A stretch of 64,000 nt of DNA from Candidatus Nezhaarchaeales archaeon (lineage in GTDB: Archaea > Thermoproteota > Methanomethylicia > Nezhaarchaeales > WYZ-LMO8), in NCBI GenBank assembly GCA_038887515.1, contig JAWAKK010000001.1, positions 480,001 through 544,000 of the forward strand, in the 5' to 3' direction. Below the pieces are notes generated by a model. It saw nothing but the letters and a program-made list of their open reading frames with translations, searched no databases and was not told the DNA's origin. Position numbers and translations under genes: made by a program. Within the stretch, counting starts at the first letter, position 1; each line of letters begins with the position of its first letter. This document shows, piece after piece, positions 1 through 64,000 of this stretch.

Positions 1-1062
1 GATACGTGGATCATATGGAACCTAACGAGAGGGTCTAAAGAAAACTTAACTCCGGAGTTTAACGGAGCCTTTGTGACGGATTATAGCAATGCTAGCAGAA
101 GTATGATATTCAACATAAGGAAACTTGAATGGGACCTTGAGCTGGCAGAGGTGCAAGGGATGATACCGATAGAATCACTACCACTGACAAGACCGAGCAT
201 AGATAGAGAAATCTATGGGTATACTGGGCTGGAGATGAGGTCAATTCTAGGCTCTGTGGAGGTGCCAATAGCAGGTGATGCAGGAGATCAGCAGGCAGCT
301 CTCTTTGGGCAAGCTTGTTTTAGCGAGGGGGATGTGAAGTGCACCTATGGTACTGGTAACTTCATATTACTGAGCACTGGAAGAAGTGTGATAAGTTCAA
401 GGCATGGTCTCCTTGTTACAGTTTATTACAGTGATAAGCCGAAGTCAGCTTACTATGCCCTTGAAGGTAGCATATTTGTGACTGGTGCGGCTATTCAATG
501 GCTTAGGGACGGTTTGAAAATAATAGAAGTTTCAGCTGAAGTGGATCCTTTAGCTGAAGCAGCTGAAGACACTGGTGGAGTGTACTTCGTCCCAGCCTTC
601 ACGGGACTGGGTGCACCTTACTGGGATCCGTACGCTAGAGGGCTGATAATCGGCATAACAAGGAACACCACGAGAAGGCACATTGCAAGAGCAGCGCTTG
701 AATCGATAGCCTACTTGACCCGCGATGTAGTGGAAGTAATGAAGTTAGACGCAAGGAGGGAGATAAGCATACTGAAGGCTGACGGTGGAGCTTCTAGAAG
801 CAACTTCTTAATGCAGTTTCAAGCAGACGTCCTCGGCATTAAGGTTATCAGACCAGTCGTTTATGAGACCACAAGCCTCGGAGCAGCATTCATGGCTGGG
901 CTTGCAACAGGTGTTTGGAAGTCATTAGAAGAATTAAGTAGAGTATGGAAGCCTGAGAAGGTCTTCGAACCCAAGATGTCATTTGAAGAGCGAGAGAAGC
1001 GGTATGCAAATTGGAGGGCAGCAGTTAAAAGAGCCCTCAACTGGGCTAAGGAAGCTTCATAG
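1..1062 (+). CDS. glpK: Glycerol kinase (5'-truncated by window edge)
   Basis: Frame open from base 1 (DTWIIWNLT...). Motifs [52 protein letters not shown]. Confidence 0.95.
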
Positions 1063-1080
1063 TTATCAGAATAGAGAGAA

Positions 1081-2558
1081 GTGGTGTCGTTGAGGATCAT
1101 TATCATAGGAGCAGGAGTTGTTGGAGCAAGTATAGCCTACGTATTCTCCACCATCAAGGACCTAGAAGTGATCGTAGTAGAGAAGGAACCTGATGTTTGT
1201 TGGGGGGGTTAGTAAAGCTAATACTGGGATCATACATCCAGGTCACGAGGAGGATCCAAGAGTTCATCCTTTGAGAGCAAAGTTATGCGTAGAAGGCAAT
1301 AAGCTTTGGAGGAAATGGTCTTCACTAATGAACATACACTTCGAGGAGAGGGGGGAACTTATGATTTTCATAACACCAGAGGAAAGAAAGGAAGCTCTAA
1401 AGTACGTCGACCTTGCTAGGCTTAACGATGTGCCTGGAGTTTATATGCTTGAAGGACGTGAGGTTCTATTATTGGAGAAAAACGTGTCACCAAATGTACT
1501 TGGTGCAGTATACGCTAAGACTGCTGGTGTCATAAGCCCCTTTGAAGCCACCATAGCATTGGTAGAGAACGCCGTTGCGAATGGTGCAAGACTCTTAGTC
1601 AACACAGAAGTTGAGAGGATCGTCGTCAAGAATGGAGTGGTTAGAGGGGTTAAAACCAAGAGGGGTTTCATAGAGGGCGACGTAGTTGTAAATGCTGCAG
1701 GTCTTTACTCAGATAAGCTAGCACACACAGCCGGTGTAGAATTGGATTTCGAGATAAAACCAAGAAGAGGGCAGTACCTCCTTTTTGAAAAGGAGGCTGA
1801 GCCCAAGCCAAGAACAATACTTCATACGACACCCCCTAACCAAAGGAGTTTACGTCGTAACAACAGTTCACGGAAATCTCCTAGTAGGACCCACAGCCGA
1901 GGATTTGGACTATGAGGAAAGGGAGAATACCGCTACCACTGAAGCTGGGCTGGAACAATTAATTAAAGAGGCTCCAAGGATATACAGAATTCCGCCAAGA
2001 TCGAAAGTGATAAGATTCTTCAGCGGCTTAAGGCCTGAGCCACCTAATGGTAATTGGCTTATAAAGGCGTATGTCGAACCATGGGGTCTAGTCAACGTAG
2101 CAGGAATCAGGTCCCATGGGCTAACAGCTGCTCCTTCAATAGCATATTACGTCAAAGAGGTTGTTGAAGAGACTTTCGACTTAAGGCTTGAAGATAAGGA
2201 GGAGGTTAAGGTGGTGAAGAGCATAGAAAGGATGGCCGAGAAGAGTTACGAAGAGATAGACAAGCTCATACAGCAGAATCTCGACTACGGTGAAGTGATT
2301 TGCTATTGTGATGTGGTCTCGAGAGCTGAAGTACTTGAAGCACTGCAAAGGATCCTTGGAATAGGAGCTGAGCCCACGATTGATGGAGTAAAGTTTAGGA
2401 CGACCGCTGGCTTCGGTAAGTGTCAAGGATCTAGATGCAGAATAAGCATCGCCCAGATAATCTCTGAAGTCACTGGCAAGCCCCTCCACGCTGTGATGTG
2501 GAGGAGAGCCCCAATAGGTGTAGGTGATGTAAAGGTGCTCTTGAGGCAAAGAACATGA
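1081..2558 (+). pseudogene. FAD-dependent glycerol-3-phosphate dehydrogenase (GlpA-like, C-terminal BFD-like 2Fe-2S domain), split by two frameshifts
   Basis: From 1081: IIIIGAGVVGAS...VVEKEPDVCW, then a G7 run at 1202-1208 shifts into ORF 1193..1915 (VSKANTGIIHPG). A second shift near 1830-1836 (LHTTP / PLTKGV) leads into 1785..2558 (VICYC...GKCQGSRC). Confidence 0.85.
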
Positions 2559-3808
2559 GGCAAGTGAATTACGAAGCTGTCGTGATAGGTGGAGGACCAG
2601 CCGGGCTAGCAGCTGCTACAAAATTGGCCAAGAACGGCTTGAACATACTCCTCATAGAGAACAAGAGGTACCTTGGTGGAATACCAGTTCAATGTGTTCA
2701 CACAGGGTTTGGGCTTCTCCATTTCAAAAAGGACATGGCTGGAACAGAGTTTGCACAGAAGCTAATAGACATGTTCTTGAACACAGGAGCAGACTACATG
2801 GTTAAAGCTCACATTAGTGAAATAAGAGAAAAGACTCAGAGCACCTACGAGCTATTTGCAATATCTCGCGATGGTGTCTACAAGATAGAGACAAAGGACT
2901 TAGTTTACGCTGCAGGCGCGCGTGAGAGAAGCATATTTGAGATATGGGTGACAGGAGAGAGGCCTGAGGGCATTTATACAGCTGGAGAAGCTCAGGCATT
3001 AATGGACCTGTACGGCATCATGCCTGGAAGAGAGGTAGTAGTCATTGGAAGCGGCGATGTCGGCTTGATAATGGCTCGTAGGTTCGCTCTTGAAGAAGCG
3101 AACGCGAAGGCCGTCATAGAGATCATGCCCTACCCCGGCGGGCTAATTAGGAACGTTGTGTGGTGCTTGCATGACTTCAATATACCACTCCTCCTTAGCC
3201 ACATGGTGAAGAGGATTGAGGGCAAAAATAGAGTTGAGAAGGTTGTTGTGTGTAGAGTGGACGAAGAGCTGAAGCCTATACCGGGCTCAGATTTCGAGTT
3301 GAAGTGCGATACTGTAATAGTCTCAGCTGGCCTTAGGCCCGACATAGATCTGCTAGCTAAATTGGGCGTAGAGATTGATCCCGCTACAGGTGGTCCAGTG
3401 GTGAACGACCTTCTTGAGACGAGCAAGCCTAGAGTGCATGTCGCTGGGAACACGTTACTCATAAACGATTTGGTGGACTACGCCGTAGAGCAGGGTGAGT
3501 GGGCTGCTGAAGGTTTCTTAGAGAGGCTTGATGAGCAAGGGGACCATGAAGCCAAGATTAAAGTAGAGGCTGGCGAGGGCTTAAGATTTGTCGTGCCCCA
3601 CTACATTTCAGGTCTGAGGGATGTGATGTTCTACATGAGGGTTCGTATGCCAATAGAAGACGTGACGCTGGAGGCTGACGAGATAGGACTTCGCATGAAG
3701 CTTTACAAGGCTAGGCCCGCTGAGATTATTAGAATTAAGATCCCGAAGAAAGCACTTATGAGAGCTGAAGGGGTAGGCACCATAACATTTCATGTGAGAA
3801 GAACATAG
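2555..3808 (+). CDS. NAD(P)/FAD-dependent oxidoreductase, partner subunit of G3P dehydrogenase
   Basis: GGGPAGLAAA, GGIPVQCVHTGFG, GSGDVGLIMARR. 4-nt overlap with the upstream gene. Confidence 0.85.
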   Translation: MRQVNYEAVVIGGGPAGLAAATKLAKNGLNILLIENKRYLGGIPVQCVHTGFGLLHFKKDMAGTEFAQKLIDMFLNTGADYMVKAHISEIREKTQSTYELFAISRDGVYKIETKDLVYAAGARERSIFEIWVTGERPEGIYTAGEAQALMDLYGIMPGREVVVIGSGDVGLIMARRFALEEANAKAVIEIMPYPGGLIRNVVWCLHDFNIPLLLSHMVKRIEGKNRVEKVVVCRVDEELKPIPGSDFELKCDTVIVSAGLRPDIDLLAKLGVEIDPATGGPVVNDLLETSKPRVHVAGNTLLINDLVDYAVEQGEWAAEGFLERLDEQGDHEAKIKVEAGEGLRFVVPHYISGLRDVMFYMRVRMPIEDVTLEADEIGLRMKLYKARPAEIIRIKIPKKALMRAEGVGTITFHVRRT

Positions 3809-3920
3809 TAGTAACTCAAGCAATTGGTGCTGATCGCCCGACACCTCGTTTCCTCTACGTCGACTGCATGGCAAGAGATATTACAGTTAAGCTCAAAAAC
3901 TCAATAACTGGGTGCTGCCC

Positions 3921-4752
3921 TTGGCTTATTTTGAAGAGTTTGTAAAGCTTTGAAGCGGGATCGAGGTCTACCATAGATGTTGGACGGCAACTAATAGTAA
4001 AGGACTCATAGTGGGGATCCACGGCTTCGCGGAGCATGGTGGTAGATATGAGCATGTGGGCAAGTTCTTTGCAGATAATTTCTACGACTTCTGCATCATG
4101 GATTTAAGGGGGCATGTGAGAACAGCCGAGAAGACCACAAGGGGGTACGTAAAGAAGTTTGAAGACTACTTGGACGATCTAGGAGCGTACATAGAGTACG
4201 TGTCGTCGAGGACAAGGGCATGAGAAGGCATATTTACTAGGCCACAGCATGGGCGGCTTAATAGCAGTTTACTACGCTGGCTGCGTCGGTAAATGCGTTA
4301 GGACCCTCATTATCAGCGGGGCAGGAGTGTACTTAGTTATCCCAGCTCTGCAAAGACTTCTATTAGTGCTTCTTAGCGCTATCTCGCCCATGAGAAGGAT
4401 TGCCCTACCAATAGACCCAAGAGAGCTCTCGACCGATCCTGAAGTCGGTAGAAGGTATATGGAGGACCCCCTAGTATTCAAAGACCCCACAGTCAAGCTC
4501 CTACGCGAGCTCATAGGGGCTTCCCAAAGAGTTTGGAGGTACGTTGAGAAGATAAACGTGCCAGCACTAATAATGCATGGAGCCGACGATAAGATAGTGC
4601 CCGTCGAAGCATCAAGGAAGCTGTACAATGCGCTTAAAATTCAAAATAAAAATTTAAAAATATACCCCAACATGAAGCACGAAATTTTAAATGAAGTAGC
4701 TAAGCAAAACGTCTTGAGCGACATACTAGGGTGGCTTCAATCGCATCAGTAA
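3921..4752 (+). pseudogene. Alpha/beta hydrolase (monoacylglycerol lipase/lysophospholipase), interrupted
   Basis: TTG 3921 MAYFEEFVKL, in-frame TGA 3951-3953, then HGFAEHGGRY. Frameshift near 4213-4220 just before LLGHSMGG. C-terminus has HGADD and HEILNE. Confidence 0.8.
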
Positions 4753-4843
4753 AACCTCTTTTTTATGTTGTAAAGTTCTGTGAAGCATCAATTAAGCTTC
4801 GACCTCTTAAACTACTCTAAGGACGTTATTGACTGTTTCGAGG

Positions 4844-5131
4844 TCACACTCTGTGCATGGCCTTAAATATGTCGGAGTGTTGGACGAAAACCTCAACGCC
4901 CAGCTCCTTAGCCTTAGCCTCAAGCCTCTCTCTAAGCTCGTTCAAACTGCACCTAGCCTTGCTCATGTCAGCAATCATTATCATCGCGAAGAAGCCCCTT
5001 AGAACGGTTTGGCTAATATCCTCGATGTTCACATTAAAGCTCGCCAAGACGTTCGCAATTCCAGCAACTATACCTGGCTTATCGACACCTATAACCGTGA
5101 TCACTATAAGATCTTTATCGTGAGACCGCAT
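4844..5131 (-). CDS. ACT domain protein (UPF0237-like)
   Basis: ITVIGVDKPGIVA...NIEDISQT...IFKAMHRV. Confidence 0.9.
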   Translation of the reverse strand: MRSHDKDLIVITVIGVDKPGIVAGIANVLASFNVNIEDISQTVLRGFFAMIMIADMSKARCSLNELRERLEAKAKELGVEVFVQHSDIFKAMHRV

Positions 5132-5590
5132 AGTTTACACCCAATAAGCAAATTAAACATCTTTAAACATTTTTAAACACTTTGAGAAAATAATGCTAGA
5201 TGCAACGAGACAAAGGAAAATAACCATTGAAAATTTCGGAAAGCCTTGTCGTAATTATCGTAATTATTGCTCACGTTCTGCATAACTACTATTAAAGGTT
5301 TAGTAGCTTGTTAGAGTCTTACAGGGTTGTATAATCTTGTCGATGTGCAGTTCCTCTTACAACCTTCATAAAAGTTAGAGGAATTTGCTTTGATAATTTT
5401 CTTTTTAAATAGTAATAAAGAGCTTCGTTAAAATGTGGTCAAGCTAGTTACTTTGTGTTTACGGAAGCTGCTTCAAAAATTAAAAAGTTGAAGCGAATAA
5501 AGCTGTACGATGTTTAGCTGAATCTTAAAAATTTTTAAATAAAAAATATGAAGTTTTAGTGTAATAAGAGAATACTGAAGGGAAGGCGAT

Positions 5591-8182
5591 TTGATGAAAA
5601 AGAGTGTTGGAATCCCCATACTTATGATCATCCTACTGACCTTCAACGTTTTTGCAACAATATCGATATCAGCCTCAGCTGAAAGCGGTCCAGCAACAGA
5701 CACCATAGAATTTAAGAGAGTCCCCGTGGACCTGGCGGCTCAAGCATTAAAAGCTGGCGAGATAGACTACTACATTTTCGGGTTAAGGCCAGCTCAGGCC
5801 GAGGCGTTGAAAGGTGATCCAGACGTAGCTCTATACTATGCGCCTGCTGGTTTAGTCAGTATTGTACTGAACCCAGCACCAGCACCAAAAGGAACATTGA
5901 ATCCGCTCTCAATAAGAGAAGTGAGGTTTGCTTTGAATTATCTGCTTGATAGGGATTACGTCGTTAATCAGATATACAAAGGGTTTGCAGCACCAATGGT
6001 AACGTTCCTCTCTCAATACGATCCCGACTACGTAACAATCTACGATATAATAGCTAAATACGACTTTAAGTACGATCCAGTAACTGCCGCAGCCATAATT
6101 GATAAAGCATTGACACGAGCTGGTGCCAGCAAAATAGGAGGAAAGTGGTACTACGATGGCAAGCCGATAACCCTAAACTTCATTATAAGAATTGAAGATG
6201 AAAGAAGAGAGATAGGCGACATGCTCGCCTCAGCACTTGAGAGTGTGGGCTTCACAGTTAACAGGCTCTACATGGCTTTTGGGCAAGCAATATCAATAAT
6301 ATATGGAACTGACCCTAAAGAATTGCAATGGCACCTCTATACTGAAGGCTGGGGTAAGTCAGCCCCTGAAAAGCACGATTATTCAATCATCAACCAATTT
6401 GGTGCACCATGGTATGGTTACATGCCAGGTTGGCAGGAAGCCGGGTACTGGCAATACGAGAACTCTACAATAGATGAACTTGGAAAGAAGATCTACATGG
6501 GTAACTTCATGAACAAAGAGGAGAGAGACGAGATGTACAGGAAGGCCACGGAGATGATAATTCAAGAGTCTGTGAGAATATGGATCGCTACAAGGCTAGA
6601 AGCACATCCAACTAAGAAGGAGGTTAGCGGATTAACAGAGGATGTGGGTACAGGGCTTAGATCACCATTTAATCCACGAGAAGTCTACATACCTGGTAAG
6701 ACCACCATAAGAATTGGTCACCTGTGGGTTCACACCGAGAGTACTGCTTGGAACCCGATAGGAGGTCACGATGATGTGTACAGCGTGGATATATGGAGGG
6801 CTGTACATGACCCGTTTATGTGGAGGCATCCATTTAGTGGAGCGCCCATTCCCTTGAGGTGGAGTTACAAGGTTACAACAGCTGGACCAGTAGGTAGCCT
6901 ATCCGTCCCTGAAGATGCCTTCATATGGGATGCGGTTTCAGATACATGGAAGCTTGTAGGGAGGGGGGTGACGGCTAAGAGCAAGGTCGTTTTCGATCTG
7001 TCAAAGTACGTGGGTACAAAGTGGCATAATGGTCAGACGATAACTTGGGCTGACGTTTTGTACGCGATATACCAAGCCTTTGAGATAGCTTATGACCCAA
7101 TAAAAAGCTCTATAGAATCGTCCATAGCTGCAACACTCAGTGAGACACTTAATCTATTTAAAGGCTTTAGAATAGTCGATGAAAAGTACTTAGAGGTTTA
7201 CGTGGACTACTGGCACTTTAGCGATGATTACATAGCTGAATATGCCGTCATCCCAGGAGGACATTATCCATGGGAATTGCTCGCTGCTATGGATAAAGTT
7301 GTCTTTGAAGATAAAGCAGCTATGTACTCGAGAAGCGCCTCTAAGAGTTATGGAGTTCCATGGCTTTCAGTTAATTTGAAGATGCACGGCGAACTAGTTA
7401 AGACAGCATTAGAGAAGATAGAGTTCGGTGATTATAAAAAGATCTTTACAGTAGGAGGCAAAGTCTACGCGAGCGAGGCAGAATTTGCAGCTAGAAGAGC
7501 TGCTGATATCGCGTGGTTCAACGATAAGGGTCACTTAGTAATTAGCGATGGACCATTCTATCTTAACGTATTTGACCCGGTAGCTCAATATGCTCAACTT
7601 AAAGCCTTTAGAGATCCAAGCTATCCGTTCTCGAAAGGTGATTGGTATTACGGTAAGCCAGAGCCTCCTAGAGTAGTTAGTGTAGGAGTACCAATGGTTG
7701 TTCCTGGCGGGTCAGCGTCAATAATAATTGAAGTTCAAGGCCTTCCACCTCTTGGAGTAAAGTACTTGATTAGAAATCCGATAACCGGAGACGTAGTAAG
7801 CATCGGAGATGCTGAAGCCCTAGCAGCTTCGAAGTTCGTCATTAGAATGTCGCCTACATTTACAGGAGCCTTGGAACCAGGACTCTATGAGCTGACTGCT
7901 ATTGCATATAGTGAGCAAGTAGCTTTCGTAGACGCAACTAAAACATACTTCGACGTCTTCAATGTACGGCCTTTGGAATCCACCTTCCGAGACATTGGAA
8001 CGGCCTTGTCTCAAGAAATAGCAAGGATAAGCAGTACCCTAGACTCTTTAACTCAAAGTCTAAACACCCTTGCGGCACAAGTGGGTAGCATGTCGATAAT
8101 GCTTATAGTCATAGCAGTACTCATCATAGTAGGCATAGCAGTTAGCAGCATGGGCCTCCGAAGGAGAACGGTAAAAGCCTAA
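5591..8182 (+). CDS. ABC transporter substrate-binding protein, peptide/nickel family 5, with N-terminal signal and C-terminal coiled coil plus TM anchor
   Basis: NPLSIREVRFALNYLLDR, WHNGQTITWADV, hydrophobic termini. Leads a dppBCDF-like operon. Confidence 0.9.
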   Translation: MMKKSVGIPILMIILLTFNVFATISISASAESGPATDTIEFKRVPVDLAAQALKAGEIDYYIFGLRPAQAEALKGDPDVALYYAPAGLVSIVLNPAPAPKGTLNPLSIREVRFALNYLLDRDYVVNQIYKGFAAPMVTFLSQYDPDYVTIYDIIAKYDFKYDPVTAAAIIDKALTRAGASKIGGKWYYDGKPITLNFIIRIEDERREIGDMLASALESVGFTVNRLYMAFGQAISIIYGTDPKELQWHLYTEGWGKSAPEKHDYSIINQFGAPWYGYMPGWQEAGYWQYENSTIDELGKKIYMGNFMNKEERDEMYRKATEMIIQESVRIWIATRLEAHPTKKEVSGLTEDVGTGLRSPFNPREVYIPGKTTIRIGHLWVHTESTAWNPIGGHDDVYSVDIWRAVHDPFMWRHPFSGAPIPLRWSYKVTTAGPVGSLSVPEDAFIWDAVSDTWKLVGRGVTAKSKVVFDLSKYVGTKWHNGQTITWADVLYAIYQAFEIAYDPIKSSIESSIAATLSETLNLFKGFRIVDEKYLEVYVDYWHFSDDYIAEYAVIPGGHYPWELLAAMDKVVFEDKAAMYSRSASKSYGVPWLSVNLKMHGELVKTALEKIEFGDYKKIFTVGGKVYASEAEFAARRAADIAWFNDKGHLVISDGPFYLNVFDPVAQYAQLKAFRDPSYPFSKGDWYYGKPEPPRVVSVGVPMVVPGGSASIIIEVQGLPPLGVKYLIRNPITGDVVSIGDAEALAASKFVIRMSPTFTGALEPGLYELTAIAYSEQVAFVDATKTYFDVFNVRPLESTFRDIGTALSQEIARISSTLDSLTQSLNTLAAQVGSMSIMLIVIAVLIIVGIAVSSMGLRRRTVKA

Positions 8183-8203
8183 ATCCACTTCTTTTAATTC
8201 ATC

Positions 8204-8212
8204 TTTTTTTTT
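8204..8212 (+). terminator. Oligo-T tract (archaeal terminator-like) after the SBP gene
   Basis: T9 run about 20 nt after the stop. A TTTATA box follows upstream of the permease gene. Confidence 0.45.
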
Positions 8213-8311
8213 ACTATTTGTCAGAGGATCAACAATTTTAAGGAAAGCTTTATATTTTCTTGAGATATTGGCGTAACGTTACGTGAAGCGCCGACCTCAA
8301 GGTGTTAGTTA

Positions 8312-9361
8312 TTGGGTCTCAAAAGAGCTTTGGCATTTAAAGCTACGAGCCTAGCGGTCGTTTTGTTATTTGTTTTGCTGTTAACTACAATAATCATAGG
8401 TGCAACGGGTATATCAGATAAGATACTAAGTGGCATGGTCCAAGACAACTTAAGGGCTATTCGACAAGAGCTAGCGCGTGAGATAAGAGACCCAGAGGAT
8501 TTAGAGAGAACTTTAGAGAAAATCAAAGAGGATCTTATTAGAAGTTACGGCTTAGATAAGCCGTGGTACGTCAGAATGCCTGACATGGTGTGGAGGATAT
8601 TGACGCTTGATCTTGGCAATTCCAGAACGGTAGCCAGCTTTTCTGGAAGCAATAAAATCTCTGATATAATATTGGAAAGGCTACCTAATACCGTATTCCT
8701 CATGATTACGGTCTTGATCATAAACTTTGCTTTAAGTTTAATGATAGGCGTTAAGGTCGCCACGAAACCTGGCTCATTCCTCGACAGGTTCGTTTCAATG
8801 TATTCTGCCGTGTCTTATGCTCTACCGACTTGGTGGTTGGGTATAATCATGATTTTGGCATTCGCTTTCTACCTCAAAATATTTCCATTTGGCGGTATGT
8901 ATAGTACACCACCACCAACAGACCCTTTAATGCGTAGTCTTGATTTAGCTTGGCACCTTTGCCTTCCAGTACTGACCTTAGTGATAGCAACGTCAGGTTC
9001 ATGGATTTACATAACTAGGAGCATTGTTATAACAACAGCTCAAGAAGACTTCGTAACTATAGCTAGAGCTAAGGGTCTTTCAGAAAGGACAGTTTTATGG
9101 AGGTACATAATTCGAGCTGCAGCGCCTCCGATTCTGACTAACCTTATTTTAAGTTTAGCTGCTTATCTTAGTGGAGCAATACTTACAGAGACCATCTTCT
9201 CATGGCCTGGGATGGGCCTTTTATACTTTGAGGCCATAATGTCTGTAGATGAAGCGCTAATACTTGCTTTAACGTACATGTACACACTCATATACGTCAT
9301 TGCAAGGTTCGTTCTTGAAGTCCTTTATGTCACGGTTGATCCACGGGTGAGGTATGCATGA
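8312..9361 (+). CDS. ABC peptide transporter permease (DppB/OppB family)
   Basis: DLGNS, ERLPNT, EDFVTIARAKGL, ETIFSWPGMG, DPRVRY. Confidence 0.93.
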   Translation: MGLKRALAFKATSLAVVLLFVLLLTTIIIGATGISDKILSGMVQDNLRAIRQELAREIRDPEDLERTLEKIKEDLIRSYGLDKPWYVRMPDMVWRILTLDLGNSRTVASFSGSNKISDIILERLPNTVFLMITVLIINFALSLMIGVKVATKPGSFLDRFVSMYSAVSYALPTWWLGIIMILAFAFYLKIFPFGGMYSTPPPTDPLMRSLDLAWHLCLPVLTLVIATSGSWIYITRSIVITTAQEDFVTIARAKGLSERTVLWRYIIRAAAPPILTNLILSLAAYLSGAILTETIFSWPGMGLLYFEAIMSVDEALILALTYMYTLIYVIARFVLEVLYVTVDPRVRYA

Positions 9362-10791
9362 GTAGATACCTCAGAGAGAATTTAAGCGAATTCTGGGCAA
9401 GCAAGACTTCGAAGATAGGATTGGCTTTCCTATTAGTACTTGTTTTAATTTCGATGTATGTTGTACTCACATTCCCCCTAGATTATGGAACACGCTACTG
9501 GAATAATCCAAAGTACTGGGTCGACAACCCCAAGGTTGCAATGCCTGAGTGGATCAACTTCTTCACTGGGAATAAGTTTCTTGAACATAAAATACTATCA
9601 ACAAGCACCATTCAGAGATCGTATCCTTCAGGAGCTTATTACATTAAGTCTTACGAGTTCGTATACGAACTTACTGTCGAGCAATCCCCCCTGTTTCTCA
9701 CATTAAAACTTGATAATGTAACTTATTTCTCAAAACCTCCAACAATAGAACTGCTCGTAACGAGGCCTGACAATAGCACCATCAGCATGTATAAGTTCAT
9801 AGTTGAAGCACCTATTGCAGGCGAAGAGCCGCCATACAACAGGTATGTAGTTGAACCGAAGAGAATAATGTTGAGTGGAGAGCCACAATTGTCTTTGGTT
9901 CTCTCAAACTTCTTGCTAGATAGATATAATCTGTCTATTGAGTCAAAGACTTTGGCTGAGATTGGTTACGAAAAAATTATTTTCGGAGAGCCTTACGATG
10001 GTGACTTTAAGCCGCTTAAGGGTAAGTATATTTTTACGGTCCTACTTTATGCAAGAGATGTTAGGGATCAAATAGATAGAGTAACAATAGTTGTTGGCGG
10101 CCAAGTTTATGGATTAATGGGAACTGACGTCCTAGGAAGAGACTTGTCGCAAGGATTACTCTTCGGCTTCCCAGTTGCTCTACTTATAGGAGTTGTTGTC
10201 TCGATCTTGTCCACTATAATCGGTGCTACGCTAGGAATCGTTAGTGGGTATATTGGAGGACGGGTAGACGTGATGATACAACGTATTTGTGACGTGATGA
10301 ATAATATACCTCAGCTCCCACTTCTCATATTCTTGACTTTCATATTTGGGGGGAAGCTCTGGATAATCGTGATTATTCTAGTGATCTTCGGATGGCCATC
10401 ACTCGTAATAATCGTTCGATCTATGGTATTGCAAGCAAAATCTTCACCCTTTATTGAAGCAGCCATATCAGTAGGTGCATCACGGTGGCGCATAATGATT
10501 CGACACATTTTCCCGCAGGTGGCACCATACGTCTTAGCTCAAATGATATTCTTCACACCTTCAGCAATACTTGCTGAAGCTGCCCTAAGCTTTTTAGGAT
10601 TGGGCGATCCATCAATACCGACTTGGGGTCAAATTCTCGAATACGGTTTCCGTAATGGAGCCGTTTTTCTAGGCTATTGGTGGTGGATACTGCCTCCAGG
10701 TCTGTTAATAGTTTTCTCCGCAATAGCGTTCGTGTTCATAGCTCTTGGTTTAGAGCCCGTTGTAAATCCAAGATTAAGGCGGTGGCGATAA
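9358..10791 (+). CDS. ABC peptide transporter permease (DppC/OppC family) with large extracellular loop
   Basis: GTDVLGRD, FIEAAISVGAS, EAALSFLGLG, NPRLR. Confidence 0.93.
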   Translation: MSRYLRENLSEFWASKTSKIGLAFLLVLVLISMYVVLTFPLDYGTRYWNNPKYWVDNPKVAMPEWINFFTGNKFLEHKILSTSTIQRSYPSGAYYIKSYEFVYELTVEQSPLFLTLKLDNVTYFSKPPTIELLVTRPDNSTISMYKFIVEAPIAGEEPPYNRYVVEPKRIMLSGEPQLSLVLSNFLLDRYNLSIESKTLAEIGYEKIIFGEPYDGDFKPLKGKYIFTVLLYARDVRDQIDRVTIVVGGQVYGLMGTDVLGRDLSQGLLFGFPVALLIGVVVSILSTIIGATLGIVSGYIGGRVDVMIQRICDVMNNIPQLPLLIFLTFIFGGKLWIIVIILVIFGWPSLVIIVRSMVLQAKSSPFIEAAISVGASRWRIMIRHIFPQVAPYVLAQMIFFTPSAILAEAALSFLGLGDPSIPTWGQILEYGFRNGAVFLGYWWWILPPGLLIVFSAIAFVFIALGLEPVVNPRLRRWR

Positions 10792-11760
10792 ATGTCTCTC
10801 CTCGATGTCCATAATTTAAAGCTTTACTACAAAACTTTGAGGGGAACGCTCAGAGCAGTGGATGGAGTAAGCTTTTCTTTAGAGAAAGTGGAAACATTAG
10901 GGCTTGTAGGTGAATCGGGCTGTGGAAAGTCAAGTACAGCCACAGCAATAATGCGTCTCTTGCCGAGAAACGTTGAGCTGTATGATGGGAAAGTACTTCT
11001 AAATAGCATTGATCTGTTGAAGCTTAGTGAAAAAGAATTTAGAGAGAAGATAAGGTGGAAGAAAATCTCAATAGTTCCTCAGGGGGCAATGAACTCTTTT
11101 AACCCAGTTCTAAAGGTTGGCTTTCAAGTTGCTGAACCCCTAATGGTACATTTAAATATGAAAAGGCCTGAAGCTTTAAAGAAGGTTAGAGAGCTCTTCA
11201 AACTCGTAGGGCTGCCACCAGATTATATTGATAGATATCCGCACGAGCTCAGTGGCGGTATGAAGCAACGAGCCGCTATTGCTATGGCCTTAACGCTTAA
11301 TCCCGAGGTAGTAATTTTAGATGAGCCCACCTCAGCCTTGGATGTAAGTATTCAAGCACAAATAATGAACCTTCTAAAAAATTTGAAGAAGGAATTAGGA
11401 CTATCTATGATATTTATAACTCATGACATTGCTTTGGCAAGCGACATATGCGACAAGATTGGCGTAATGTACGCTGGACAGATCGTTGAGCTATCTTCAA
11501 GTGAAGGCGTGCTACTAAATCCAAAGCACCCTTATACACAAAAGTTGATATCTAGCATTCCACGTTTGAGAGAAGAGAAAATGCCAGAGTTCATACCGGG
11601 AGCTCCACCTGATCTTATAAACCCACCACCCGGTTGTAGATTCCATCCGAGATGCCCATACTCCGATGGAAAAAGATGCGCCAGAGAAGAGCCAGAGATG
11701 ATAGAGATTAAGGACGGCCACTTCGTAAAATGTTGGCTCTACAACGGTGGTTCTAGATGA
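10792..11760 (+). CDS. ABC peptide transporter ATPase (DppD/OppD family)
   Basis: GESGCGKS, YPHELSGGMKQR, DEPTSALD, C-terminal GCRFHPRCP. Confidence 0.95.
   Translation: MSLLDVHNLKLYYKTLRGTLRAVDGVSFSLEKVETLGLVGESGCGKSSTATAIMRLLPRNVELYDGKVLLNSIDLLKLSEKEFREKIRWKKISIVPQGAMNSFNPVLKVGFQVAEPLMVHLNMKRPEALKKVRELFKLVGLPPDYIDRYPHELSGGMKQRAAIAMALTLNPEVVILDEPTSALDVSIQAQIMNLLKNLKKELGLSMIFITHDIALASDICDKIGVMYAGQIVELSSSEGVLLNPKHPYTQKLISSIPRLREEKMPEFIPGAPPDLINPPPGCRFHPRCPYSDGKRCAREEPEMIEIKDGHFVKCWLYNGGSR
11616..11709 (+). repeat. 94-bp exact direct repeat, copy 1 (3' end of DppD-like gene)
   Basis: tataaacccaccacccggttgt...gatgatagagatt is identical to 12593-12686. Confidence 0.9.
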
Positions 11761-12743
11761 GTAACTCTATATTGGAACTACAGGAAATAAGGACTTATTT
11801 TTACGTTAGAAAAGGACTATTTAAGACATTAACCGTGAAGGCAGTTGACGGAGTATCTATCAACATAAGTAAGGGAGAAACTGTTGCTATAGTAGGTGAG
11901 TCAGGAAGTGGAAAATCAACTCTCGGCAGAACTGCACTTAAGCTCGTTAAACCTGTTTCTGGCAGAATTATTTTTGAAGGTAAAGACATAACTCATCTTT
12001 CTGGGGACTTAAAATGGTTTAGAAGAAGAGCACAAATGATATTTCAAGACCCTTACACTTCATTGAACCCATTCATGAGCATCAAGCAAATAATAGAAGA
12101 ACCGCTAATGGTACATGGATTCGACGAAGGGGAAAGAGAAAAGAGAGTAATTAAAGCTCTTGAAGACGTGCGCTTGCTACCTCCTGAAGAGTTTCTATCA
12201 AAGTACCCACACATGCTGTCTGGTGGTCAGAGGCAGAGAGTTGGCATAGCAAGGTGTCTAGTACTTGAACCTGTCTTCATCGTCGCCGATGAGCCCGTCT
12301 CTATGATCGATGCATCTAGCAGAGTAGAAATACTTCTCTTAATGCGCTCTTTACAGAGAAAGTACGGTATTGGCATAATGTACATTACGCATGATATAGC
12401 CACGGCAAAGTACTTTTCAGATAGGATAGCAACCATGTATGCTGGGAAAATTGTCGAATTGGGCTCTTCCCAAAAAATCCTGAAGAATCCACTTCATCCA
12501 TACACAATGGCTTTAATAGATGCCGTTCCGGACCCAGATCCTCAGAATAGATTTAGACTTAGAAGAGTTGTGGCAGGTGAACCGCCAAATCCTATAAACC
12601 CACCACCCGGTTGTAGATTCCATCCGAGATGCCCATACTCCGATGGAAAAAGATGCGCCAGAGAAGAGCCAGAGATGATAGAGATTGAAGGAGATAGAAA
12701 AGTCGCTTGTCACTATGTAGAGAAGTTTATTAAGGGGATATGA
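11757..12743 (+). CDS. ABC peptide transporter ATPase (DppF/OppF family)
   Basis: GESGSGKST, LSGGQRQR, DEPVSMID, GCRFHPRCP. Confidence 0.95.
   Translation: MSNSILELQEIRTYFYVRKGLFKTLTVKAVDGVSINISKGETVAIVGESGSGKSTLGRTALKLVKPVSGRIIFEGKDITHLSGDLKWFRRRAQMIFQDPYTSLNPFMSIKQIIEEPLMVHGFDEGEREKRVIKALEDVRLLPPEEFLSKYPHMLSGGQRQRVGIARCLVLEPVFIVADEPVSMIDASSRVEILLLMRSLQRKYGIGIMYITHDIATAKYFSDRIATMYAGKIVELGSSQKILKNPLHPYTMALIDAVPDPDPQNRFRLRRVVAGEPPNPINPPPGCRFHPRCPYSDGKRCAREEPEMIEIEGDRKVACHYVEKFIKGI
12593..12686 (+). repeat. 94-bp exact direct repeat, copy 2 (3' end of DppF-like gene)
   Basis: Identical to 11616-11709. Confidence 0.9.
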
Positions 12744-12932
12744 AAGCGAGAAGTTAATCGATAAAAATACAATAAAATTAGGTTTTTACAAAGTAATGAC
12801 GTTTCTTAAATTGATACGTTAGAATGCCTAGATTCAGCTTAAAAACTATGAAAGCTTAGGGAAATGCTTATGTTAATGAAGTCGACTTTATGAATGCGTA
12901 TTGCGTATTAAAAACCCTTAAAGGGGTATTGT

Positions 12933-13315
12933 ATGAGGAGGGGAAAGAACAACGATCTTAGAGACTTGTTTGAAGCGATTAAAGAGTTAAAGCATTTACT
13001 TTCATCTGACGGACTAATTGATTTACACCATGATGAAGTGAAGGAAGGCTTTATAGACTCAAGCTCAATAGACAAATTCGGCTTACACATTGTAGGAGAT
13101 ATAATTGTCGGAACCGCCTTAGGATTTGGGGGCTCACGTTAATAATTCTTGCTCCTGAAAGAAGCATGACTGACTATACCGAAGGTATATCTTCCTTGTT
13201 AAGAGCTCTCAGAAAGAAATATAGGGTCTTTGACCGTCAAGAATTTATGGTGAAGAAGCCTACGGTGGAAGCTTATGGCAAAGATTCTATTAGCGATACC
13301 GCCTGGCTGCGATAA
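12933..13315 (+). pseudogene. Small hypothetical membrane protein, probably frameshifted at G5 13128-13132; paralogue of 32234..32584
   Basis: Adding one G extends ...GTALGFGG into LTLIILAPERSMTDYTEGISSLLRALRKKY (stop 13313-13315), which aligns with YLEGAFEALRELRRF of the 32234 ORF. Confidence 0.5.
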
Positions 13316-14672
13316 ACTCGAAATATATCAAGTCGCAGGGATTAGGGCCCCTCCTTTGGGGTTGGCGTGGATAGCGAGCGTACTTGAAAGATATGGCCAT
13401 GACGTTAAAATTGTCGATTCTCCAACGTTAGGTCTCTCACTTACAGACTTTATTAAAATTGTTGGTTCATGGTGTCCAGATATAGTTGGTTTGAGCTCTT
13501 TAACTCCAACTATTAAGCTTGCATACAAAACAGCGAAAGCGGTCAAGACGTTGAATAGGGACATTAAGATAGCGATGGGAGGAGTGCATACGACGTTCAT
13601 GTGGCGCGAAGTACTTAGCGAGTGCCCGTACGTAGACTTTGTTGTGTTGGGCGAAGGTGAAGGGTCTATGCCCCAGCTTGTCGACGCCCTAGAGAAGGGG
13701 GTCAAGCCGCGTAATGTGCCCGGTATAGCTATGAGGAATGAGAATGGGGAACCTGTATGTACTGGCCCTTGGAAGCTTGTAGACTTAGAAGACTTACCTC
13801 CACCGGCAAGACACCTCTTGCCGATGGATAAGTATACAGCCCTCGGTAAGCCAGTAAATATAGTCCACGTAATGGCTAGTAGGGGCTGCCCCTATGGATG
13901 TATATTCTGCGCCACCAGCTATTACTTTGGCAGGAGAGTTAGATTTAGAAGAGTTGAAAGTGTCCTTAACGAGATCGTCGATTGTATTGATAAATATAAG
14001 ACCAAGACCTTCGTGTTCACGGACGACGAGTTCACAATAAGTAAGAGGTGGATAGAAAGCTTCATAAGAGGGCTAAAGGAAATGGGGGTAGATATACAGT
14101 GGACATGTGGAGCAAGGGTCGATAGCGTTGACGAGAAACTTCTAGCGAAAATGTATTCCAGCGGTTGTCAAACAATATACTTCGGTGTTGAATCTGGTTC
14201 TCAGAGAACTATAGATAAGATAGGAAAGAGGATAAGCTTAAGTCAAGTTAAGAGAGTCTTCGAGACGGTTAAGAGGATAGGGGGGTCTGCTGTCGCTACG
14301 TTCATCTTTGGCTTTCCTTGGGAGACTGTAAGTGACATGAAGCAAACCATGAAGTTCGCGATGGATTTAGATCCAGATTACGCACAATTCACATATGCTA
14401 CGCCTTATCCTGGTACTCCGCTATTCAATATAGCTAAAAGGTTCAATCTCATAGTAGACCACGATTGGAGTCACTTTACTACTGTAAGGCCAGTTATGAG
14501 GGGCTTTTACTTCACTATAAGGGATGTTGAAGCAGTGTTTAAAGAGGCTTATTTAAAGTTCTATACAAGGCTCAAGTTCTTGGCGAGACAAATTAAAATG
14601 GGACTCTTCAGGGATTTCATTAAAGTCATACTCAACAACGTAATAATACCTGGACTTAGAAACTGGCTTTAA
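13275..14672 (+). CDS. Cobalamin-binding (class B) radical SAM protein
   Basis: PPLGLAWIAS, GGVH, SRGCPYGCIFC, GVESGS, TPYPGT. Confidence 0.9.
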   Translation: MAKILLAIPPGCDKLEIYQVAGIRAPPLGLAWIASVLERYGHDVKIVDSPTLGLSLTDFIKIVGSWCPDIVGLSSLTPTIKLAYKTAKAVKTLNRDIKIAMGGVHTTFMWREVLSECPYVDFVVLGEGEGSMPQLVDALEKGVKPRNVPGIAMRNENGEPVCTGPWKLVDLEDLPPPARHLLPMDKYTALGKPVNIVHVMASRGCPYGCIFCATSYYFGRRVRFRRVESVLNEIVDCIDKYKTKTFVFTDDEFTISKRWIESFIRGLKEMGVDIQWTCGARVDSVDEKLLAKMYSSGCQTIYFGVESGSQRTIDKIGKRISLSQVKRVFETVKRIGGSAVATFIFGFPWETVSDMKQTMKFAMDLDPDYAQFTYATPYPGTPLFNIAKRFNLIVDHDWSHFTTVRPVMRGFYFTIRDVEAVFKEAYLKFYTRLKFLARQIKMGLFRDFIKVILNNVIIPGLRNWL

Positions 14673-14705
14673 TACTGTAACTAAGTGATTCTAAAGTTGA
14701 ATTGA

Positions 14706-14773
14706 GGAGCCATCAGATGACTCTCTACTCATCACGTTAAAATCCGCTCATTGAAGTTATCATCATCAGCTCC
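14706..14773 (-). ncRNA. Box C/D 2'-O-methylation guide sRNA
   Basis: Minus strand: GGAGC-ug-AUGAUGA(C)-UAACUUCAAUGAG-CGGA(D')-UUUUAAC-GUGAUGA(C')-GUAGAGAGUCAU-CUGA(D)-ug-GCUCC. Terminal stem and 12-13 nt guides. Confidence 0.85.
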
Positions 14774-15051
14774 ACATCTAAGACGTTCACGCATGAGGGG
14801 CTTTAAAGCTTTTCAGTAAAATAAGGTACTGCATTTATAAGGGTTAATTAATTATCGACTACGTGCCACCCTTGCTAATTCTCCTAGCAGGCCATGAACC
14901 TTATAACAAGGCTAGCTTCTCAAAGATTTGTATAGCGAGTATAAAGTAAGAATTTTACAAAGGGGGCAAGAGCAAAACAACTCTAGACTTATATAGCTTT
15001 TCGAATTCACTCTAAGAGGTCGCCTATTAACAGTAGTGGGCGAGTGGTTGG

Positions 15052-16308
15052 GTGAATAGAGTGAAATCTTTAACTGAGAAGATACTAAGTAGAGCTTCTA
15101 AGAAGGTCGTTACGCCAGGAGACGTAATTGAAGTCGACGTCGACGTGGTAGCTTTCCACGACCTTACAGGATACCACGTGATAGAAGTTGTAGAGAAGGT
15201 CGGAGCAAAGAAACTAGATAAGCTTAATGGACTTGTCGTAGCATTCGACCATTTAGTGCCGCCACCTGACGCGAGAAGTGCCGAAATTCAGCAAGTAATC
15301 AGGAGATTCGTAAGAGAATTTAAAGTTCCCAACTTCCACGATGTGGGTTATGGAATCCTCCACCAAGTCCTCGTGGAAAGGTACGTTTTGCCCGGTCAAG
15401 TTGTAGTTGCAGCTGACAGCCACACCTCCACTTCAGGCGCCCTCGGAGCTTTTGCTCAAGGTATGGGGGCAAGCGATGTAGCTGCAGCATTAATAACTGG
15501 GAAGACGTGGTTAACAGTTCCGCAGCCCTTCAAGCTGATCTTAGAAGGCAAGCCAAGACAATGGATAACGGGTAAAGAAGTATCATTGAAGCTACTTGAA
15601 GAGTTTAAGGCGGACTACTTTGGTGGCATGTCGATAGAGACCTTCGTGAACGATCCTAAAGCGTTTCCAATGGATTATAGGTTAACGCTTGCAAACATGG
15701 GCATAGAGATGAATGCTGACGCCATAGTGTTCGTTCCAGACGACGTAACTGTAAGTTACTTAGAGACCACTAGGGGCATTAGAGTTTCAAACGCCGAGAA
15801 GCCAGATAGGGGCGCTGAGTACGTTGACGAGTACGTCCTTCAACTGGACGAGGTAGATTTCCTTGTATCAGCTCCCAGCAGTGTCGACAACGTTAAAAGC
15901 GTTAGAGAGCTCGCGGGCGTTGAAGTAGACTTAGTTTTCATAGGATCCTGTACTAACGGTCGTCTTAGCGACATAGAGATAGTAGCCAAGTTATTGAGGG
16001 GTAAGAAGGTGAGGACAAGATGTATAGTCATACCAGCTTCTTGGAGCGTCTTTAAGAGCGCATTAAAGCTAGGGTACATTCAGACGCTCGTAGAATCCGG
16101 CTGTATAGTTACCTATGGTACGTGCGGGCCGTGCATAGGAGGACACTTCGGGGTAGCTGGGCCCAATGAAGTTGTTGTGTCTACGTCAAATAGAAACTTC
16201 GTCGGAAGAATGGGTAGCCCACAGTCAAAGATTTATCTGTCAGGGCCAGCTGTAGCTGCAGCTACAGCAGTATTGGGCAGGATAGCTGATCCGAGTGATG
16301 TCTTATGA
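15052..16308 (+). CDS. leuC: 3-isopropylmalate dehydratase/homoaconitase large subunit
   Basis: [44 protein letters not shown]. Confidence 0.9.
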
Positions 16309-16793
16309 TAGTCGAGGGCAAAGTAATCAAATTAGGAGACAAAATAGATACCGACGTGATAATACCGGCTAAACACCTAAAATATACGGATCCCCAATAC
16401 TTGGCTCAGCACGTCTTCGAACCCATAGACCCTGAATTCTACAAGAAAGCTCAAGGAGCAATAATTGTTGCTGGAAAGGTTTTTGGGATGGGCTCATCAA
16501 GGGAGCAAGCGGCCATAGCCATAAAGGCCGCAGGAGTAAAAGCCGTCGTAGCGGAGTCTTTTGCTAGAATTTTCTATAGAAACGCCATAAATAACGGTCT
16601 GCCAGCGATAGTGTGCCCAAATATAACTAGAGAAGTAAATGATGGAGATGTAATCTCAGTAAATATAGAAACAGGAGAAGTACGTGCAGGATGCAGAGTC
16701 ATTAAAGGTAAGGGAATAAGTGGAATGGCACTAGAAATACTAAAAGCTGGAGGGCTCATAGAGTTTTTGAAGAAATTTCAGCTGGAGCAATAA
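16305..16793 (+). CDS. leuD: 3-isopropylmalate dehydratase/homoaconitase small subunit
   Basis: [34 protein letters not shown]. Confidence 0.9.
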
Positions 16794-17006
16794 ATTCTCT
16801 AACACATTTTTATTTCCATCGTAATTGATCTTAAAGCAAGATTCAATTTACAGCTTTCCACGTTTATACATCGGATAAAAACCAGCTAAGTTTACGCTGA
16901 ACCTAATATTAAGTGGCTTTATTGTCCATACCCCCATCGAACTCATTATACAATTTTAAATACCTGCTATTTCAATGGTCTCAGAACTTTGAGGTGTGAA
17001 TGAACG

Positions 17007-18272
17007 TTGTCGGGAATCGTCAATTCGCTGGTCGCGTTGTTCCTATCGTTAGGATTTCTTGGAATAATGTTATTTAAGCGCGCGAAGCTCGGAATATCAC
17101 TCAATGTTACAGCTATTCTTTTAGCGATTCTTTCAATGGATCTACGTGAAGTTCCAAAGGTCTTGTACTCTAGCGTCAATCCGATAACAATTGAAGGCCA
17201 GCTCGCTTTAACAATGGTCTTCACAGCATTTGGAATTATGCTACTTAGCCAATTATACAGAGAAACTGGAACTATGGACGAGTTAAATAGGACCCTTGAG
17301 AGGATAATTAATAACCCAAAGGCAATTTTAAGTATAATCCCCGCCATAATAGGGCTCCTACCAGTTGCCGGTGGGGCTCTGATATCAGCCCCTGTAGTTG
17401 ATGCTGAAGGTAGTAAGCTGAAGCTCTCGAAACCTAGGAAGGTTTACGTAAACATATGGTTTAGACATATAATACTTTTAGCGTATCCGCTGTCGCCCAT
17501 GTTCGTAATCACGATAGCCCTAACAAGAATAACTTCTACGACATTAATCTTAATGGTCCTACCAATTATGGTCTTTATGGCTATCATAGGTTACGTAGTA
17601 AGTTTTAACAATGCGAATATCGAGAAGCTTAACGCATTTAACAATACAGCTGTGGGCAACAAAATTTTAGATTTAAAGAGGTTCTTGAAGTCGTCCTCAC
17701 CGATAATGGTATCGATAGTCGGAGCTATTGGGCTCGGCCTTTTTAATAGCGAGCTCGCCAAACGTGGAATAGACGTCTTAATAGCAACTATTATGGGTTT
17801 AATCACGTTGAGTACTGTATCCAAAATGTCTTCAAAAGAGCTCATAAACTCTCTAAAAAGCCCAATCGTATACGACATAACACTTGCAACTTATGGAGCA
17901 CTCTTATTGAGAAGCGTAATAAACGCTTCAGAGATTCCAGAGATTTTAAATAACCTAATCCCGAGGGGGAATTTAAGCCTCCTCTTAGCGATAGCTATAC
18001 CAATGTTATGCGGCTTCTTTTCGGGTTCAGCTGCAGGTGGCTTCGCTATAAGTATTTCAGTTCTCGGAGGGCTTATGAACATAGCTCCAAAGGATATCGC
18101 ATTGCTTTACATGACGTCATATCTCGGGTACGTAATTTCGCCAGTACATCTCTGCCTAGCGTTTACAATAGATTACTTTAAGGTCTCCATAGGCAAGGCG
18201 TACAAGGAGCTTGTTCCGTCAATCTTTGCGACTCTTATAGCTACAGTCGTTTTTTACGTTCTTTTTCCATGA
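17007..18272 (+). CDS. DUF401-like multi-pass membrane protein
   Basis: IIGLLPVAGGALISAP, NIWFRH, SPVHLCL. Confidence 0.8.
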   Translation: MSGIVNSLVALFLSLGFLGIMLFKRAKLGISLNVTAILLAILSMDLREVPKVLYSSVNPITIEGQLALTMVFTAFGIMLLSQLYRETGTMDELNRTLERIINNPKAILSIIPAIIGLLPVAGGALISAPVVDAEGSKLKLSKPRKVYVNIWFRHIILLAYPLSPMFVITIALTRITSTTLILMVLPIMVFMAIIGYVVSFNNANIEKLNAFNNTAVGNKILDLKRFLKSSSPIMVSIVGAIGLGLFNSELAKRGIDVLIATIMGLITLSTVSKMSSKELINSLKSPIVYDITLATYGALLLRSVINASEIPEILNNLIPRGNLSLLLAIAIPMLCGFFSGSAAGGFAISISVLGGLMNIAPKDIALLYMTSYLGYVISPVHLCLAFTIDYFKVSIGKAYKELVPSIFATLIATVVFYVLFP

Positions 18273-18396
18273 ATTAAAGTACACGATCTAGGTAAACCCA
18301 ATAGATCTAGGGTATTTCATTTCTATAATCGATAAGTCCCGAATTTAAGGAAACTTCTAAAAAGTTAGTTATGGGAAAAAATACTGGTGCAATATT

Positions 18397-19362
18397 ATGA
18401 CCTCCAAATATAAGAGGTTTTTAAAGCGTCTAATCGTAAGCAAGGCTCCTGAAGGACTTTTTCCACCGGAAACAAAAGCCTTTTGGATGGAGTCAAGGGA
18501 CCTTGAAGGCTATCAAGGACACATCGGTATAGCGTATATAGAGAAAGCATGCACTCTACACCCGGTGGATAAGAATAAAACAATTGTCCACCAATATGAC
18601 GAATTGATACTGCTTGTTGGGACTAACCCGGAAGACATGTTAGACTTAGGCGGGGAAGCGACTATAATTATTGGAGAGGAAAGGGAGGAGTACTTGTTTC
18701 AAGAGTCCACGGTAATAGCAATACCTAGAAAAACTCCTCACGGTCCCTTGAAAATCGAAAAACTGGGAAGACCTATGATAAACATAATCTTAAGCAACTC
18801 GCCTAGCTACTCAGCTGACTTCTTAAGCTGTAGCCTACAAACCTCGAAGGGCCTTAAGTACTCTGACCATGTAAAGAGATTATTTACTTCTAAGAGTGCT
18901 TATGAAACTTGGCTTTCTCAAGGCCCAGTAAAAATTGATGAAAGAGGAGTAATGGATCTGAGAAGCGCAAGCCGTCCTGGAGAGTCTTATCAAATAGTTC
19001 AAATGACCCCTGAAGACTTGAAAGGCATAAACATTAGCTTTTCATGGGAGTTCTTTAAGACTACCGGGACTTGGATGTCAACTAGGTACGCCCACGTCCA
19101 CCCCGAACCTGAGTTACTAGCCTTCTTGAGCTTAGATCCGTCAAGGATTGACGACCTCGGAGCTTCAGTAGAGTTCTGGTTTGGATCCGAAAGAGAAGTT
19201 TACGTAATCGATAGACCTACCTTGGTGACGATTCCTAGGCCTTGGATACCTCATACCCCCGTAGTAACTCAAAGAGTAGATAGACCGTTTGCTTTCATGC
19301 TAGTAGTACCCGGAACCTACAGCTTCGCTGGATACGTCGAGACCGGAGATGACGTATACTAA
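18397..19362 (+). CDS. Hypothetical protein with two tandem cupin-like repeats
   Basis: Repeat 1 HQYDELILLVGTNPEDMLDLGGE...IPRKTPHGP. Repeat 2 HVHPEPELLAFLSLDPSRIDDLGAS...IPRPWIPHTP. Confidence 0.7.
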   Translation: MTSKYKRFLKRLIVSKAPEGLFPPETKAFWMESRDLEGYQGHIGIAYIEKACTLHPVDKNKTIVHQYDELILLVGTNPEDMLDLGGEATIIIGEEREEYLFQESTVIAIPRKTPHGPLKIEKLGRPMINIILSNSPSYSADFLSCSLQTSKGLKYSDHVKRLFTSKSAYETWLSQGPVKIDERGVMDLRSASRPGESYQIVQMTPEDLKGINISFSWEFFKTTGTWMSTRYAHVHPEPELLAFLSLDPSRIDDLGASVEFWFGSEREVYVIDRPTLVTIPRPWIPHTPVVTQRVDRPFAFMLVVPGTYSFAGYVETGDDVY

Positions 19363-19453
19363 AGTTGTATCGTAAGTTGAAGTTGGACCAGGGAGCTGAA
19401 TAGAAAAAGACTAACCATGCAGAGACGGCTGGACTCTATACATACGGGTCTTC

Positions 19454-19933
19454 TTAATCCTTCAATTTACCCGGTAAGTAAAACTCCTTTACAAACTTCC
19501 TAGAGAGCTTGCTTTTACCTAGTAGTATGTAGGCTACTGCAACTAGAAGGGGTGTGTGGACCACTATTAAGAGAGCGAGCGAAAACACTTTAATCCATAG
19601 GTCTATGTAGGAGAGAAGAATTATAATGTTGGCTAGTACACCGCCCCCACTTATAGCTATAAGCATTAATGCTACTGCTAGCTTCTCGCTTACTTCTTTT
19701 TTAAGCAATGAAAGAACGTCAAGCGCTAAAGATATAGCCATGACTGCTGAAAACCATGCAAATAGGGAGGCCACAGCATCTGCCTCCAAGAACTTTATAG
19801 TAGAGTATATGGTGAAGGATAGTAAAAGCGTACATTTAAAGAAGGGGAACCTCAATTTACGCCAGCTAAGATAAGCGACTAAATATCCAAAAGCTATTAC
19901 AATGATAACTACGATAAGCGTCAGCTCCGCCAC
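19454..19933 (-). CDS. Hypothetical membrane protein (about 5 TM)
   Basis: Hydrophobic ORF filling the gap, with a TATA-like element upstream. Confidence 0.65.
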   Translation of the reverse strand: MAELTLIVVIIVIAFGYLVAYLSWRKLRFPFFKCTLLLSFTIYSTIKFLEADAVASLFAWFSAVMAISLALDVLSLLKKEVSEKLAVALMLIAISGGGVLANIIILLSYIDLWIKVFSLALLIVVHTPLLVAVAYILLGKSKLSRKFVKEFYLPGKLKD

Positions 19934-20057
19934 AGGTTCAAAAGACTTCTGCGATTCGGATAAATATATTTTCCCTTGACGTATTAAATTAACTAATCAA
20001 GACCCTAAACTTGAAACTTTAAAAGAAAAAGGTCTTTGTAGAAAGATTAGTCGAGTA

Positions 20058-20909
20058 ATGGTTAGAGTTGCAATATTTAGGGGTTCAAACCCAGTTGAGG
20101 TGGTCATCAAAGCTATAGAGTCGATAGAGGGCGACGTAAAGACCTTAATACTTAGTGGGAGGCCCATTCTCATAAAGCCAAACTATATAACTGCTGATCA
20201 CCCATCAACAGGAGTGACGACCGATGCTAGAGTAATAGAGGGAGTAATCAAGTTCCTTAAAGAGAGGGGGGTAAATGACATAGTTATAGGTGAAGGCAGC
20301 GGGTTCGTAGACACTTTTGAAGCATTCAGAGTTGCAGGTGTAGATAAGTTAGCTGAGAAGTGGAATGTTAAACTGGCTGATCTTAACAAAGACGAGTTCA
20401 TAGAAGTATACCCTCCAAATCCCTTCGCCTTAAAGAAAGTTAAGGTAGCTAGGACAGCTCTAGAGAGAGCTATAATTAGCGTTCCTAAGTTGAAGGTTCA
20501 TAGACTTGCCACAGTCACTTTAGGCTTAAAGAACATGATGGGGGTTTTGGAGTCGAAGGGAAGTATGCACAATGGTAGGCTCCACGAGAATATAGCCGAC
20601 TTAGTGTCAGTCTTAAAACCAAGCCTAACAGTCATAGATGGAATAATAGCTGGAGAAGTTCATGAAATGAGTAGAAGCCCTGTAGAAATGAATGTAATAG
20701 TAGCCAGCACAGATCCAGTAGCTGCAGACGCAGTGGGATCCATGATAATGGGTATCGATCCAAGGGAAGTCAAGCACCTCGTATTGGCCGAGAAGAAGGG
20801 TCTCGGAACACTTCGCTTAGAAGAAATAGAGATTGTGGGAGAGCCGATAGAGAAAGTTGCGAGAAAGTTTCGTAGATCTCTACTGTCAAAGTTCCTGTCA
20901 TTGTTTTAA
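20058..20909 (+). CDS. DUF362 domain protein
   Basis: ILIKPN, VTTDARV, GEGSG, VPKLKVH, TLGLKNMMG, DPVAAD. Confidence 0.85.
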   Translation: MVRVAIFRGSNPVEVVIKAIESIEGDVKTLILSGRPILIKPNYITADHPSTGVTTDARVIEGVIKFLKERGVNDIVIGEGSGFVDTFEAFRVAGVDKLAEKWNVKLADLNKDEFIEVYPPNPFALKKVKVARTALERAIISVPKLKVHRLATVTLGLKNMMGVLESKGSMHNGRLHENIADLVSVLKPSLTVIDGIIAGEVHEMSRSPVEMNVIVASTDPVAADAVGSMIMGIDPREVKHLVLAEKKGLGTLRLEEIEIVGEPIEKVARKFRRSLLSKFLSLF

Positions 20910-21237
20910 GATCGTATTAATTCAACTTTAAAACCTTCAAAGGACGCTTAGGACGCAAAAAGAGGAGTTTTTGACGTCAATCATGAAGACGCTAATTCCT
21001 CAAATAGGTGGATTGATCAAAAGCTGTGCATTATAGCTATAGTTCGGCTTAGAATTGATGATCTATGCTGGGATAACTACTGATACCATGGCAGGACAAT
21101 ATTAACTACTTTACTAACTTTATGAAGACCATTTACTTGCTAGTCGGCAATTGTAGATAAGCACCGATTAAACGACTTTCACCGAGAGGGTGTGTTGGAT
21201 ATAAGGACTAGATATATTACTTTGTAGTGCTCAAGGC

Positions 21238-21363
21238 ATGTCTTTTTGTTTTATAGTATTAACTTTAGCACTAATTATAATTATCGTAACAATCTTAATT
21301 CTACCCGTAGAACAACGACTAGATGGCGTACAATACATTAAGAGTTTTAATGGTGTTCAATAA
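21238..21363 (+). CDS. Possible 41-aa single-TM small protein or gene remnant
   Basis: MSFCFIVLTLALIIIIVTILILPVEQRLDGVQYIKSFNGVQ, in a 600-bp gap. Confidence 0.3.
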   Translation: MSFCFIVLTLALIIIIVTILILPVEQRLDGVQYIKSFNGVQ

Positions 21364-21519
21364 AGTTGCTTCACTAAGCCCTTAGTACTTACCTCTACTT
21401 TCCCTGAAGGGGCAACTCGTTGCTAAATAAGCAATCCCAACCCAACATGGATTCATGCAAGAAGAGAATCGAATCAACTTAAATACATTCTAGCCTATAA
21501 ATTCCACTTGTGGCATAGA

Positions 21520-21789
21520 ATGTCTGAGGGAGAATTAAAGGAAGTTGGCATAGTAACTCATTATTACACGAAGATAGGTGTAGCAGTAATTAGTTTAACA
21601 GATACGTTGTCTGTTGGAGATAGGATCCTCATAAAGGGACCAACTACAAACTTTGAGCAGAATGTTGAGTCCATGCAAATAGAACGCAAAAACGTTATCG
21701 CCGCTTATGGCGGGCAAAGCATCGGCTTAAAGGTTATTCAGAAGGTTAGAGAAGGAGACAAAGTTTACAAAATTATCCAGAAGAAGTAA
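21520..21789 (+). CDS. Small beta-barrel protein (translation elongation factor domain II-like / peptidase U32 C-terminal-like)
   Basis: VGIVTHYYTKIGVA...LSVGDRILIKG...VESMQ...KVREGDKVY. Confidence 0.8.
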   Translation: MSEGELKEVGIVTHYYTKIGVAVISLTDTLSVGDRILIKGPTTNFEQNVESMQIERKNVIAAYGGQSIGLKVIQKVREGDKVYKIIQKK

Positions 21790-22110
21790 ATGAATCATAA
21801 TCTCTTTTTTACGTTCTAAACTACGAAATCTTAAGGTAGCTTTAAGCTCCTTTCCACGAAGTACTTCATAAATTGCAGTTAGTGGCGGTAGTAAATTTTA
21901 TTTCGAAACGAGGGCACCTACATCGATTTTTCCTCAATATAAGCTATATAAACTGTGATTAACATCAACAAGTTTAAGGGATTGCTCTTCTAGCGCTTCT
22001 TCGTATCTTAGCTAAAGAAAATTGATGGTTATCTTTGTTATCTCTATCTTAATATTTAAGCTGAACCTCTTAAGGAACATAACTTTTCAATGACTCCTTT
22101 TAAGTGGCTT

Positions 22111-23340
22111 TTATTGACGAGAGAGAAGTAAGTCTAGCCTCCTCTTAACCGACTCTATGAACTGCTCAGTCGTCAGAACTGCTTTTACTGGTCCTTCGCA
22201 CACATTAGCTATATCTTGAGTAACCATTCCGTCCTCTATTGTAGTCTTTGTTGCCACCTCAAGCATATCCGCGAATTTGACGAGGTCGTCGAGCTTATCC
22301 TTCTGGCCCCTCATCTTCAAAGCTCTAGACCACGCATATATTATCGCTGTAGGGTTTGTGGAAGTCTTCTCACCCTTGAGGTATCGATAGTAGTGTCGCT
22401 GAACAGTTCCATGGGCTGCCTCCGACATGTAATATCCTTCAGGGGACATGAGCTCAGAGGTCATCATGGCGAGACTCCCCGAAAAAGCTGACGCGACCAT
22501 GTCAGAGAGCACGTCTCCATCGTAGTTCTTAGCTGCCCACACGAAGCCTCCTTCAGACCTAACAGCCCTAGAGTAGGCATCGTCTATTAAGTAGTACTCA
22601 TACTTTAACCCCTTTTTCTCAAAGTCTTCCTTGAATTCCTTATCGTAGACCTCGTTAAATATTTCTTTGAACCTAGTATCGTAGACTTTTGATATTGTTT
22701 CTTTAGTAGCGAACCAAACATTTAGGTTATTGATTAAGGCGTACTTGAAAACTGACTTAGCGAAGGACTCTATCGACTTATCTAGGTTATAGTATGCTTG
22801 CAAAACCCCGGAGCCTGCAAGTTTAGGTAATTTAACTCTCGTCTCCTTGCCAGATACAGATATAAACACTACTTCAGCCTCGCCAGGCTCTCCAAATCTT
22901 AACCCGACACCCGAGTATATATCGCCAAAAGCGTGACGTGCAACAACTATAGGTTTCTTCCAGAACCTAACTGCTGGCGCAATATTTTTGACCATTATTG
23001 GAGCTCTAAATATGGTTCCGTCCAGCATCTCTCTTATCGTGGCATTAGGGCTCTTCCACTCCTTCTTCAAGTTGTACTCCTTAACTCTTTCTGCGTTTGG
23101 CGTAATTGTAGCACACTTGACGCCGACCCCCCATCTCTTGATCGCCTCGGCTGCTCTTATAGTGATTTCATCGTTAGTTTCATCTCTAACCTTCACGTGT
23201 AGGTCGTAATATTCAACTTTAAGCTCGATGTAGGGTTCAATTAGCTTCTCCTTGACCCAATGCCACAAAACCCTAGCCATTTCGTCTCCGTCTATTTCCA
23301 CTATGGGGTTTACCATCAGTATCCTTTCCATACCGGACAC
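22111..23340 (-). CDS. icd: NADP-dependent isocitrate dehydrogenase, type II (eukaryote/Thermotoga-like)
   Basis: VEIDGDEMAR, VKCATITPN, WKSPNATIR, ARHAFGDIY, KNYDGDVLSD, EAAHGTVQRHY, TSTNP. Confidence 0.93.
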   Translation of the reverse strand: MSGMERILMVNPIVEIDGDEMARVLWHWVKEKLIEPYIELKVEYYDLHVKVRDETNDEITIRAAEAIKRWGVGVKCATITPNAERVKEYNLKKEWKSPNATIREMLDGTIFRAPIMVKNIAPAVRFWKKPIVVARHAFGDIYSGVGLRFGEPGEAEVVFISVSGKETRVKLPKLAGSGVLQAYYNLDKSIESFAKSVFKYALINNLNVWFATKETISKVYDTRFKEIFNEVYDKEFKEDFEKKGLKYEYYLIDDAYSRAVRSEGGFVWAAKNYDGDVLSDMVASAFSGSLAMMTSELMSPEGYYMSEAAHGTVQRHYYRYLKGEKTSTNPTAIIYAWSRALKMRGQKDKLDDLVKFADMLEVATKTTIEDGMVTQDIANVCEGPVKAVLTTEQFIESVKRRLDLLLSRQ

Positions 23341-23592
23341 GCAACTAGAAGGTTGACGAGAACGAAGATATAAAGTTGATCACCTCCTCAAACCTCAACT
23401 AGAGAAGGCTTAGCGAGGTTCCTCATATTATACGCAAACGGTATGATATGAGGCATTTAAATCGCATTAAGCATAGATGGTTTTACAACGCCATTGACTT
23501 TAAATTCCTAAGCATTCTAGTTAAGATGTTTTACTACGAGAGAGGGACGAGAAATCCTTAAACCTTAGTCTAAATGTTTGTGATCGGTCAAG

Positions 23593-24735
23593 ATGATCTC
23601 ATATAACTGGCGACTTAACATTGCAACTATGTTATTCTTCACGTTCGTTCAAGTGGTGGTTCCGCTTATACCAAGATACGCGGTATCCATAGGTATGCAG
23701 CCATTCATTATAGGTGTAGCGACGTCAAGCGTCTCTATTTCTGCCATATTGTCTAGGCCTATCGGAGGAATTTTGAGCGATAGGGGGTCTAGGAGGAATC
23801 TTATGGTCGCCGGGGTCGCATTAGTCTCTACATCCTATGTATTACTTTCACTTTCAAGAGACGTGAGCACGATAGTAGCTTCAAGAATCCTCGAAGGGGT
23901 AGCGGTAGCGTTGTTCGTTCCCTCGTCTATCGCCAGCGCAATAGACTACGCTCCTGAAGGAAGGGTAGGCGAGGCTCTAGGCTGGAGAAGCCTAACTATA
24001 GGGGTAGGCTTCTCGCTTGGACCTGCCCTAGGAGGATTTATGTCAGAGGTTTTTGGCTACAACGATACCTTTATGCTTGCAGCAGTTCTCGTGCTTATTA
24101 CGATCCCCCTTGTGGCGTCATGCAAGGAAAAGGTCCGCATACACAATACGAAGACTACTAGGATGTATTTAATTGAGTTAAGAAGACCTCACTTCATACT
24201 CGCTCTCACGAGTTTAATAATTTATTCGTTGGCGTGGACTGGGCTCCTTACATTTTTATCTGCATACCTAAAGATTCAAGGTTTTGGAGATATAGAAATA
24301 GGGCTCTTCATGGCCATTCAGGCCGCGGTTAGCCTAGTATTTAGGGTCTTTGCTGGAAGGTTCTCTGACGTGAAACCTTATTTAGCAACTACTATAGGGC
24401 TCTTCGTGATATCGGCATCTTTCTCCGCCATATACTTCTTTGAGGAACCTCCACTACTCTACATAGCATCGCTCGTGTATGGCCTAGGTGTAGGCATATA
24501 TGTTCCGGCATCTCAAACGCTTGCCTTAGCAAAAGCATCAGCAGAAAGTAGAGGTCTTCTTTCAAGCATATATACTATGGGCTTGGATCTAGGAAATTTA
24601 AGTGGTCCTACGTTTTTCGGGTTTCTTATCGAGAGCTTCAAGAGCTTCAACATAGTTTTCTTGGTGGCCCCATTCTTACCATTCATGTCAGCCTTAACGT
24701 TACTACTACACGCAATTAAGAATGAGTTGCGATGA
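23593..24735 (+). CDS. MFS transporter
   Basis: 12-TM pattern, GGILSDRGSRR motif A. Confidence 0.9.
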   Translation: MISYNWRLNIATMLFFTFVQVVVPLIPRYAVSIGMQPFIIGVATSSVSISAILSRPIGGILSDRGSRRNLMVAGVALVSTSYVLLSLSRDVSTIVASRILEGVAVALFVPSSIASAIDYAPEGRVGEALGWRSLTIGVGFSLGPALGGFMSEVFGYNDTFMLAAVLVLITIPLVASCKEKVRIHNTKTTRMYLIELRRPHFILALTSLIIYSLAWTGLLTFLSAYLKIQGFGDIEIGLFMAIQAAVSLVFRVFAGRFSDVKPYLATTIGLFVISASFSAIYFFEEPPLLYIASLVYGLGVGIYVPASQTLALAKASAESRGLLSSIYTMGLDLGNLSGPTFFGFLIESFKSFNIVFLVAPFLPFMSALTLLLHAIKNELR

Positions 24736-24847
24736 AGCCTTGAATGACTAAGCCACTTAAAAAGTATTAAAAACAAGCTCTTTACAATAGACTTCAACAG
24801 TAAAGAAAGGTTCTTAAAGCAGTTGAATCGATGTATTGGCGTAGCAC

Positions 24848-24913
24848 CTACTTAGACTTAGGAGCTTTTTCTTCCTTCTTCTCTCCTTTCTTCTCCTTCT
24901 TAGCCTTGCACAT
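24848..24913 (-). CDS. 21-aa lysine-rich small peptide
   Basis: MCKAKKEKKGEKKEEKAPKSK*. RBS AGGCGG just upstream of the ATG and a TTTTATAT box about 35-45 nt upstream. Confidence 0.55.
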   Translation of the reverse strand: MCKAKKEKKGEKKEEKAPKSK

Positions 24914-25163
24914 ACAGACCGCCTAAGAAGATTTTGATAGCGCTAGGAAATATAAAATTAGCTAAGTGAAGGCGACAATCGTGTGCTCTAAGCTTAAAAT
25001 TTAAGCGATAAGGAGGGGTGAGGGGTTCACTTTAACGTGTAAGCTACATAAGTTAGATGCATAATTTTCATGTAGGCCTTGCAAGTAGTTGCGTTGCTTT
25101 CTTAACTCATGTATTTTGTCAAGAAGAATAAACTATCTACTTCCTATGAACTCAGCAGGTTTG

Positions 25164-25994
25164 CTATGCTCTGAAGTAATTGAAAGCCTCACTTAGGCTT
25201 GATACCTCCACGACGTTTATACTATAACCTTGTGACCTTAGGTACTCTTCAACGTTAACCATTTGAGGTCTATAGTACCTTAGCGTTAATGGGCCAACCC
25301 TCCTCTCGGTAACCACATATATAGTATCTTCGCTTTGGCCCGGAGGAACGAGGAATATTTTTGCTCCCGCTTTAGCTGCGGCTTCAGCCTTGTATAATAT
25401 CCCGCCAACCTGTCCTATAGCCCCGTTCTCATCTATTGTCCCCGTTAATACAACGTCGCCCCTTATAGGAACCCCAAGTAGGAGGGATGATGCTAGGACC
25501 GCTACTGCAGCCCCAGCAGATGGGCCGTCAACGATGTATATGCTTTCGTTGCTTACCACTCTTAGCATTAAGTCTAGGTCAGAAGCGTTTACACCAGTAA
25601 ACTTTTGAGCTGCCCTAAAGGCTGTTTCCGCAGCTTCTTGAAGCTCTATGCCTATCTTAGGAGATGTCGAGACGTAAACTTGACCCTCGCCCTCTATTAG
25701 AGCCCCTTGGAGGGTCATAACCACACCTCTATATTCTCCTCCGACTACTCCAACTATACGAATTGATGTTACATTGTGTAAATAAATTAGCCCGGTACCG
25801 CCAACCCCCTTGCCGCCAGTAACACTCTCACCGCTTTCAACTCCCGTAGAAACGCTACTTGTAGGCAGTTTAAGCTCGTAAAGCAACATGTAGGAAAGAA
25901 CGCCGTTAAGCGCTAGGCTAGCAATTAGTATACATACCAATACGTAAACCTTGGTGGAGGCCTTTTTATTGCTTAAGACATCGACGGTAACCAT
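25164..25994 (-). CDS. Membrane-anchored S16 (Lon-type Ser-Lys) protease lacking AAA+ domain
   Basis: N-terminal TM, VDGPSAGAA, LTGTIDENGAIGQVGGILYKAEAA. Confidence 0.88.
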   Translation of the reverse strand: MVTVDVLSNKKASTKVYVLVCILIASLALNGVLSYMLLYELKLPTSSVSTGVESGESVTGGKGVGGTGLIYLHNVTSIRIVGVVGGEYRGVVMTLQGALIEGEGQVYVSTSPKIGIELQEAAETAFRAAQKFTGVNASDLDLMLRVVSNESIYIVDGPSAGAAVAVLASSLLLGVPIRGDVVLTGTIDENGAIGQVGGILYKAEAAAKAGAKIFLVPPGQSEDTIYVVTERRVGPLTLRYYRPQMVNVEEYLRSQGYSINVVEVSSLSEAFNYFRA

Positions 25995-26311
25995 TAAGAT
26001 ACCCTCTAAGGCGGAGAGGGAGAAGAGGTATTATAAACTTTGTTCTCCTGAGAGGTATTCGCTCTAGGTATCAATTAAAAAAATTCTTAAAGTAGACGGG
26101 GTGAAGAACTTATTGAGCTTGCTCCTCGTAAAGCTATACCGTGAGCTCTTAGTTCAGCAACGGCTATTCAACAAGACTAGTTTACCGTTAACGTAATTGA
26201 ACACCGCGTTTTTGGCTTAAAGCTCATATGTTTTAGCCCCATAAATTGGCCTTACTTAGCCAGAGAGCTTATAAGCTTCTATGGTCTAATCAATTATCGA
26301 GGTTATGAAAG

Positions 26312-26608
26312 ATGTCCCTTCCACCTGAAGTCTCTTGGGTCGTACCTATAATTGCTCCATTCATCATAGGTCTATTAGTGGGGATAGTCATGAAGAAGGC
26401 TTTTAAGCTTGCCTTGGCTCTGTTAGCGTTAATAATAGTACTAGGAGTTTTTGGATACATAACCCTTCCAAGCATAAAAGACGTTATCGAGACTTCCATG
26501 GCCGTACTACCAAAGTTTCAAGAAAAACTTGGACCCCTAATCAATTTGCTGCCATATTCATCAATTATGTTCATAGCAGGATTAATAATAGGGCTGTGGA
26601 AAGGTTGA
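26312..26608 (+). CDS. Small membrane protein (FUN14-like)
   Basis: PFIIGLLVGIVMKKAFKLAL...FIAGLIIGLWKG. Confidence 0.7.
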   Translation: MSLPPEVSWVVPIIAPFIIGLLVGIVMKKAFKLALALLALIIVLGVFGYITLPSIKDVIETSMAVLPKFQEKLGPLINLLPYSSIMFIAGLIIGLWKG

Positions 26609-26674
26609 AGCGCGTCTGATAAACCTAGAAGAATCTTTCATTCTCCGTCTTTGTCTACCTACGACTATGATATC

Positions 26675-26700
26675 TTGTAGTTTTTACGTAAAAACTACAA
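26675..26700. repeat. 26-bp perfect palindrome
   Basis: ttgtagtttttac|gtaaaaactacaa. Confidence 0.85.
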
Positions 26701-27135
26701 TTCTACACTCCTTTTGTAACAATAAAATTCAATTTCATAGTACGCAATATTTTCTCTCGCATTCTCCATCACCTCTTTTATTTGGTTGTTTAAACTTTTC
26801 CTACAGTTATCTACTTGGTTTCTACAGTTCAACCTAGGTTTGCCGTGAGAAGCCTTTACTCCTGATTCATCGAACAGAAGATCATAATAGTATTAATAAT
26901 AATATCTTAACTCTTACCTAAAGCCTTATTAAGGTCCTCAAGAGAGGCATTGACACTTCTTAAAGCTACTCTAAAGCCCCTTCCAGTATTACGAGCAGCA
27001 AAACCTTCAGTTATAGGTATTACGATAAAAATGGGACTTGAAACTTTAACCGCTGTTAGCCCTATTTTTTCCATTCAACTTTTTAACATACATTTTTATT
27101 AGTGCTAACCCCTTGAAAGGTCAAGGGGATGTCAC

Positions 27136-27789
27136 TTGTCTAAGATTGAGAGGTTCGCTAAGAGATGGGATAGACAGTTGAAGGAGCCAACGTCGTCCAA
27201 AGTGAAAACTTTGTTCTTCCCCGACGTCCCTCTAAAGTATAAGATAGACCTAGCGATAAGTAAAATGAAAATACAAGTAGATAAACTCGATCAAGTAAGT
27301 GCAAGACTCATGAACAGAGATAAGGAAATCTTCGAGAAGGTTGTCGACGCATACATGAAGCATGATACCGAAAGAGCTACCCTCTATGCAAATGAGCTCG
27401 CCGAGTTAAGAAAGATGAGTAAAATTATACTGTACAGTAAATTGTCGCTCGAAAAGGTTCTCTTAAGGCTTGGGACTATAAAGGATGTCGGTGAGCTCCT
27501 AATTGCGGTGGCACCAGCTGTAGGTGTTGTAAGGGCAATTAAGAGTAGTCTGTCGGGGCTACTACCTGACGCAGAACAAGAGCTAAGAGAGTTGGGCGAC
27601 GTTCTTAACGGGCTAGTTACAGAAATAGGCGAAACGACAGGACAATCGCCAGTACTAGAGGCTACTGAAGAGGCTCAGAAGATCTTGGAAGAAGCAATGA
27701 TGATGGCTGAACAGAAAATGAGAGAGAAGTTACCTGAAATACCAACTTCAGGGGTAGCATCCTCAGATAAACAGAAGACCATCAAGTAG
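27136..27789 (+). CDS. cdvB: ESCRT-III/Snf7 family CdvB paralogue
   Basis: RDKEIFEKVVDA...RATLYANELAELRKM, LEKVLLRLGT, EAQKILEEA, C-terminal LPEIP (MIM2-like). No wH extension. Confidence 0.85.
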   Translation: MSKIERFAKRWDRQLKEPTSSKVKTLFFPDVPLKYKIDLAISKMKIQVDKLDQVSARLMNRDKEIFEKVVDAYMKHDTERATLYANELAELRKMSKIILYSKLSLEKVLLRLGTIKDVGELLIAVAPAVGVVRAIKSSLSGLLPDAEQELRELGDVLNGLVTEIGETTGQSPVLEATEEAQKILEEAMMMAEQKMREKLPEIPTSGVASSDKQKTIK

Positions 27790-27917
27790 GGGTTGAGCGG
27801 TTTAAATCCAAGATCGACCTACAAAATACTGATATCCTTAGAATTTTTTACAACGTTTTAGAAAGTTTAGCGAACAGTGCTAGTAAGGAATAACTTGCAA
27901 TGATTATACCTTTATCG

Positions 27918-28895
27918 CTACATCCTTCCTTTAAAGGAGCCTTCTAAGAAGGCCTTGTAGAGTCTTATAGGTTTAGTCTCTCCTGGGTCCACTTTTCTTA
28001 GCTTTGCTAAAATAATTGATGAAAGGCCTACAATCCACGAACCAAATAGCATGGTCTCGAGGTAACCCGATTTGCCGACATCAATTATCTTAGGATCGTA
28101 GCCAAGTCCTCTAAAGTAATCAGCTGCAAAGTCTATTAGGGTGCTAGGACCGTCTTTAAAAAGTACTGGCCTCAACCAATCTCTCCGCATCTCCTCCCAC
28201 CCGACTATATCGTTATGCCCCCACTCTGGTAACACTTCAACCTTACACAAAACCTTCGAGTTTTCGTTAAACTCATTCTTAGCCCTAAGCCCCAGCGGGT
28301 AAAGGTCCTCTGTTACTACGAAAACAGGGAAGCGCGAGTACAACGAAGAAGCTAGCTCTTCCGAGACCTTGAGGGCTGTCTGATCTTTAAGTACCTCAAC
28401 TCCCCTCTCTACGTTCAAGTTTAGGTTCAACAGCGAGCCGAGTAATTTTACGGTCCCCGCAAGCAGTGCTGGCAATGCCGATCTTGGAACATGACCTTTC
28501 TCAACTGTGATACGCGGTATCTTCAGCTCTTCAGCTACTGCTAACAATTGCCCGCCGGAAGCAATTACTGAAGTCTTAGCCCCTCTTTTGACGACCTCGC
28601 GGAATGCAATTATAGTCTCTAAGGTCTCACCTGAGTAGCTCAGAGTTATAGCAAGCCAATTCTTACCAACACACTTTGGTGGGTAAAAGTTCTTAACCGT
28701 AATTATTGGAATTTCGATCGTCTTCTCTAAGTACTTCGAGACCATATCTCCGACTATTCCGGAGCCTCCCATACCGATAAAGGCGATGCCTCGAAGAGAA
28801 TTTAGATCTAAAGTCTCAGCATCCAGTACTTCGTTCCTCAGAGCTCTCTCGAGCTGAGAGCTCCAATTAAGGTAGTCTTCGAATAGGTAGTCCAT
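27918..28895 (-). CDS. Bifunctional phosphoglucose/phosphomannose isomerase (SIS)
   Basis: GMGGSGIVG, SYSGETLET, SGGQL, NENSK, PEWGHNDIVG. Confidence 0.9.
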   Translation of the reverse strand: MDYLFEDYLNWSSQLERALRNEVLDAETLDLNSLRGIAFIGMGGSGIVGDMVSKYLEKTIEIPIITVKNFYPPKCVGKNWLAITLSYSGETLETIIAFREVVKRGAKTSVIASGGQLLAVAEELKIPRITVEKGHVPRSALPALLAGTVKLLGSLLNLNLNVERGVEVLKDQTALKVSEELASSLYSRFPVFVVTEDLYPLGLRAKNEFNENSKVLCKVEVLPEWGHNDIVGWEEMRRDWLRPVLFKDGPSTLIDFAADYFRGLGYDPKIIDVGKSGYLETMLFGSWIVGLSSIILAKLRKVDPGETKPIRLYKAFLEGSFKGRM

Positions 28896-29124
28896 TCGCC
28901 TTACCTCTAAAAGTCATTCATATAGGCTCTATATCTATAAACGTAGCAGGACTTCAATAAGGAATTCCTCAAAAATGTCACTTGAACTATGAACGGCTCT
29001 CTAGCCCGTTACGCGATAGCCCTAGATGCTGTACAGGCTTTAACGGTCCTAAAGGTTCTTCAACATTAAAGCAGTAGGCATATCTTCAACACGAATACCT
29101 GTAGTATGTGTTTACTCTATTAAG

Positions 29125-30018
29125 TTAAACGAATGAGGACATGACCTCAGAAGCGAACTTCTTAGTCATATCTATATATTTCTCGGGTGGAGGCGTTGGG
29201 ACGAACTCGATTATGAAATATTGGCATCCAGCTTTCTGGTAGCTCTCTATGACATCAACGCATTCAGAAAAGTCTCTTATTATAAGCCCTATCATTAATA
29301 GGTAGCCAAATGTAAATTGACTCGGATCCCTTCCATACTTCTTCATGTACTCTTTAATTATCTTTACCCTCATCTCGTAGTCCTCTGGAGAGCGAACCCC
29401 ATGTGGGGATGGAGGGGGAACAGAATGAGGGAACCAGCCGTCAAAATACTTCGCGGTTAACATAAGGGCCCGTTTTCCTAAGCCCCCAGACCACAATGGT
29501 GGGTGAGGTCTTTGTATAGGTTTTGGTAGTAAAATCGCGTTTCTTAACTTATAGTACTTCCCCTCGAAGTTTACGTTATACTCGGTCCACAGTTTGAGTA
29601 TTAATTCTAAGCCTTCTACGAACCTCTCTAACCTCGTATCGACGTCTTCGAGCTTTGCTTGAGGAGAATAATTTACAAACTCACCTTCATAGAAGCCTAT
29701 TCCAAACCCGGCTATAACTCTACCCTTCGAGAGGTAGTCAACGTTAGCTATTACCTTAGCAAGTTGACTGGGGATCCATCTAGGTATCGGATTCACAATG
29801 CTTCCAAGCCTTATCTTGTTGGTCTTAGCTGCTACGTAAGCTAGAGTGGTCCAGCAGTCTACTAATTCGTTTGATGGAAATGGAGGAACTGGAAGCTCGT
29901 AGTGGTCCGGTATGACTATAGAGTCGAAGCCTAGATCTTCAACCGTTATACACCAATCTGCAAACTTACTTACATCGCTCCAAGGATGTGGTGATGGATT
30001 TATACCGAAGCGTAGCAT
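29125..30018 (-). CDS. LLM-class (probably F420-dependent) oxidoreductase
   Basis: GFDSIVIPDH, TNKIRLGS, SKGRVIAGFG, PKPIQRPHPPLW. Confidence 0.9.
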   Translation of the reverse strand: MLRFGINPSPHPWSDVSKFADWCITVEDLGFDSIVIPDHYELPVPPFPSNELVDCWTTLAYVAAKTNKIRLGSIVNPIPRWIPSQLAKVIANVDYLSKGRVIAGFGIGFYEGEFVNYSPQAKLEDVDTRLERFVEGLELILKLWTEYNVNFEGKYYKLRNAILLPKPIQRPHPPLWSGGLGKRALMLTAKYFDGWFPHSVPPPSPHGVRSPEDYEMRVKIIKEYMKKYGRDPSQFTFGYLLMIGLIIRDFSECVDVIESYQKAGCQYFIIEFVPTPPPEKYIDMTKKFASEVMSSFV

Positions 30019-30090
30019 GACTTAAACTCTCCAACGTTTAGTTATAAGCTTTAAGTACCGTTTAGCATAGCACATGGAGGTTACTCTACC

Positions 30091-31374
30091 TCAGAAGTTA
30101 GGGCGTATGAATATTAAGTAATGCAGCACCTCTCCAACAAGTATCGCCGCTACTGTGTAGGGCACTCCAAACCTCATGAACTCTACGAAAGAGACTTTAA
30201 ATCCCTTCTTCTCTAGTAAGCCAACGGCTATAGCGTTTGCCGACGCCCCTATGTAAGTGCAATTTCCACCTAAGCTTCCTCCTATGAGGAGGGCCCACAT
30301 GAGGGTGTGGACATCCATGGATGAAGTCGTTGATAACTTCATCACTACCGGTATCATGGCAGCGAAGTACGGTATGTTGTCTATGAAGGCGGAGAAAAGT
30401 ACTGAAATCCATATGATGGTAGTTGAAGCTACCATGATGTCGGACTTGCATAAACCACAGAGCATTGATGCTACCGCATCTATGAAGCCCGTTTCAGCTA
30501 ATCCACCAACCATCAATAGAACGGAGGCCACGAATACTGTTGACTTCCAGTCAATCCCTTTAATCACTTTTTTAAGTGATCTGTCTCGCGGGGCTCTTAA
30601 AGCTAAAAGTATTAAAGCCCCCATGATTGGGGGGAACCATAGGGGTATTCCGTAGATATTTCTGATACTCAAAAGTGCAATTACAACAGCTAAAACCCCG
30701 ATGGCTTCTACGAGTAAGGCCTTATCCTTTATAGGTTCAAGTTCGATACTGAAGCTTGACGAGCGTGAATTCTTAAGGTACTTCTTAGCCGTAATCGTTA
30801 GTGTTAGAGCAGCTACTGGGCATGAAGCCATTATCATGAAAAATATGCTAGGCTTTCCCTCAAATACTATGAAGTCTAAGAAACTCATGTTTAAGGCGGA
30901 CGCAACCATCATGCTTGGCGGGTCTCCAATCATGAGGGCTGCACCCACTAAGTTAGAGCCCAACGCGACGCCGATTACGTACGGTACGGCACTAACTTCA
31001 AAAGCTCTTGCAAGACTAATTGCTATTGGAGCAAGGAGCAGGGTCGTCGAGACGTTGTCTAAAATAGCTGAGATTAGAGAGCCCAAGAGGACTAGGGTTA
31101 TCAGAGCATGCATTGACCTAAATCCAGTAATCTTCACTATCTTCGATGAAATCCAACCTGCAAGGCCTGACATCTCTAGGTAGTAAGTTATTATCGACAT
31201 TCCTACCAGTAGTCCTACAACGTTTACGTCTAAGTACTTTGGAGCCTTGTCCAAGGGCAGTATACCAACAGCTATAAGGGTTGCTATTGAAACTAAACCT
31301 ATGTAGACCCTATGCACCTTACCCCACACGATGAGCACTACTGATATCGCAAAGATAGCGACTGCAATTATCAT
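30091..31374 (-). CDS. ArsB/NhaD (SLC13-like) ion permease
   Basis: SAILDNVSTT, IGDPPS, SAFIDNIPY, GGNCTYIGASAN. Confidence 0.9.
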   Translation of the reverse strand: MIIAVAIFAISVVLIVWGKVHRVYIGLVSIATLIAVGILPLDKAPKYLDVNVVGLLVGMSIITYYLEMSGLAGWISSKIVKITGFRSMHALITLVLLGSLISAILDNVSTTLLLAPIAISLARAFEVSAVPYVIGVALGSNLVGAALMIGDPPSMMVASALNMSFLDFIVFEGKPSIFFMIMASCPVAALTLTITAKKYLKNSRSSSFSIELEPIKDKALLVEAIGVLAVVIALLSIRNIYGIPLWFPPIMGALILLALRAPRDRSLKKVIKGIDWKSTVFVASVLLMVGGLAETGFIDAVASMLCGLCKSDIMVASTTIIWISVLFSAFIDNIPYFAAMIPVVMKLSTTSSMDVHTLMWALLIGGSLGGNCTYIGASANAIAVGLLEKKGFKVSFVEFMRFGVPYTVAAILVGEVLHYLIFIRPNF

Positions 31375-31599
31375 ATCGCTCAGCGTTGTCAGTACCCCCT
31401 GACTGGTACGGTCTAGCCGCTTTCTTAAAACCTCGTAGCCGGAAACTTATATTTCGACCCATCACTTCAAGTTCTAAGAATCGATATTTTGCCTACCTAC
31501 GTCATCGGGATCGTTGTAACAAAAGCTAATGAAGCTTCGAATATAGCCTCTACTTATGCTCAGAGGGTATGAAAAAGTGTGAGAAAAGAATATAGTTGC

Positions 31600-31968
31600 T
31601 TAAAGGGCCATGCCGCACACCGAACACTTGTATGTATCTCGCCTAACAGACCAATAAATTATTGCTGGGACTACACCTATTACCAGAACTAGTAGTAGAA
31701 ATGCTATTGATGTTGCTATCGCAACTGGGTATAGTGCTGAAATTAATGCTTCAAGGCCAAAGAGCTCTAAAGGGGTATCAGCAGTCATCGACCTTAAAAG
31801 TGAGGATAGGGCCAGCATGAAGAGTACGTTGAAGACCAGAAATATCAAGAAAGGTAGAAGCCCTATAACCATTAGCCCAGCAAATGTGAGACGAGAAAAG
31901 CGCTTCTTAGGCACGATCCTGCTGTGACAGTACGGGCACTCTATTTCAACCGTAGTCTGTCCGCTCAT
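31600..31968 (-). CDS. Zinc-knuckle/TM protein (LITAF-like architecture)
   Basis: CPYC, two hydrophobic helices, then YKCSVCG. Confidence 0.65.
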   Translation of the reverse strand: MSGQTTVEIECPYCHSRIVPKKRFSRLTFAGLMVIGLLPFLIFLVFNVLFMLALSSLLRSMTADTPLELFGLEALISALYPVAIATSIAFLLLVLVIGVVPAIIYWSVRRDTYKCSVCGMAL

Positions 31969-32233
31969 AGTTCACCTGCTAAAACAACGTATATGGTTTA
32001 TTGTTTAAAAAATTATCGATACCGTAGTGCTTGTAATGGAATAAAAAGCCAACACTAAGGCTGTTCTTTATGTACTCCGCTACCTACTATATTTCTACAA
32101 TTCAACGTCATGTCTTAAGCGCTTTCAATCCTTTAAAATTGAAGTTGAAATCGTAGGTTCAATGCGAATAAGCATATCATTGCGATTCTTGAGCTTCGAA
32201 TATTAATTAAGGTATTACCATAGAGCTACACGC

Positions 32234-32584
32234 GTGAAGGAAAACTATAACAGGTATCACTTAGGGCTTCTCAACGAATATCGTAAAGATATGGTTCCGG
32301 TTTACTTAGATATAGCCCGTAGTATAAGAGGAGCAGTTGAAGAGCTGGTAAAAATTAAAGATTTAGTGACTAGCAAACGCAATAGTGGCAATATGCTTAT
32401 AAAGATGGGAATAGCCTGCCTGGCTTTCCCGGAACCGATAGTATCAAACATTGTTGGAGGATCGTTAGTAGCCCTTGGATACTGCATTAAGAGGGCGAAG
32501 AAGGGCTGTTACCTCGAAGGCGCTTTTGAAGCACTTAGAGAATTAAGACGTTTCCTAACAATCGATGTCCAGCAACTAGCTTAA
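32234..32584 (+). CDS. Hypothetical protein with hydrophobic hairpin (PEPIVSNIVGG)
   Basis: Fills the gap and is similar to 12933..13315. Confidence 0.6.
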   Translation: MKENYNRYHLGLLNEYRKDMVPVYLDIARSIRGAVEELVKIKDLVTSKRNSGNMLIKMGIACLAFPEPIVSNIVGGSLVALGYCIKRAKKGCYLEGAFEALRELRRFLTIDVQQLA

Positions 32585-32684
32585 GTACGCCACGAAAATG
32601 TGAAAGAAGCAGTTATTAGTTGTTTATGGTGAAAACTTCTTGTACAAGTGAGCCTACCATTATAGTTTAGAGGGGCCCTACAAA

Positions 32685-33665
32685 ATGGCTGAGTCTTATG
32701 AAGTATCGTCGAGAGAGATCGGAATATTGCGGGTTCTAAGTGAGTCGCCGGACCCCCTATCATCGCCTCTAATCAGACGAGAGCTTGAGAAGAGAGGGCT
32801 TTTCCTAAGCGATAGGACTATAAGATATCATCTCAAGTCCCTTGAGCTAAAGGGACTAGTTATGAGGCACGAGAAGGGTGGGAAGGTTATAACTGAAAAG
32901 GGCTTAGACGTTTTAAGCAGTGCTCTAGTGTCTCAAAGGGTAGGTTTCGTCGCGACGCGCTTCCTATCTATGGCTTACTCAGTTACATACGAACCGGATA
33001 GCAATACCGGAAAAGTAGTTGCAAACGTTTTAATTATGGACAAAAACTTTGGAGATAAAGCGCTGGAGATAATGAGAAGGCTCAAAGAGGCTGGCCTACT
33101 AACAGCCCCTTATGTAAGGATAGTGAATGAAGGTGAAGAATATCAAGGTATTTACGTTTCAAATGGGAGGATAGCGCTCTTAACGGTTTGTGACTTAACG
33201 ATCGACGGAATCCTGATACGCTCAGGTATCCCAGTATTCTTTAAGTATGGTGGACTAGTCCAGATCGTGAACAAAAGGCCTTTACGTTTCATAGAGCTTA
33301 TATCGTATGAAGGGACGACCATACCGCCACTTGAACTTCTAATACGTAGCGGATTAACGTCCGTTACCAAGGTATTGAAGACCGGAACTGGAGCTTTACC
33401 AGTGGCCTTGAGAGAGATAATAGCTGAGGCGAGGGACAAGACCCTCCAAGTGCTTTCGAAGCTAGCGGCTAAAGGGTGGAGTGGCATACTTTCAATATCG
33501 GCGCCTGACGAGCCAATTTTAGGTGTCCCAGTTTCGATGGGCAGATTCGGTTTATGCATGGTAGGGGGTTTAACTCTAGGAGCAGCTCTATTAGAAGAAG
33601 GGGTGAAGGTAGAAGTATTCAGTCCTCACTGCTTAACTCCACTAGAAAATATGAAAGAAGTATAA
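32685..33665 (+). CDS. nrpR: NrpR-family nitrogen regulator (wHTH plus one NRD/DUF128 domain)
   Basis: LSDRTIRYHL...ITEKG, RVGF, TVCDLTIDGIL, ELISYEGTT, VGGL. Confidence 0.85.
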   Translation: MAESYEVSSREIGILRVLSESPDPLSSPLIRRELEKRGLFLSDRTIRYHLKSLELKGLVMRHEKGGKVITEKGLDVLSSALVSQRVGFVATRFLSMAYSVTYEPDSNTGKVVANVLIMDKNFGDKALEIMRRLKEAGLLTAPYVRIVNEGEEYQGIYVSNGRIALLTVCDLTIDGILIRSGIPVFFKYGGLVQIVNKRPLRFIELISYEGTTIPPLELLIRSGLTSVTKVLKTGTGALPVALREIIAEARDKTLQVLSKLAAKGWSGILSISAPDEPILGVPVSMGRFGLCMVGGLTLGAALLEEGVKVEVFSPHCLTPLENMKEV

Positions 33666-33686
33666 AGAAGTATGAGGAGTTGCTAT

Positions 33687-35291
33687 TTAAGAAAGAAGGA
33701 ACTCAAGTATATAATCTTCTTCTTCTGGTAGAGGTATCCCCGTTACTTTAGCGGCTCTTTCGCTTAAAGCTATAAGGTCGCTCCTATCGATTAAGTTTAG
33801 CTTCCACTTCCTAGCTCCTGCCATCAACTGTTGTAAACCTACCTTTATCTTGTCTATGTAGGTGTAGAGACCTACAGCCCCCCAGGGTACCTCTTTAAGT
33901 TTCTCGCCAAGCCTAGCCTTGAGCTCTGGAAGCGTTATGAAGAACTTCTCAGGGCTATCGCCGAACAACTCTTGGAAGTGCCTCGGCAACTTACCATTCT
34001 CAGCAAGTTCTGCGAAGTATGAAGCCTTCATTATTGCTGTTAGCGGGGCCCTACCCATTAATATGGCCTTCACGTAAGGGACGCCTCCAAAGTTGCTCAT
34101 AGCTATGGCCTTGAACATCTGGGTCTCGTCGACGAAGCCACCAGCCATAACAATGTCGGGGATATACCTTCCCTTCTTCCTCAATGTCTCGGCGCACTTA
34201 AGGACTTGAGCTTCTAGGTATACCGTTGGCGTTCCCTGCTCGTTCATCATTGGCACAGGGCTCATTCCCGTACCACCTTCACATCCATCGAATACGATGT
34301 AATCCACCTTTGCTTCGGATGCAACCTTCATAGCAAAAGCTACTGCTTCAACGCTATAAGCACCAGTCTTTATGCCTATCTTCTTAGCTCCTTGCTCCCT
34401 CAATTTCATTATATCTTCTATAACATCTACTTCTCTGGGCATTCCGACCCTGCTATGCCTCTCAAACGTCTTGAAGATTCCCTGTCTAAATGCTTCCTTG
34501 ACGTTAGGGTCTTCGGGGTCGGGAATAACTATGTAGCCTCTCTTCTTCAGTTCAATAGCCCTTTCAAGGCTACTTATCCTGACCTCTCCCCCTATCGCTT
34601 TGGCTCCTTGACCCCACTTCCTCTCGATCACGTTCACTTCAAGCTTTGAAATAGCGTAGACGTCAACTCCAAGCCGCTGATCCTCAACGTTCGTCTGCAC
34701 AGCTACATCTCCGTATCTGCCATCCCAGAACTTCCTGAAAGCATCAACCCTCCTTTTAAGTTCAGGTGAGCTGACTACCTTGCCGCCCTCAAACATAGCT
34801 TGAGGATCCATTCCACAAATGTTTTCACCTATTATAACCATAATCCCCGAAAGAGCACCACCTATTGCTATGCTGTCCCAATGAACTCTAGCTACTTCAG
34901 TTGAACCATAAGCACCTATTACTAGCGGTACCTTGAGTGGAATACCGCCTACACTCGACTCAACGTCAACGTTAGGGAAAATGGCTACATCTGGGTCAGG
35001 CTCTATACCTTTAGCACCCAAGAGCCTGGCTTTTATGTTGAAATGAGACCAATCCAAGCCGTAATCTTTTACTGAAGATGCTGTACTCTTACCGAACATG
35101 TTTGGATCGGGGTAAAGCGCTTCGCGGCCCCTAAAAGCTGAGAGAGATACTTGGCATATGAATGGACATTCCCTAATGCATATAGGACATAAACCACTTG
35201 TTGGGCTCACGTCCTCAACTCTAGTAGCAGTATCTGTTGTAGACATCGAATTGAGGTAAGCGGAGTTCCTAAGAGGTGGCCGGCGAGGCAA
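33687..35291 (-). CDS. FMN-binding glutamate synthase family protein (stand-alone GltB domain 2-like)
   Basis: SGLCPICIREC, KWGQGAKAIGGE, FERHSRVG, DGCEGGTGMSP, GLQQLMAGARK. Confidence 0.88.
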   Translation of the reverse strand: MPRRPPLRNSAYLNSMSTTDTATRVEDVSPTSGLCPICIRECPFICQVSLSAFRGREALYPDPNMFGKSTASSVKDYGLDWSHFNIKARLLGAKGIEPDPDVAIFPNVDVESSVGGIPLKVPLVIGAYGSTEVARVHWDSIAIGGALSGIMVIIGENICGMDPQAMFEGGKVVSSPELKRRVDAFRKFWDGRYGDVAVQTNVEDQRLGVDVYAISKLEVNVIERKWGQGAKAIGGEVRISSLERAIELKKRGYIVIPDPEDPNVKEAFRQGIFKTFERHSRVGMPREVDVIEDIMKLREQGAKKIGIKTGAYSVEAVAFAMKVASEAKVDYIVFDGCEGGTGMSPVPMMNEQGTPTVYLEAQVLKCAETLRKKGRYIPDIVMAGGFVDETQMFKAIAMSNFGGVPYVKAILMGRAPLTAIMKASYFAELAENGKLPRHFQELFGDSPEKFFITLPELKARLGEKLKEVPWGAVGLYTYIDKIKVGLQQLMAGARKWKLNLIDRSDLIALSERAAKVTGIPLPEEEDYILEFLLS

Positions 35292-35305
35292 ACATTCACC
35301 ACCTG

Positions 35306-35318
35306 GCTAACGGTTAGC
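35306..35318. promoter_or_regulatory. Palindromic operator candidate between TATA box and RBS of the glutamate synthase gene
   Basis: gctaac-g-gttagc, with a TTTATA box near 35330-35335 on the minus strand. Confidence 0.4.
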
Positions 35319-35366
35319 ATTTGCCAAAATATAAATTTTTCGATTTTCTATCCTTAAATTAGGAGG

Positions 35367-36218
35367 CTAATGTGTAGCCTCATCTTTGCTTTCTTTCACT
35401 TCTTTATCTGATGGTTCAACGTGTATTGATACGTCTATTCCATCCTTTCTAAGCTCTTTCTCTACGACGTCAATTACGTTATGGGCTTCTTCAAGTGGCT
35501 TGCTAGAGGACAACCTTACGACCATATCTCCTTGATATACGTTTTCGAGAACCTTCCTGACCCTAAGTCTATGGACTTCTAAACCGTACTTATCTGCGTT
35601 TTCAAGGATCTTATCTATGACTCCTTTTGGGGCTACGTCGCTTATCGCTACTACAATCTCTTTAAAGCTATTTGCAAGCTCGATGAATAAGTAAAGGCTT
35701 AAAGCTATCGCCCCCACGTAATCTATGATGTAGCTTATTGCTACCCCACCTATGGATGAAGCTATGGATGTCGAGCTTTCTATAAGTTCTATAGTTGTAA
35801 AGCGAGCGTAGCTGATTGTAAGAGAGCGCGACCTAGCCACATATACTGCCAGTCCATAAGGAATTGTGGCGAGCACGGCAAAGATGGGAGCTTCGTAGCC
35901 GACCTTGTAGTCCCTTCCAAATGAAGCTATTAAGTCTAGGACTATTACGCCAGCAACAAATGAGTACATCATGAGCATTGATATTGGTCCTCCAAAAGTT
36001 AACCTATGATGGCCGTAGTGGTGGTCACTATCAGGAGGCTCCATACTGGCTTTAAAGAACTTCAAAACTAATATTATAGCCAAACTGTTGGCTATCGAAG
36101 TCAAGGCATCGACAAAAACCGACTTAGATCCGCCCACTATTCCTCCGCATATTTTCAACGCTCCTCCAATGAGGCTAAGGGTTACCAATATTGCTAAAGA
36201 CCTTTTAACGTTGTCCAC
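35367..36218 (-). CDS. Cation diffusion facilitator (CDF) transporter
   Basis: PPDSDHHYGH, C-terminal EEAHNVID...IHVEP. Confidence 0.9.
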   Translation of the reverse strand: MDNVKRSLAILVTLSLIGGALKICGGIVGGSKSVFVDALTSIANSLAIILVLKFFKASMEPPDSDHHYGHHRLTFGGPISMLMMYSFVAGVIVLDLIASFGRDYKVGYEAPIFAVLATIPYGLAVYVARSRSLTISYARFTTIELIESSTSIASSIGGVAISYIIDYVGAIALSLYLFIELANSFKEIVVAISDVAPKGVIDKILENADKYGLEVHRLRVRKVLENVYQGDMVVRLSSSKPLEEAHNVIDVVEKELRKDGIDVSIHVEPSDKEVKESKDEATH

Positions 36219-36461
36219 GTTTCTCTATTGAGGAGTCAGGGCAGCGAGATTTAAGTTTATAATAAGATTTCTATAACCTAATTTCGTGGTAAATTAAAGC
36301 CTTCAAAATATGGGAGACAGAATTTTCTAGAGGGTAAATGACAGAGGGTATTGCTTATTTACCGGCTTCGCAGAAACATTTTCCATCGTAGGTTCATCAT
36401 GAATTCGAAGTAACTATTTTTTATTCCAGTCTCCTTAATATTTACTAAGGTTAGTGAATTA

Positions 36462-37907
36462 GTGAGGTATATGAACAGCGAAAATAGTGAGAGAAGTCCA
36501 AGTGGGATACTAGGCTTAGACGAAATTATTGGAGGAGGCTTTCCTAGAGGTAGCTTAATAATGCTTGTGGGAGAACCGGGAACCGGGAAAACAACATTTT
36601 CTGCACAATTCTTATATCGTGGGGCGGTAGACTGCGGCGAAAAAGGTATCTACGTAAGCTTCGCTGAAGATAAAAAAAGCTTTCTTAAGAACATGTTATA
36701 CTTAGGCTTTAACTTTGAGGAACTAGAGAAGAGAGGCCTGTTTATTTTTAGGGAGTACTTAACTGTGAGGGAAACAGGGCTACCTGAAACCATAGACTCT
36801 ATACTCAGAGACGTGAGTACGTTTGAAGCCCGTAGGCTGGTGATAGATTCCTTTACTGCCTTAGCTCAAGCTTTTATGGAGCCCCACGAAGTCAGAGTAC
36901 TTCTTCACTCTCTATTGAGTAAGTTCATCAAGTTCCGAGGATGTACTTCAATAATAATAATCGAGAAGCCTTATGGAAAGAAAATGTTGGGTCTGGGGAT
37001 AGAGGAGTTCGTAGCAGACTGCATATTCCTTCTTAAAATATCCCGGTACTGCGGAAGAGGCGCTCGTGAACTAAAAATACTTAAAACAAAAGGTTCTCCA
37101 ACGTTCGAACGACACCTGTTCTTTACGCTTAAAGATGGCTTCAGAGTCTTACAGCCCTTTAAATTTAAGCACGTAGAGAAGCCGTGTAGGTTTAAACCGA
37201 GACCCGATACGGAGTTATGCTTCTCAACAGGATCGCGGGACCTCGACGAAATGCTTGGCGGAGGATACCCCAGAGGTTCTATAGTACTTGTAGATGTGGA
37301 TCCACGCGTAACAGCAGAATACCATTTGATAGTCACCCCAATCATATGGAACTTCATAGCTCAAGGAAGGGGTGTAATCATTACTCCCTCGCCCGGAGTA
37401 GACCATAACCTAGTAAGGAGGAGGATTGAAGGAGGAGGATTCACCAGAGATGAGATAAACAGGTTGCTTAGAGTATGTATTAAGAGATATCCCGAGTTCG
37501 AGCTAGAACAGTACATATACCTTCTCGAAGGTGAAGACCCTGAAAGAGACCTTTCAAATTGCTTCATGCTTGAAAGAGAATTAGCAAAGTTGACAGGTCA
37601 ACCAGTGTTGCGTTTAATCGGCGTCGACACACTTATGGACATATATGACCCTGAGAAAATACCATCAATATTTAGAGCCTTAGCCACATGGACAAAAAGT
37701 ACTAGTAGCTTGGGCATCGCAATACTAAAGCCGGGGACTCCAAGGTTACGGAAATTTGTCAGTGCAATAGCGGATTTACACTTGAAGGTGACAAGGAGAC
37801 ATGGAACGGTGCTGGTTTACGGTATAAAGCCTAGGACGAAGCTCCACGCCCTCGAAATGGATGTATCTGAAGGGTGTCCTATGCCAAGGCTGACCCCGAT
37901 AATATAA
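36462..37907 (+). CDS. KaiC-like two-domain RecA-fold ATPase (second domain degenerate, GvpD-like)
   Basis: SGILGLDEIIGGG, GEPGTGKT, LVIDS, EEFVAD. The second repeat STGSRDLDEMLGGG lacks Walker A. Confidence 0.85.
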   Translation: MRYMNSENSERSPSGILGLDEIIGGGFPRGSLIMLVGEPGTGKTTFSAQFLYRGAVDCGEKGIYVSFAEDKKSFLKNMLYLGFNFEELEKRGLFIFREYLTVRETGLPETIDSILRDVSTFEARRLVIDSFTALAQAFMEPHEVRVLLHSLLSKFIKFRGCTSIIIIEKPYGKKMLGLGIEEFVADCIFLLKISRYCGRGARELKILKTKGSPTFERHLFFTLKDGFRVLQPFKFKHVEKPCRFKPRPDTELCFSTGSRDLDEMLGGGYPRGSIVLVDVDPRVTAEYHLIVTPIIWNFIAQGRGVIITPSPGVDHNLVRRRIEGGGFTRDEINRLLRVCIKRYPEFELEQYIYLLEGEDPERDLSNCFMLERELAKLTGQPVLRLIGVDTLMDIYDPEKIPSIFRALATWTKSTSSLGIAILKPGTPRLRKFVSAIADLHLKVTRRHGTVLVYGIKPRTKLHALEMDVSEGCPMPRLTPII

Positions 37908-37945
37908 ACGGAGTGAAGCTTAAGAGTCGGGAAGCTTGAAGCACA

Positions 37946-38395
37946 CTAACACGTAGTGTAATCCCTTTTAACTCCAATCCAGTAGGACCCCTTATCCGTG
38001 TGCTCCTTCTTCCATATAGGAGCTTCGGCCTTTAATCTCTCTATGGCCTCTCGCAGAGCCTTGAAACCCTCTTCCCTATGCTCAGATGCTACGACTATAT
38101 AGACTGAGTCCTCTCCAACGGATAACGACCCTATGAAGTGGTGTATCTTAACGTCCACCACTCCTGGTATCTTCTTTAAGTCTTCAGCTATCTCCTCTAA
38201 CTTTGAGTTAACGGCTTCTACGTACGCTTCGTATTCGAGCTTAGAAACCTTGGATCCGTCTTCGGCAATCCCTCTGACAACACCGGTAAACGTCAGGATA
38301 CACCCTATCCTATAAGCTTGAGGGCCCTTCTTGACTTCATCTATGAGCTCTTGAAGAGACAAAGAGCCTTTGGGGTGAACCCCCACACTACGCAA
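37946..38395 (-). CDS. moaE: Molybdopterin synthase catalytic subunit
   Basis: FTGVVR, LEYEAY, HREEGF, APIWKKE. Confidence 0.93.
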   Translation of the reverse strand: MRSVGVHPKGSLSLQELIDEVKKGPQAYRIGCILTFTGVVRGIAEDGSKVSKLEYEAYVEAVNSKLEEIAEDLKKIPGVVDVKIHHFIGSLSVGEDSVYIVVASEHREEGFKALREAIERLKAEAPIWKKEHTDKGSYWIGVKRDYTTC

Positions 38396-38406
38396 GAAAG
38401 GGCCCC

Positions 38407-38745
38407 CTACGCAAGGTTTATTGTTATTTTAGAGGAAGATATCGTCACCTCAACCTCATCCCCTACATCTGGCTTTGGCTCTAGCTTCTCCCACTCCTCT
38501 TCAGATAACCATACGATCATTCTGGGAACCGTCACTTTACCTCCTCTAGCGAATGGTAGTGATTGAAGTATCTGATTGACTATTGGCATTACGTCCTTCA
38601 CTAAGTCTGAAGAATCTCCCCTCGACATAACGACGGGGGGCGGGGTTTCTTTCTCTTCTGCGAGTTCGATCTTTATCCCCCTACCTCCGAGGGGGTCGTT
38701 ATACATGGACTTGCTCAATACTATAGCCTTAAATTTTATCTCCAT
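38407..38745 (-). CDS. Arcadin-1 (arcade cluster cytoskeleton-associated protein)
   Basis: DPLGG...IKIELAEEKE...VMPIVNQILQSLPF.GGKVTVPRMIVWLSEEE...DVGDEVEV matches my recollection of Pyrobaculum arcadin-1. Confidence 0.85.
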   Translation of the reverse strand: MEIKFKAIVLSKSMYNDPLGGRGIKIELAEEKETPPPVVMSRGDSSDLVKDVMPIVNQILQSLPFARGGKVTVPRMIVWLSEEEWEKLEPKPDVGDEVEVTISSSKITINLA

Positions 38746-38803
38746 TTGTTACACCAAGTCAAATTCGGTTGCTAGGGATATTAACCTTGTGTGGTGTTAA
38801 TGC

Positions 38804-39790
38804 TTGAACATGAAGGTTGAAGAAAAGGCTCTTGAAGTCATGATTAAAGGACAGCTTGCAGCGCTACTTGAAGTATCTGCGTATCCCAAGCCTGGCAATG
38901 TCCATCGGCTTAGGGACAGATGGGGTAAAAAGTTTGAACACTTTGTTGCGGGTTCTGTGGCGATGGGACCCGCCATAAAGGAAGCTTTCGTAAAAGGCTA
39001 TAAGGCATGGCTCCGAGGAGACTTGAGCTCTATAAGGCTTGGGAAGCTAATTGAGAAGGCAATTAAGCTTCAGCTACATGCTCATAGTGTTGGAAATACT
39101 CATCTAGGAATAATCATGTTGTTCGTCCCCATAGCCTCTTCAACTCCTATCTGGATGGTAGAAGGCAATGAAGTACGAGAACTAGGAGAGCTAACGCTAA
39201 GAGTCCTTATGTCTACGACTCCAGCGGATACTAATGCTCTGCTGAGGGGTATTAGACTTTTAAGGCCCAGCGGTCTAGGCAGGCCGCCTAAGGGGTTGCC
39301 AGATGCTTTAAAAAAGCAGAAAAGCGACTTAACTCTATATGAAGTCCTAAAAGCTTCATCAAAGTGGGACGGCGTAGCCGAAGAACTTGTAAGTGGCTTA
39401 AGAAGTTGCCTAGAGATCGGATTGCCATTTCTAATTAAGACTTTCGAAGAGACTAAGAGTTTAAATGTTGCGATAGTTCACTGCTTCCTAAAGCTCCTAT
39501 CCCATAAGCCCGATACGCTCATAGCTAGAAACGTAGGGCTGGTTAAGGCTCCTCACGCTTCCATAGATAAAGCAATCAAGCTGGGAATGGAAGAAGCTAA
39601 GAGGGTCTCGAAGAGGGCTAAGGAGGCACTTGAAGCTGGAGGACTTACAACGAACGAAGGGAGAAAGCTCGTAGAAGAGTTAGATAAGGAGCTTGAATTT
39701 AAGGGGCCTACTCACAATCCTGGTACATCAGCTGACTTAACGGCTACAACAATATTCCTAGCTTTGCTGTCGGGGGCTAAGCTCCTATGA
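38804..39790 (+). CDS. citG: CitG-family triphosphoribosyl-dephospho-CoA synthase (archaeal type)
   Basis: LLEVSAYPKPGNVHR, NTHLG, PDTLIAR, NPGTSADL. Confidence 0.85.
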   Translation: MNMKVEEKALEVMIKGQLAALLEVSAYPKPGNVHRLRDRWGKKFEHFVAGSVAMGPAIKEAFVKGYKAWLRGDLSSIRLGKLIEKAIKLQLHAHSVGNTHLGIIMLFVPIASSTPIWMVEGNEVRELGELTLRVLMSTTPADTNALLRGIRLLRPSGLGRPPKGLPDALKKQKSDLTLYEVLKASSKWDGVAEELVSGLRSCLEIGLPFLIKTFEETKSLNVAIVHCFLKLLSHKPDTLIARNVGLVKAPHASIDKAIKLGMEEAKRVSKRAKEALEAGGLTTNEGRKLVEELDKELEFKGPTHNPGTSADLTATTIFLALLSGAKLL

Positions 39791-39799
39791 ATCTTAAGG

Positions 39800-40648
39800 C
39801 TACTCCGCTAGTATCTTTACTATTAATGGAAATATGTATTCTGCTACATCCCTTCTAGAGCCACCGCCAGTAATCACTATGTACCTGCCTTGGCAGGCTT
39901 CTTCGGCTATTGATTTTACTAGCTTAGCTAGCTCTAAGTAGAAGTTTGGAGTTAGCCCTCGGCTTCCGTAATCTCCTTCGCAAGTGTCATGACCGAAGAA
40001 GTGTATTATGGCATAAGGTTTAAACTCTATCGCTCGAGACCTAAAATGCTTTTCAACTAAACCTAAATACTCTTCGTCGCTAACGCTGGACCCTACTTCT
40101 ACGTCTATTTTTGTTCCATGGTTCTCTACAGTGTTTTTATTGCAGAAGCACACGTGAAGGACGTCTAGATCGCCTCTGAACATGGCTCTATCTCCATCAC
40201 CATGATGGCTGTCAGTATCGAGTATGGCGAACCTCCGAACGCCGAACTTCTCTCTAGCGTTAGCTATCATTGGACCAGTACAAGAAACGTAGGTTCCGCC
40301 CCAAGCATAGGAAGGTCCGGCATGATGCCCTGCAGCCACGTTAAACACGAGCGCGTTAACTATTTCTCCACGACAGATCCTTTCTAATGCTTCGACACAG
40401 CCACCAACAGAGTACAGGGCTCCTTCAGAGTACCACGCGGATAGCAAATCCATAACTACTCTCGGTGTATGAACCTTGTAAAGCAGCTTTTCATCGACCG
40501 GCTTAGGATCGTAAAGTTCAACGTTAGGGTTATTCAAGACCTCAACCATCACTTCGGGGAAATTCTTGAATTTATCACCTATAACTGGCCACTCCTTACC
40601 CTTTAGGGCCGAGCTAAAGAAAACACCAGTCCTAGGCATATGGCTCAT
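39800..40648 (-). CDS. Histone deacetylase-family (Zn-dependent amidohydrolase) protein
   Basis: AGHHAG, ILDTDSHHGDG, GHDT, TGGGS. Confidence 0.85.
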   Translation of the reverse strand: MSHMPRTGVFFSSALKGKEWPVIGDKFKNFPEVMVEVLNNPNVELYDPKPVDEKLLYKVHTPRVVMDLLSAWYSEGALYSVGGCVEALERICRGEIVNALVFNVAAGHHAGPSYAWGGTYVSCTGPMIANAREKFGVRRFAILDTDSHHGDGDRAMFRGDLDVLHVCFCNKNTVENHGTKIDVEVGSSVSDEEYLGLVEKHFRSRAIEFKPYAIIHFFGHDTCEGDYGSRGLTPNFYLELAKLVKSIAEEACQGRYIVITGGGSRRDVAEYIFPLIVKILAE

Positions 40649-40710
40649 CCCACTAGGTAAAGCAATGAGCTATCAAGAACCTATTTATACCGTCTTGGGT
40701 GCTAATTAGG

Positions 40711-41556
40711 TTATACCCGATTATATACCTTCTTTAATAGGAGAGCGTCGCCCTCTATATTTGGAGATTCGCTTATTATTACCCCTTCGACGGAATAGTC
40801 TTTAAGCGCCTTAACGAGCTCCACGTACTTGAAATCCGAGACTTCGAGGTCTAAGTGCTTTATCTCCCCTTTATCTCCATACTCTATACCTGAAAAGTGC
40901 ATGTGCATACTCTTTAAGGACTCTCTACCAAGTTCCTTCTCTAAGTAATTGAGTATTTCAATAAATTCTGCATAGCTATTGTACCTTCCCTTACCTCTTG
41001 CATGTATATGAGCGAAGTCTATGCATGGTAAGACGTTCTCGATTTCTTGGCTTAGTTTAACTACTTCTTCTAAACTTCCAAATTCTGCTAGGCCTCCAGA
41101 AGTTTCAGGTCGAATCCATACGTTTACTCCTTCATCAATTAAAGTACTAACTATTACCTTAAGTGCTTCCCTGACCTTGCTATAAACTATATCTGACGAA
41201 TCCTTACCATAGTACGCTGGGTGGAAGACTATGGACCACCCGCCCGCTTTATGTGTAACTCTTGCAGTCTCTAGTATCCTATCTATGCTCGCCTTAACCT
41301 TGGAGTGATCTGGAGAATTCAAGTTTATATAGTATGGGGCGTGAGCGGTTAGGACCACTTTAGCTGCTTCGCTTATGCTTCTAACTTTATAAGCGAGTTC
41401 GTCGCTCATCTTAACTCCTCTTACGAATTCAAGCTCCATTGCGTCGAGCTCGAGCTCCTTAACCCTCAAGATCCCGTTAATGCTCGTAGCAGGCTTGGGA
41501 GTACTTAAGGGTATGCCGGCAGTTCCGAAGAGTAGCCCATTAATTATCTTTCTCAA
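40711..41556 (-). CDS. nfo: Endonuclease IV (AP endonuclease family 2, TIM barrel)
   Basis: ELEFVRGV, HAPYYINL, FHPAYY, PETSG, PCIDFAH, HMHFSGI, SESP. Start chosen at TTG 41556, downstream of a G12 tract. Confidence 0.9.
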   Translation of the reverse strand: MRKIINGLLFGTAGIPLSTPKPATSINGILRVKELELDAMELEFVRGVKMSDELAYKVRSISEAAKVVLTAHAPYYINLNSPDHSKVKASIDRILETARVTHKAGGWSIVFHPAYYGKDSSDIVYSKVREALKVIVSTLIDEGVNVWIRPETSGGLAEFGSLEEVVKLSQEIENVLPCIDFAHIHARGKGRYNSYAEFIEILNYLEKELGRESLKSMHMHFSGIEYGDKGEIKHLDLEVSDFKYVELVKALKDYSVEGVIISESPNIEGDALLLKKVYNRV

Positions 41557-41643
41557 AATTTTATGGCCCCCCCCCCCCACTAAATGTCTTATGTAGGTAG
41601 AGACTTTAATTCTTGTCTTGGCATATTAAAGCACGCTGGCTTC

Positions 41644-42645
41644 CTAGACCTTGCTGTATGGGCAGACCTTTATACAAGTGGTACATATCGACGAGTTTTC
41701 GCACCAAAATAGGTAACATTTTTCAACGTCTACATACCATTTGAGCGCTCCAGGATTATTGGATTTACATTTGATCTCGTAGCTGGGCTCGTCATCCATC
41801 GATATCGCATCGGCTTCGCATTCCCTAGCACACTTCTTACACTTCTTGCAGAATTCTCTTACACCGAATTCTATAGGCCTATCGGACTCTAGAGGCATGT
41901 CAGTAAATACCTTGCATAGCTGAACCCTCGGACCGTACTCAGGTGTTACCAGTAAGCCGTTCCTACCTAGTTCTCCAAGACCTGCGTCTATTGCTAGAGG
42001 TATGTTTAAAGCTATGTCGTTTATTGACGGTATTGCCTTGAAGCCTAAGTTTTGAATAAACTTACTTAGGGTCGCGACGAGACAAGTCATCTTAGAGAAG
42101 CCTATACCAGTCGCGGCGGCCGATAATGCTGAAGGTGAAAGCTTAACTAGTTCAGGGATCATCTCGACAGCCATAACAACGACGTATTCATAATCGCCTG
42201 GAAGCTCAACGTCAGCGTAGAGCCAGTCTCTATTAAGCTTGCATACGCCTACAAGCGATGCTCCAAATATCTTAGCGGCCTTTTTAACGTAGGACGTAAG
42301 TGCTCTACTATCTTTCATTTCCTTGATTACGCGATCCTTTACTTCGTCCCACAGGACCCTTGTGGCTTCGGGCGACGGTTCATAATTTATCTCTCGCCCT
42401 CCTTTAAGGGCTTTAAAGAGGTACATTGAGGCGTCGAAAAGTGAAAAATCCAACGCTCCATAACCCGACCTTCCTTGAGCCATAACGTCAAGCATCCTTT
42501 CATTATATTTCCTCCCATAACCTTGCCACGAAGTATCCCATGCGACCCTCCTTGAAACCGTGTTCTTGCTATCAAAGCGACGCAGCTTGTTTTTATCGAC
42601 TACGTATGGCGGTTTATCGACGTCCCTAACTAGGGTAGGAACCAT
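41644..42645 (-). CDS. Reductive dehalogenase-like cobalamin/2x[4Fe-4S] protein, no Tat signal
   Basis: VKKAAKIFGASLVG, LAIDAGLGELGRNGLLVTPEYGP, FCKKCKKCAREC, C..FW...CTTCIKVCP. Confidence 0.85.
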   Translation of the reverse strand: MVPTLVRDVDKPPYVVDKNKLRRFDSKNTVSRRVAWDTSWQGYGRKYNERMLDVMAQGRSGYGALDFSLFDASMYLFKALKGGREINYEPSPEATRVLWDEVKDRVIKEMKDSRALTSYVKKAAKIFGASLVGVCKLNRDWLYADVELPGDYEYVVVMAVEMIPELVKLSPSALSAAATGIGFSKMTCLVATLSKFIQNLGFKAIPSINDIALNIPLAIDAGLGELGRNGLLVTPEYGPRVQLCKVFTDMPLESDRPIEFGVREFCKKCKKCARECEADAISMDDEPSYEIKCKSNNPGALKWYVDVEKCYLFWCENSSICTTCIKVCPYSKV

Positions 42646-42684
42646 GGCATAGACTTTATAGATCCTCCCTTATTTAAGGAGTAG

Positions 42685-43992
42685 GTGCACATTCTATATT
42701 GCGCGAAAGCGTTAAACTGCACAAGGATATATGCTGTAAAGGCGACGTATTTGAGAGAAGCCCCACTAAGCATTGATGATAAGGATGCTCAAATCAACTT
42801 CAATAAGCGAAGATATCTCTTCATCCTTCTGCTTACGACTAGCTTCCTTTACTTCTCATTTATAGCTAGGTTCGGCTATGGCGTCCTCGTGCCAAGGTTA
42901 ATAGACGATTTAGGGTTTAGTAGAGCTGAGGCAGGCTCGATATTCTCGATTTATATGATCGTGTACTCGATATTCTCCGTCATTACCGGAAGGGTCTTTG
43001 ACAGGCTGGGTATTAGAGTTGTAACTGTTCTAAGCTTTATTTACGGATTCGGCATGGTGCTTGCAAGCTTTTCTACGAGTTTCCTAACATTAGCCGTAGC
43101 GTTTGCGATAGCGGGGCTAGGAGCCTCATCATCTTGGACTCCGATGGTAGCCCTAGTGTCTTCGAACCTTCCGAAGTCTTGGAGGGGTAGGAGCATAGGG
43201 TTGTTAGAGGTTGGAATAAGAATTTCGCATGGTACCGCTGGGCTCTTAATCCCTACAATAGCCCTCACAGTCGGTTGGAGAACTACATGGTGGATCCTTG
43301 CTTTACCCCTCTTCGTTTATGGGCTGGTCTTCTACAAGGTTTCAAGTAAAAATCTGTTACAAAAAAATGCGAATAGGAGCGAGAACCTCGTCAGCTATAG
43401 AGCTCTACTTGCATCAAAGAAATTCTGGCCCATAGGACTCTCTTATTCGTTCATGTCGTTTGCGAGCTACATAATATTGACCTTTCTCGTAGACTTCTTG
43501 GAGCGTGAAGTCAGGATGTCCTACATAGAGGCCTCTACGATGTCCAGCATAATGGGTTTTATCGGCATAGCCGGGGCCCTTATACTCACATGGGCTTCAG
43601 ATAGGGTGGGAAGGATAACGATTTTAGTATCAGGCAACGCCATTGCAGCAGTAAGTGCATTCATGATGTCATCCTTGCCGAGCAATACAAGCCCATCGAG
43701 CTCCACAATAATAATTATAATAATTATTTATGGGATTTTCTTTGGAGCTTTATGGCCTACATACGCTGCGTGCGCCGGAGACGTTTTCCCAAGCTCTGTT
43801 GGAACCGTTCTTGGCCTCTGGACCTTGATGATGGGTTTAAGCGCCCTAGCAGCGCCAATAATTGGTGGCTTTGTGGCTGACGCAACTGGAAGCTACATTA
43901 AGGCTTTACAGTTAAGCGTAATGGCTTACGTTATCGCAATGGCTTTAGTAACCACTTTAACCCTGAAAAGAGATAGAGTTAAGATTCTCTAA
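42685..43992 (+). CDS. MFS transporter (start uncertain)
   Basis: GRVFDRLG and SDRVGR motifs, about 12 TM. Confidence 0.88.
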   Translation: MHILYCAKALNCTRIYAVKATYLREAPLSIDDKDAQINFNKRRYLFILLLTTSFLYFSFIARFGYGVLVPRLIDDLGFSRAEAGSIFSIYMIVYSIFSVITGRVFDRLGIRVVTVLSFIYGFGMVLASFSTSFLTLAVAFAIAGLGASSSWTPMVALVSSNLPKSWRGRSIGLLEVGIRISHGTAGLLIPTIALTVGWRTTWWILALPLFVYGLVFYKVSSKNLLQKNANRSENLVSYRALLASKKFWPIGLSYSFMSFASYIILTFLVDFLEREVRMSYIEASTMSSIMGFIGIAGALILTWASDRVGRITILVSGNAIAAVSAFMMSSLPSNTSPSSSTIIIIIIIYGIFFGALWPTYAACAGDVFPSSVGTVLGLWTLMMGLSALAAPIIGGFVADATGSYIKALQLSVMAYVIAMALVTTLTLKRDRVKIL

Positions 43993-44012
43993 AAGGGACG
44001 TGCCCGCCCGCA

Positions 44013-44432
44013 TCACGCAACAGGCTCGTTCATCCTGTATACAAGGCCTTGACATACAGCAACCAAAGAGCCTTTAGAGTTCTTAACTACAATTCTGTAG
44101 AGAGCCGTAGTGTCTCCAAGGCTTTCTTCGAAGGCTTCCGCTATTATTGTTTCACCCGCCTTGACAGGCCTTCGATAGCTTACATTTAAGTTAAGGGCGA
44201 GAGCCTTCTTATTGCGCGAATTGCTTGCCGCTGCAAATGTTACATCAGCTAGCGATGCTATTAAGCCTCCGTGGGCTACTCCGTGAAAGTTCACCATATC
44301 GTCCCTAACAATTAATGAAGCCTTCGCGTAACCTTCTCTAAGCTCAAGAACTTCTATTCCTAGCAAGTTTGCATAAGGGTCTCGCCTGACTTTTTCACGT
44401 ATCTTCTCAAGCAGCTCTTCCCGCTCGCTCAA
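44013..44432 (-). CDS. paaI: PaaI-family hotdog-fold thioesterase
   Basis: DPYANLLGI, NFHGVAHGGLIASLAD. Confidence 0.88.
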   Translation of the reverse strand: MSEREELLEKIREKVRRDPYANLLGIEVLELREGYAKASLIVRDDMVNFHGVAHGGLIASLADVTFAAASNSRNKKALALNLNVSYRRPVKAGETIIAEAFEESLGDTTALYRIVVKNSKGSLVAVCQGLVYRMNEPVA

Positions 44433-44712
44433 GATTTAGGCACCAACGTAATTCAACTATGCTCTTATTTACGTAATTTCTACGTTAAAAAGTCAACTGC
44501 GTTAAGCTTGACAACATAACGATGCTCTGTTCGTGGACTTTTACGTGCTGGATATTAAGTCAAAGAAAGCTATGTGAGCGAGCTACTCATCAACCGGTAA
44601 AGAGGTACACTAAGAGACGTTAAAGCTTTAGAGCAATTCCATGAAAACCGTCTGTATCGACTGGAAACCTTGGTGCTAATATTAACTTAGCCAGCAACCT
44701 TAATTCCGAGAC

Positions 44713-44772
44713 GTGGAGCCCAAGTCGCTCGGTTACACGCCCATAAGCTCTGGCAACTTGAGTATCCTCCAC
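44713..44772 (-). other. Structured RNA hairpin candidate
   Basis: Minus strand GUGGAG-GAUA-CUCAAGUUGC-(24 nt)-GCGACUUGGG-CUCCAC. Two G-U pairs become mismatches on the plus strand. Confidence 0.4.
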
Positions 44773-44825
44773 TTTTGCTTGAAGCTATTTTAAGTAGTCT
44801 TAGCCCGACACATTTGTCCTTAGAA

Positions 44826-45218
44826 TTAAGTAGTCGTAGAGAGTTTCAAGGCCTTTTCTTCTAATTTCTCTACGTATCTCTTCTTGAAGCCTATGTATAT
44901 TCCTCCTACCTTGCCCCCAACCCAAGCATATGATTCCTCGCCTACGTTGAAGAGACCTTTAAGTACGGGGCTCTTTACAACCAAGTGCCACGACTTACCA
45001 TCAACTACAAACCCTATTTCAGTCCCCAAAATCTTTAAGAACCTACCGGTGTTAGGCCTCAGTAATTCGTTCATCCTTGGATGCTCTATGTCTAAATGAG
45101 TGACGCGCGCAAGAGAGTGACCTTTGAGGTGTATGTACACGTCCACATCATCTAAGGGCTCGCCATTGAGATACACATGAGCCTCTATTTTCAATTTACC
45201 TTCAGCAGGACCCGTCAA
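44826..45218 (-). CDS. Hypothetical protein
   Basis: Clean ORF with globular composition (ARVTHLDIEH, WVGGKVGGIYIGF). Confidence 0.7.
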   Translation of the reverse strand: MTGPAEGKLKIEAHVYLNGEPLDDVDVYIHLKGHSLARVTHLDIEHPRMNELLRPNTGRFLKILGTEIGFVVDGKSWHLVVKSPVLKGLFNVGEESYAWVGGKVGGIYIGFKKRYVEKLEEKALKLSTTT

Positions 45219-45411
45219 AGCGCTCTACACAACCTAGCAGTCTTGTAGATATGAAGTTTACTTAAAACGTATAATTAATCCTCGAAGCTTAAAGGTAGCT
45301 AAAGGGCTTTAAGCTGTAGAATTATTTTTAAGTACATGAATTCCACGAGCAATTGCATGCGCTTTTATACCTCCTCTTCCATATCATCTTAAGGCCGTTT
45401 AGGAGTTGTAG

Positions 45412-46173
45412 TTGATGAGCAAGAGGATAATAATTCAGCTCCCCATACATCCAATGTTCCTCGCGCTATTCCTTTTACTGGGTCTAATGCCTCTTTTATG
45501 GTTTTACTTAATACCAAGAGCCTTGGCCCAAGCGTTCCAACCTCTAGGTCTTAACCCGCTTTTAGGCTACATAGTCGCCTTATTGATGGTGTTCTTATCC
45601 ATAGTCTTTAGCGCGGTGAACATAGCCATAACCGAAGTTCCTAGGCAAGTTGTTGTGCCTGAAATAGATTACGTATGGTTCTTCGGTCTCCCTTACCCGA
45701 TTCCAAGACTTCGTCTCGTGGTCTCCAAGACTATAGTCGCCGTTAATGTCGGTGGCGCTCTTGTTCCTCTAACGCTATCCACGCTGATGTTAGCTTTATT
45801 TTCCATAAACGTAAAAGCCGTACCAGCAACATTAGCAACAGCATGTACAGTAGCGGTGGTAGCAACAGTATCTCATATAGCATCTAGAGTTATCCCAGGA
45901 GTTGGCATCGTAGTTCCAGCTTTAGTACCGCCCCTCGCCGCCTCCTTACCGACAATCCTCCTTTCCCACATATTAGAAGTGGTAGACCTTGGCCCTGCCA
46001 TAGCTTACATAGGGGCTGTTATCGGAACGCTCATAGGTGCAGATGTTGTAAATCTCGTTAAGCACTTCCATAAACTCCAGTCCCCACTGGTCAGCATTGG
46101 TGGTGCTGGTACATTTGACGGCATATACCTGAGCGGCATAGTGGCTTTGCTACTAACGTTTCTATTTACTTAG
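45412..46173 (+). CDS. DUF1614-like membrane protein
   Basis: IVAVNVGGALVP, GTLIGAD, SIGGAGTFDGI. Confidence 0.85.
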   Translation: MMSKRIIIQLPIHPMFLALFLLLGLMPLLWFYLIPRALAQAFQPLGLNPLLGYIVALLMVFLSIVFSAVNIAITEVPRQVVVPEIDYVWFFGLPYPIPRLRLVVSKTIVAVNVGGALVPLTLSTLMLALFSINVKAVPATLATACTVAVVATVSHIASRVIPGVGIVVPALVPPLAASLPTILLSHILEVVDLGPAIAYIGAVIGTLIGADVVNLVKHFHKLQSPLVSIGGAGTFDGIYLSGIVALLLTFLFT

Positions 46174-47610
46174 CTCAAGGTACTCCTCTCGTTTTACGTC
46201 AACCTCGCCTTGCATCAGCTTAAAGTTTATGCAACCAGGATCCGGGCCAGTTATGCAGTTAGTGTATGCATAAGCCCTAGCTCTACAGCCACCGCATACA
46301 TACTTGTACTGGCATTTCCCACAAGGCTCCTCGAATGATTCCCTATTCCTCAGCCTTAGGAGTATGGAGGATTTATTCCATAAATCCTCGAATCGCTCGC
46401 TCTTCAGGTTACCGACCTTGATGGGCATGAAAACGCAAGGCACTACATCTCCATTAGGCTCTATAGCCGAGTATATCCTGCCAGCACCGCAACCACCTAT
46501 GAACTCAGCCAATGCTAGAATCCCTGGATCGGCAGCTAGTGAAAAGTGGGTTGGCGCAACTACGCACCCAGAACTCTCCTGTAGTGAGACTCTTGCAAGC
46601 TGAGGAGCTGTCGATACCACCTCAAGCTTCCTACTCCTAGCAAGCTTGTATATAGTCTTGAGGGCCTCCTCCCTCTCTTCGGGTGTTAGATCCCAATCTG
46701 TAATGTCGACGCCCCTACCAGTAGGAATGAAATTAAAGAATATTACCCTATTTACTCCAAGATCCTCGCAGAAGTCTACCATATCCTCTACTTCATGGTG
46801 GTTCATCTTCGTTAGGGTCATGGCAACGCCGGTTGTAAGTCCTTCCTCTATACAGCTCTTTATACCCCTAACAGCCTTCTCCCATGCACCCGGGACCCCT
46901 CTAAAGTTATCGTGTCTCCTCGAATTTACAGAATCCAAGCTTACCTCGACATACTTAACACCCAACTCCTTCAGTTTACCAGCAAGCTCTCTCGTGATCA
47001 TGGTCCCATTAGTCGCTACGGAAACGTACATCCCCCTAGAAGCCGCCTCATGAGCCACAACGGGAAAATCTGGATGAATTAGAGGTTCGCCACCCGAAAA
47101 AGCTATTGCAGCTACGTCCGCTTCGTCGAGTTGATTTACAACCCCCATCTTCTCGCTCAACGTAAGTTCATCAGGTGAAGGCCTATCAGCCCTCTGATAG
47201 CAGTGCTTGCACTTCAAGTTGCACATGTTCGTAAAGTTCCATACTATTAAGAACGGGGCTGGTAACTTTTGGGGGACAGTAATACCATACTTAGCTATAC
47301 CCTTAAGGACGAGGGTCAGCCCCCTCCTTACTGAGGGATCCTTGGCGTAGTTTCTAAATACTTCGAAGTCGACATGCATCATCCTAGTCATGATCGATAT
47401 CAAAGACTTTAATGCCCATCCTTCAACCTTACATAAACTAAGTGGTATGCTAGCTTCGCCGACTACGTAATTTAAGGCATGCTCGAGCTTGCTTCTATGC
47501 CCATGAGGACACGGCGACACCATACGGTTTATGACAAAGCGAGAAAGCCTATTTCCAAGGACAAGCCTGATAGCGCTTATTAAGTTCTTGATGCTCAAAG
47601 CAATCGCCAT
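46162..47610 (-). CDS. Radical SAM/SPASM protein with N-terminal extension
   Basis: CNLKCKHC, FSGGEPL, GCGAGR, PCVF, CGKCQYKYVCGGCRARA. Confidence 0.9.
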   Translation of the reverse strand: MAIALSIKNLISAIRLVLGNRLSRFVINRMVSPCPHGHRSKLEHALNYVVGEASIPLSLCKVEGWALKSLISIMTRMMHVDFEVFRNYAKDPSVRRGLTLVLKGIAKYGITVPQKLPAPFLIVWNFTNMCNLKCKHCYQRADRPSPDELTLSEKMGVVNQLDEADVAAIAFSGGEPLIHPDFPVVAHEAASRGMYVSVATNGTMITRELAGKLKELGVKYVEVSLDSVNSRRHDNFRGVPGAWEKAVRGIKSCIEEGLTTGVAMTLTKMNHHEVEDMVDFCEDLGVNRVIFFNFIPTGRGVDITDWDLTPEEREEALKTIYKLARSRKLEVVSTAPQLARVSLQESSGCVVAPTHFSLAADPGILALAEFIGGCGAGRIYSAIEPNGDVVPCVFMPIKVGNLKSERFEDLWNKSSILLRLRNRESFEEPCGKCQYKYVCGGCRARAYAYTNCITGPDPGCINFKLMQGEVDVKREEYLELSK

Positions 47611-47722
47611 TAAAAAAGTTCAAGATCAAGCTAAAAATTTTGCTCTATTGTTCGCTCAGCTACGAATTGTCGCCGGAGATAAGTCGACCAACTGAAGTCG
47701 AATAAAATCTATGAAATATTAG

Positions 47723-48757
47723 CTACAGAACTTTAGATATGTCAACAATATCGTTAAGAAGGGCGTAGCCAGTGGCTCTGCCTCCAGCTCCAGGTCCTAT
47801 CACGGTTACTTCACCCAGCGAGTCTGTCTCAATTTTCAAGGCATTGAGGACTCCAGAGACTCCAGCCAACACGTCCGTTACTGGTATACGTGTTGGAGAG
47901 ACCTTTGCCACAACTTTACCGTTTTCTTTCTTTACTTCAGCTAAGAGTTTGATCTTGAAGCCCTCTCTCAGCGAGTCGAATACCTCCCTGCACGATATGC
48001 TTCTTATGTCCTCCCTTTCTACGTCTCTCAACTTTAGGTCGCCATCCATCAATACGTTGGCTAGTATTACGGATTTAATCGCTGCATCCCATCCATCGAC
48101 GTCCAATGTCGGATCGGCTTCCGCATAGCCGAGCTCTTGAGCCCTACGCAGAGCATCTTCGTAGCTCAGCCCTTTCTCCATCTCAGTCAGTATGAAGTTT
48201 GTGGTTCCATTCAATATGCCTACTACTCTATTCACATCAGCAGCCGCTAGGCACGACCACCTTAAGTTAAAGGTTGGTGTACCGCTTAGAACAGTCCCTT
48301 CAAACTTTAACTGAACCCCTTTCAGCTTAGCCAAGGTAGCCAGCTCCTTGTAGGCTAGAGCTATAGGGCCCTTGTTCGTTGTAGCTACGTGCTTCCCCAA
48401 ACTAAGGGCTTCCCTTATGTGGGTTATACCCGGTTCTCCTGTATTAATGTTAGTCCAAGTTACTTCGACTACTACGTTAGAAGGCGTCTCCCTGATAGCC
48501 TCGAGACTCGTAAGGCCTCTCTTAGCCGGTAAGTCGTATTCGTTTAAGGTTCTTCCACCATTAACGAGCTTTAACGCCTTTGAAATGTCTATTCCGTCCT
48601 CATTTACTATGGAGCCCCACTTCAGGTCGCATATGCCTACGGTTTTAACTTCAACGTCAAACTTCGACTTAAGTACTTCTCTCTTCTCTACGAGAAGTTC
48701 GGCAAGACCCCTTCCGACAACTCCAAAGCCCAAAAAAAGTATGTTTAACCTCTTCAT
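47723..48757 (-). CDS. hom: Homoserine dehydrogenase
   Basis: LGFGVVG, TTNKGP, GILNGTTNFIL, GYAEADP, GPGAGG. Confidence 0.95.
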   Translation of the reverse strand: MKRLNILFLGFGVVGRGLAELLVEKREVLKSKFDVEVKTVGICDLKWGSIVNEDGIDISKALKLVNGGRTLNEYDLPAKRGLTSLEAIRETPSNVVVEVTWTNINTGEPGITHIREALSLGKHVATTNKGPIALAYKELATLAKLKGVQLKFEGTVLSGTPTFNLRWSCLAAADVNRVVGILNGTTNFILTEMEKGLSYEDALRRAQELGYAEADPTLDVDGWDAAIKSVILANVLMDGDLKLRDVEREDIRSISCREVFDSLREGFKIKLLAEVKKENGKVVAKVSPTRIPVTDVLAGVSGVLNALKIETDSLGEVTVIGPGAGGRATGYALLNDIVDISKVL

Positions 48758-48894
48758 ATACTAGACACCTGAAGTTCTAAGTTGCTTACTTCCTAGGTAG
48801 ATTTCTTTCATCTTATTATAAGGTTTCTAGAGGTAGGAATGCTATAGCAACGTTTTTCTCGTTTATTAGCTAAAACCTATGTAGGTGCCATTAG

Positions 48895-49683
48895 TTGGTG
48901 GTTGTAAGTTCCAAGCTCATCTACACTAAAGTAAACGAGAGCCCTAGAGTTGCTAAGTTTTTTAAGCTTCTAGAATGTGACGTTGAAGTACAATCCTTAC
49001 TTAAGATGGCTAACATCATGGCAGTCACGAGGCTCTTTTACAACGACCACGGGTTAACGCACTCAAGAGTGGTATCTGGGTCAGCGTTAGAGGTCCTCGA
49101 CCTCTTGGTTAGGGGAGGTATTCAACCAACCATAGTAAGGGATGGTGAGGGAGATTTGGAGGACTCTAAGGTAGTCGTACTGGGCGGGGCTTACCTTCAT
49201 GACGTAGGTAACGCAGTCCATAGGGAGATGCACCATGTACATGGGACTTACGTGGCCGATAAAGTCTTAAGAAGGCTTCTATCGAAGCTCTACGCTACCG
49301 ATAAGCATAAAGCGATCTCCATAAGGCAGGAAATCCTTCACGCTATATTCTCCCACGATGAAGAAGTCGCCCCACTCACTATTGAAGCGGGGGTAGTCAA
49401 GGTTGCGGATGGAACCGATATGGCAGAAGGCAGGGCTAGGATACCCTATAAGCTTGGCAAGAGCGATATACATGGCTTCTCGGCCCTAGCGATCAAGAGG
49501 GTCGAGATAGATAAAGGCGAAGAGAGGCCTATCAAAATTATCGTGGACATGGAAAACGAGGCAGGAATATTCCAGATAGAGCAAGTGCTCGGTACTAAGA
49601 TTAAGAGTTCAGGTATAGCTCACTTAGTCGAAGTTCACGCATTAAGAAGAGGGGAATCACTAAAAGTTTGGAAGGCCACTTAA
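48895..49683 (+). CDS. HD-domain phosphohydrolase
   Basis: YNDHGLTH, YLHDVGNAVHR, SHD, VADGTDM. Confidence 0.88.
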   Translation: MVVVSSKLIYTKVNESPRVAKFFKLLECDVEVQSLLKMANIMAVTRLFYNDHGLTHSRVVSGSALEVLDLLVRGGIQPTIVRDGEGDLEDSKVVVLGGAYLHDVGNAVHREMHHVHGTYVADKVLRRLLSKLYATDKHKAISIRQEILHAIFSHDEEVAPLTIEAGVVKVADGTDMAEGRARIPYKLGKSDIHGFSALAIKRVEIDKGEERPIKIIVDMENEAGIFQIEQVLGTKIKSSGIAHLVEVHALRRGESLKVWKAT

Positions 49684-49713
49684 CATCGCGTGTCAGTATA
49701 GACCCTTAATAGA

Positions 49714-49780
49714 GGGGTCGGATGTCCCGGCCTAAACATCATCCTCTCGGCAAGGGGGACCAGGTTGATCGTCATCCCCC
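49714..49780 (-). ncRNA. Box C/D guide sRNA with variant boxes
   Basis: Minus strand: GGGGG-AUGACGA(C)-UCAACCUGGUCCCCCUUG-CCGA(D')-GAGG-AUGAUGU(C')-UUAGGCCGGGACAU-CCGA(D)-CCCC. G/C terminal stem. Confidence 0.65.
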
Positions 49781-50156
49781 AAGATTCTCTACGTAAACCC
49801 AGCAAGATAACCCTTTCCCTTCAAAATCTAGAAGCCCATATTAGGTTCTGGCTTAAGCGGCCAATGTTAAGCTATACTTGATGTAGTGGATAGCTGAAGC
49901 CGCTACATCGACAACTTGGTTAGTTCAAGTAAAGAAGCTCAAAAGTATACCATCAAATGCTGTTTAAGCCTATGGACTGGGGAATATTCTTCGCCGAGAT
50001 TTCTTACGACCAGTTAAGCGCCTTTAAACTTCATTTTATACTTACTTTATTCACATAGCGACTAATTAAGACTTTCAAGTAGAGACTTCAGGAAATTGAA
50101 AATATTTTTAAGCGGAAACCTAGATGTAGTAGCTATACGTCTCCTTGGAGTGATGA

Positions 50157-50456
50157 ATGATGCCAAAGATTGAAGACATAATAAACGAATTGGAATCTAA
50201 GGGGTTATCGACCTTAGAGGAGCTTAAGGAGGCCTACGCAAAAACGTATGCCCTTAAAACTATTGCTTTAACCGGAAAGACCCATCAAATATCTATGCCG
50301 GACGAAATGTTCTCGATGCTTAAAGACCTAACGAAGAAGCTTAAAAAGCTAGGTGTTAAGGGTAAGATTAACGTCAACGACCTAACGATGTTATTGGTGC
50401 TCATGGGTTATTCTAGGATAAGCAAGATCCTTAAAACAACTGAGGAGAGAGCGTAG
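50157..50456 (+). CDS. Small basic protein, possible ribbon-helix-helix
   Basis: RBS GGAGTGA. KTHQISMPDEMFSMLKDLTKK...NVNDLTMLLV gives a strand-helix-helix pattern. Confidence 0.6.
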   Translation: MMPKIEDIINELESKGLSTLEELKEAYAKTYALKTIALTGKTHQISMPDEMFSMLKDLTKKLKKLGVKGKINVNDLTMLLVLMGYSRISKILKTTEERA

Positions 50457-50458
50457 AA

Positions 50459-51040
50459 TTAAAGGTCTAACATTAAGCTCCTACTGCAGAGTCCATATAC
50501 GATTGCCTTGCTACCACGCATTTCAACTTTAAGCTTCTTCTTAGAAGGCCTTGAAGGCAACTTCCTTATTTCCTCGGCTATTAGTTTTATGGATATTTTT
50601 CTAGAGTATAGGAACCACAACCTCTTAAACCGCCCGAGCTTCTTCCTTGACTTTACGAGTTCGCGAAGGATGCTTACTTCATCCGTACATGCATAGCCCA
50701 TCTCTACTAACTTAAGGACCTCTCGAGAGACGTATGTCTTCCATCCCTTGTACTTTAAGGACTTGTCGTATTTGGATGCATAGGAGTAATATCTGTTGAC
50801 GAAGTCCCATATCTCGTAAAGAGACGCTCCTTGAACGAATTCGTCCGCTACAGCTCTAAAGACCATTTTATTGACGCGCTTTGGCGGTTTGTAAACCTTG
50901 ACGTCTATGCTCAATATGAAGCTATCATGTCCTTCATTTACGTAATTTCTTACTATAGCTCTCAGCTTCTCGAAGACTTCGTTTGGCTTATCGCAGAGCT
51001 TGAGGGTCTCGATGAGGTCGAGCTTGCGTTCGCTATGCAT
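50459..51040 (-). CDS. Hypothetical basic protein
   Basis: Overlaps the DegT stop by 8 nt; Lys/Arg-rich. Confidence 0.65.
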   Translation of the reverse strand: MHSERKLDLIETLKLCDKPNEVFEKLRAIVRNYVNEGHDSFILSIDVKVYKPPKRVNKMVFRAVADEFVQGASLYEIWDFVNRYYSYASKYDKSLKYKGWKTYVSREVLKLVEMGYACTDEVSILRELVKSRKKLGRFKRLWFLYSRKISIKLIAEEIRKLPSRPSKKKLKVEMRGSKAIVYGLCSRSLMLDL

Positions 51041-52163
51041 ATATTTTAACCGCCTCTCTAACGGCTTCTGCAGCCCTCTGAACGTCGCCCTCGCTCATTC
51101 CGTGGTGCACCGGTAAAGATAAGAGCTTTCTGGAAAGTTCTTCGGTGACCGGTAAGAGTCCCTCCTTCGTATTAAGGAGTCTCCTATATAGCGGCATTAA
51201 GTGCACTGGCGTCTTGTAGTAGACCATTGCTCCTATACCCTTACGATTTAAGTGCTCCTTAACTTTATCCCTAAGCGTAGCATTCCTAAACTTAACCGTG
51301 TACAGGTACCAATTGTGCTTGTAGCCTTCAGGCTCGAAGGGTAACTCAACTTCGTTTAGGGGCTCAAGTAGCTCGGTCATTATCTTCGCATTCCTTCTCC
51401 TAACTTCAAGGAATTTAGGTAACTTCTTTAATTGTACCCTACCTATTGCTGCCTCTATTTCCGGCATCCTAAAGTTTCCCCCGAGCCTAGTCGAAACAAG
51501 TTCGTCTCCCACCCACTCTTGTCCGTGAGTCCTTATAGACCTTAAGGTCCTAGCAAGTTCAACATCGTTTGTAGTTATCATACCTCCCTCGCCGGTCGTC
51601 ATTACCTTGCTAGGGTAAAAGCTAAAGCAACCTGACGTACCAAATGAGCCTGCACGTTTACCTCTAATCTCGGAACCATGAGCTTGAGCTGCGTCCTCCA
51701 CTACCGGAATCCCGTACTTTTCGGCTATTGAGAGTATGGAGTCCATGTTCGCCATTAAGCCGTAGAGATGGACCGGTATTAGTGCCTTAGTCCTACTGCT
51801 TATCCTTCTTTCCACATCAAGAGGATCCATGGTGTAAGTCTTCGAATCTACGTCAACGAAGACAGGTCTAGCGCCCAGTAAGAGGACTACGTTTGCCGTC
51901 GCTACAAACGTTAATGATGGTAGAATGACTTCGTCGCCTGGTCCTACCCCTAAAGCCATGAGGGAAATGTAGAGGGCCGCCGTACCGGAGTTCACAGCCA
52001 CCGCGTTTTTGGTGCCTATGTAAGATGCGAATTCTTCTTCGAATAGCCTTACGTTATGACCCCCCTCAGGCGAGGAGTGTGTTAAAGCTCCTTGGCTTAG
52101 CAGCTTCGCGACTTCAGCTACCTCCTCTTCGCCTAGGACTGGTTTGTTTATTGGTATATTCAT
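51033..52163 (-). CDS. DegT/DnrJ/EryC1/StrS PLP aminotransferase
   Basis: NSGTAAL, EDAAQAHG, FSFYPSKVMTTGEGG. Confidence 0.93.
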   Translation of the reverse strand: MNIPINKPVLGEEEVAEVAKLLSQGALTHSSPEGGHNVRLFEEEFASYIGTKNAVAVNSGTAALYISLMALGVGPGDEVILPSLTFVATANVVLLLGARPVFVDVDSKTYTMDPLDVERRISSRTKALIPVHLYGLMANMDSILSIAEKYGIPVVEDAAQAHGSEIRGKRAGSFGTSGCFSFYPSKVMTTGEGGMITTNDVELARTLRSIRTHGQEWVGDELVSTRLGGNFRMPEIEAAIGRVQLKKLPKFLEVRRRNAKIMTELLEPLNEVELPFEPEGYKHNWYLYTVKFRNATLRDKVKEHLNRKGIGAMVYYKTPVHLMPLYRRLLNTKEGLLPVTEELSRKLLSLPVHHGMSEGDVQRAAEAVREAVKIYA

Positions 52164-52255
52164 TTTAGCGCGCCCTCAAAGCTTCCTCTCTCCTACGGCT
52201 CTAAAAACTTAAACCTTAATTGAACTATGCGTGATAATTAGTTGGAGGAAGGACA

Positions 52256-53500
52256 ATGAATAATAGAGTGTCCGTGGTAGCTGTTGGTTCTCCAGTTCAT
52301 CCACTACAACAACGAACGAAAGCCTTTCACATGCTTTTAAAATCTATTGAAGACCGTGGCTTAGACGTTGAAGTCGTAGCTGAACCTATATCTTCAATGG
52401 AAGAAGTTTGGTCCATTAGACATAAGATACTTAGCTTAGACAAGCCTCTAGTCATACTACACCTTACGGGCGGAACCTCTAAGCTAGCAGTCGAAGTAGC
52501 GAAGTGGTGTAATACTCCTATTACGCTCGTTACTCACGGTGAAGGCAATTCACTACCCTCAGGCCTAGAGACGCTTGTTAGGCTTAAGCGTCTGGGGCTT
52601 AGCGCCAAAATTGAGTTCCTCGAGCCTAGTAGTGGAACACTCAAAATCAAGGAGTTGGAAAGCGTCTTCGTAGGCTGCATGACTATTATAGGTGAAGTTT
52701 CTCCGAGGACATTCGATATTACTTGCCCAGCTACTTTAGCTCATAGACTTAAGGTTAAGATCATGCATTTAGCGGAGGAGGAGCTCGAAAAATATCTTGA
52801 AAGGCATGTGCGGGACGCTGAGCTTTCTCATAGTTTTCTCTCTGAGTTTAGGGGTGAAGTAAGGGTACCAGTACAAGAGCTTCAATTGAGCTTAGCTTTA
52901 AAGGAGGCTATCAAGGAGGCTGTCGAGAAAATGAAGTGCAACGTATTTACTGTTGACTGCTTCGAAATCCTTAAGAGGATTAGCGTAACTCCTTGCTTGG
53001 CCATATCTTTACTATCTGAAGAAGGTTTCTTAGGAATCTGCGAAGCTGATGTACAAGCAGCGGCATGCATGATTGCAATTAGAGAACTAGTTCACCCATT
53101 CATGGGCAACATAGTTGCGGTAAACGACGAATCGGTGACGCTAGCTCACTGTACTGCTGCTACGGTGTTAGCTTCAAACATTAGCAAGGTTAAACTGAAA
53201 AGCCACTTTGAGACCGACAGGAGCGTGGCTGTTGATGTTCCATTAAGGTTAGGCGAGGCTGTAATGATTAGTTGCGACCCTCAGCTCAGAGATGCGTACG
53301 TAGTTGAGTGCTACATTGATAGAAGTCAGCTCGAAAAAGAGAGTATGTGTAGAACTCAAGTATTGCTTAGACTTAAGTCTAAGCAATCAAAGGTCTTGGC
53401 TGAATGGCCTGGCGGTCACGCAGTCTTAGCAGTCCAAGTCGGTCTAACAGAAGTTAAAAACGCCCTATTGAAAAGAGGATTTACCGTCAAGGAACTTTAA
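52256..53500 (+). CDS. L-fucose/L-arabinose isomerase-like protein (divergent)
   Basis: TGGT, NSLPS, FTVDCF, TPCLA, CEAD, LAHCT, HFET, CRTQ. Confidence 0.7.
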   Translation: MNNRVSVVAVGSPVHPLQQRTKAFHMLLKSIEDRGLDVEVVAEPISSMEEVWSIRHKILSLDKPLVILHLTGGTSKLAVEVAKWCNTPITLVTHGEGNSLPSGLETLVRLKRLGLSAKIEFLEPSSGTLKIKELESVFVGCMTIIGEVSPRTFDITCPATLAHRLKVKIMHLAEEELEKYLERHVRDAELSHSFLSEFRGEVRVPVQELQLSLALKEAIKEAVEKMKCNVFTVDCFEILKRISVTPCLAISLLSEEGFLGICEADVQAAACMIAIRELVHPFMGNIVAVNDESVTLAHCTAATVLASNISKVKLKSHFETDRSVAVDVPLRLGEAVMISCDPQLRDAYVVECYIDRSQLEKESMCRTQVLLRLKSKQSKVLAEWPGGHAVLAVQVGLTEVKNALLKRGFTVKEL

Positions 53501-53612
53501 CTCCTTAAACTGGTGAGGAACGTTTGCTTAAGAGTTAACCTTAAAATCTATGGAACCGAATCTTAGACGGTCGTTTAATGTTTATAAACCGAGACATAGC
53601 AACGTATATAGC

Positions 53613-53945
53613 ATGGCCACGTTGAACACGGGTCTAATAATAGCGGGCGCCTACGCCGACAAGGCTAGAAGGGTCCTAATGGCTCAAGTAAAGGGTCAAG
53701 TAAACCCGCAAGAGGCTGTAAGGGCTTCGGCTGAGCTAAACAAGGTACTATATGAAGTCATAGTCAACGGGATTAAGGCCGATAAAGGCGATGTAGTCAG
53801 GGTAGTCATAGACTACGAGCTCAATAATAACCAGATAAAGTGGAACTTTGAAACTTTAAGGATAGAGTTCTTTAAGAGAGTTCCCGATGAAGAAGTAAAA
53901 AGGAAGATTTGCGAGGCCTTAACTAAGGTCATGGGTGCACGGTAA
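53613..53945 (+). CDS. ThermoDBP/DUF2258 single-stranded nucleic-acid binding protein
   Basis: LNTGLIIAGAYADKARRVL...AELN...DKGDVVRV. TTTATAAA at 53581-53588 implies a leaderless ATG at 53613. Confidence 0.88.
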   Translation: MATLNTGLIIAGAYADKARRVLMAQVKGQVNPQEAVRASAELNKVLYEVIVNGIKADKGDVVRVVIDYELNNNQIKWNFETLRIEFFKRVPDEEVKRKICEALTKVMGAR

Positions 53946-54071
53946 TTTAGCTTAAACTTAGAAAGCGACGACACTCCACCTTATATTTTTAAATTTTACG
54001 TAATCCTCTTCATGAAAGAAAGACAATAAAAGTGAATAAAAAAAGAATTCTAGTACCGATGTTTCTTTCTT

Positions 54072-54362
54072 CTACTTCTTCCTCTCTACCGTTATCTCTA
54101 TCGTGGAGACGTTTCTAGCTTGCTCGCCTTCGCCGACCTTCTCGGTACCTATTTTGACGTCCGTTATCTCTACCTGGTTTACTAGGAACCTGGTCTTCAC
54201 GATCTCGGCTGCATCGACGGCTTTCGATATAGCCCTCCCTCTAGCCTTTATTATTACTTTGTCCGCCCCCTGGTTGAACTGAATTACCGTTGCAAGGACG
54301 TAGTTCATGGTTGGTTTGTTTCCAACTAAAACAACATTCTCTCCTGTTTTTGGTTTGCTCAT
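54072..54362 (-). CDS. albA: DNA/RNA-binding protein Alba
   Basis: [44 protein letters not shown] before ATG 54362. Confidence 0.95.
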
Positions 54363-54446
54363 GTCTTGTAACCTCCGCCTCGATGGTTTGTCGTAGTCTG
54401 ACACTTCTGTATCCGGTTAGTTTTAAACTCTTCGCTTAAACCTGGT

Positions 54447-55205
54447 TTATCGGAATAAGTCCTCCTGAGGAGGCATTATTAACTCTCTTACCGTTGCATT
54501 GTCGCTCTTCTCAAACTTCAATCCTCTTACGATAGCGGCTGGTACTCCTTCATTGGCCTGACCCATCACCAGCTCCGCTGCAGAAGCTATTTCATCCGCG
54601 ATAGCTGTTATCTTAGACTTAAGGACGTAACCGAAGAGGTCGCTCTCTCCTCTCCTATCTCTTAGAGGCCTTATTCCGGCTACACCTATTGCCACGTTTA
54701 TCTGACCCCTCCTAAAGGGTCTTCCATGCGTGTCGCTAATTATGACTGCTACGTCAACGCCCTTCAGTTTCTTAATGGTTTCTCTTATCTTAGCTGCTTC
54801 TTCATCTGGATCTGGCGGTAGAGTTACCGCGCTAAGCCCTCCATCGACATTAGAGACGTCGACGCCGGCGTTAGCGCACACGAAACCGTGTTTGGTCTCG
54901 CAAATAATGAGGTTACTTCCTAGCTTAACTATTTTGTTGGTTTCTCGGAGTATTACTTCAACGAGTTCTGGCGGTTTCCCTAAGGCTCTCGATAACGCTA
55001 TGGCTTTATCCGACGGCTGTACTTCACTTAGCCTATATATTAGACCCCTTGCCTTGGAAACTACTTTCTGAGAAATCACGAGGACATCGTTATCTATAAG
55101 CGGCGTCCCCTGTTTCTCAGCTGCCTCACATATGAGGATAGCTATGTCATCTCCAGGCTTTACCGGTACGGGGATGCCCCCTATTGGTATTATCTTTATC
55201 TCCAT
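54447..55205 (-). CDS. cofE: Coenzyme F420-0:L-glutamate ligase
   Basis: GDDIA, QKVVSKA, ANAGVDVSN, SDTHGRPFRRG, DEIASAAEL, DLFR. Confidence 0.92.
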   Translation of the reverse strand: MEIKIIPIGGIPVPVKPGDDIAILICEAAEKQGTPLIDNDVLVISQKVVSKARGLIYRLSEVQPSDKAIALSRALGKPPELVEVILRETNKIVKLGSNLIICETKHGFVCANAGVDVSNVDGGLSAVTLPPDPDEEAAKIRETIKKLKGVDVAVIISDTHGRPFRRGQINVAIGVAGIRPLRDRRGESDLFGYVLKSKITAIADEIASAAELVMGQANEGVPAAIVRGLKFEKSDNATVRELIMPPQEDLFR

Positions 55206-55208
55206 GGT

Positions 55209-55607
55209 TTAACACGTAATTTCTTCATCGACCATGCTTTTAAGCCTTGCATAAAGTTTTGAATGCAGGCTTCCACAATAGCTGATATATAAGTTAAAGC
55301 ACTTAGCTTTAGCGGATGCCGTTAATATCTCGCATATCCTAAGATAAGCCTTCAAGCTGGCGAATTTGCTTGCAACAGACAATCTGGAGGCGTGAGAATA
55401 AAGATCTAGAATGACGTTGCTATCCCTAGAGATTTCTAGAGGTAGTGATACTACTTGCTCAAATTGCTTAAAAAGGTCTAAAACCTCTATCAGCTGGAAT
55501 GTCTCCAAAGGTTTATCGGACACTACGATCTTCGCAACGCCCGACACCTTCAATGACTTTAAGAGAGGTCTATTGCCATCGCCAACAACTAGGTAGGTCC
55601 TCCCCAT
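55209..55607 (-). CDS. Hypothetical protein
   Basis: RBS GAGGTG before ATG 55607; ends 3 nt before cofE. Confidence 0.65.
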   Translation of the reverse strand: MGRTYLVVGDGNRPLLKSLKVSGVAKIVVSDKPLETFQLIEVLDLFKQFEQVVSLPLEISRDSNVILDLYSHASRLSVASKFASLKAYLRICEILTASAKAKCFNLYISYCGSLHSKLYARLKSMVDEEITC

Positions 55608-55620
55608 ACATACACCTCGG

Positions 55621-55956
55621 TTAAAAGAACAAATGATAGAAAAGGCATGCACCTATATGGCTACAGGTATGTCTCCTAGACTTAAAGTACGGCTTGTAGG
55701 GTTGATTGCATGTACATATAAGCGACCCTCTACCCTCGTCGTACTTAACTACGTATAGATGCTCAGCGTCACCAAGCTTCTTCCTCCCCCTAACTATCCA
55801 CGTGTTTTTACGGCACTCGTAGACGTCGTACACCCTCGCAATACTTCTTTTAACCCACGACTTACCCTTTGCCTCAGTTAATTCAAGAAGCTTCTCTACG
55901 ATGCCGCAATCTAATGTTTTTGGGCTGGCATCAGGCTCTCTACGCCACATCTTCAA
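55621..55956 (-). CDS. SWIM zinc-finger protein
   Basis: YVVKY...LICTC-x14-CSHIGA (CxC-xn-CxH). Overlaps the end of the RadA paralogue gene. Confidence 0.85.
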   Translation of the reverse strand: MKMWRREPDASPKTLDCGIVEKLLELTEAKGKSWVKRSIARVYDVYECRKNTWIVRGRKKLGDAEHLYVVKYDEGRGSLICTCNQPYKPYFKSRRHTCSHIGACLFYHLFF

Positions 55957-56905
55957 CCCCCCTCTCGGTTATCATATAACTTGCCGACGCACCATAGGGT
56001 AGCGTTGGGCTGTCAAGGACGGTCATCGTACCCTTTAGAAAGCCTCTTTCACTCTTGGTGCTTAAAAAGAACCTATGCGTTGTGGCGTGAGCAAGAGTTG
56101 TGCCTCCTATGGGTTTCAGCCTCTCATTGATATTTACGAAAGCCACTGGCACCTCCATTACCGGCGTCGTAACGACCACTATAACTTCGTATAGCCTGGC
56201 GATCCTTATAAGCCAGTCAAGTACGTAACCCAACCTGCTCTGCCTCAAGGCTAAAGACTCCCTTCCAGAGTATTCAGTTCTAAACCTTGACATTAGAGAG
56301 TCGACGATAACGAGCTTTATGCCCCCCTCTATTGTCCTCACGAGATCCGAGGTTACTACCTGAAGTAGGTGATCCGTATTTATGACGTCTATGACGTAGA
56401 TGTTGTTCAACGCGTGTTCGGGGTCAAGACCGAACCTCTCAGCTATAGACCTGACCCTGCTGGGGTCGAACGTCCCCTCAGTGTCCATGAAGTAGCATTT
56501 ACCTCCAATACCTCCCTTATTGGTCGATAGCTGAACTGTAATTGAGAGTTGCAGGCAAAGTTGGGTTTTTCCTGTTCCAGGCTGCCCGCATAACTCGTAG
56601 ATAGCCTTAGGCCTTAAGCCACCGTTAAGGAGGAGGTCTATGCTCTTGACTCCGATAGTCAAATGCGGTAGAGGTCTTTGAACTGAGTAGTCAGAAGCCT
56701 TAACAGCCTTTAAAGGCATGAAGATGCTCCTAGCGTGTGCAAGCGCCCTCCTTAGAGTCCTCTCATCGGCGTCAACTAAGCCTAATAGTTCATCGATATT
56801 AAACAACGATAGATGTTTGGCCGAGCATACACCAATACTTCGAAGCTTCTCTGCGGTCTTAGGTCCTATGCCCTCTAGATCCTCGAGCTTAACCTCTCCA
56901 CTCAA
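55940..56905 (-). CDS. radA: RadA/Rad51-family recombinase, divergent paralogue retaining the N-terminal HhH domain
   Basis: LEDLEGIGPKTAEKL, GQPGTGKTQLC, DTEGTF, IVDSL, LALRQ, GGTTLAH, LDSP. Confidence 0.85.
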   Translation of the reverse strand: MSGEVKLEDLEGIGPKTAEKLRSIGVCSAKHLSLFNIDELLGLVDADERTLRRALAHARSIFMPLKAVKASDYSVQRPLPHLTIGVKSIDLLLNGGLRPKAIYELCGQPGTGKTQLCLQLSITVQLSTNKGGIGGKCYFMDTEGTFDPSRVRSIAERFGLDPEHALNNIYVIDVINTDHLLQVVTSDLVRTIEGGIKLVIVDSLMSRFRTEYSGRESLALRQSRLGYVLDWLIRIARLYEVIVVVTTPVMEVPVAFVNINERLKPIGGTTLAHATTHRFFLSTKSERGFLKGTMTVLDSPTLPYGASASYMITERGVEDVA

Positions 56906-57105
56906 TTAGAGACACCTCTAAGATCACCTATTAGCAAGTTAATGGCTGTAAGAGCTCTAAGGGCAAGGGCTAGGCGTCGATCGACTTCTTCGATACTAAT
57001 TTCTGATATCATTGCTTGACAAGCTTCTAAGATTGCTTGGAACTCCAGCAGACTGTACTCTTCGATGAAGAGTACCCTTTCTTCTTTGGCCCTCTTAGCC
57101 CTCAA
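56902..57105 (-). CDS. Small helical hypothetical protein
   Basis: 67 aa, 4-nt overlap with the RadA paralogue start. Confidence 0.55.
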   Translation of the reverse strand: MRAKRAKEERVLFIEEYSLLEFQAILEACQAMISEISIEEVDRRLALALRALTAINLLIGDLRGVSN

Positions 57106-57227
57106 CTTTAACTCTCTCTTTACCCTCTAGCCACTACAGGATTTGTACATCGTTAACAAAATCGTATAGAGGCCTTTACATGAGGCCCCTGCGATCCAAG
57201 TTAGAGAACACCCTTTCCTTTTCCTTT

Positions 57228-58511
57228 CTATTCTCGTATCAACCAGCCCTCCAATGCTTCAAGCTCCTCTAAAGCATTAAGGCCACGAACCGTAATTTTG
57301 AGCCAGTACTTACCGTCGGCTCCCACGACTTCGTTTGCAAGTCCATGGATTAATAGTGCGTTTACGAGCTTTGAAGCTTCCATCGATGATACGTCGAGCC
57401 TATGTATCGCATATGATATTACTGAATCCCTTGTTGACGCTCCATCTCTCAAGAAGTTCAAGACCTCGTACGCCATCTTAGCTTTATTGCCCAGCTTTGC
57501 TTGAAGCATTGATTTAGGGACCTCGACAGGGACCTTAAGTTCTTCAATCGCACTTATCTTTGCCGTCTCCTCAAGAGGAACCTCAACCACTCCACTTGAA
57601 TAAGCGAGACTATACGCGAACCTCTCTTTACTGTTGAGGAGCCTGAGATATCTTCGACCAACAACTGCACTAACATATCTTACATCTTCTGGTGTAATGG
57701 GTGAGCCCATGATTGCCATGCGGGCTCCCGCTCTCAATTCCAGCGGTATAGATGATGTGCCGTTCGCGCATGCGATAACTATCGAGGACTCGGCCCTCAT
57801 CTTGTTAAGAAGGTCTATAAGGTTCTTCCAAGCAGAGCCTATGAACTCTTTAAGTATGTCGACGTCGCATAAAGTCACGACCCCCTTAAAACCGCTTTTT
57901 AGTAAATGCATCAATATGGCCATGGATATAAGCGAAGCATAACTTGGCGGTAGCTCGTACATCGATATCAGCGCTTGAATATTCGTAAGCTCAAAATGGC
58001 TACTACATGCCGCTCCAAGCCTACCCCTCCCCATAGCCTCCACTATCTCTATGAGTTCAACGGCATCTCGATTCGTTAGTTCGTTTGATTCTAACTCCAG
58101 CGCGGATGTAATGTCTTCAATTGTCGGATCCTTTCCGGTCAGATACGTTCTAGTAAGCGCTCTTCTAAGAGACGAGGTTTGCGCGTTATTCAAGTTAAAG
58201 GCTCCCTTGAAGGCATCAGCAACGAAGTGTGCGTAGACTAGCTTGTCTCCGACTGGCTTAAATGGATTGAATGAGGCGTTTAGACCAAGACTTACATGCT
58301 TAAGCCATCTAGGACCCTCAGCTATGTAGGGCGATATTACCACCAAATTTGCTGAGTCCGCCAACTGTCCCAGCAAGTGGTATGTAGCGTTTAAGCTCCA
58401 CGCACCGCTGATTACTAGTGGGTGTGCGCTAAACAAGTTGACCCTTAAAGTACTCGTCAGCGCCTCCGCGTCATCCTCAATTATAAATCCAACATCAACC
58501 TCAAAGCTCAT
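57228..58511 (-). CDS. Degenerate HerA/VirB4/FtsK-like ATPase with probable C-terminal winged helix
   Basis: FNPF...FVADAFKGAFNLNNAQTSSLRRAL...Y....PTIEDI resembles the helical insert of this family. No intact Walker A or B. C-terminus VNALLIHGLA...LKITVRG. Confidence 0.55.
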   Translation of the reverse strand: MSFEVDVGFIIEDDAEALTSTLRVNLFSAHPLVISGAWSLNATYHLLGQLADSANLVVISPYIAEGPRWLKHVSLGLNASFNPFKPVGDKLVYAHFVADAFKGAFNLNNAQTSSLRRALTRTYLTGKDPTIEDITSALELESNELTNRDAVELIEIVEAMGRGRLGAACSSHFELTNIQALISMYELPPSYASLISMAILMHLLKSGFKGVVTLCDVDILKEFIGSAWKNLIDLLNKMRAESSIVIACANGTSSIPLELRAGARMAIMGSPITPEDVRYVSAVVGRRYLRLLNSKERFAYSLAYSSGVVEVPLEETAKISAIEELKVPVEVPKSMLQAKLGNKAKMAYEVLNFLRDGASTRDSVISYAIHRLDVSSMEASKLVNALLIHGLANEVVGADGKYWLKITVRGLNALEELEALEGWLIRE

Positions 58512-59134
58512 GCCACAACCCCCTTGACGGCTCTAATAAGCTCGTCGAACTCCAGAACACAGATCTCGGACCTCGGCAACCTGGCCTTAACGGCTCCCAT
58601 GGTCGTCGTAAGGCCCTTAACGACTTCATCTACTACTTCCTTTGCAGTCTCCAAGAACTCCTTATCGAGTGGCTTGCGTACTTTAATCATAATTATAAAG
58701 CATGCATCCCCCGACGTTTTCTTAGAAACTATCAAGTTGCTTTCAAAGCCGGTCTTCGCCGCTACATCTATTGCACCTAGAAGCTCTACAACTCGGCCTC
58801 CCCCCAAGGACCTTACTTCCAAGCACCCTAAGCCTAGAGCTTCAGCACCATTTCTCACTACGACTGCTGGTCCTATGCCTTCAACTTCATATACTTGAAT
58901 ATCGCTTATTGTCGACGCCTTACATGCACGCTCTTTTCTCTTCGACCTCGGCCACTTGAGTCTCTTAACGAGTTTGTATAGGTACTTTCCAACTTTGTAG
59001 ATGATGTACGCCCCTATGGGTATCAGAAGCCAAGGAAAGAAGACGGATAACAACAATACTAGCAATAGTAATGTTGTCCTTAGGCTTATTATCCCTTTCC
59101 TAGAGGTTGAGGGTCTATTAACAGGTTCTATCAT
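58508..59134 (-). CDS. Hypothetical membrane-anchored protein
   Basis: N-terminal hydrophobic stretch, then a basic linker and soluble domain. ATGA overlap with the next gene. Confidence 0.7.
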   Translation of the reverse strand: MIEPVNRPSTSRKGIISLRTTLLLLVLLLSVFFPWLLIPIGAYIIYKVGKYLYKLVKRLKWPRSKRKERACKASTISDIQVYEVEGIGPAVVVRNGAEALGLGCLEVRSLGGGRVVELLGAIDVAAKTGFESNLIVSKKTSGDACFIIMIKVRKPLDKEFLETAKEVVDEVVKGLTTTMGAVKARLPRSEICVLEFDELIRAVKGVVA

Positions 59135-59222
59135 CGTCCCATCGCTTTTAAGTCAAGCTAAAGCACCCAATAAACAGTCGGACCATCAAAATGCGCTCGA
59201 GACATCTTAAAACAACATTGTA

Positions 59223-59236
59223 GGAGTGCGCACTCC
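59223..59236. promoter_or_regulatory. 14-bp perfect palindrome in divergent promoter region
   Basis: ggagtgc|gcactcc between the membrane/RadA run and udg. Confidence 0.4.
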
Positions 59237-59289
59237 CTACCGGCTACACGGGCTTAATCAATCATTGTAAAGCTTAAAGGTGCCTTTCT

Positions 59290-59940
59290 ATGCTGAATTC
59301 TATGATTACTGTGAATAGCGAAAGGGCTAGACTACTTGAAGAAATAGCAAAAGAGATCGCTAATTGTAGGAAGTGTAGGCTGTGGTCTTCGAGGACTAAG
59401 CCTGTTCCAGGTCGAGGAAACATAAATGCAGACGTCATACTTATTGGGGAGGCGCCGGGGTACAACGAAGACCTAGAGGGAGAACCTTTCGTTGGAGCTG
59501 CAGGTAAGCTTTTAGACCAACTCTTAGACATAGCCCGTCTTAAACGGAAGGAAGTTTTCATAACTAATGTATTAAAATGTAGGCCGCCGAATAATAGGGA
59601 TCCATTACCAGACGAGATTGAGGCATGCGGTCAATACCTCGATAGGCAGGTAGCGGCCATAAGGCCCAAAATTGTCGTGTGTCTCGGTAGACATTCAACA
59701 AGCTACGTACTACTTAAAGGCGGTATAAAGGTTCACTTTGGAGGAAGTGCTGTAAGCATATCGGCTGTCAGAGGTCAACTATTTAAACTGAGCTTTGAAG
59801 GGCTTAACCTTCTAGTAATACCTACTTATCACCCGGCTGCGGGGCTATATAACCCTAAATTGAAGAAAGAATTGCTTAGTGACTTCGACTTTATAGGGAG
59901 GATCGTAGAGAAAGTTCGTGAAGGCTTGTTAACCATTTAG
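59290..59940 (+). CDS. udg: Uracil-DNA glycosylase family 4 (Fe-S)
   Basis: CRKCRL, GEAPG, PFVGAAG, NVLKCRPPNNR, TYHPAA. Confidence 0.95.
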   Translation: MLNSMITVNSERARLLEEIAKEIANCRKCRLWSSRTKPVPGRGNINADVILIGEAPGYNEDLEGEPFVGAAGKLLDQLLDIARLKRKEVFITNVLKCRPPNNRDPLPDEIEACGQYLDRQVAAIRPKIVVCLGRHSTSYVLLKGGIKVHFGGSAVSISAVRGQLFKLSFEGLNLLVIPTYHPAAGLYNPKLKKELLSDFDFIGRIVEKVREGLLTI

Positions 59941-59978
59941 AGCTAAGCTATTTAATTAAGTTAGGCGATAGAAGGTTT

Positions 59979-60037
59979 CGGGATGATGATGAAGGGATGA
60001 GGGGCTTTCTAGTGCTCGAAATCCGCGGGACTGACCG
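59979..60037 (+). ncRNA. Box C/D sRNA candidate
   Basis: AUGAUGA(UGA) 59983-59992, CUGA 60031-60034, CGG/CCG flanks, AT-rich TATA-like box at 59951-59960. Internal C'/D' unclear. Confidence 0.55.
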
Positions 60038-60040
60038 CTT

Positions 60041-60766
60041 ATGATAAGGGGTTTGTTTATAGCCGGTGGAGGCTTTTTTGGATCCAAGGCTTTACGCGAA
60101 GCTTCAAACTATGCCTCAATAGTAGTTGTCGACGTCGATAAGGATTGTCTTGCAAGTAAAGACGTTGAGCTCGTAGTCTCGTTAGAGGGGCTAAGCAAAG
60201 AGCACTTTAAGAGCTTAAAGTCTATTCTAGTAGTCGGAGATTCGTCAAGTGTTTTAAGTAAGGCACTTCTCCTAGGCTTTAAGCCATCACTGGTAATCCC
60301 AGCAATTCCAAGACACTTTGCTGCGGATTTCCTAAAGCATGAACTTGAGGCTTAGGGCTTCAAAGTAATGCCCTCTCCCGACGTTATGAGGGCAAGCTTG
60401 AAATCTTTCCCTAAAGATTTGGTGGTGAATCTAAGCTTTAAGGACTCGGTATTCACGTGTAGCTACATGTCATCATGGTCTAAATGTTTGATCCCTTGCA
60501 CCCAGCCTGATACTTGTCCCGTCACAGGCGTATCGAAGCCTAGGCCAATGATCAAGGTTGTTGAAGAAGTCGTACGTTTCGCGGATCTCGCTTTAACATT
60601 GGAGAGCAAAAGGATTGGGGATTTCAGTGGAGGCTTTGAGTTTGACGTTATATGGGATTTCATAAACAAAGTTAAGATTAAAGCTACTAGGAGCGACGTC
60701 ATCGTTTACATAGCAACTGCATGCAGGTGCCACGGCGTGGCAAACTTCTTTAAAGTCGTCAAATAA
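60041..60766 (+). pseudogene. Rossmann-fold (TrkA-N-like) Cys-rich protein interrupted by one in-frame TAG
   Basis: GGGFFG, then IPAIPRH...ELEA-TAG(60353-60355)-GFKVMP. The same frame continues to SY...C...C.QP..CPVTG...ATACRCHGV. Confidence 0.75.
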
Positions 60767-60932
60767 GGTCCGCCTTGATTGTGTAACTCCTTTATCGGCT
60801 TTCTCATGGTAAGCCTTTAATTTAGGATCCGCTTAAGTATTGTGAGCCTTTTAAGTACGTAGACTTTCATTTTACAGTTATCCCTTAATTTAGGGAGTAC
60901 TTCGAGGAAAAATAATTCTAAGTAACAGAGAG

Positions 60933-61721
60933 TTAAATTGATGTAACGAAAAAGCAGGAGGCATCCCCCTTAGCTACGCATTTTAATTCATGAAAATACA
61001 TCGTCTTGTTAAAGTATCGCGAAGCAAAACCACTCAGGATCCCTCTCAACCACTGGCTAAAGCACTTATTTAGACCCTTAACCAAACTGCATTCTATGCT
61101 ATCTAGAAGTTCTACTTCAATTGACGAGTCTTCAAATCTCACATCTATGTTCCTAGCAAATCCACAAGAAAATAGGTAAGCGGTTAAGGCTTCCCACAGC
61201 TCCCTCCCCTTAAGCCTCCTTTGGGCATAGTCCTCGAAGATCGCGGACCCCATTTCGAAACCCTCGTGAAATAAGAATGCTTCGCCCCCGCTTCCAAACT
61301 TGTCTCTGATCTTAATTAGCCAGGCCTTAAGTGTTGTAGCCCTAATTATAATTGCCCTCTCACCTGCAAATATCAGTGGAAAGTGGCATTGATCGTATGT
61401 AAGCCCCTTGAGCGTAGGCCTTATTATCTTGACCTCCACTAAGTTCTTTATAGCTCTCTCTATTGCCTCTTTGACCTCCTCTGGCGATACAGTAGCTCTG
61501 CTAAAATCATAGAAGACTATAAAGGGCGCGTAGGAACCTGGCTCAGCTGGGCCTGAATTCATTATGTGAAGAACCGTCAGGTTATATTTAGCTGCAACCT
61601 CCAGTATGGTAGACATTATACCCGGTCTCACGATATGCTTAATGAAGAAGCCGTAAACACCTTCCTTCAAAATAAGCCTACCTAGATGTAGTGGAATGCA
61701 TTCGCACTCATCTTGATACAA
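60933..61721 (-). CDS. ACT plus V4R domain protein
   Basis: RPGIM (ACT), LFHEGFEMG, SIEC, RGILSG, ELKCVAKGDASCFF. Confidence 0.85.
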   Translation of the reverse strand: MYQDECECIPLHLGRLILKEGVYGFFIKHIVRPGIMSTILEVAAKYNLTVLHIMNSGPAEPGSYAPFIVFYDFSRATVSPEEVKEAIERAIKNLVEVKIIRPTLKGLTYDQCHFPLIFAGERAIIIRATTLKAWLIKIRDKFGSGGEAFLFHEGFEMGSAIFEDYAQRRLKGRELWEALTAYLFSCGFARNIDVRFEDSSIEVELLDSIECSLVKGLNKCFSQWLRGILSGFASRYFNKTMYFHELKCVAKGDASCFFVTSI

Positions 61722-61886
61722 TAATTGTACACCCCTTCTACCGGGTTCTAAGAAGCGTGATAGTCGGAGGTGTGTCTATAGTATTTATTGTCTTCTTTGA
61801 ACTTAAAAGCATTATCTTTAAGAGCTCGCCCTTTGCCAAGCAATCTTAATTAAAATCCTCCCACTACATGATATTAGGTCATTGAG

Positions 61887-62427
61887 TTGAACGAAGAAAA
61901 GGAAGGAACAAAGATTGAAGATATGGCGGGCGACTTTAGCGTATTAAGTAATCCAACAAGACTCAAGCTTTTGATTAATATTCACGAAAAAGGGCCTTGC
62001 ACTTTAAGAGAGCTCATAGAAAACGCTCAGCGTGACGAAAGTACGATTAAGAGGCATTTAAAAGAGCTTATAGACCGTGGCTTCATAGCAAGGTCCTGTG
62101 ACAAGAAGCCTAAGTACTACATAACTAATAAAGGTATTTTAGCCATAACGTTTTTAAGAGTTAAGGTCGAGCCAACAATCGTGCAAGACCTAGCGAAGCA
62201 CGATGAAGTCAAAGTTAAGGTTCGCAGTGGAAGACCTTTCTCCAACTTTTCTTATGCCATTAAAAAAAGCAGGCTTTAAGAGAATTGCATTATACTCAGT
62301 GTCCATTACTTGTATATTTTTAGGTTTATTAGGGCTTGTAGTTTCAAGTGTCGAGCTCCTCTATAGGATTTTATGGTTACTGCTTTGGCTTATCATAGCC
62401 TACGTCTTTAAGTCTCTCGCTTCTTAA
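61887..62427 (+). pseudogene. ArsR-family wHTH regulator with C-terminal TM helices, split by a shift at A7 62262-62268
   Basis: LSNPTRLKLL...STIKRHLKEL...YYITNKG. Removing one A joins ...YAIKK to AGFKRIALYSVSITCIFLG (2 TM). Confidence 0.6.
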
Positions 62428-62430
62428 AGT

Positions 62431-63606
62431 CTAGCTCATCTCTTGAACTGCTTTCTCGATCCTCTCCAGCCCAAGCTCTATATTGGGTATGGAAGTGGCA
62501 TAACAGAACCTTAAGTATCCCTCACCACTAGGTCCAAAAGCCGAACCAGGAATAGTCGCTACGGCTGCTTTTTCTAGTATAAGCTCTGCAAGCTCTGTTG
62601 ACTTTACTCCTAGTTCCTTTACGTTAGCGAATACGTAGAAGGCTCCTTTGGGCATTTTAGCCTTAAACCCTGTTATTCTATTTATCCTCTCAACCATGAA
62701 ACGCCTGCGCTTATCATACTCTTTAACCATTTCATCGATGAACTTATTTACCTCAGGGTTCTTAAGGCCTTCTAGCACTGCCATCTGAGAAGGGCTTGGA
62801 GCGTTGACTATCGTATACTGTTGCAACTTCAACATTTCATTCACTAACCTTTTACTTGCAGCTACGTAGCCTATCCTCCAACCGCACATAGCGAAGGTCT
62901 TTGAAAACGAGTTAACAGTTATGGCCAACTCTTCCATGCCTGGTATTGAAGCTATACTGTAGTGTTTAGCTCCGTCGTATACCAGTTTTTCATATACTTC
63001 ATCCGATATAACGTATATCCCGTTATCCATAGCTATTTCGGCTATCCCTCTGATATCCCTTAGCTCCAATACGGAACCCGTGGGGTTATGAGGCGTATTT
63101 AAGAAGATGCACTTTGTCTTCGAGGTAATTAGTTCATTTACTTTCTCCGGAATCATTCTAAAATCTTCTTCCTCGTCAAGGGGGACTCTAACAGGCTTGC
63201 CGCCAGCCATGATTACCACGGCTTCGTATATTACGAAGCCGGGATCGGGGATCAAAACTTCGTCTCCAGGTTCGACTAACGCTAAAGTTGACAATAGGAG
63301 CCCCATTGAAGCCCCAGCAGTAACCATAACGTTTTCGGCTTTAGCGTCGACGTTGTTTTCAACTCTAAGCTTCTCGGCTATAGCCTCTCTGAGCTCAAAA
63401 AAGCCGGCGTTAGGTGTATAATGCGTATAGCCGAGGTCTATAGCCCTCTTACCAGCCTCCTTAATACATGGAGGCGTTTCAAAATCTGGTTCCCCTATTC
63501 CAAAATTTATTACGCCCGACATTTTTTGGGCTAGGTCGAAAAGTCTCCTAATGCCCGAAGGAGTTATGATTCTCGTCCTGAAGCTTAGCTCTTTAGGCTT
63601 CTTCAA
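62431..63606 (-). CDS. PLP aminotransferase class I/II (aspartate aminotransferase-like)
   Basis: GEPDF, NTPHNPTG, SDEVY, SFSKTFAMCGWRIG, PGSAFG. Confidence 0.93.
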   Translation of the reverse strand: MKKPKELSFRTRIITPSGIRRLFDLAQKMSGVINFGIGEPDFETPPCIKEAGKRAIDLGYTHYTPNAGFFELREAIAEKLRVENNVDAKAENVMVTAGASMGLLLSTLALVEPGDEVLIPDPGFVIYEAVVIMAGGKPVRVPLDEEEDFRMIPEKVNELITSKTKCIFLNTPHNPTGSVLELRDIRGIAEIAMDNGIYVISDEVYEKLVYDGAKHYSIASIPGMEELAITVNSFSKTFAMCGWRIGYVAASKRLVNEMLKLQQYTIVNAPSPSQMAVLEGLKNPEVNKFIDEMVKEYDKRRRFMVERINRITGFKAKMPKGAFYVFANVKELGVKSTELAELILEKAAVATIPGSAFGPSGEGYLRFCYATSIPNIELGLERIEKAVQEMS

Positions 63607-63687
63607 GTCTAACCCCCTTCACGCGAAGTCTCTCAACAACAAGGGTTGTAGCTAGTTAAATCTATCTCAATTCGTTATAGTTGAAGT

Positions 63688-64000
63688 TTAGGTTATTGGC
63701 TTTAGGTAGTCTTGACCTCGCGCTTCAGGTGAACCTATTAGAAGCCTATAATGATCGAGCTTCCCTCTCCAGTAGACTAGCTCCACTTTGCCTCGAGCTT
63801 CGAACTTCTCACCTTCCTCTACTATACCCATATAGAGCCCCTCGTAGCTACATAGCTCCGTCAAACCTTCGACGATAGGTCCGTTTAAGACCTCCACATC
63901 TCCTACGAGCCACTTTGAAGGCATGAATATGGATTCTGAAGAATCCAGCACAACCCCTCTAATAGTGGCTAAGCCTACCGGCTTATACGTAAACTCGCCG
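63688..64000 (-). CDS. C-terminus of predicted archaeal nucleotidyltransferase (COG1665-like), 5'-truncated
   Basis: Frame open to the window edge. SIFMPS...SYEGLY....EEGEKFEARGKVELV...LIGS. Confidence 0.65.
   Translation of the reverse strand, partial: GEFTYKPVGLATIRGVVLDSSESIFMPSKWLVGDVEVLNGPIVEGLTELCSYEGLYMGIVEEGEKFEARGKVELVYWRGKLDHYRLLIGSPEARGQDYLKPIT

Follow-up and report, generated by a model that had tools for sequence, protein, structure and literature searches.

Gene organization of the locus

We analyzed a gene cluster on the minus strand of the window, which is a stretch of 64,000 nucleotides from a Candidatus Nezhaarchaeales archaeon. The six co-directional ORFs reported in a preliminary description of this DNA were confirmed with their coordinates and overlaps. 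They are listed below in the direction of transcription.

58508..59134, minus strand: gene for a TM-anchored protein, 208 aa, with no sequence match in Pfam, NCBIfam, PADLOC, or PDB
57228..58511, minus strand: gene for a Walker-less protein of the DUF87/HerA fold, 427 aa, with a C-terminal winged helix-turn-helix
56902..57246, minus strand: small conserved gene, interrupted here; the surviving ORF (56902-57105, TTG start) encodes 67 aa
55940..56905, minus strand: gene for a full-length RadA paralogue, 321 aa, matching Pfam Rad51 and HHH_5
55621..55956, minus strand: gene for a putative SWIM zinc-finger protein, 111 aa (109 aa in public gene calls)
55209..55607, minus strand: gene for a small, probably RecA-like protein lacking Walker motifs, 132 aa (the longest ORF extends to 55652)

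The ORFs overlapped by 4, 4, and 17 nt, and the median gene spacing in the module was −4 to −23 nt. No terminator-like site was detected on the coding strand of the module. The flanking genes were also as described previously: udg is the upstream neighbor and is divergent, and cofE, alba, and a ThermoDBP-related gene, assigned using Pfam, are located downstream. As cofE starts only 3 nt past the last module gene, it may be co-transcribed with the module.

An interrupted small gene

The 67-aa helical ORF is present, as noted previously, but it is only the C-terminal half of a longer, broken gene, whose N-terminal half (57106-57246) has decayed. The region from 57106 to 57227 had been taken for a 122-nt intergenic gap. 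Translated in the same frame as the 67-aa ORF, this region matched the N-terminal ~45 residues of relatives of 112-116 aa, and it is therefore coding sequence in those genomes. In the DNA alignment, the start codon is CTG here (57244-57246) and GTG in all five aligned relatives, and an in-frame TAG (57127-57129) stands where the same five have TGG. An independent terminator separating the membrane pair from the radA-SWIM genes, which had been considered earlier, was not found in this "gap" or elsewhere on the coding strand.

Homologues of 93-141 aa occupied this position in 19 of the 20 loci of the family alignment, and no known fold or family was found by sequence for the small protein. An assembled contig from the same sample, which is not independent evidence, carried the identical small-gene sequence (word depth 15.7). 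The loss of the N-terminal half suggests that this half is dispensable or that the module is partly decayed in this genome.

Conservation of gene order

The operon is real and widely conserved in archaea. The order of anchor protein, Walker-less HerA-like protein, small protein, and RadA paralogue was found at 30 of 30 module loci from 14 families of Thermoproteota, as would be expected from the conserved linkage on which the preliminary description had been staked. These loci consisted of 20 of 20 in one set and 10 of 14 further fetched loci; of the remaining four, three were true DUF87 genes and the fourth was a Thermoproteus-type cluster. The SWIM gene adjoined the module at 24 of the 30 loci. 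As it was not adjacent at the other six (families f5, f49, and f54), the SWIM gene is not obligatory. No published description of the operon was found in the literature searched.

The RadA paralogue

The RadA paralogue has a helix-hairpin-helix (HhH) domain at its N-terminus, and its RecA core contains both Walker A (GQPGTGKT) and Walker B; it matched the Pfam models Rad51 (2.1e-61) and HHH_5 (2.2e-5). It had been called divergent, in agreement with its scores of 257.7 bits against the NCBIfam RadA model NF003301 (cut-off 259) and 240.9 against TIGR02236 (cut-off 361). The two other RadAs of the genome scored 480 bits each, compared with 257.7 bits for the module RadA, and Rad51-family members were found at five places in the genome. 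The best RadA match was not the module RadA in any of the five other genomes checked. Two better RadAs are kept elsewhere in the genome, so that the module RadA is an extra paralogue.

All 20 module RadAs and that of the window have the Walker A motif, and the paralogue retains its HhH domain, both Walker motifs, and most of the L1 and L2 loop residues. Because both Walker motifs are intact, the module RadA probably still binds ATP. The Phe of the FxxA polymerization motif is replaced in all 19 module paralogues and is present in both other RadAs of this genome. The glutamine of the TNQ motif is lost in 10 of the 19, and is Pro in the module RadA of the source genus (4/4). In an unrooted tree, a single branch parted 31 module RadAs from 14 others (UFboot 78, SH-aLRT 98).

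The SWIM protein and the small RecA-like protein

The 111-aa protein contains the motif C81-x-C83...C98-x-H100-x-x-A103 (CxC-x14-CxH). The window protein had no hits in Pfam, and 3 of 19 family members touched PF04434 (best E 0.12). The residues C, C, C, H, and G were invariant across 19 sequences, and the position following CxHxx was occupied by A (10 sequences) or S (9 sequences). An AF2 model (pLDDT 82.9, pTM 0.76) was compared with 48,161 chains using VIA. Only one match exceeded Z 5, the SWIM region of ZSWIM8 (9rwz_M; Z 6.1, 89 residues aligned, rmsd 4.2), and the following row was at Z 3.1. The match to the Shu1:Shu2 entry 6dex_B was weaker than that to ZSWIM8, at only Z 2.5. Foldseek with the model returned nothing at E ≤ 0.001, and the family profile had no match in PDB at E ≤ 10. 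All 32 near-length homologues were archaeal proteins annotated as "hypothetical". A SWIM fold of the 111-aa protein is supported by the model comparison, and the SWIM finger recognized previously from the sequence stands.

The last ORF had been listed as a hypothetical gene. It is present, but its start is probably at the ATG at 55607, giving 132 rather than 147 aa, as judged from the equivalent Met in relatives and the 132-aa form in the ESM Atlas. The Atlas model was weak (pLDDT 0.59, pTM 0.61), and its neighbors were RadB, Rad51-like, KaiC-like, and DUF835 clusters (TM 0.75-0.81 over 123-132 residues). In other families, the proteins encoded at the corresponding position matched the RadA core (hhalign 95.5%, E 1.4e-8), with GEAGAGKT retained in one case; the profile of the window's own subgroup had no sequence signal to these proteins. 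In one family, a SWIM fusion of 265 aa occupies this position. The 132-aa protein is probably a truncated RecA/RadB/KaiC-like fold, as suggested by the low-confidence model and the gene position.

The Walker-less HerA-like protein and the membrane-anchored protein

Residues ~1-330 of the 427-aa protein form a P-loop fold of the DUF87/HerA type that lacks Walker motifs, and a winged helix-turn-helix follows at residues ~335-427 (about 57231-57515). It had no hits in Pfam or NCBIfam and was not detected when the Pfam DUF87 model was run on the genome, even at E 0.1. The HerA/VirB4-type fold proposed for it previously was nevertheless recovered: the family profile matched a Pfam-confirmed DUF87 protein (hhalign probability 97.1%, E 5.9e-11, 237 columns), and 10 of the 10 structural neighbors listed for the Atlas model (pTM 0.71) were DUF87/HerA/TraG-type clusters (TM 0.66-0.76). 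As in the HerA/DUF87 clade, an NPF/NPL-type motif is located after the first strand. The lack of Walker motifs noted earlier extends to the family: a search for Walker A (GxxxxGK[ST]) had no match among 20 close relatives, 14 distant relatives, or 20 operon homologues. As Walker A was absent from every member seen (54 sequences), this protein cannot be a motor.

The C-terminal domain is the most conserved region, with invariant residues clustered at 339-422. Its profile matched 2obp (2.9e-4) and PadR (1.5e-3), and the 44 matches at E ≤ 1 were mostly PadR/MarR. Homologues of the 427-aa protein were limited to 17 cluster representatives at E ≤ 0.001 among 1.84 billion proteins.

The 208-aa protein has a hydrophobic N-terminal span (residues 13-46), a basic linker, and an alpha/beta domain (residues ~73-208). 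All 28 family members have a hydrophobic span. In the window protein it is followed by a 30-residue stretch with 12 K/R and 1 D/E, and the alpha/beta domain is predicted to be cytoplasmic. The mean pLDDT of the AF2 model was 83.9 (>90 in the soluble domain). The closest solved folds for this domain were YbjN-like or type-III-chaperone-like (Foldseek, 3cxj_A, E 4.2e-4; VIA, Z 8.4, 116 residues aligned, rmsd 3.3); this match is not clearly above generic ferredoxin-like rows (Z ~7). Since a single N-terminal span is followed by a cytoplasmic domain, the anchor protein is not a channel or pore.

Proposed function of the module

The six genes of the preliminary description stand, but it missed the winged helix, the RecA-like last gene, the broken small gene, and the likeness to pairs of Rad51 paralogues and SWIM proteins known as Shu complexes. 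On balance, we suggest that the operon is chromosomal and vertically inherited and encodes a Shu-like RadA-accessory (mediator) module on a DNA-binding, membrane-tethered scaffold, a reading to which we give slightly better than even chances. The RadA paralogue, the SWIM protein, and the mini-RecA would form a heteromer that binds the end or side of RadA-ssDNA filaments. Like the Rad51 paralogue-SWS1/Shu2 complexes of eukaryotes, it would help to nucleate or stabilize these filaments. The Walker-less HerA-like protein would serve via its winged helix as a DNA-binding platform and not as a motor, and the anchor protein would keep this platform at the membrane.

By analogy, the module most resembles the recombinase-loading helper complexes of eukaryotes. 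The Shu complex is described as a SWIM protein (CXC...CXHXXA) paired with Rad51 paralogues (PMC6316741), and Shu complexes are described as accessory to the main recombinase (PMC6316741; PMC11339404; bioRxiv 10.1101/2025.11.17.685403). Human SWS1-SWSAP1(-SPIDR), yeast Shu2-Shu1-Psy3-Csm2, and C. elegans SWS-1/RFS-1/RIP-1 combine, like the module, a small SWIM protein with RecA-fold paralogues. One of these paralogues binds ATP and one or more are degenerate, and the archaeal module appears to have the same pairing. In contrast to Shu, sequence homology to Shu2/SWS1 was not detected and the structural match to Shu2 was only that noted above; the archaeal RadA paralogue is a full-length protein that includes an HhH domain; the operon further encodes the Walker-less winged-helix protein, the membrane anchor, and the small protein; and the SWIM gene is absent beside 6 of 30 modules. 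Half of the operon is without a counterpart in this analogy, because we know of no eukaryotic Shu complex with a membrane anchor or HerA-like subunit.

Archaea also have other RecA-family proteins beside RadA, namely RadB in Euryarchaeota and the aRadC/KaiC-like paralogues in Sulfolobales, which are thought to modulate RadA filaments. The module paralogue is likewise an extra RecA-family protein, and the structural neighbors of the 132-aa protein include RadB clusters. However, known archaeal RadA paralogues are short and core-only, lacking the HhH domain, whereas the module paralogue has the full length and falls just short of the RadA model cut-off (257.7 versus 259 bits). To our knowledge, no SWIM, HerA-like, or membrane partners have been described for them. 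The 427-aa protein shares its fold and a collinear profile with the HerA/DUF87-FtsK clade (HerA-NurA, VirB4, CedB/TedB, and TraG/TrwB), but Walker A is absent from its family, it has no Pfam DUF87 match, a C-terminal winged helix replaces HerA_C, and the module has neither a NurA nor a channel partner.

Alternative interpretations

The preliminary description proposed, by analogy with Ced/Ted, a membrane-tethered module that hands DNA to a recombinase complex. A dedicated recombinase complex is reasonable, but the import part was not supported. The anchor is kept in 28 of 28 family members and is always encoded beside a HerA/VirB4-clade fold, whose true homologues bear TraG and TrwB signatures, and the predicted winged helix could hold DNA. 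Nevertheless, with no Walker A in 54 sequences there is no motor, the single hydrophobic span with a cytoplasmic domain is not a pore, the conserved gene set includes no polytopic membrane protein or pilin-like gene, and three intact DUF87 ATPases encoded elsewhere in the genome could serve transport. It is thus unlikely that the module is a membrane-tethered apparatus, functionally tied to Ced/Ted-like uptake, for taking over imported DNA and delivering it to a dedicated recombinase.

It is rather improbable that the operon is a mobile-element or defense module, domesticated or active, in which SWIM, P-loop, and RecA-like proteins act on foreign DNA. Such a role is suggested by Thermoproteus-type genomes, which have homologous SWIM proteins (194-243 aa) in up to nine copies per genome. 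Their genes adjoin those of an active P-loop ATPase of 301-305 aa, a protein resembling a winged helix, and a RadA-like protein that is very divergent. The ATPase touches the PADLOC model mads_8 at 3.1e-8. The module studied here, however, is single-copy in the source genome, its RadA tree groups follow taxonomic families, and the udg, cofE, and alba flanks are conserved in family f1. Neither an integrase nor repeats were found in the inspected loci, and the window proteins had no PADLOC match except two weak P-loop ones for RadA.

The resemblance of the highly conserved C-terminal domain to PadR/MarR-type regulators also fits a pseudo-ATPase that acts mainly as a transcription regulator or as a ligand or protein sensor, controls the downstream radA-paralogue genes, and is sequestered at the membrane by the anchor until damage occurs. 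Sequestering regulators at the membrane is an established principle. A structural subunit is a better fit to the tight translational coupling with repair genes and to a stoichiometric gene order that stays constant over 14 families, and a mainly regulatory role is hardly to be expected. A replication-fork or chromosome-maintenance factor (fork restart or membrane-located segregation), whose paralogue works independently of RadA, is very unlikely, as the loss of the polymerization Phe (19/19) and the TNQ glutamine (10/19) argues against a self-sufficient recombinase, although the paralogue may itself bind DNA, judging from its HhH domain, its Walker motifs, and the L1/L2 residues, most of which are retained, and udg is the conserved divergent neighbor in family f1.

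Gene organization of the module and its flanking regions

The window corresponds to G000:C1:480001-544000, in which G000 is a genome of 1.29 Mb in nine contigs that is 94% complete. Six ORFs lay on the minus strand at the positions given in the preliminary description, overlapping by 4, 4 and 17 nt. The module and its neighbors are as follows.

58508-59134, minus strand: 208-aa membrane protein (anchor), first gene of the module
57228-58511, minus strand: 427-aa protein
56902-57246, minus strand: small gene, including a 67-aa ORF
55940-56905, minus strand: RadA paralogue, 321 aa
55621-55956, minus strand: SWIM protein, 111 aa
55209-55607, minus strand: last gene of the module
Upstream, divergent: UDG (Pfam 1e-34)
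54447-55205, downstream: F420-0:gamma-glutamyl ligase (cofE; Pfam 1.1e-74)
54072-54404, downstream: Alba (Pfam 1.3e-23)
Downstream flank: ThermoDBP-related protein (Pfam 3.6e-25)

The flanking genes, with a divergent udg on one side and cofE, alba and a ThermoDBP-related gene on the other, were borne out by Pfam. Among the six module products, only the 321-aa protein matched a Pfam family, and all six were unnamed or annotated as 'hypothetical' in the public records seen. A spacer of 3 nt separates the stop codon of the module's last gene from the start of cofE, and alba comes next in the same orientation; three relatives in family f1 share this arrangement. The module transcript may run on into cofE and alba.

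No Rfam match was found within 50000-64000. Two terminator-like sites were detected, both on the strand opposite the module, and sigma-70 promoter-like sites occurred at the chance level, the sigma-70 model being irrelevant for an archaeon. A PADLOC search of the window proteins returned nothing beyond two weak P-loop matches for RadA. In about 3% of each of two metatranscriptome runs from the same study, a share too small to bear on expression, no read fell on 54000-60500. On the plus strand, neither the 414-aa ORF at 52256-53500 nor the 104-aa and 132-aa ORFs at 60041-60766 had a Pfam family above the threshold.

Conservation of the module

We compared the loci carrying homologues of the 427-aa protein. 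A same-strand RadA paralogue was located downstream of the homologue in all 20 fetched loci, and a SWIM gene was present in 19 of them, the exception being locus L038. Ten of 14 further loci contained the anchor or another upstream protein, the Walker-less (dead) HerA-type protein, the small protein and the RadA paralogue. Three of the remaining four carried true Walker-A DUF87 genes without RadA, and one was a different, Thermoproteus-type cluster. The 30 module loci span 14 families of the phylum, and six of them (families f5, f49 and f54) have no adjoining SWIM gene. The median spacing of the gene junctions was -4 to -23 nt across the module loci. The module is single-copy in the genome of the window. 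Complete genomes with the module occur in families f5, f41, f49 and f54.

In family f49 (L069 and L070; genomes G311 and G331), a SWIM gene of 115-120 aa adjoins a KaiC-like 265-aa gene (Pfam KaiC 5.7e-53), and the module of anchor, dead HerA, small protein and RadA is located on another contig without a SWIM gene.

The 427-aa protein

Single-sequence searches, including Pfam and NCBIfam, gave no match for the 427-aa protein, and the Pfam DUF87 model PF01935 left it unmatched at E<=0.1. When the genome was searched in six frames with PF01935 at E<=0.1, three other genes exceeded the cut-off and the 427-aa gene was not seen; three intact DUF87 genes are located elsewhere in the genome. The family is small: a set of 5.8 billion proteins contained 20 of near-identical length, and in a set of 1.84 billion, 17 representatives matched at E<=0.001. 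Its nearest named relatives came from Candidatus Nezhaarchaeota/Nezhaarchaeales MAGs, and the search with alignment A1 returned four loci, all from Nezhaarchaeota/Nezhaarchaeales or 'Nitrososphaerota' MAGs.

The family profile picked up Pfam-called DUF87/HerA proteins in many genomes of the phylum. Alignment of the family with a Pfam-confirmed DUF87 protein by hhalign gave 97.1% (E 5.9e-11, 237 columns) and paired the DUF87 P-loop with the degenerate sequence ISGAWS..LNAT of the window protein. The ESM Atlas contains the exact 427-aa protein (pTM 0.71), and all 10 structural neighbors listed were DUF87/HerA/TraG-type clusters (TM 0.66-0.76). The HerA-type fold suggested in the preliminary description was thus confirmed by membership in the DUF87/HerA-FtsK clade. 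The Walker A motif GxxxxGK[ST] was found in 0/20, 0/14 and 0/20 family sequences in three sets, a result that does not fit an enzyme of the HerA/VirB4/CedB type.

The most conserved part of the protein is its last ~95 residues. The profile of this C-terminal region matched 2obp (2.9e-4) and the PadR protein 4ejo (1.5e-3), and its 44 matches at E<=1 were mostly of the PadR/MarR type, indicating a winged helix-turn-helix. The absence of Walker A, the DUF87 match in profile and structure, and the winged-helix match together point to a HerA-clade fold that has lost its catalytic function and is fused to a predicted DNA-binding winged helix, as judged from sequences and models.

In locus L091 (G010:C14, 6611-8244), the dead-HerA gene is present as two overlapping ORFs of 232 and 349 aa, owing to a frameshift, to splitting of the gene or to misassembly.

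The membrane anchor

An N-terminal hydrophobic span was present in 28 of 28 members of the anchor family. In the window protein the span runs from residue 13 to residue 46, and the next 30 residues include 12 K/R versus 1 D/E; the positive-inside rule therefore predicts that the rest of the anchor is cytoplasmic. The AF2 model (pLDDT 83.9, above 90 in the soluble part) consists of two helices and then an alpha/beta domain. The solved structures closest to it were YbjN/AmyR and an uncharacterised protein from Methanothermobacter, and type III chaperones ranked next. Foldseek gave E 4.2e-4 for 3cxj_A, and VIA gave Z 8.4 for 3cxj and 7.8 for CesT, with many generic ferredoxin-like rows at Z ~7. 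Because ferredoxin-like folds reach this level, we go no further than to call the region a small domain of the protein-binding type rather than a channel. The anchor family profile gave nothing useful in a sequence search of the PDB, and hhalign related neither the anchor family nor the small-protein family to the other module families or to any DUF87 protein.

An analogy with Ced/Ted DNA transfer had been drawn for this locus. The Ced/Ted systems combine a polytopic membrane channel protein and pilin-like partners with an ATPase. Among the conserved genes of the module, a single one encodes a membrane protein, with one hydrophobic span at its N-terminus, and the others encode soluble proteins, so the analogy was not sustained by this comparison of gene composition. 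The dead HerA fold and an anchor that is not a pore argue instead that these two proteins would form a DNA-binding platform tethered to the membrane. The left half of the module (dead HerA, anchor and small protein) has no described counterpart.

The small gene

The 122-nt gap reported between the 427-aa gene and the 67-aa ORF turned out not to be a gap. In the frame of the ORF, these 122 nt encode a sequence that corresponds to the N-terminal ~45 residues of the homologous proteins in relatives, which are 112-116 aa long. The start codon site (57244-57246) is CTG in the window versus GTG in five of five aligned relatives, and 57127-57129 is TAG versus TGG in the same proportion (5/5). A contig from the same sample, a hot-spring metagenome, agrees with the window here at a word depth of 15.7 and showed no difference over the whole stretch; the DNA of the window may come from this contig, which is not independent evidence. 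The coding match with the relatives and the CTG and TAG changes therefore indicate that the small gene of this lineage has lost its N-terminal half. The TTG at 57105 may still serve as the start of the helical C-terminal half; otherwise the gene is dead.

Wherever a small gene was assigned at the other loci (19 of 19), the HerA-like and small genes overlap or are separated by no more than 4 nt, and an independent promoter in 57106-57227 is therefore not expected. A PDB sequence search with the small-protein family profile gave nothing useful.

The RadA paralogue

The genome contains five Rad51-family places. The module RadA belongs to the superfamily (Pfam Rad51 PF08423, 207.7 bits versus a gathering value of 22, E 2.1e-61) and has an N-terminal helix-hairpin-helix according to Pfam. 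It scored below the cut-offs of both RadA models (NF003301, 257.7 bits versus 259; TIGR02236, 240.9 bits versus 361.15), whereas the two other RadAs of the genome reached 480 bits (NF003301) and 462-464 bits. In other genomes with the module, its RadA was never the best RadA (5/5 checked).

The Walker A (GQPGTGKT) and Walker B (KLVIVDS) motifs are present in the window RadA, and both are intact in all module copies. RadA/Rad51 protomers dock on each other through the Phe of the linker FxxA, the polymerisation motif. This column is Ala in the window protein and A, V, I, L or T in 19 of 19 module paralogues, and the genome's other two RadAs both retain the Phe. In the TNQ motif, Pro takes the place of the glutamine in the genus of the window (4/4), and the position is variable elsewhere. 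In a maximum-likelihood tree of 46 RadAs, which is unrooted and has some long branches, one branch divided 31 module copies from 14 others (UFboot 78, SH-aLRT 98, present in 74% of bootstrap trees). These sequence characters of the module RadA are those expected of an accessory paralogue rather than a second recombinase.

The second 480-bit RadA is located beside a RadB-like 243-aa gene on a contig of 23 kb (G000:C4:16173-17141 and C4:18163-18864; L002 and L005). The same pair is present in three other genomes (G331:C9, G311:C58 and G351:C4), and these lineages thus have three full-length RadA homologues. We dropped the idea that contig C4 is a plasmid because of this recurrence.

SWIM protein and last gene of the module

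The CxC and CxH ligands of the 111-aa protein were invariant in 19 of 19 sequences. Pfam SWIM (PF04434) did not match the window protein and matched three of 19 family members, with a best E of 0.12; a Thermoproteus-type homologue scored 17.5 bits versus the cut-off of 19.6. When the AF2 model (pLDDT 82.9) was compared with 48,161 solved chains using VIA, the SWIM region of ZSWIM8 was the sole match above Z 5 (Z 6.1, 89 aligned, rmsd 4.2), and the next was at Z 3.1. The invariant CxC-xn-CxH ligands and the ZSWIM8 match support the assignment of a SWIM fold. Foldseek returned nothing for the model at E<=0.001, and the family profile found no PDB chain at E<=10. None of the 32 SWIM homologues was eukaryotic. 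No longer fused homologue was found among the 260-2000-aa proteins searched, which is weak evidence.

PMC6316741 gives the signature of eukaryotic Shu SWIM proteins as CXC...Xn...CXHXXA. The window protein has this motif (CTC...CSHIGA), and the last position is A in 10 of 19 and S in 9 of 19 family sequences; the Ala of CXHXXA is probably not specific to the Shu2/SWS1 family. The Shu1:Shu2 entry 6dex_B gave Z 2.5 with the SWIM model (88 aligned, rmsd 5.4), a value also reached by unrelated rows.

At locus L089 (G151:C4, 9705-10502), the SWIM protein is 265 aa long and carries a C-terminal extension where others have the separate last gene. Comparison of this extension with the last-gene family by hhalign reached 6.9% at best, giving no sequence tie.

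The most likely start of the last gene is at 55607, which gives a 132-aa protein. Its Atlas model is weak (pLDDT 0.59), with RadB, Rad51-like and KaiC-like clusters as neighbors (TM 0.75-0.81). The RadA core was matched at 95.5% (E 1.4e-8) by proteins at the same position in families f2, f3, f5 and f9, one of which retains GEAGAGKT. The subgroup of the window itself gave no sequence signal with the RadA core, and a RecA-like nature of the 132-aa protein (mini-RecA) is therefore probable at most. The last-gene family profile gave nothing useful in a PDB sequence search.

Relation to Rad51-paralogue/SWIM complexes and possible function

The way in which Rad51 paralogues and the Shu SWIM protein aid the recombinase is a matter of debate, as is where they come from. 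An ATP-binding paralogue, a SWIM protein and a degenerate RecA fold, as in the module, make up the parts list of the eukaryotic Rad51-paralogue/SWIM complexes. Homology to Shu2/SWS1 was not found for the module SWIM protein with the PDB profile, the 32 homologues or VIA; the module is therefore read as probably working like these complexes, not as a member of them. The genes of the paralogue and the SWIM protein are adjacent or overlap, and their products may form a complex. A short, conserved archaeal operon for an ATP-binding RadA paralogue, a SWIM partner and a degenerate RecA fold would offer a simple thermostable system for studying the Rad51-paralogue/SWIM mechanism and would test whether the Shu arrangement predates eukaryotes. 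The dead HerA with its DNA-binding tail, the anchor and the small protein would point to a spatial organisation of archaeal recombination.

One reading, which we consider improbable as a whole, is that the RadA paralogue, SWIM protein and mini-RecA of Thermoproteota represent a prokaryotic forerunner of the eukaryotic Shu (SWS1-Rad51 paralogue) complex. Its archaeal platform, of a kind not known before, would be a membrane-tethered ring of the HerA type, catalytically inactive and holding DNA through its winged helices. If true, the recombinase would be loaded at a membrane-bound repair site.

No archaeal operon of RadA paralogue, SWIM and HerA-like genes was described in the literature searched. 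PMC5727457, citing Godin et al. 2015 (Genetics), refers to Shu2 orthologues 'from archaea to humans', and any account of archaeal SWS1-like proteins in the cited paper may bear on the novelty of the module.

A defence or mobile-element origin of the module is a minor rival to the recombination reading; what favors it are the Thermoproteus-type relatives, which are multi-copy and have an active ATPase. These belong to family f19 (L073, L075 and L098; genomes G236 and G276), called Thermoproteus-type after the name of match P0066, and have SWIM homologues of 194-243 aa in up to nine copies per genome. Several of the SWIM genes follow an active P-loop ATPase of 301-305 aa (Walker A; weak TrwB/AAA_10 and PADLOC mads_8 matches), and they are also preceded by a protein with a winged-helix-like end. 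In the f19 cluster, the module may have a relative of mobile or defence type. The neighborhood of the SWIM homologue at L098 includes a 658-aa DUF87 gene and a RadA-like gene of very divergent sequence.
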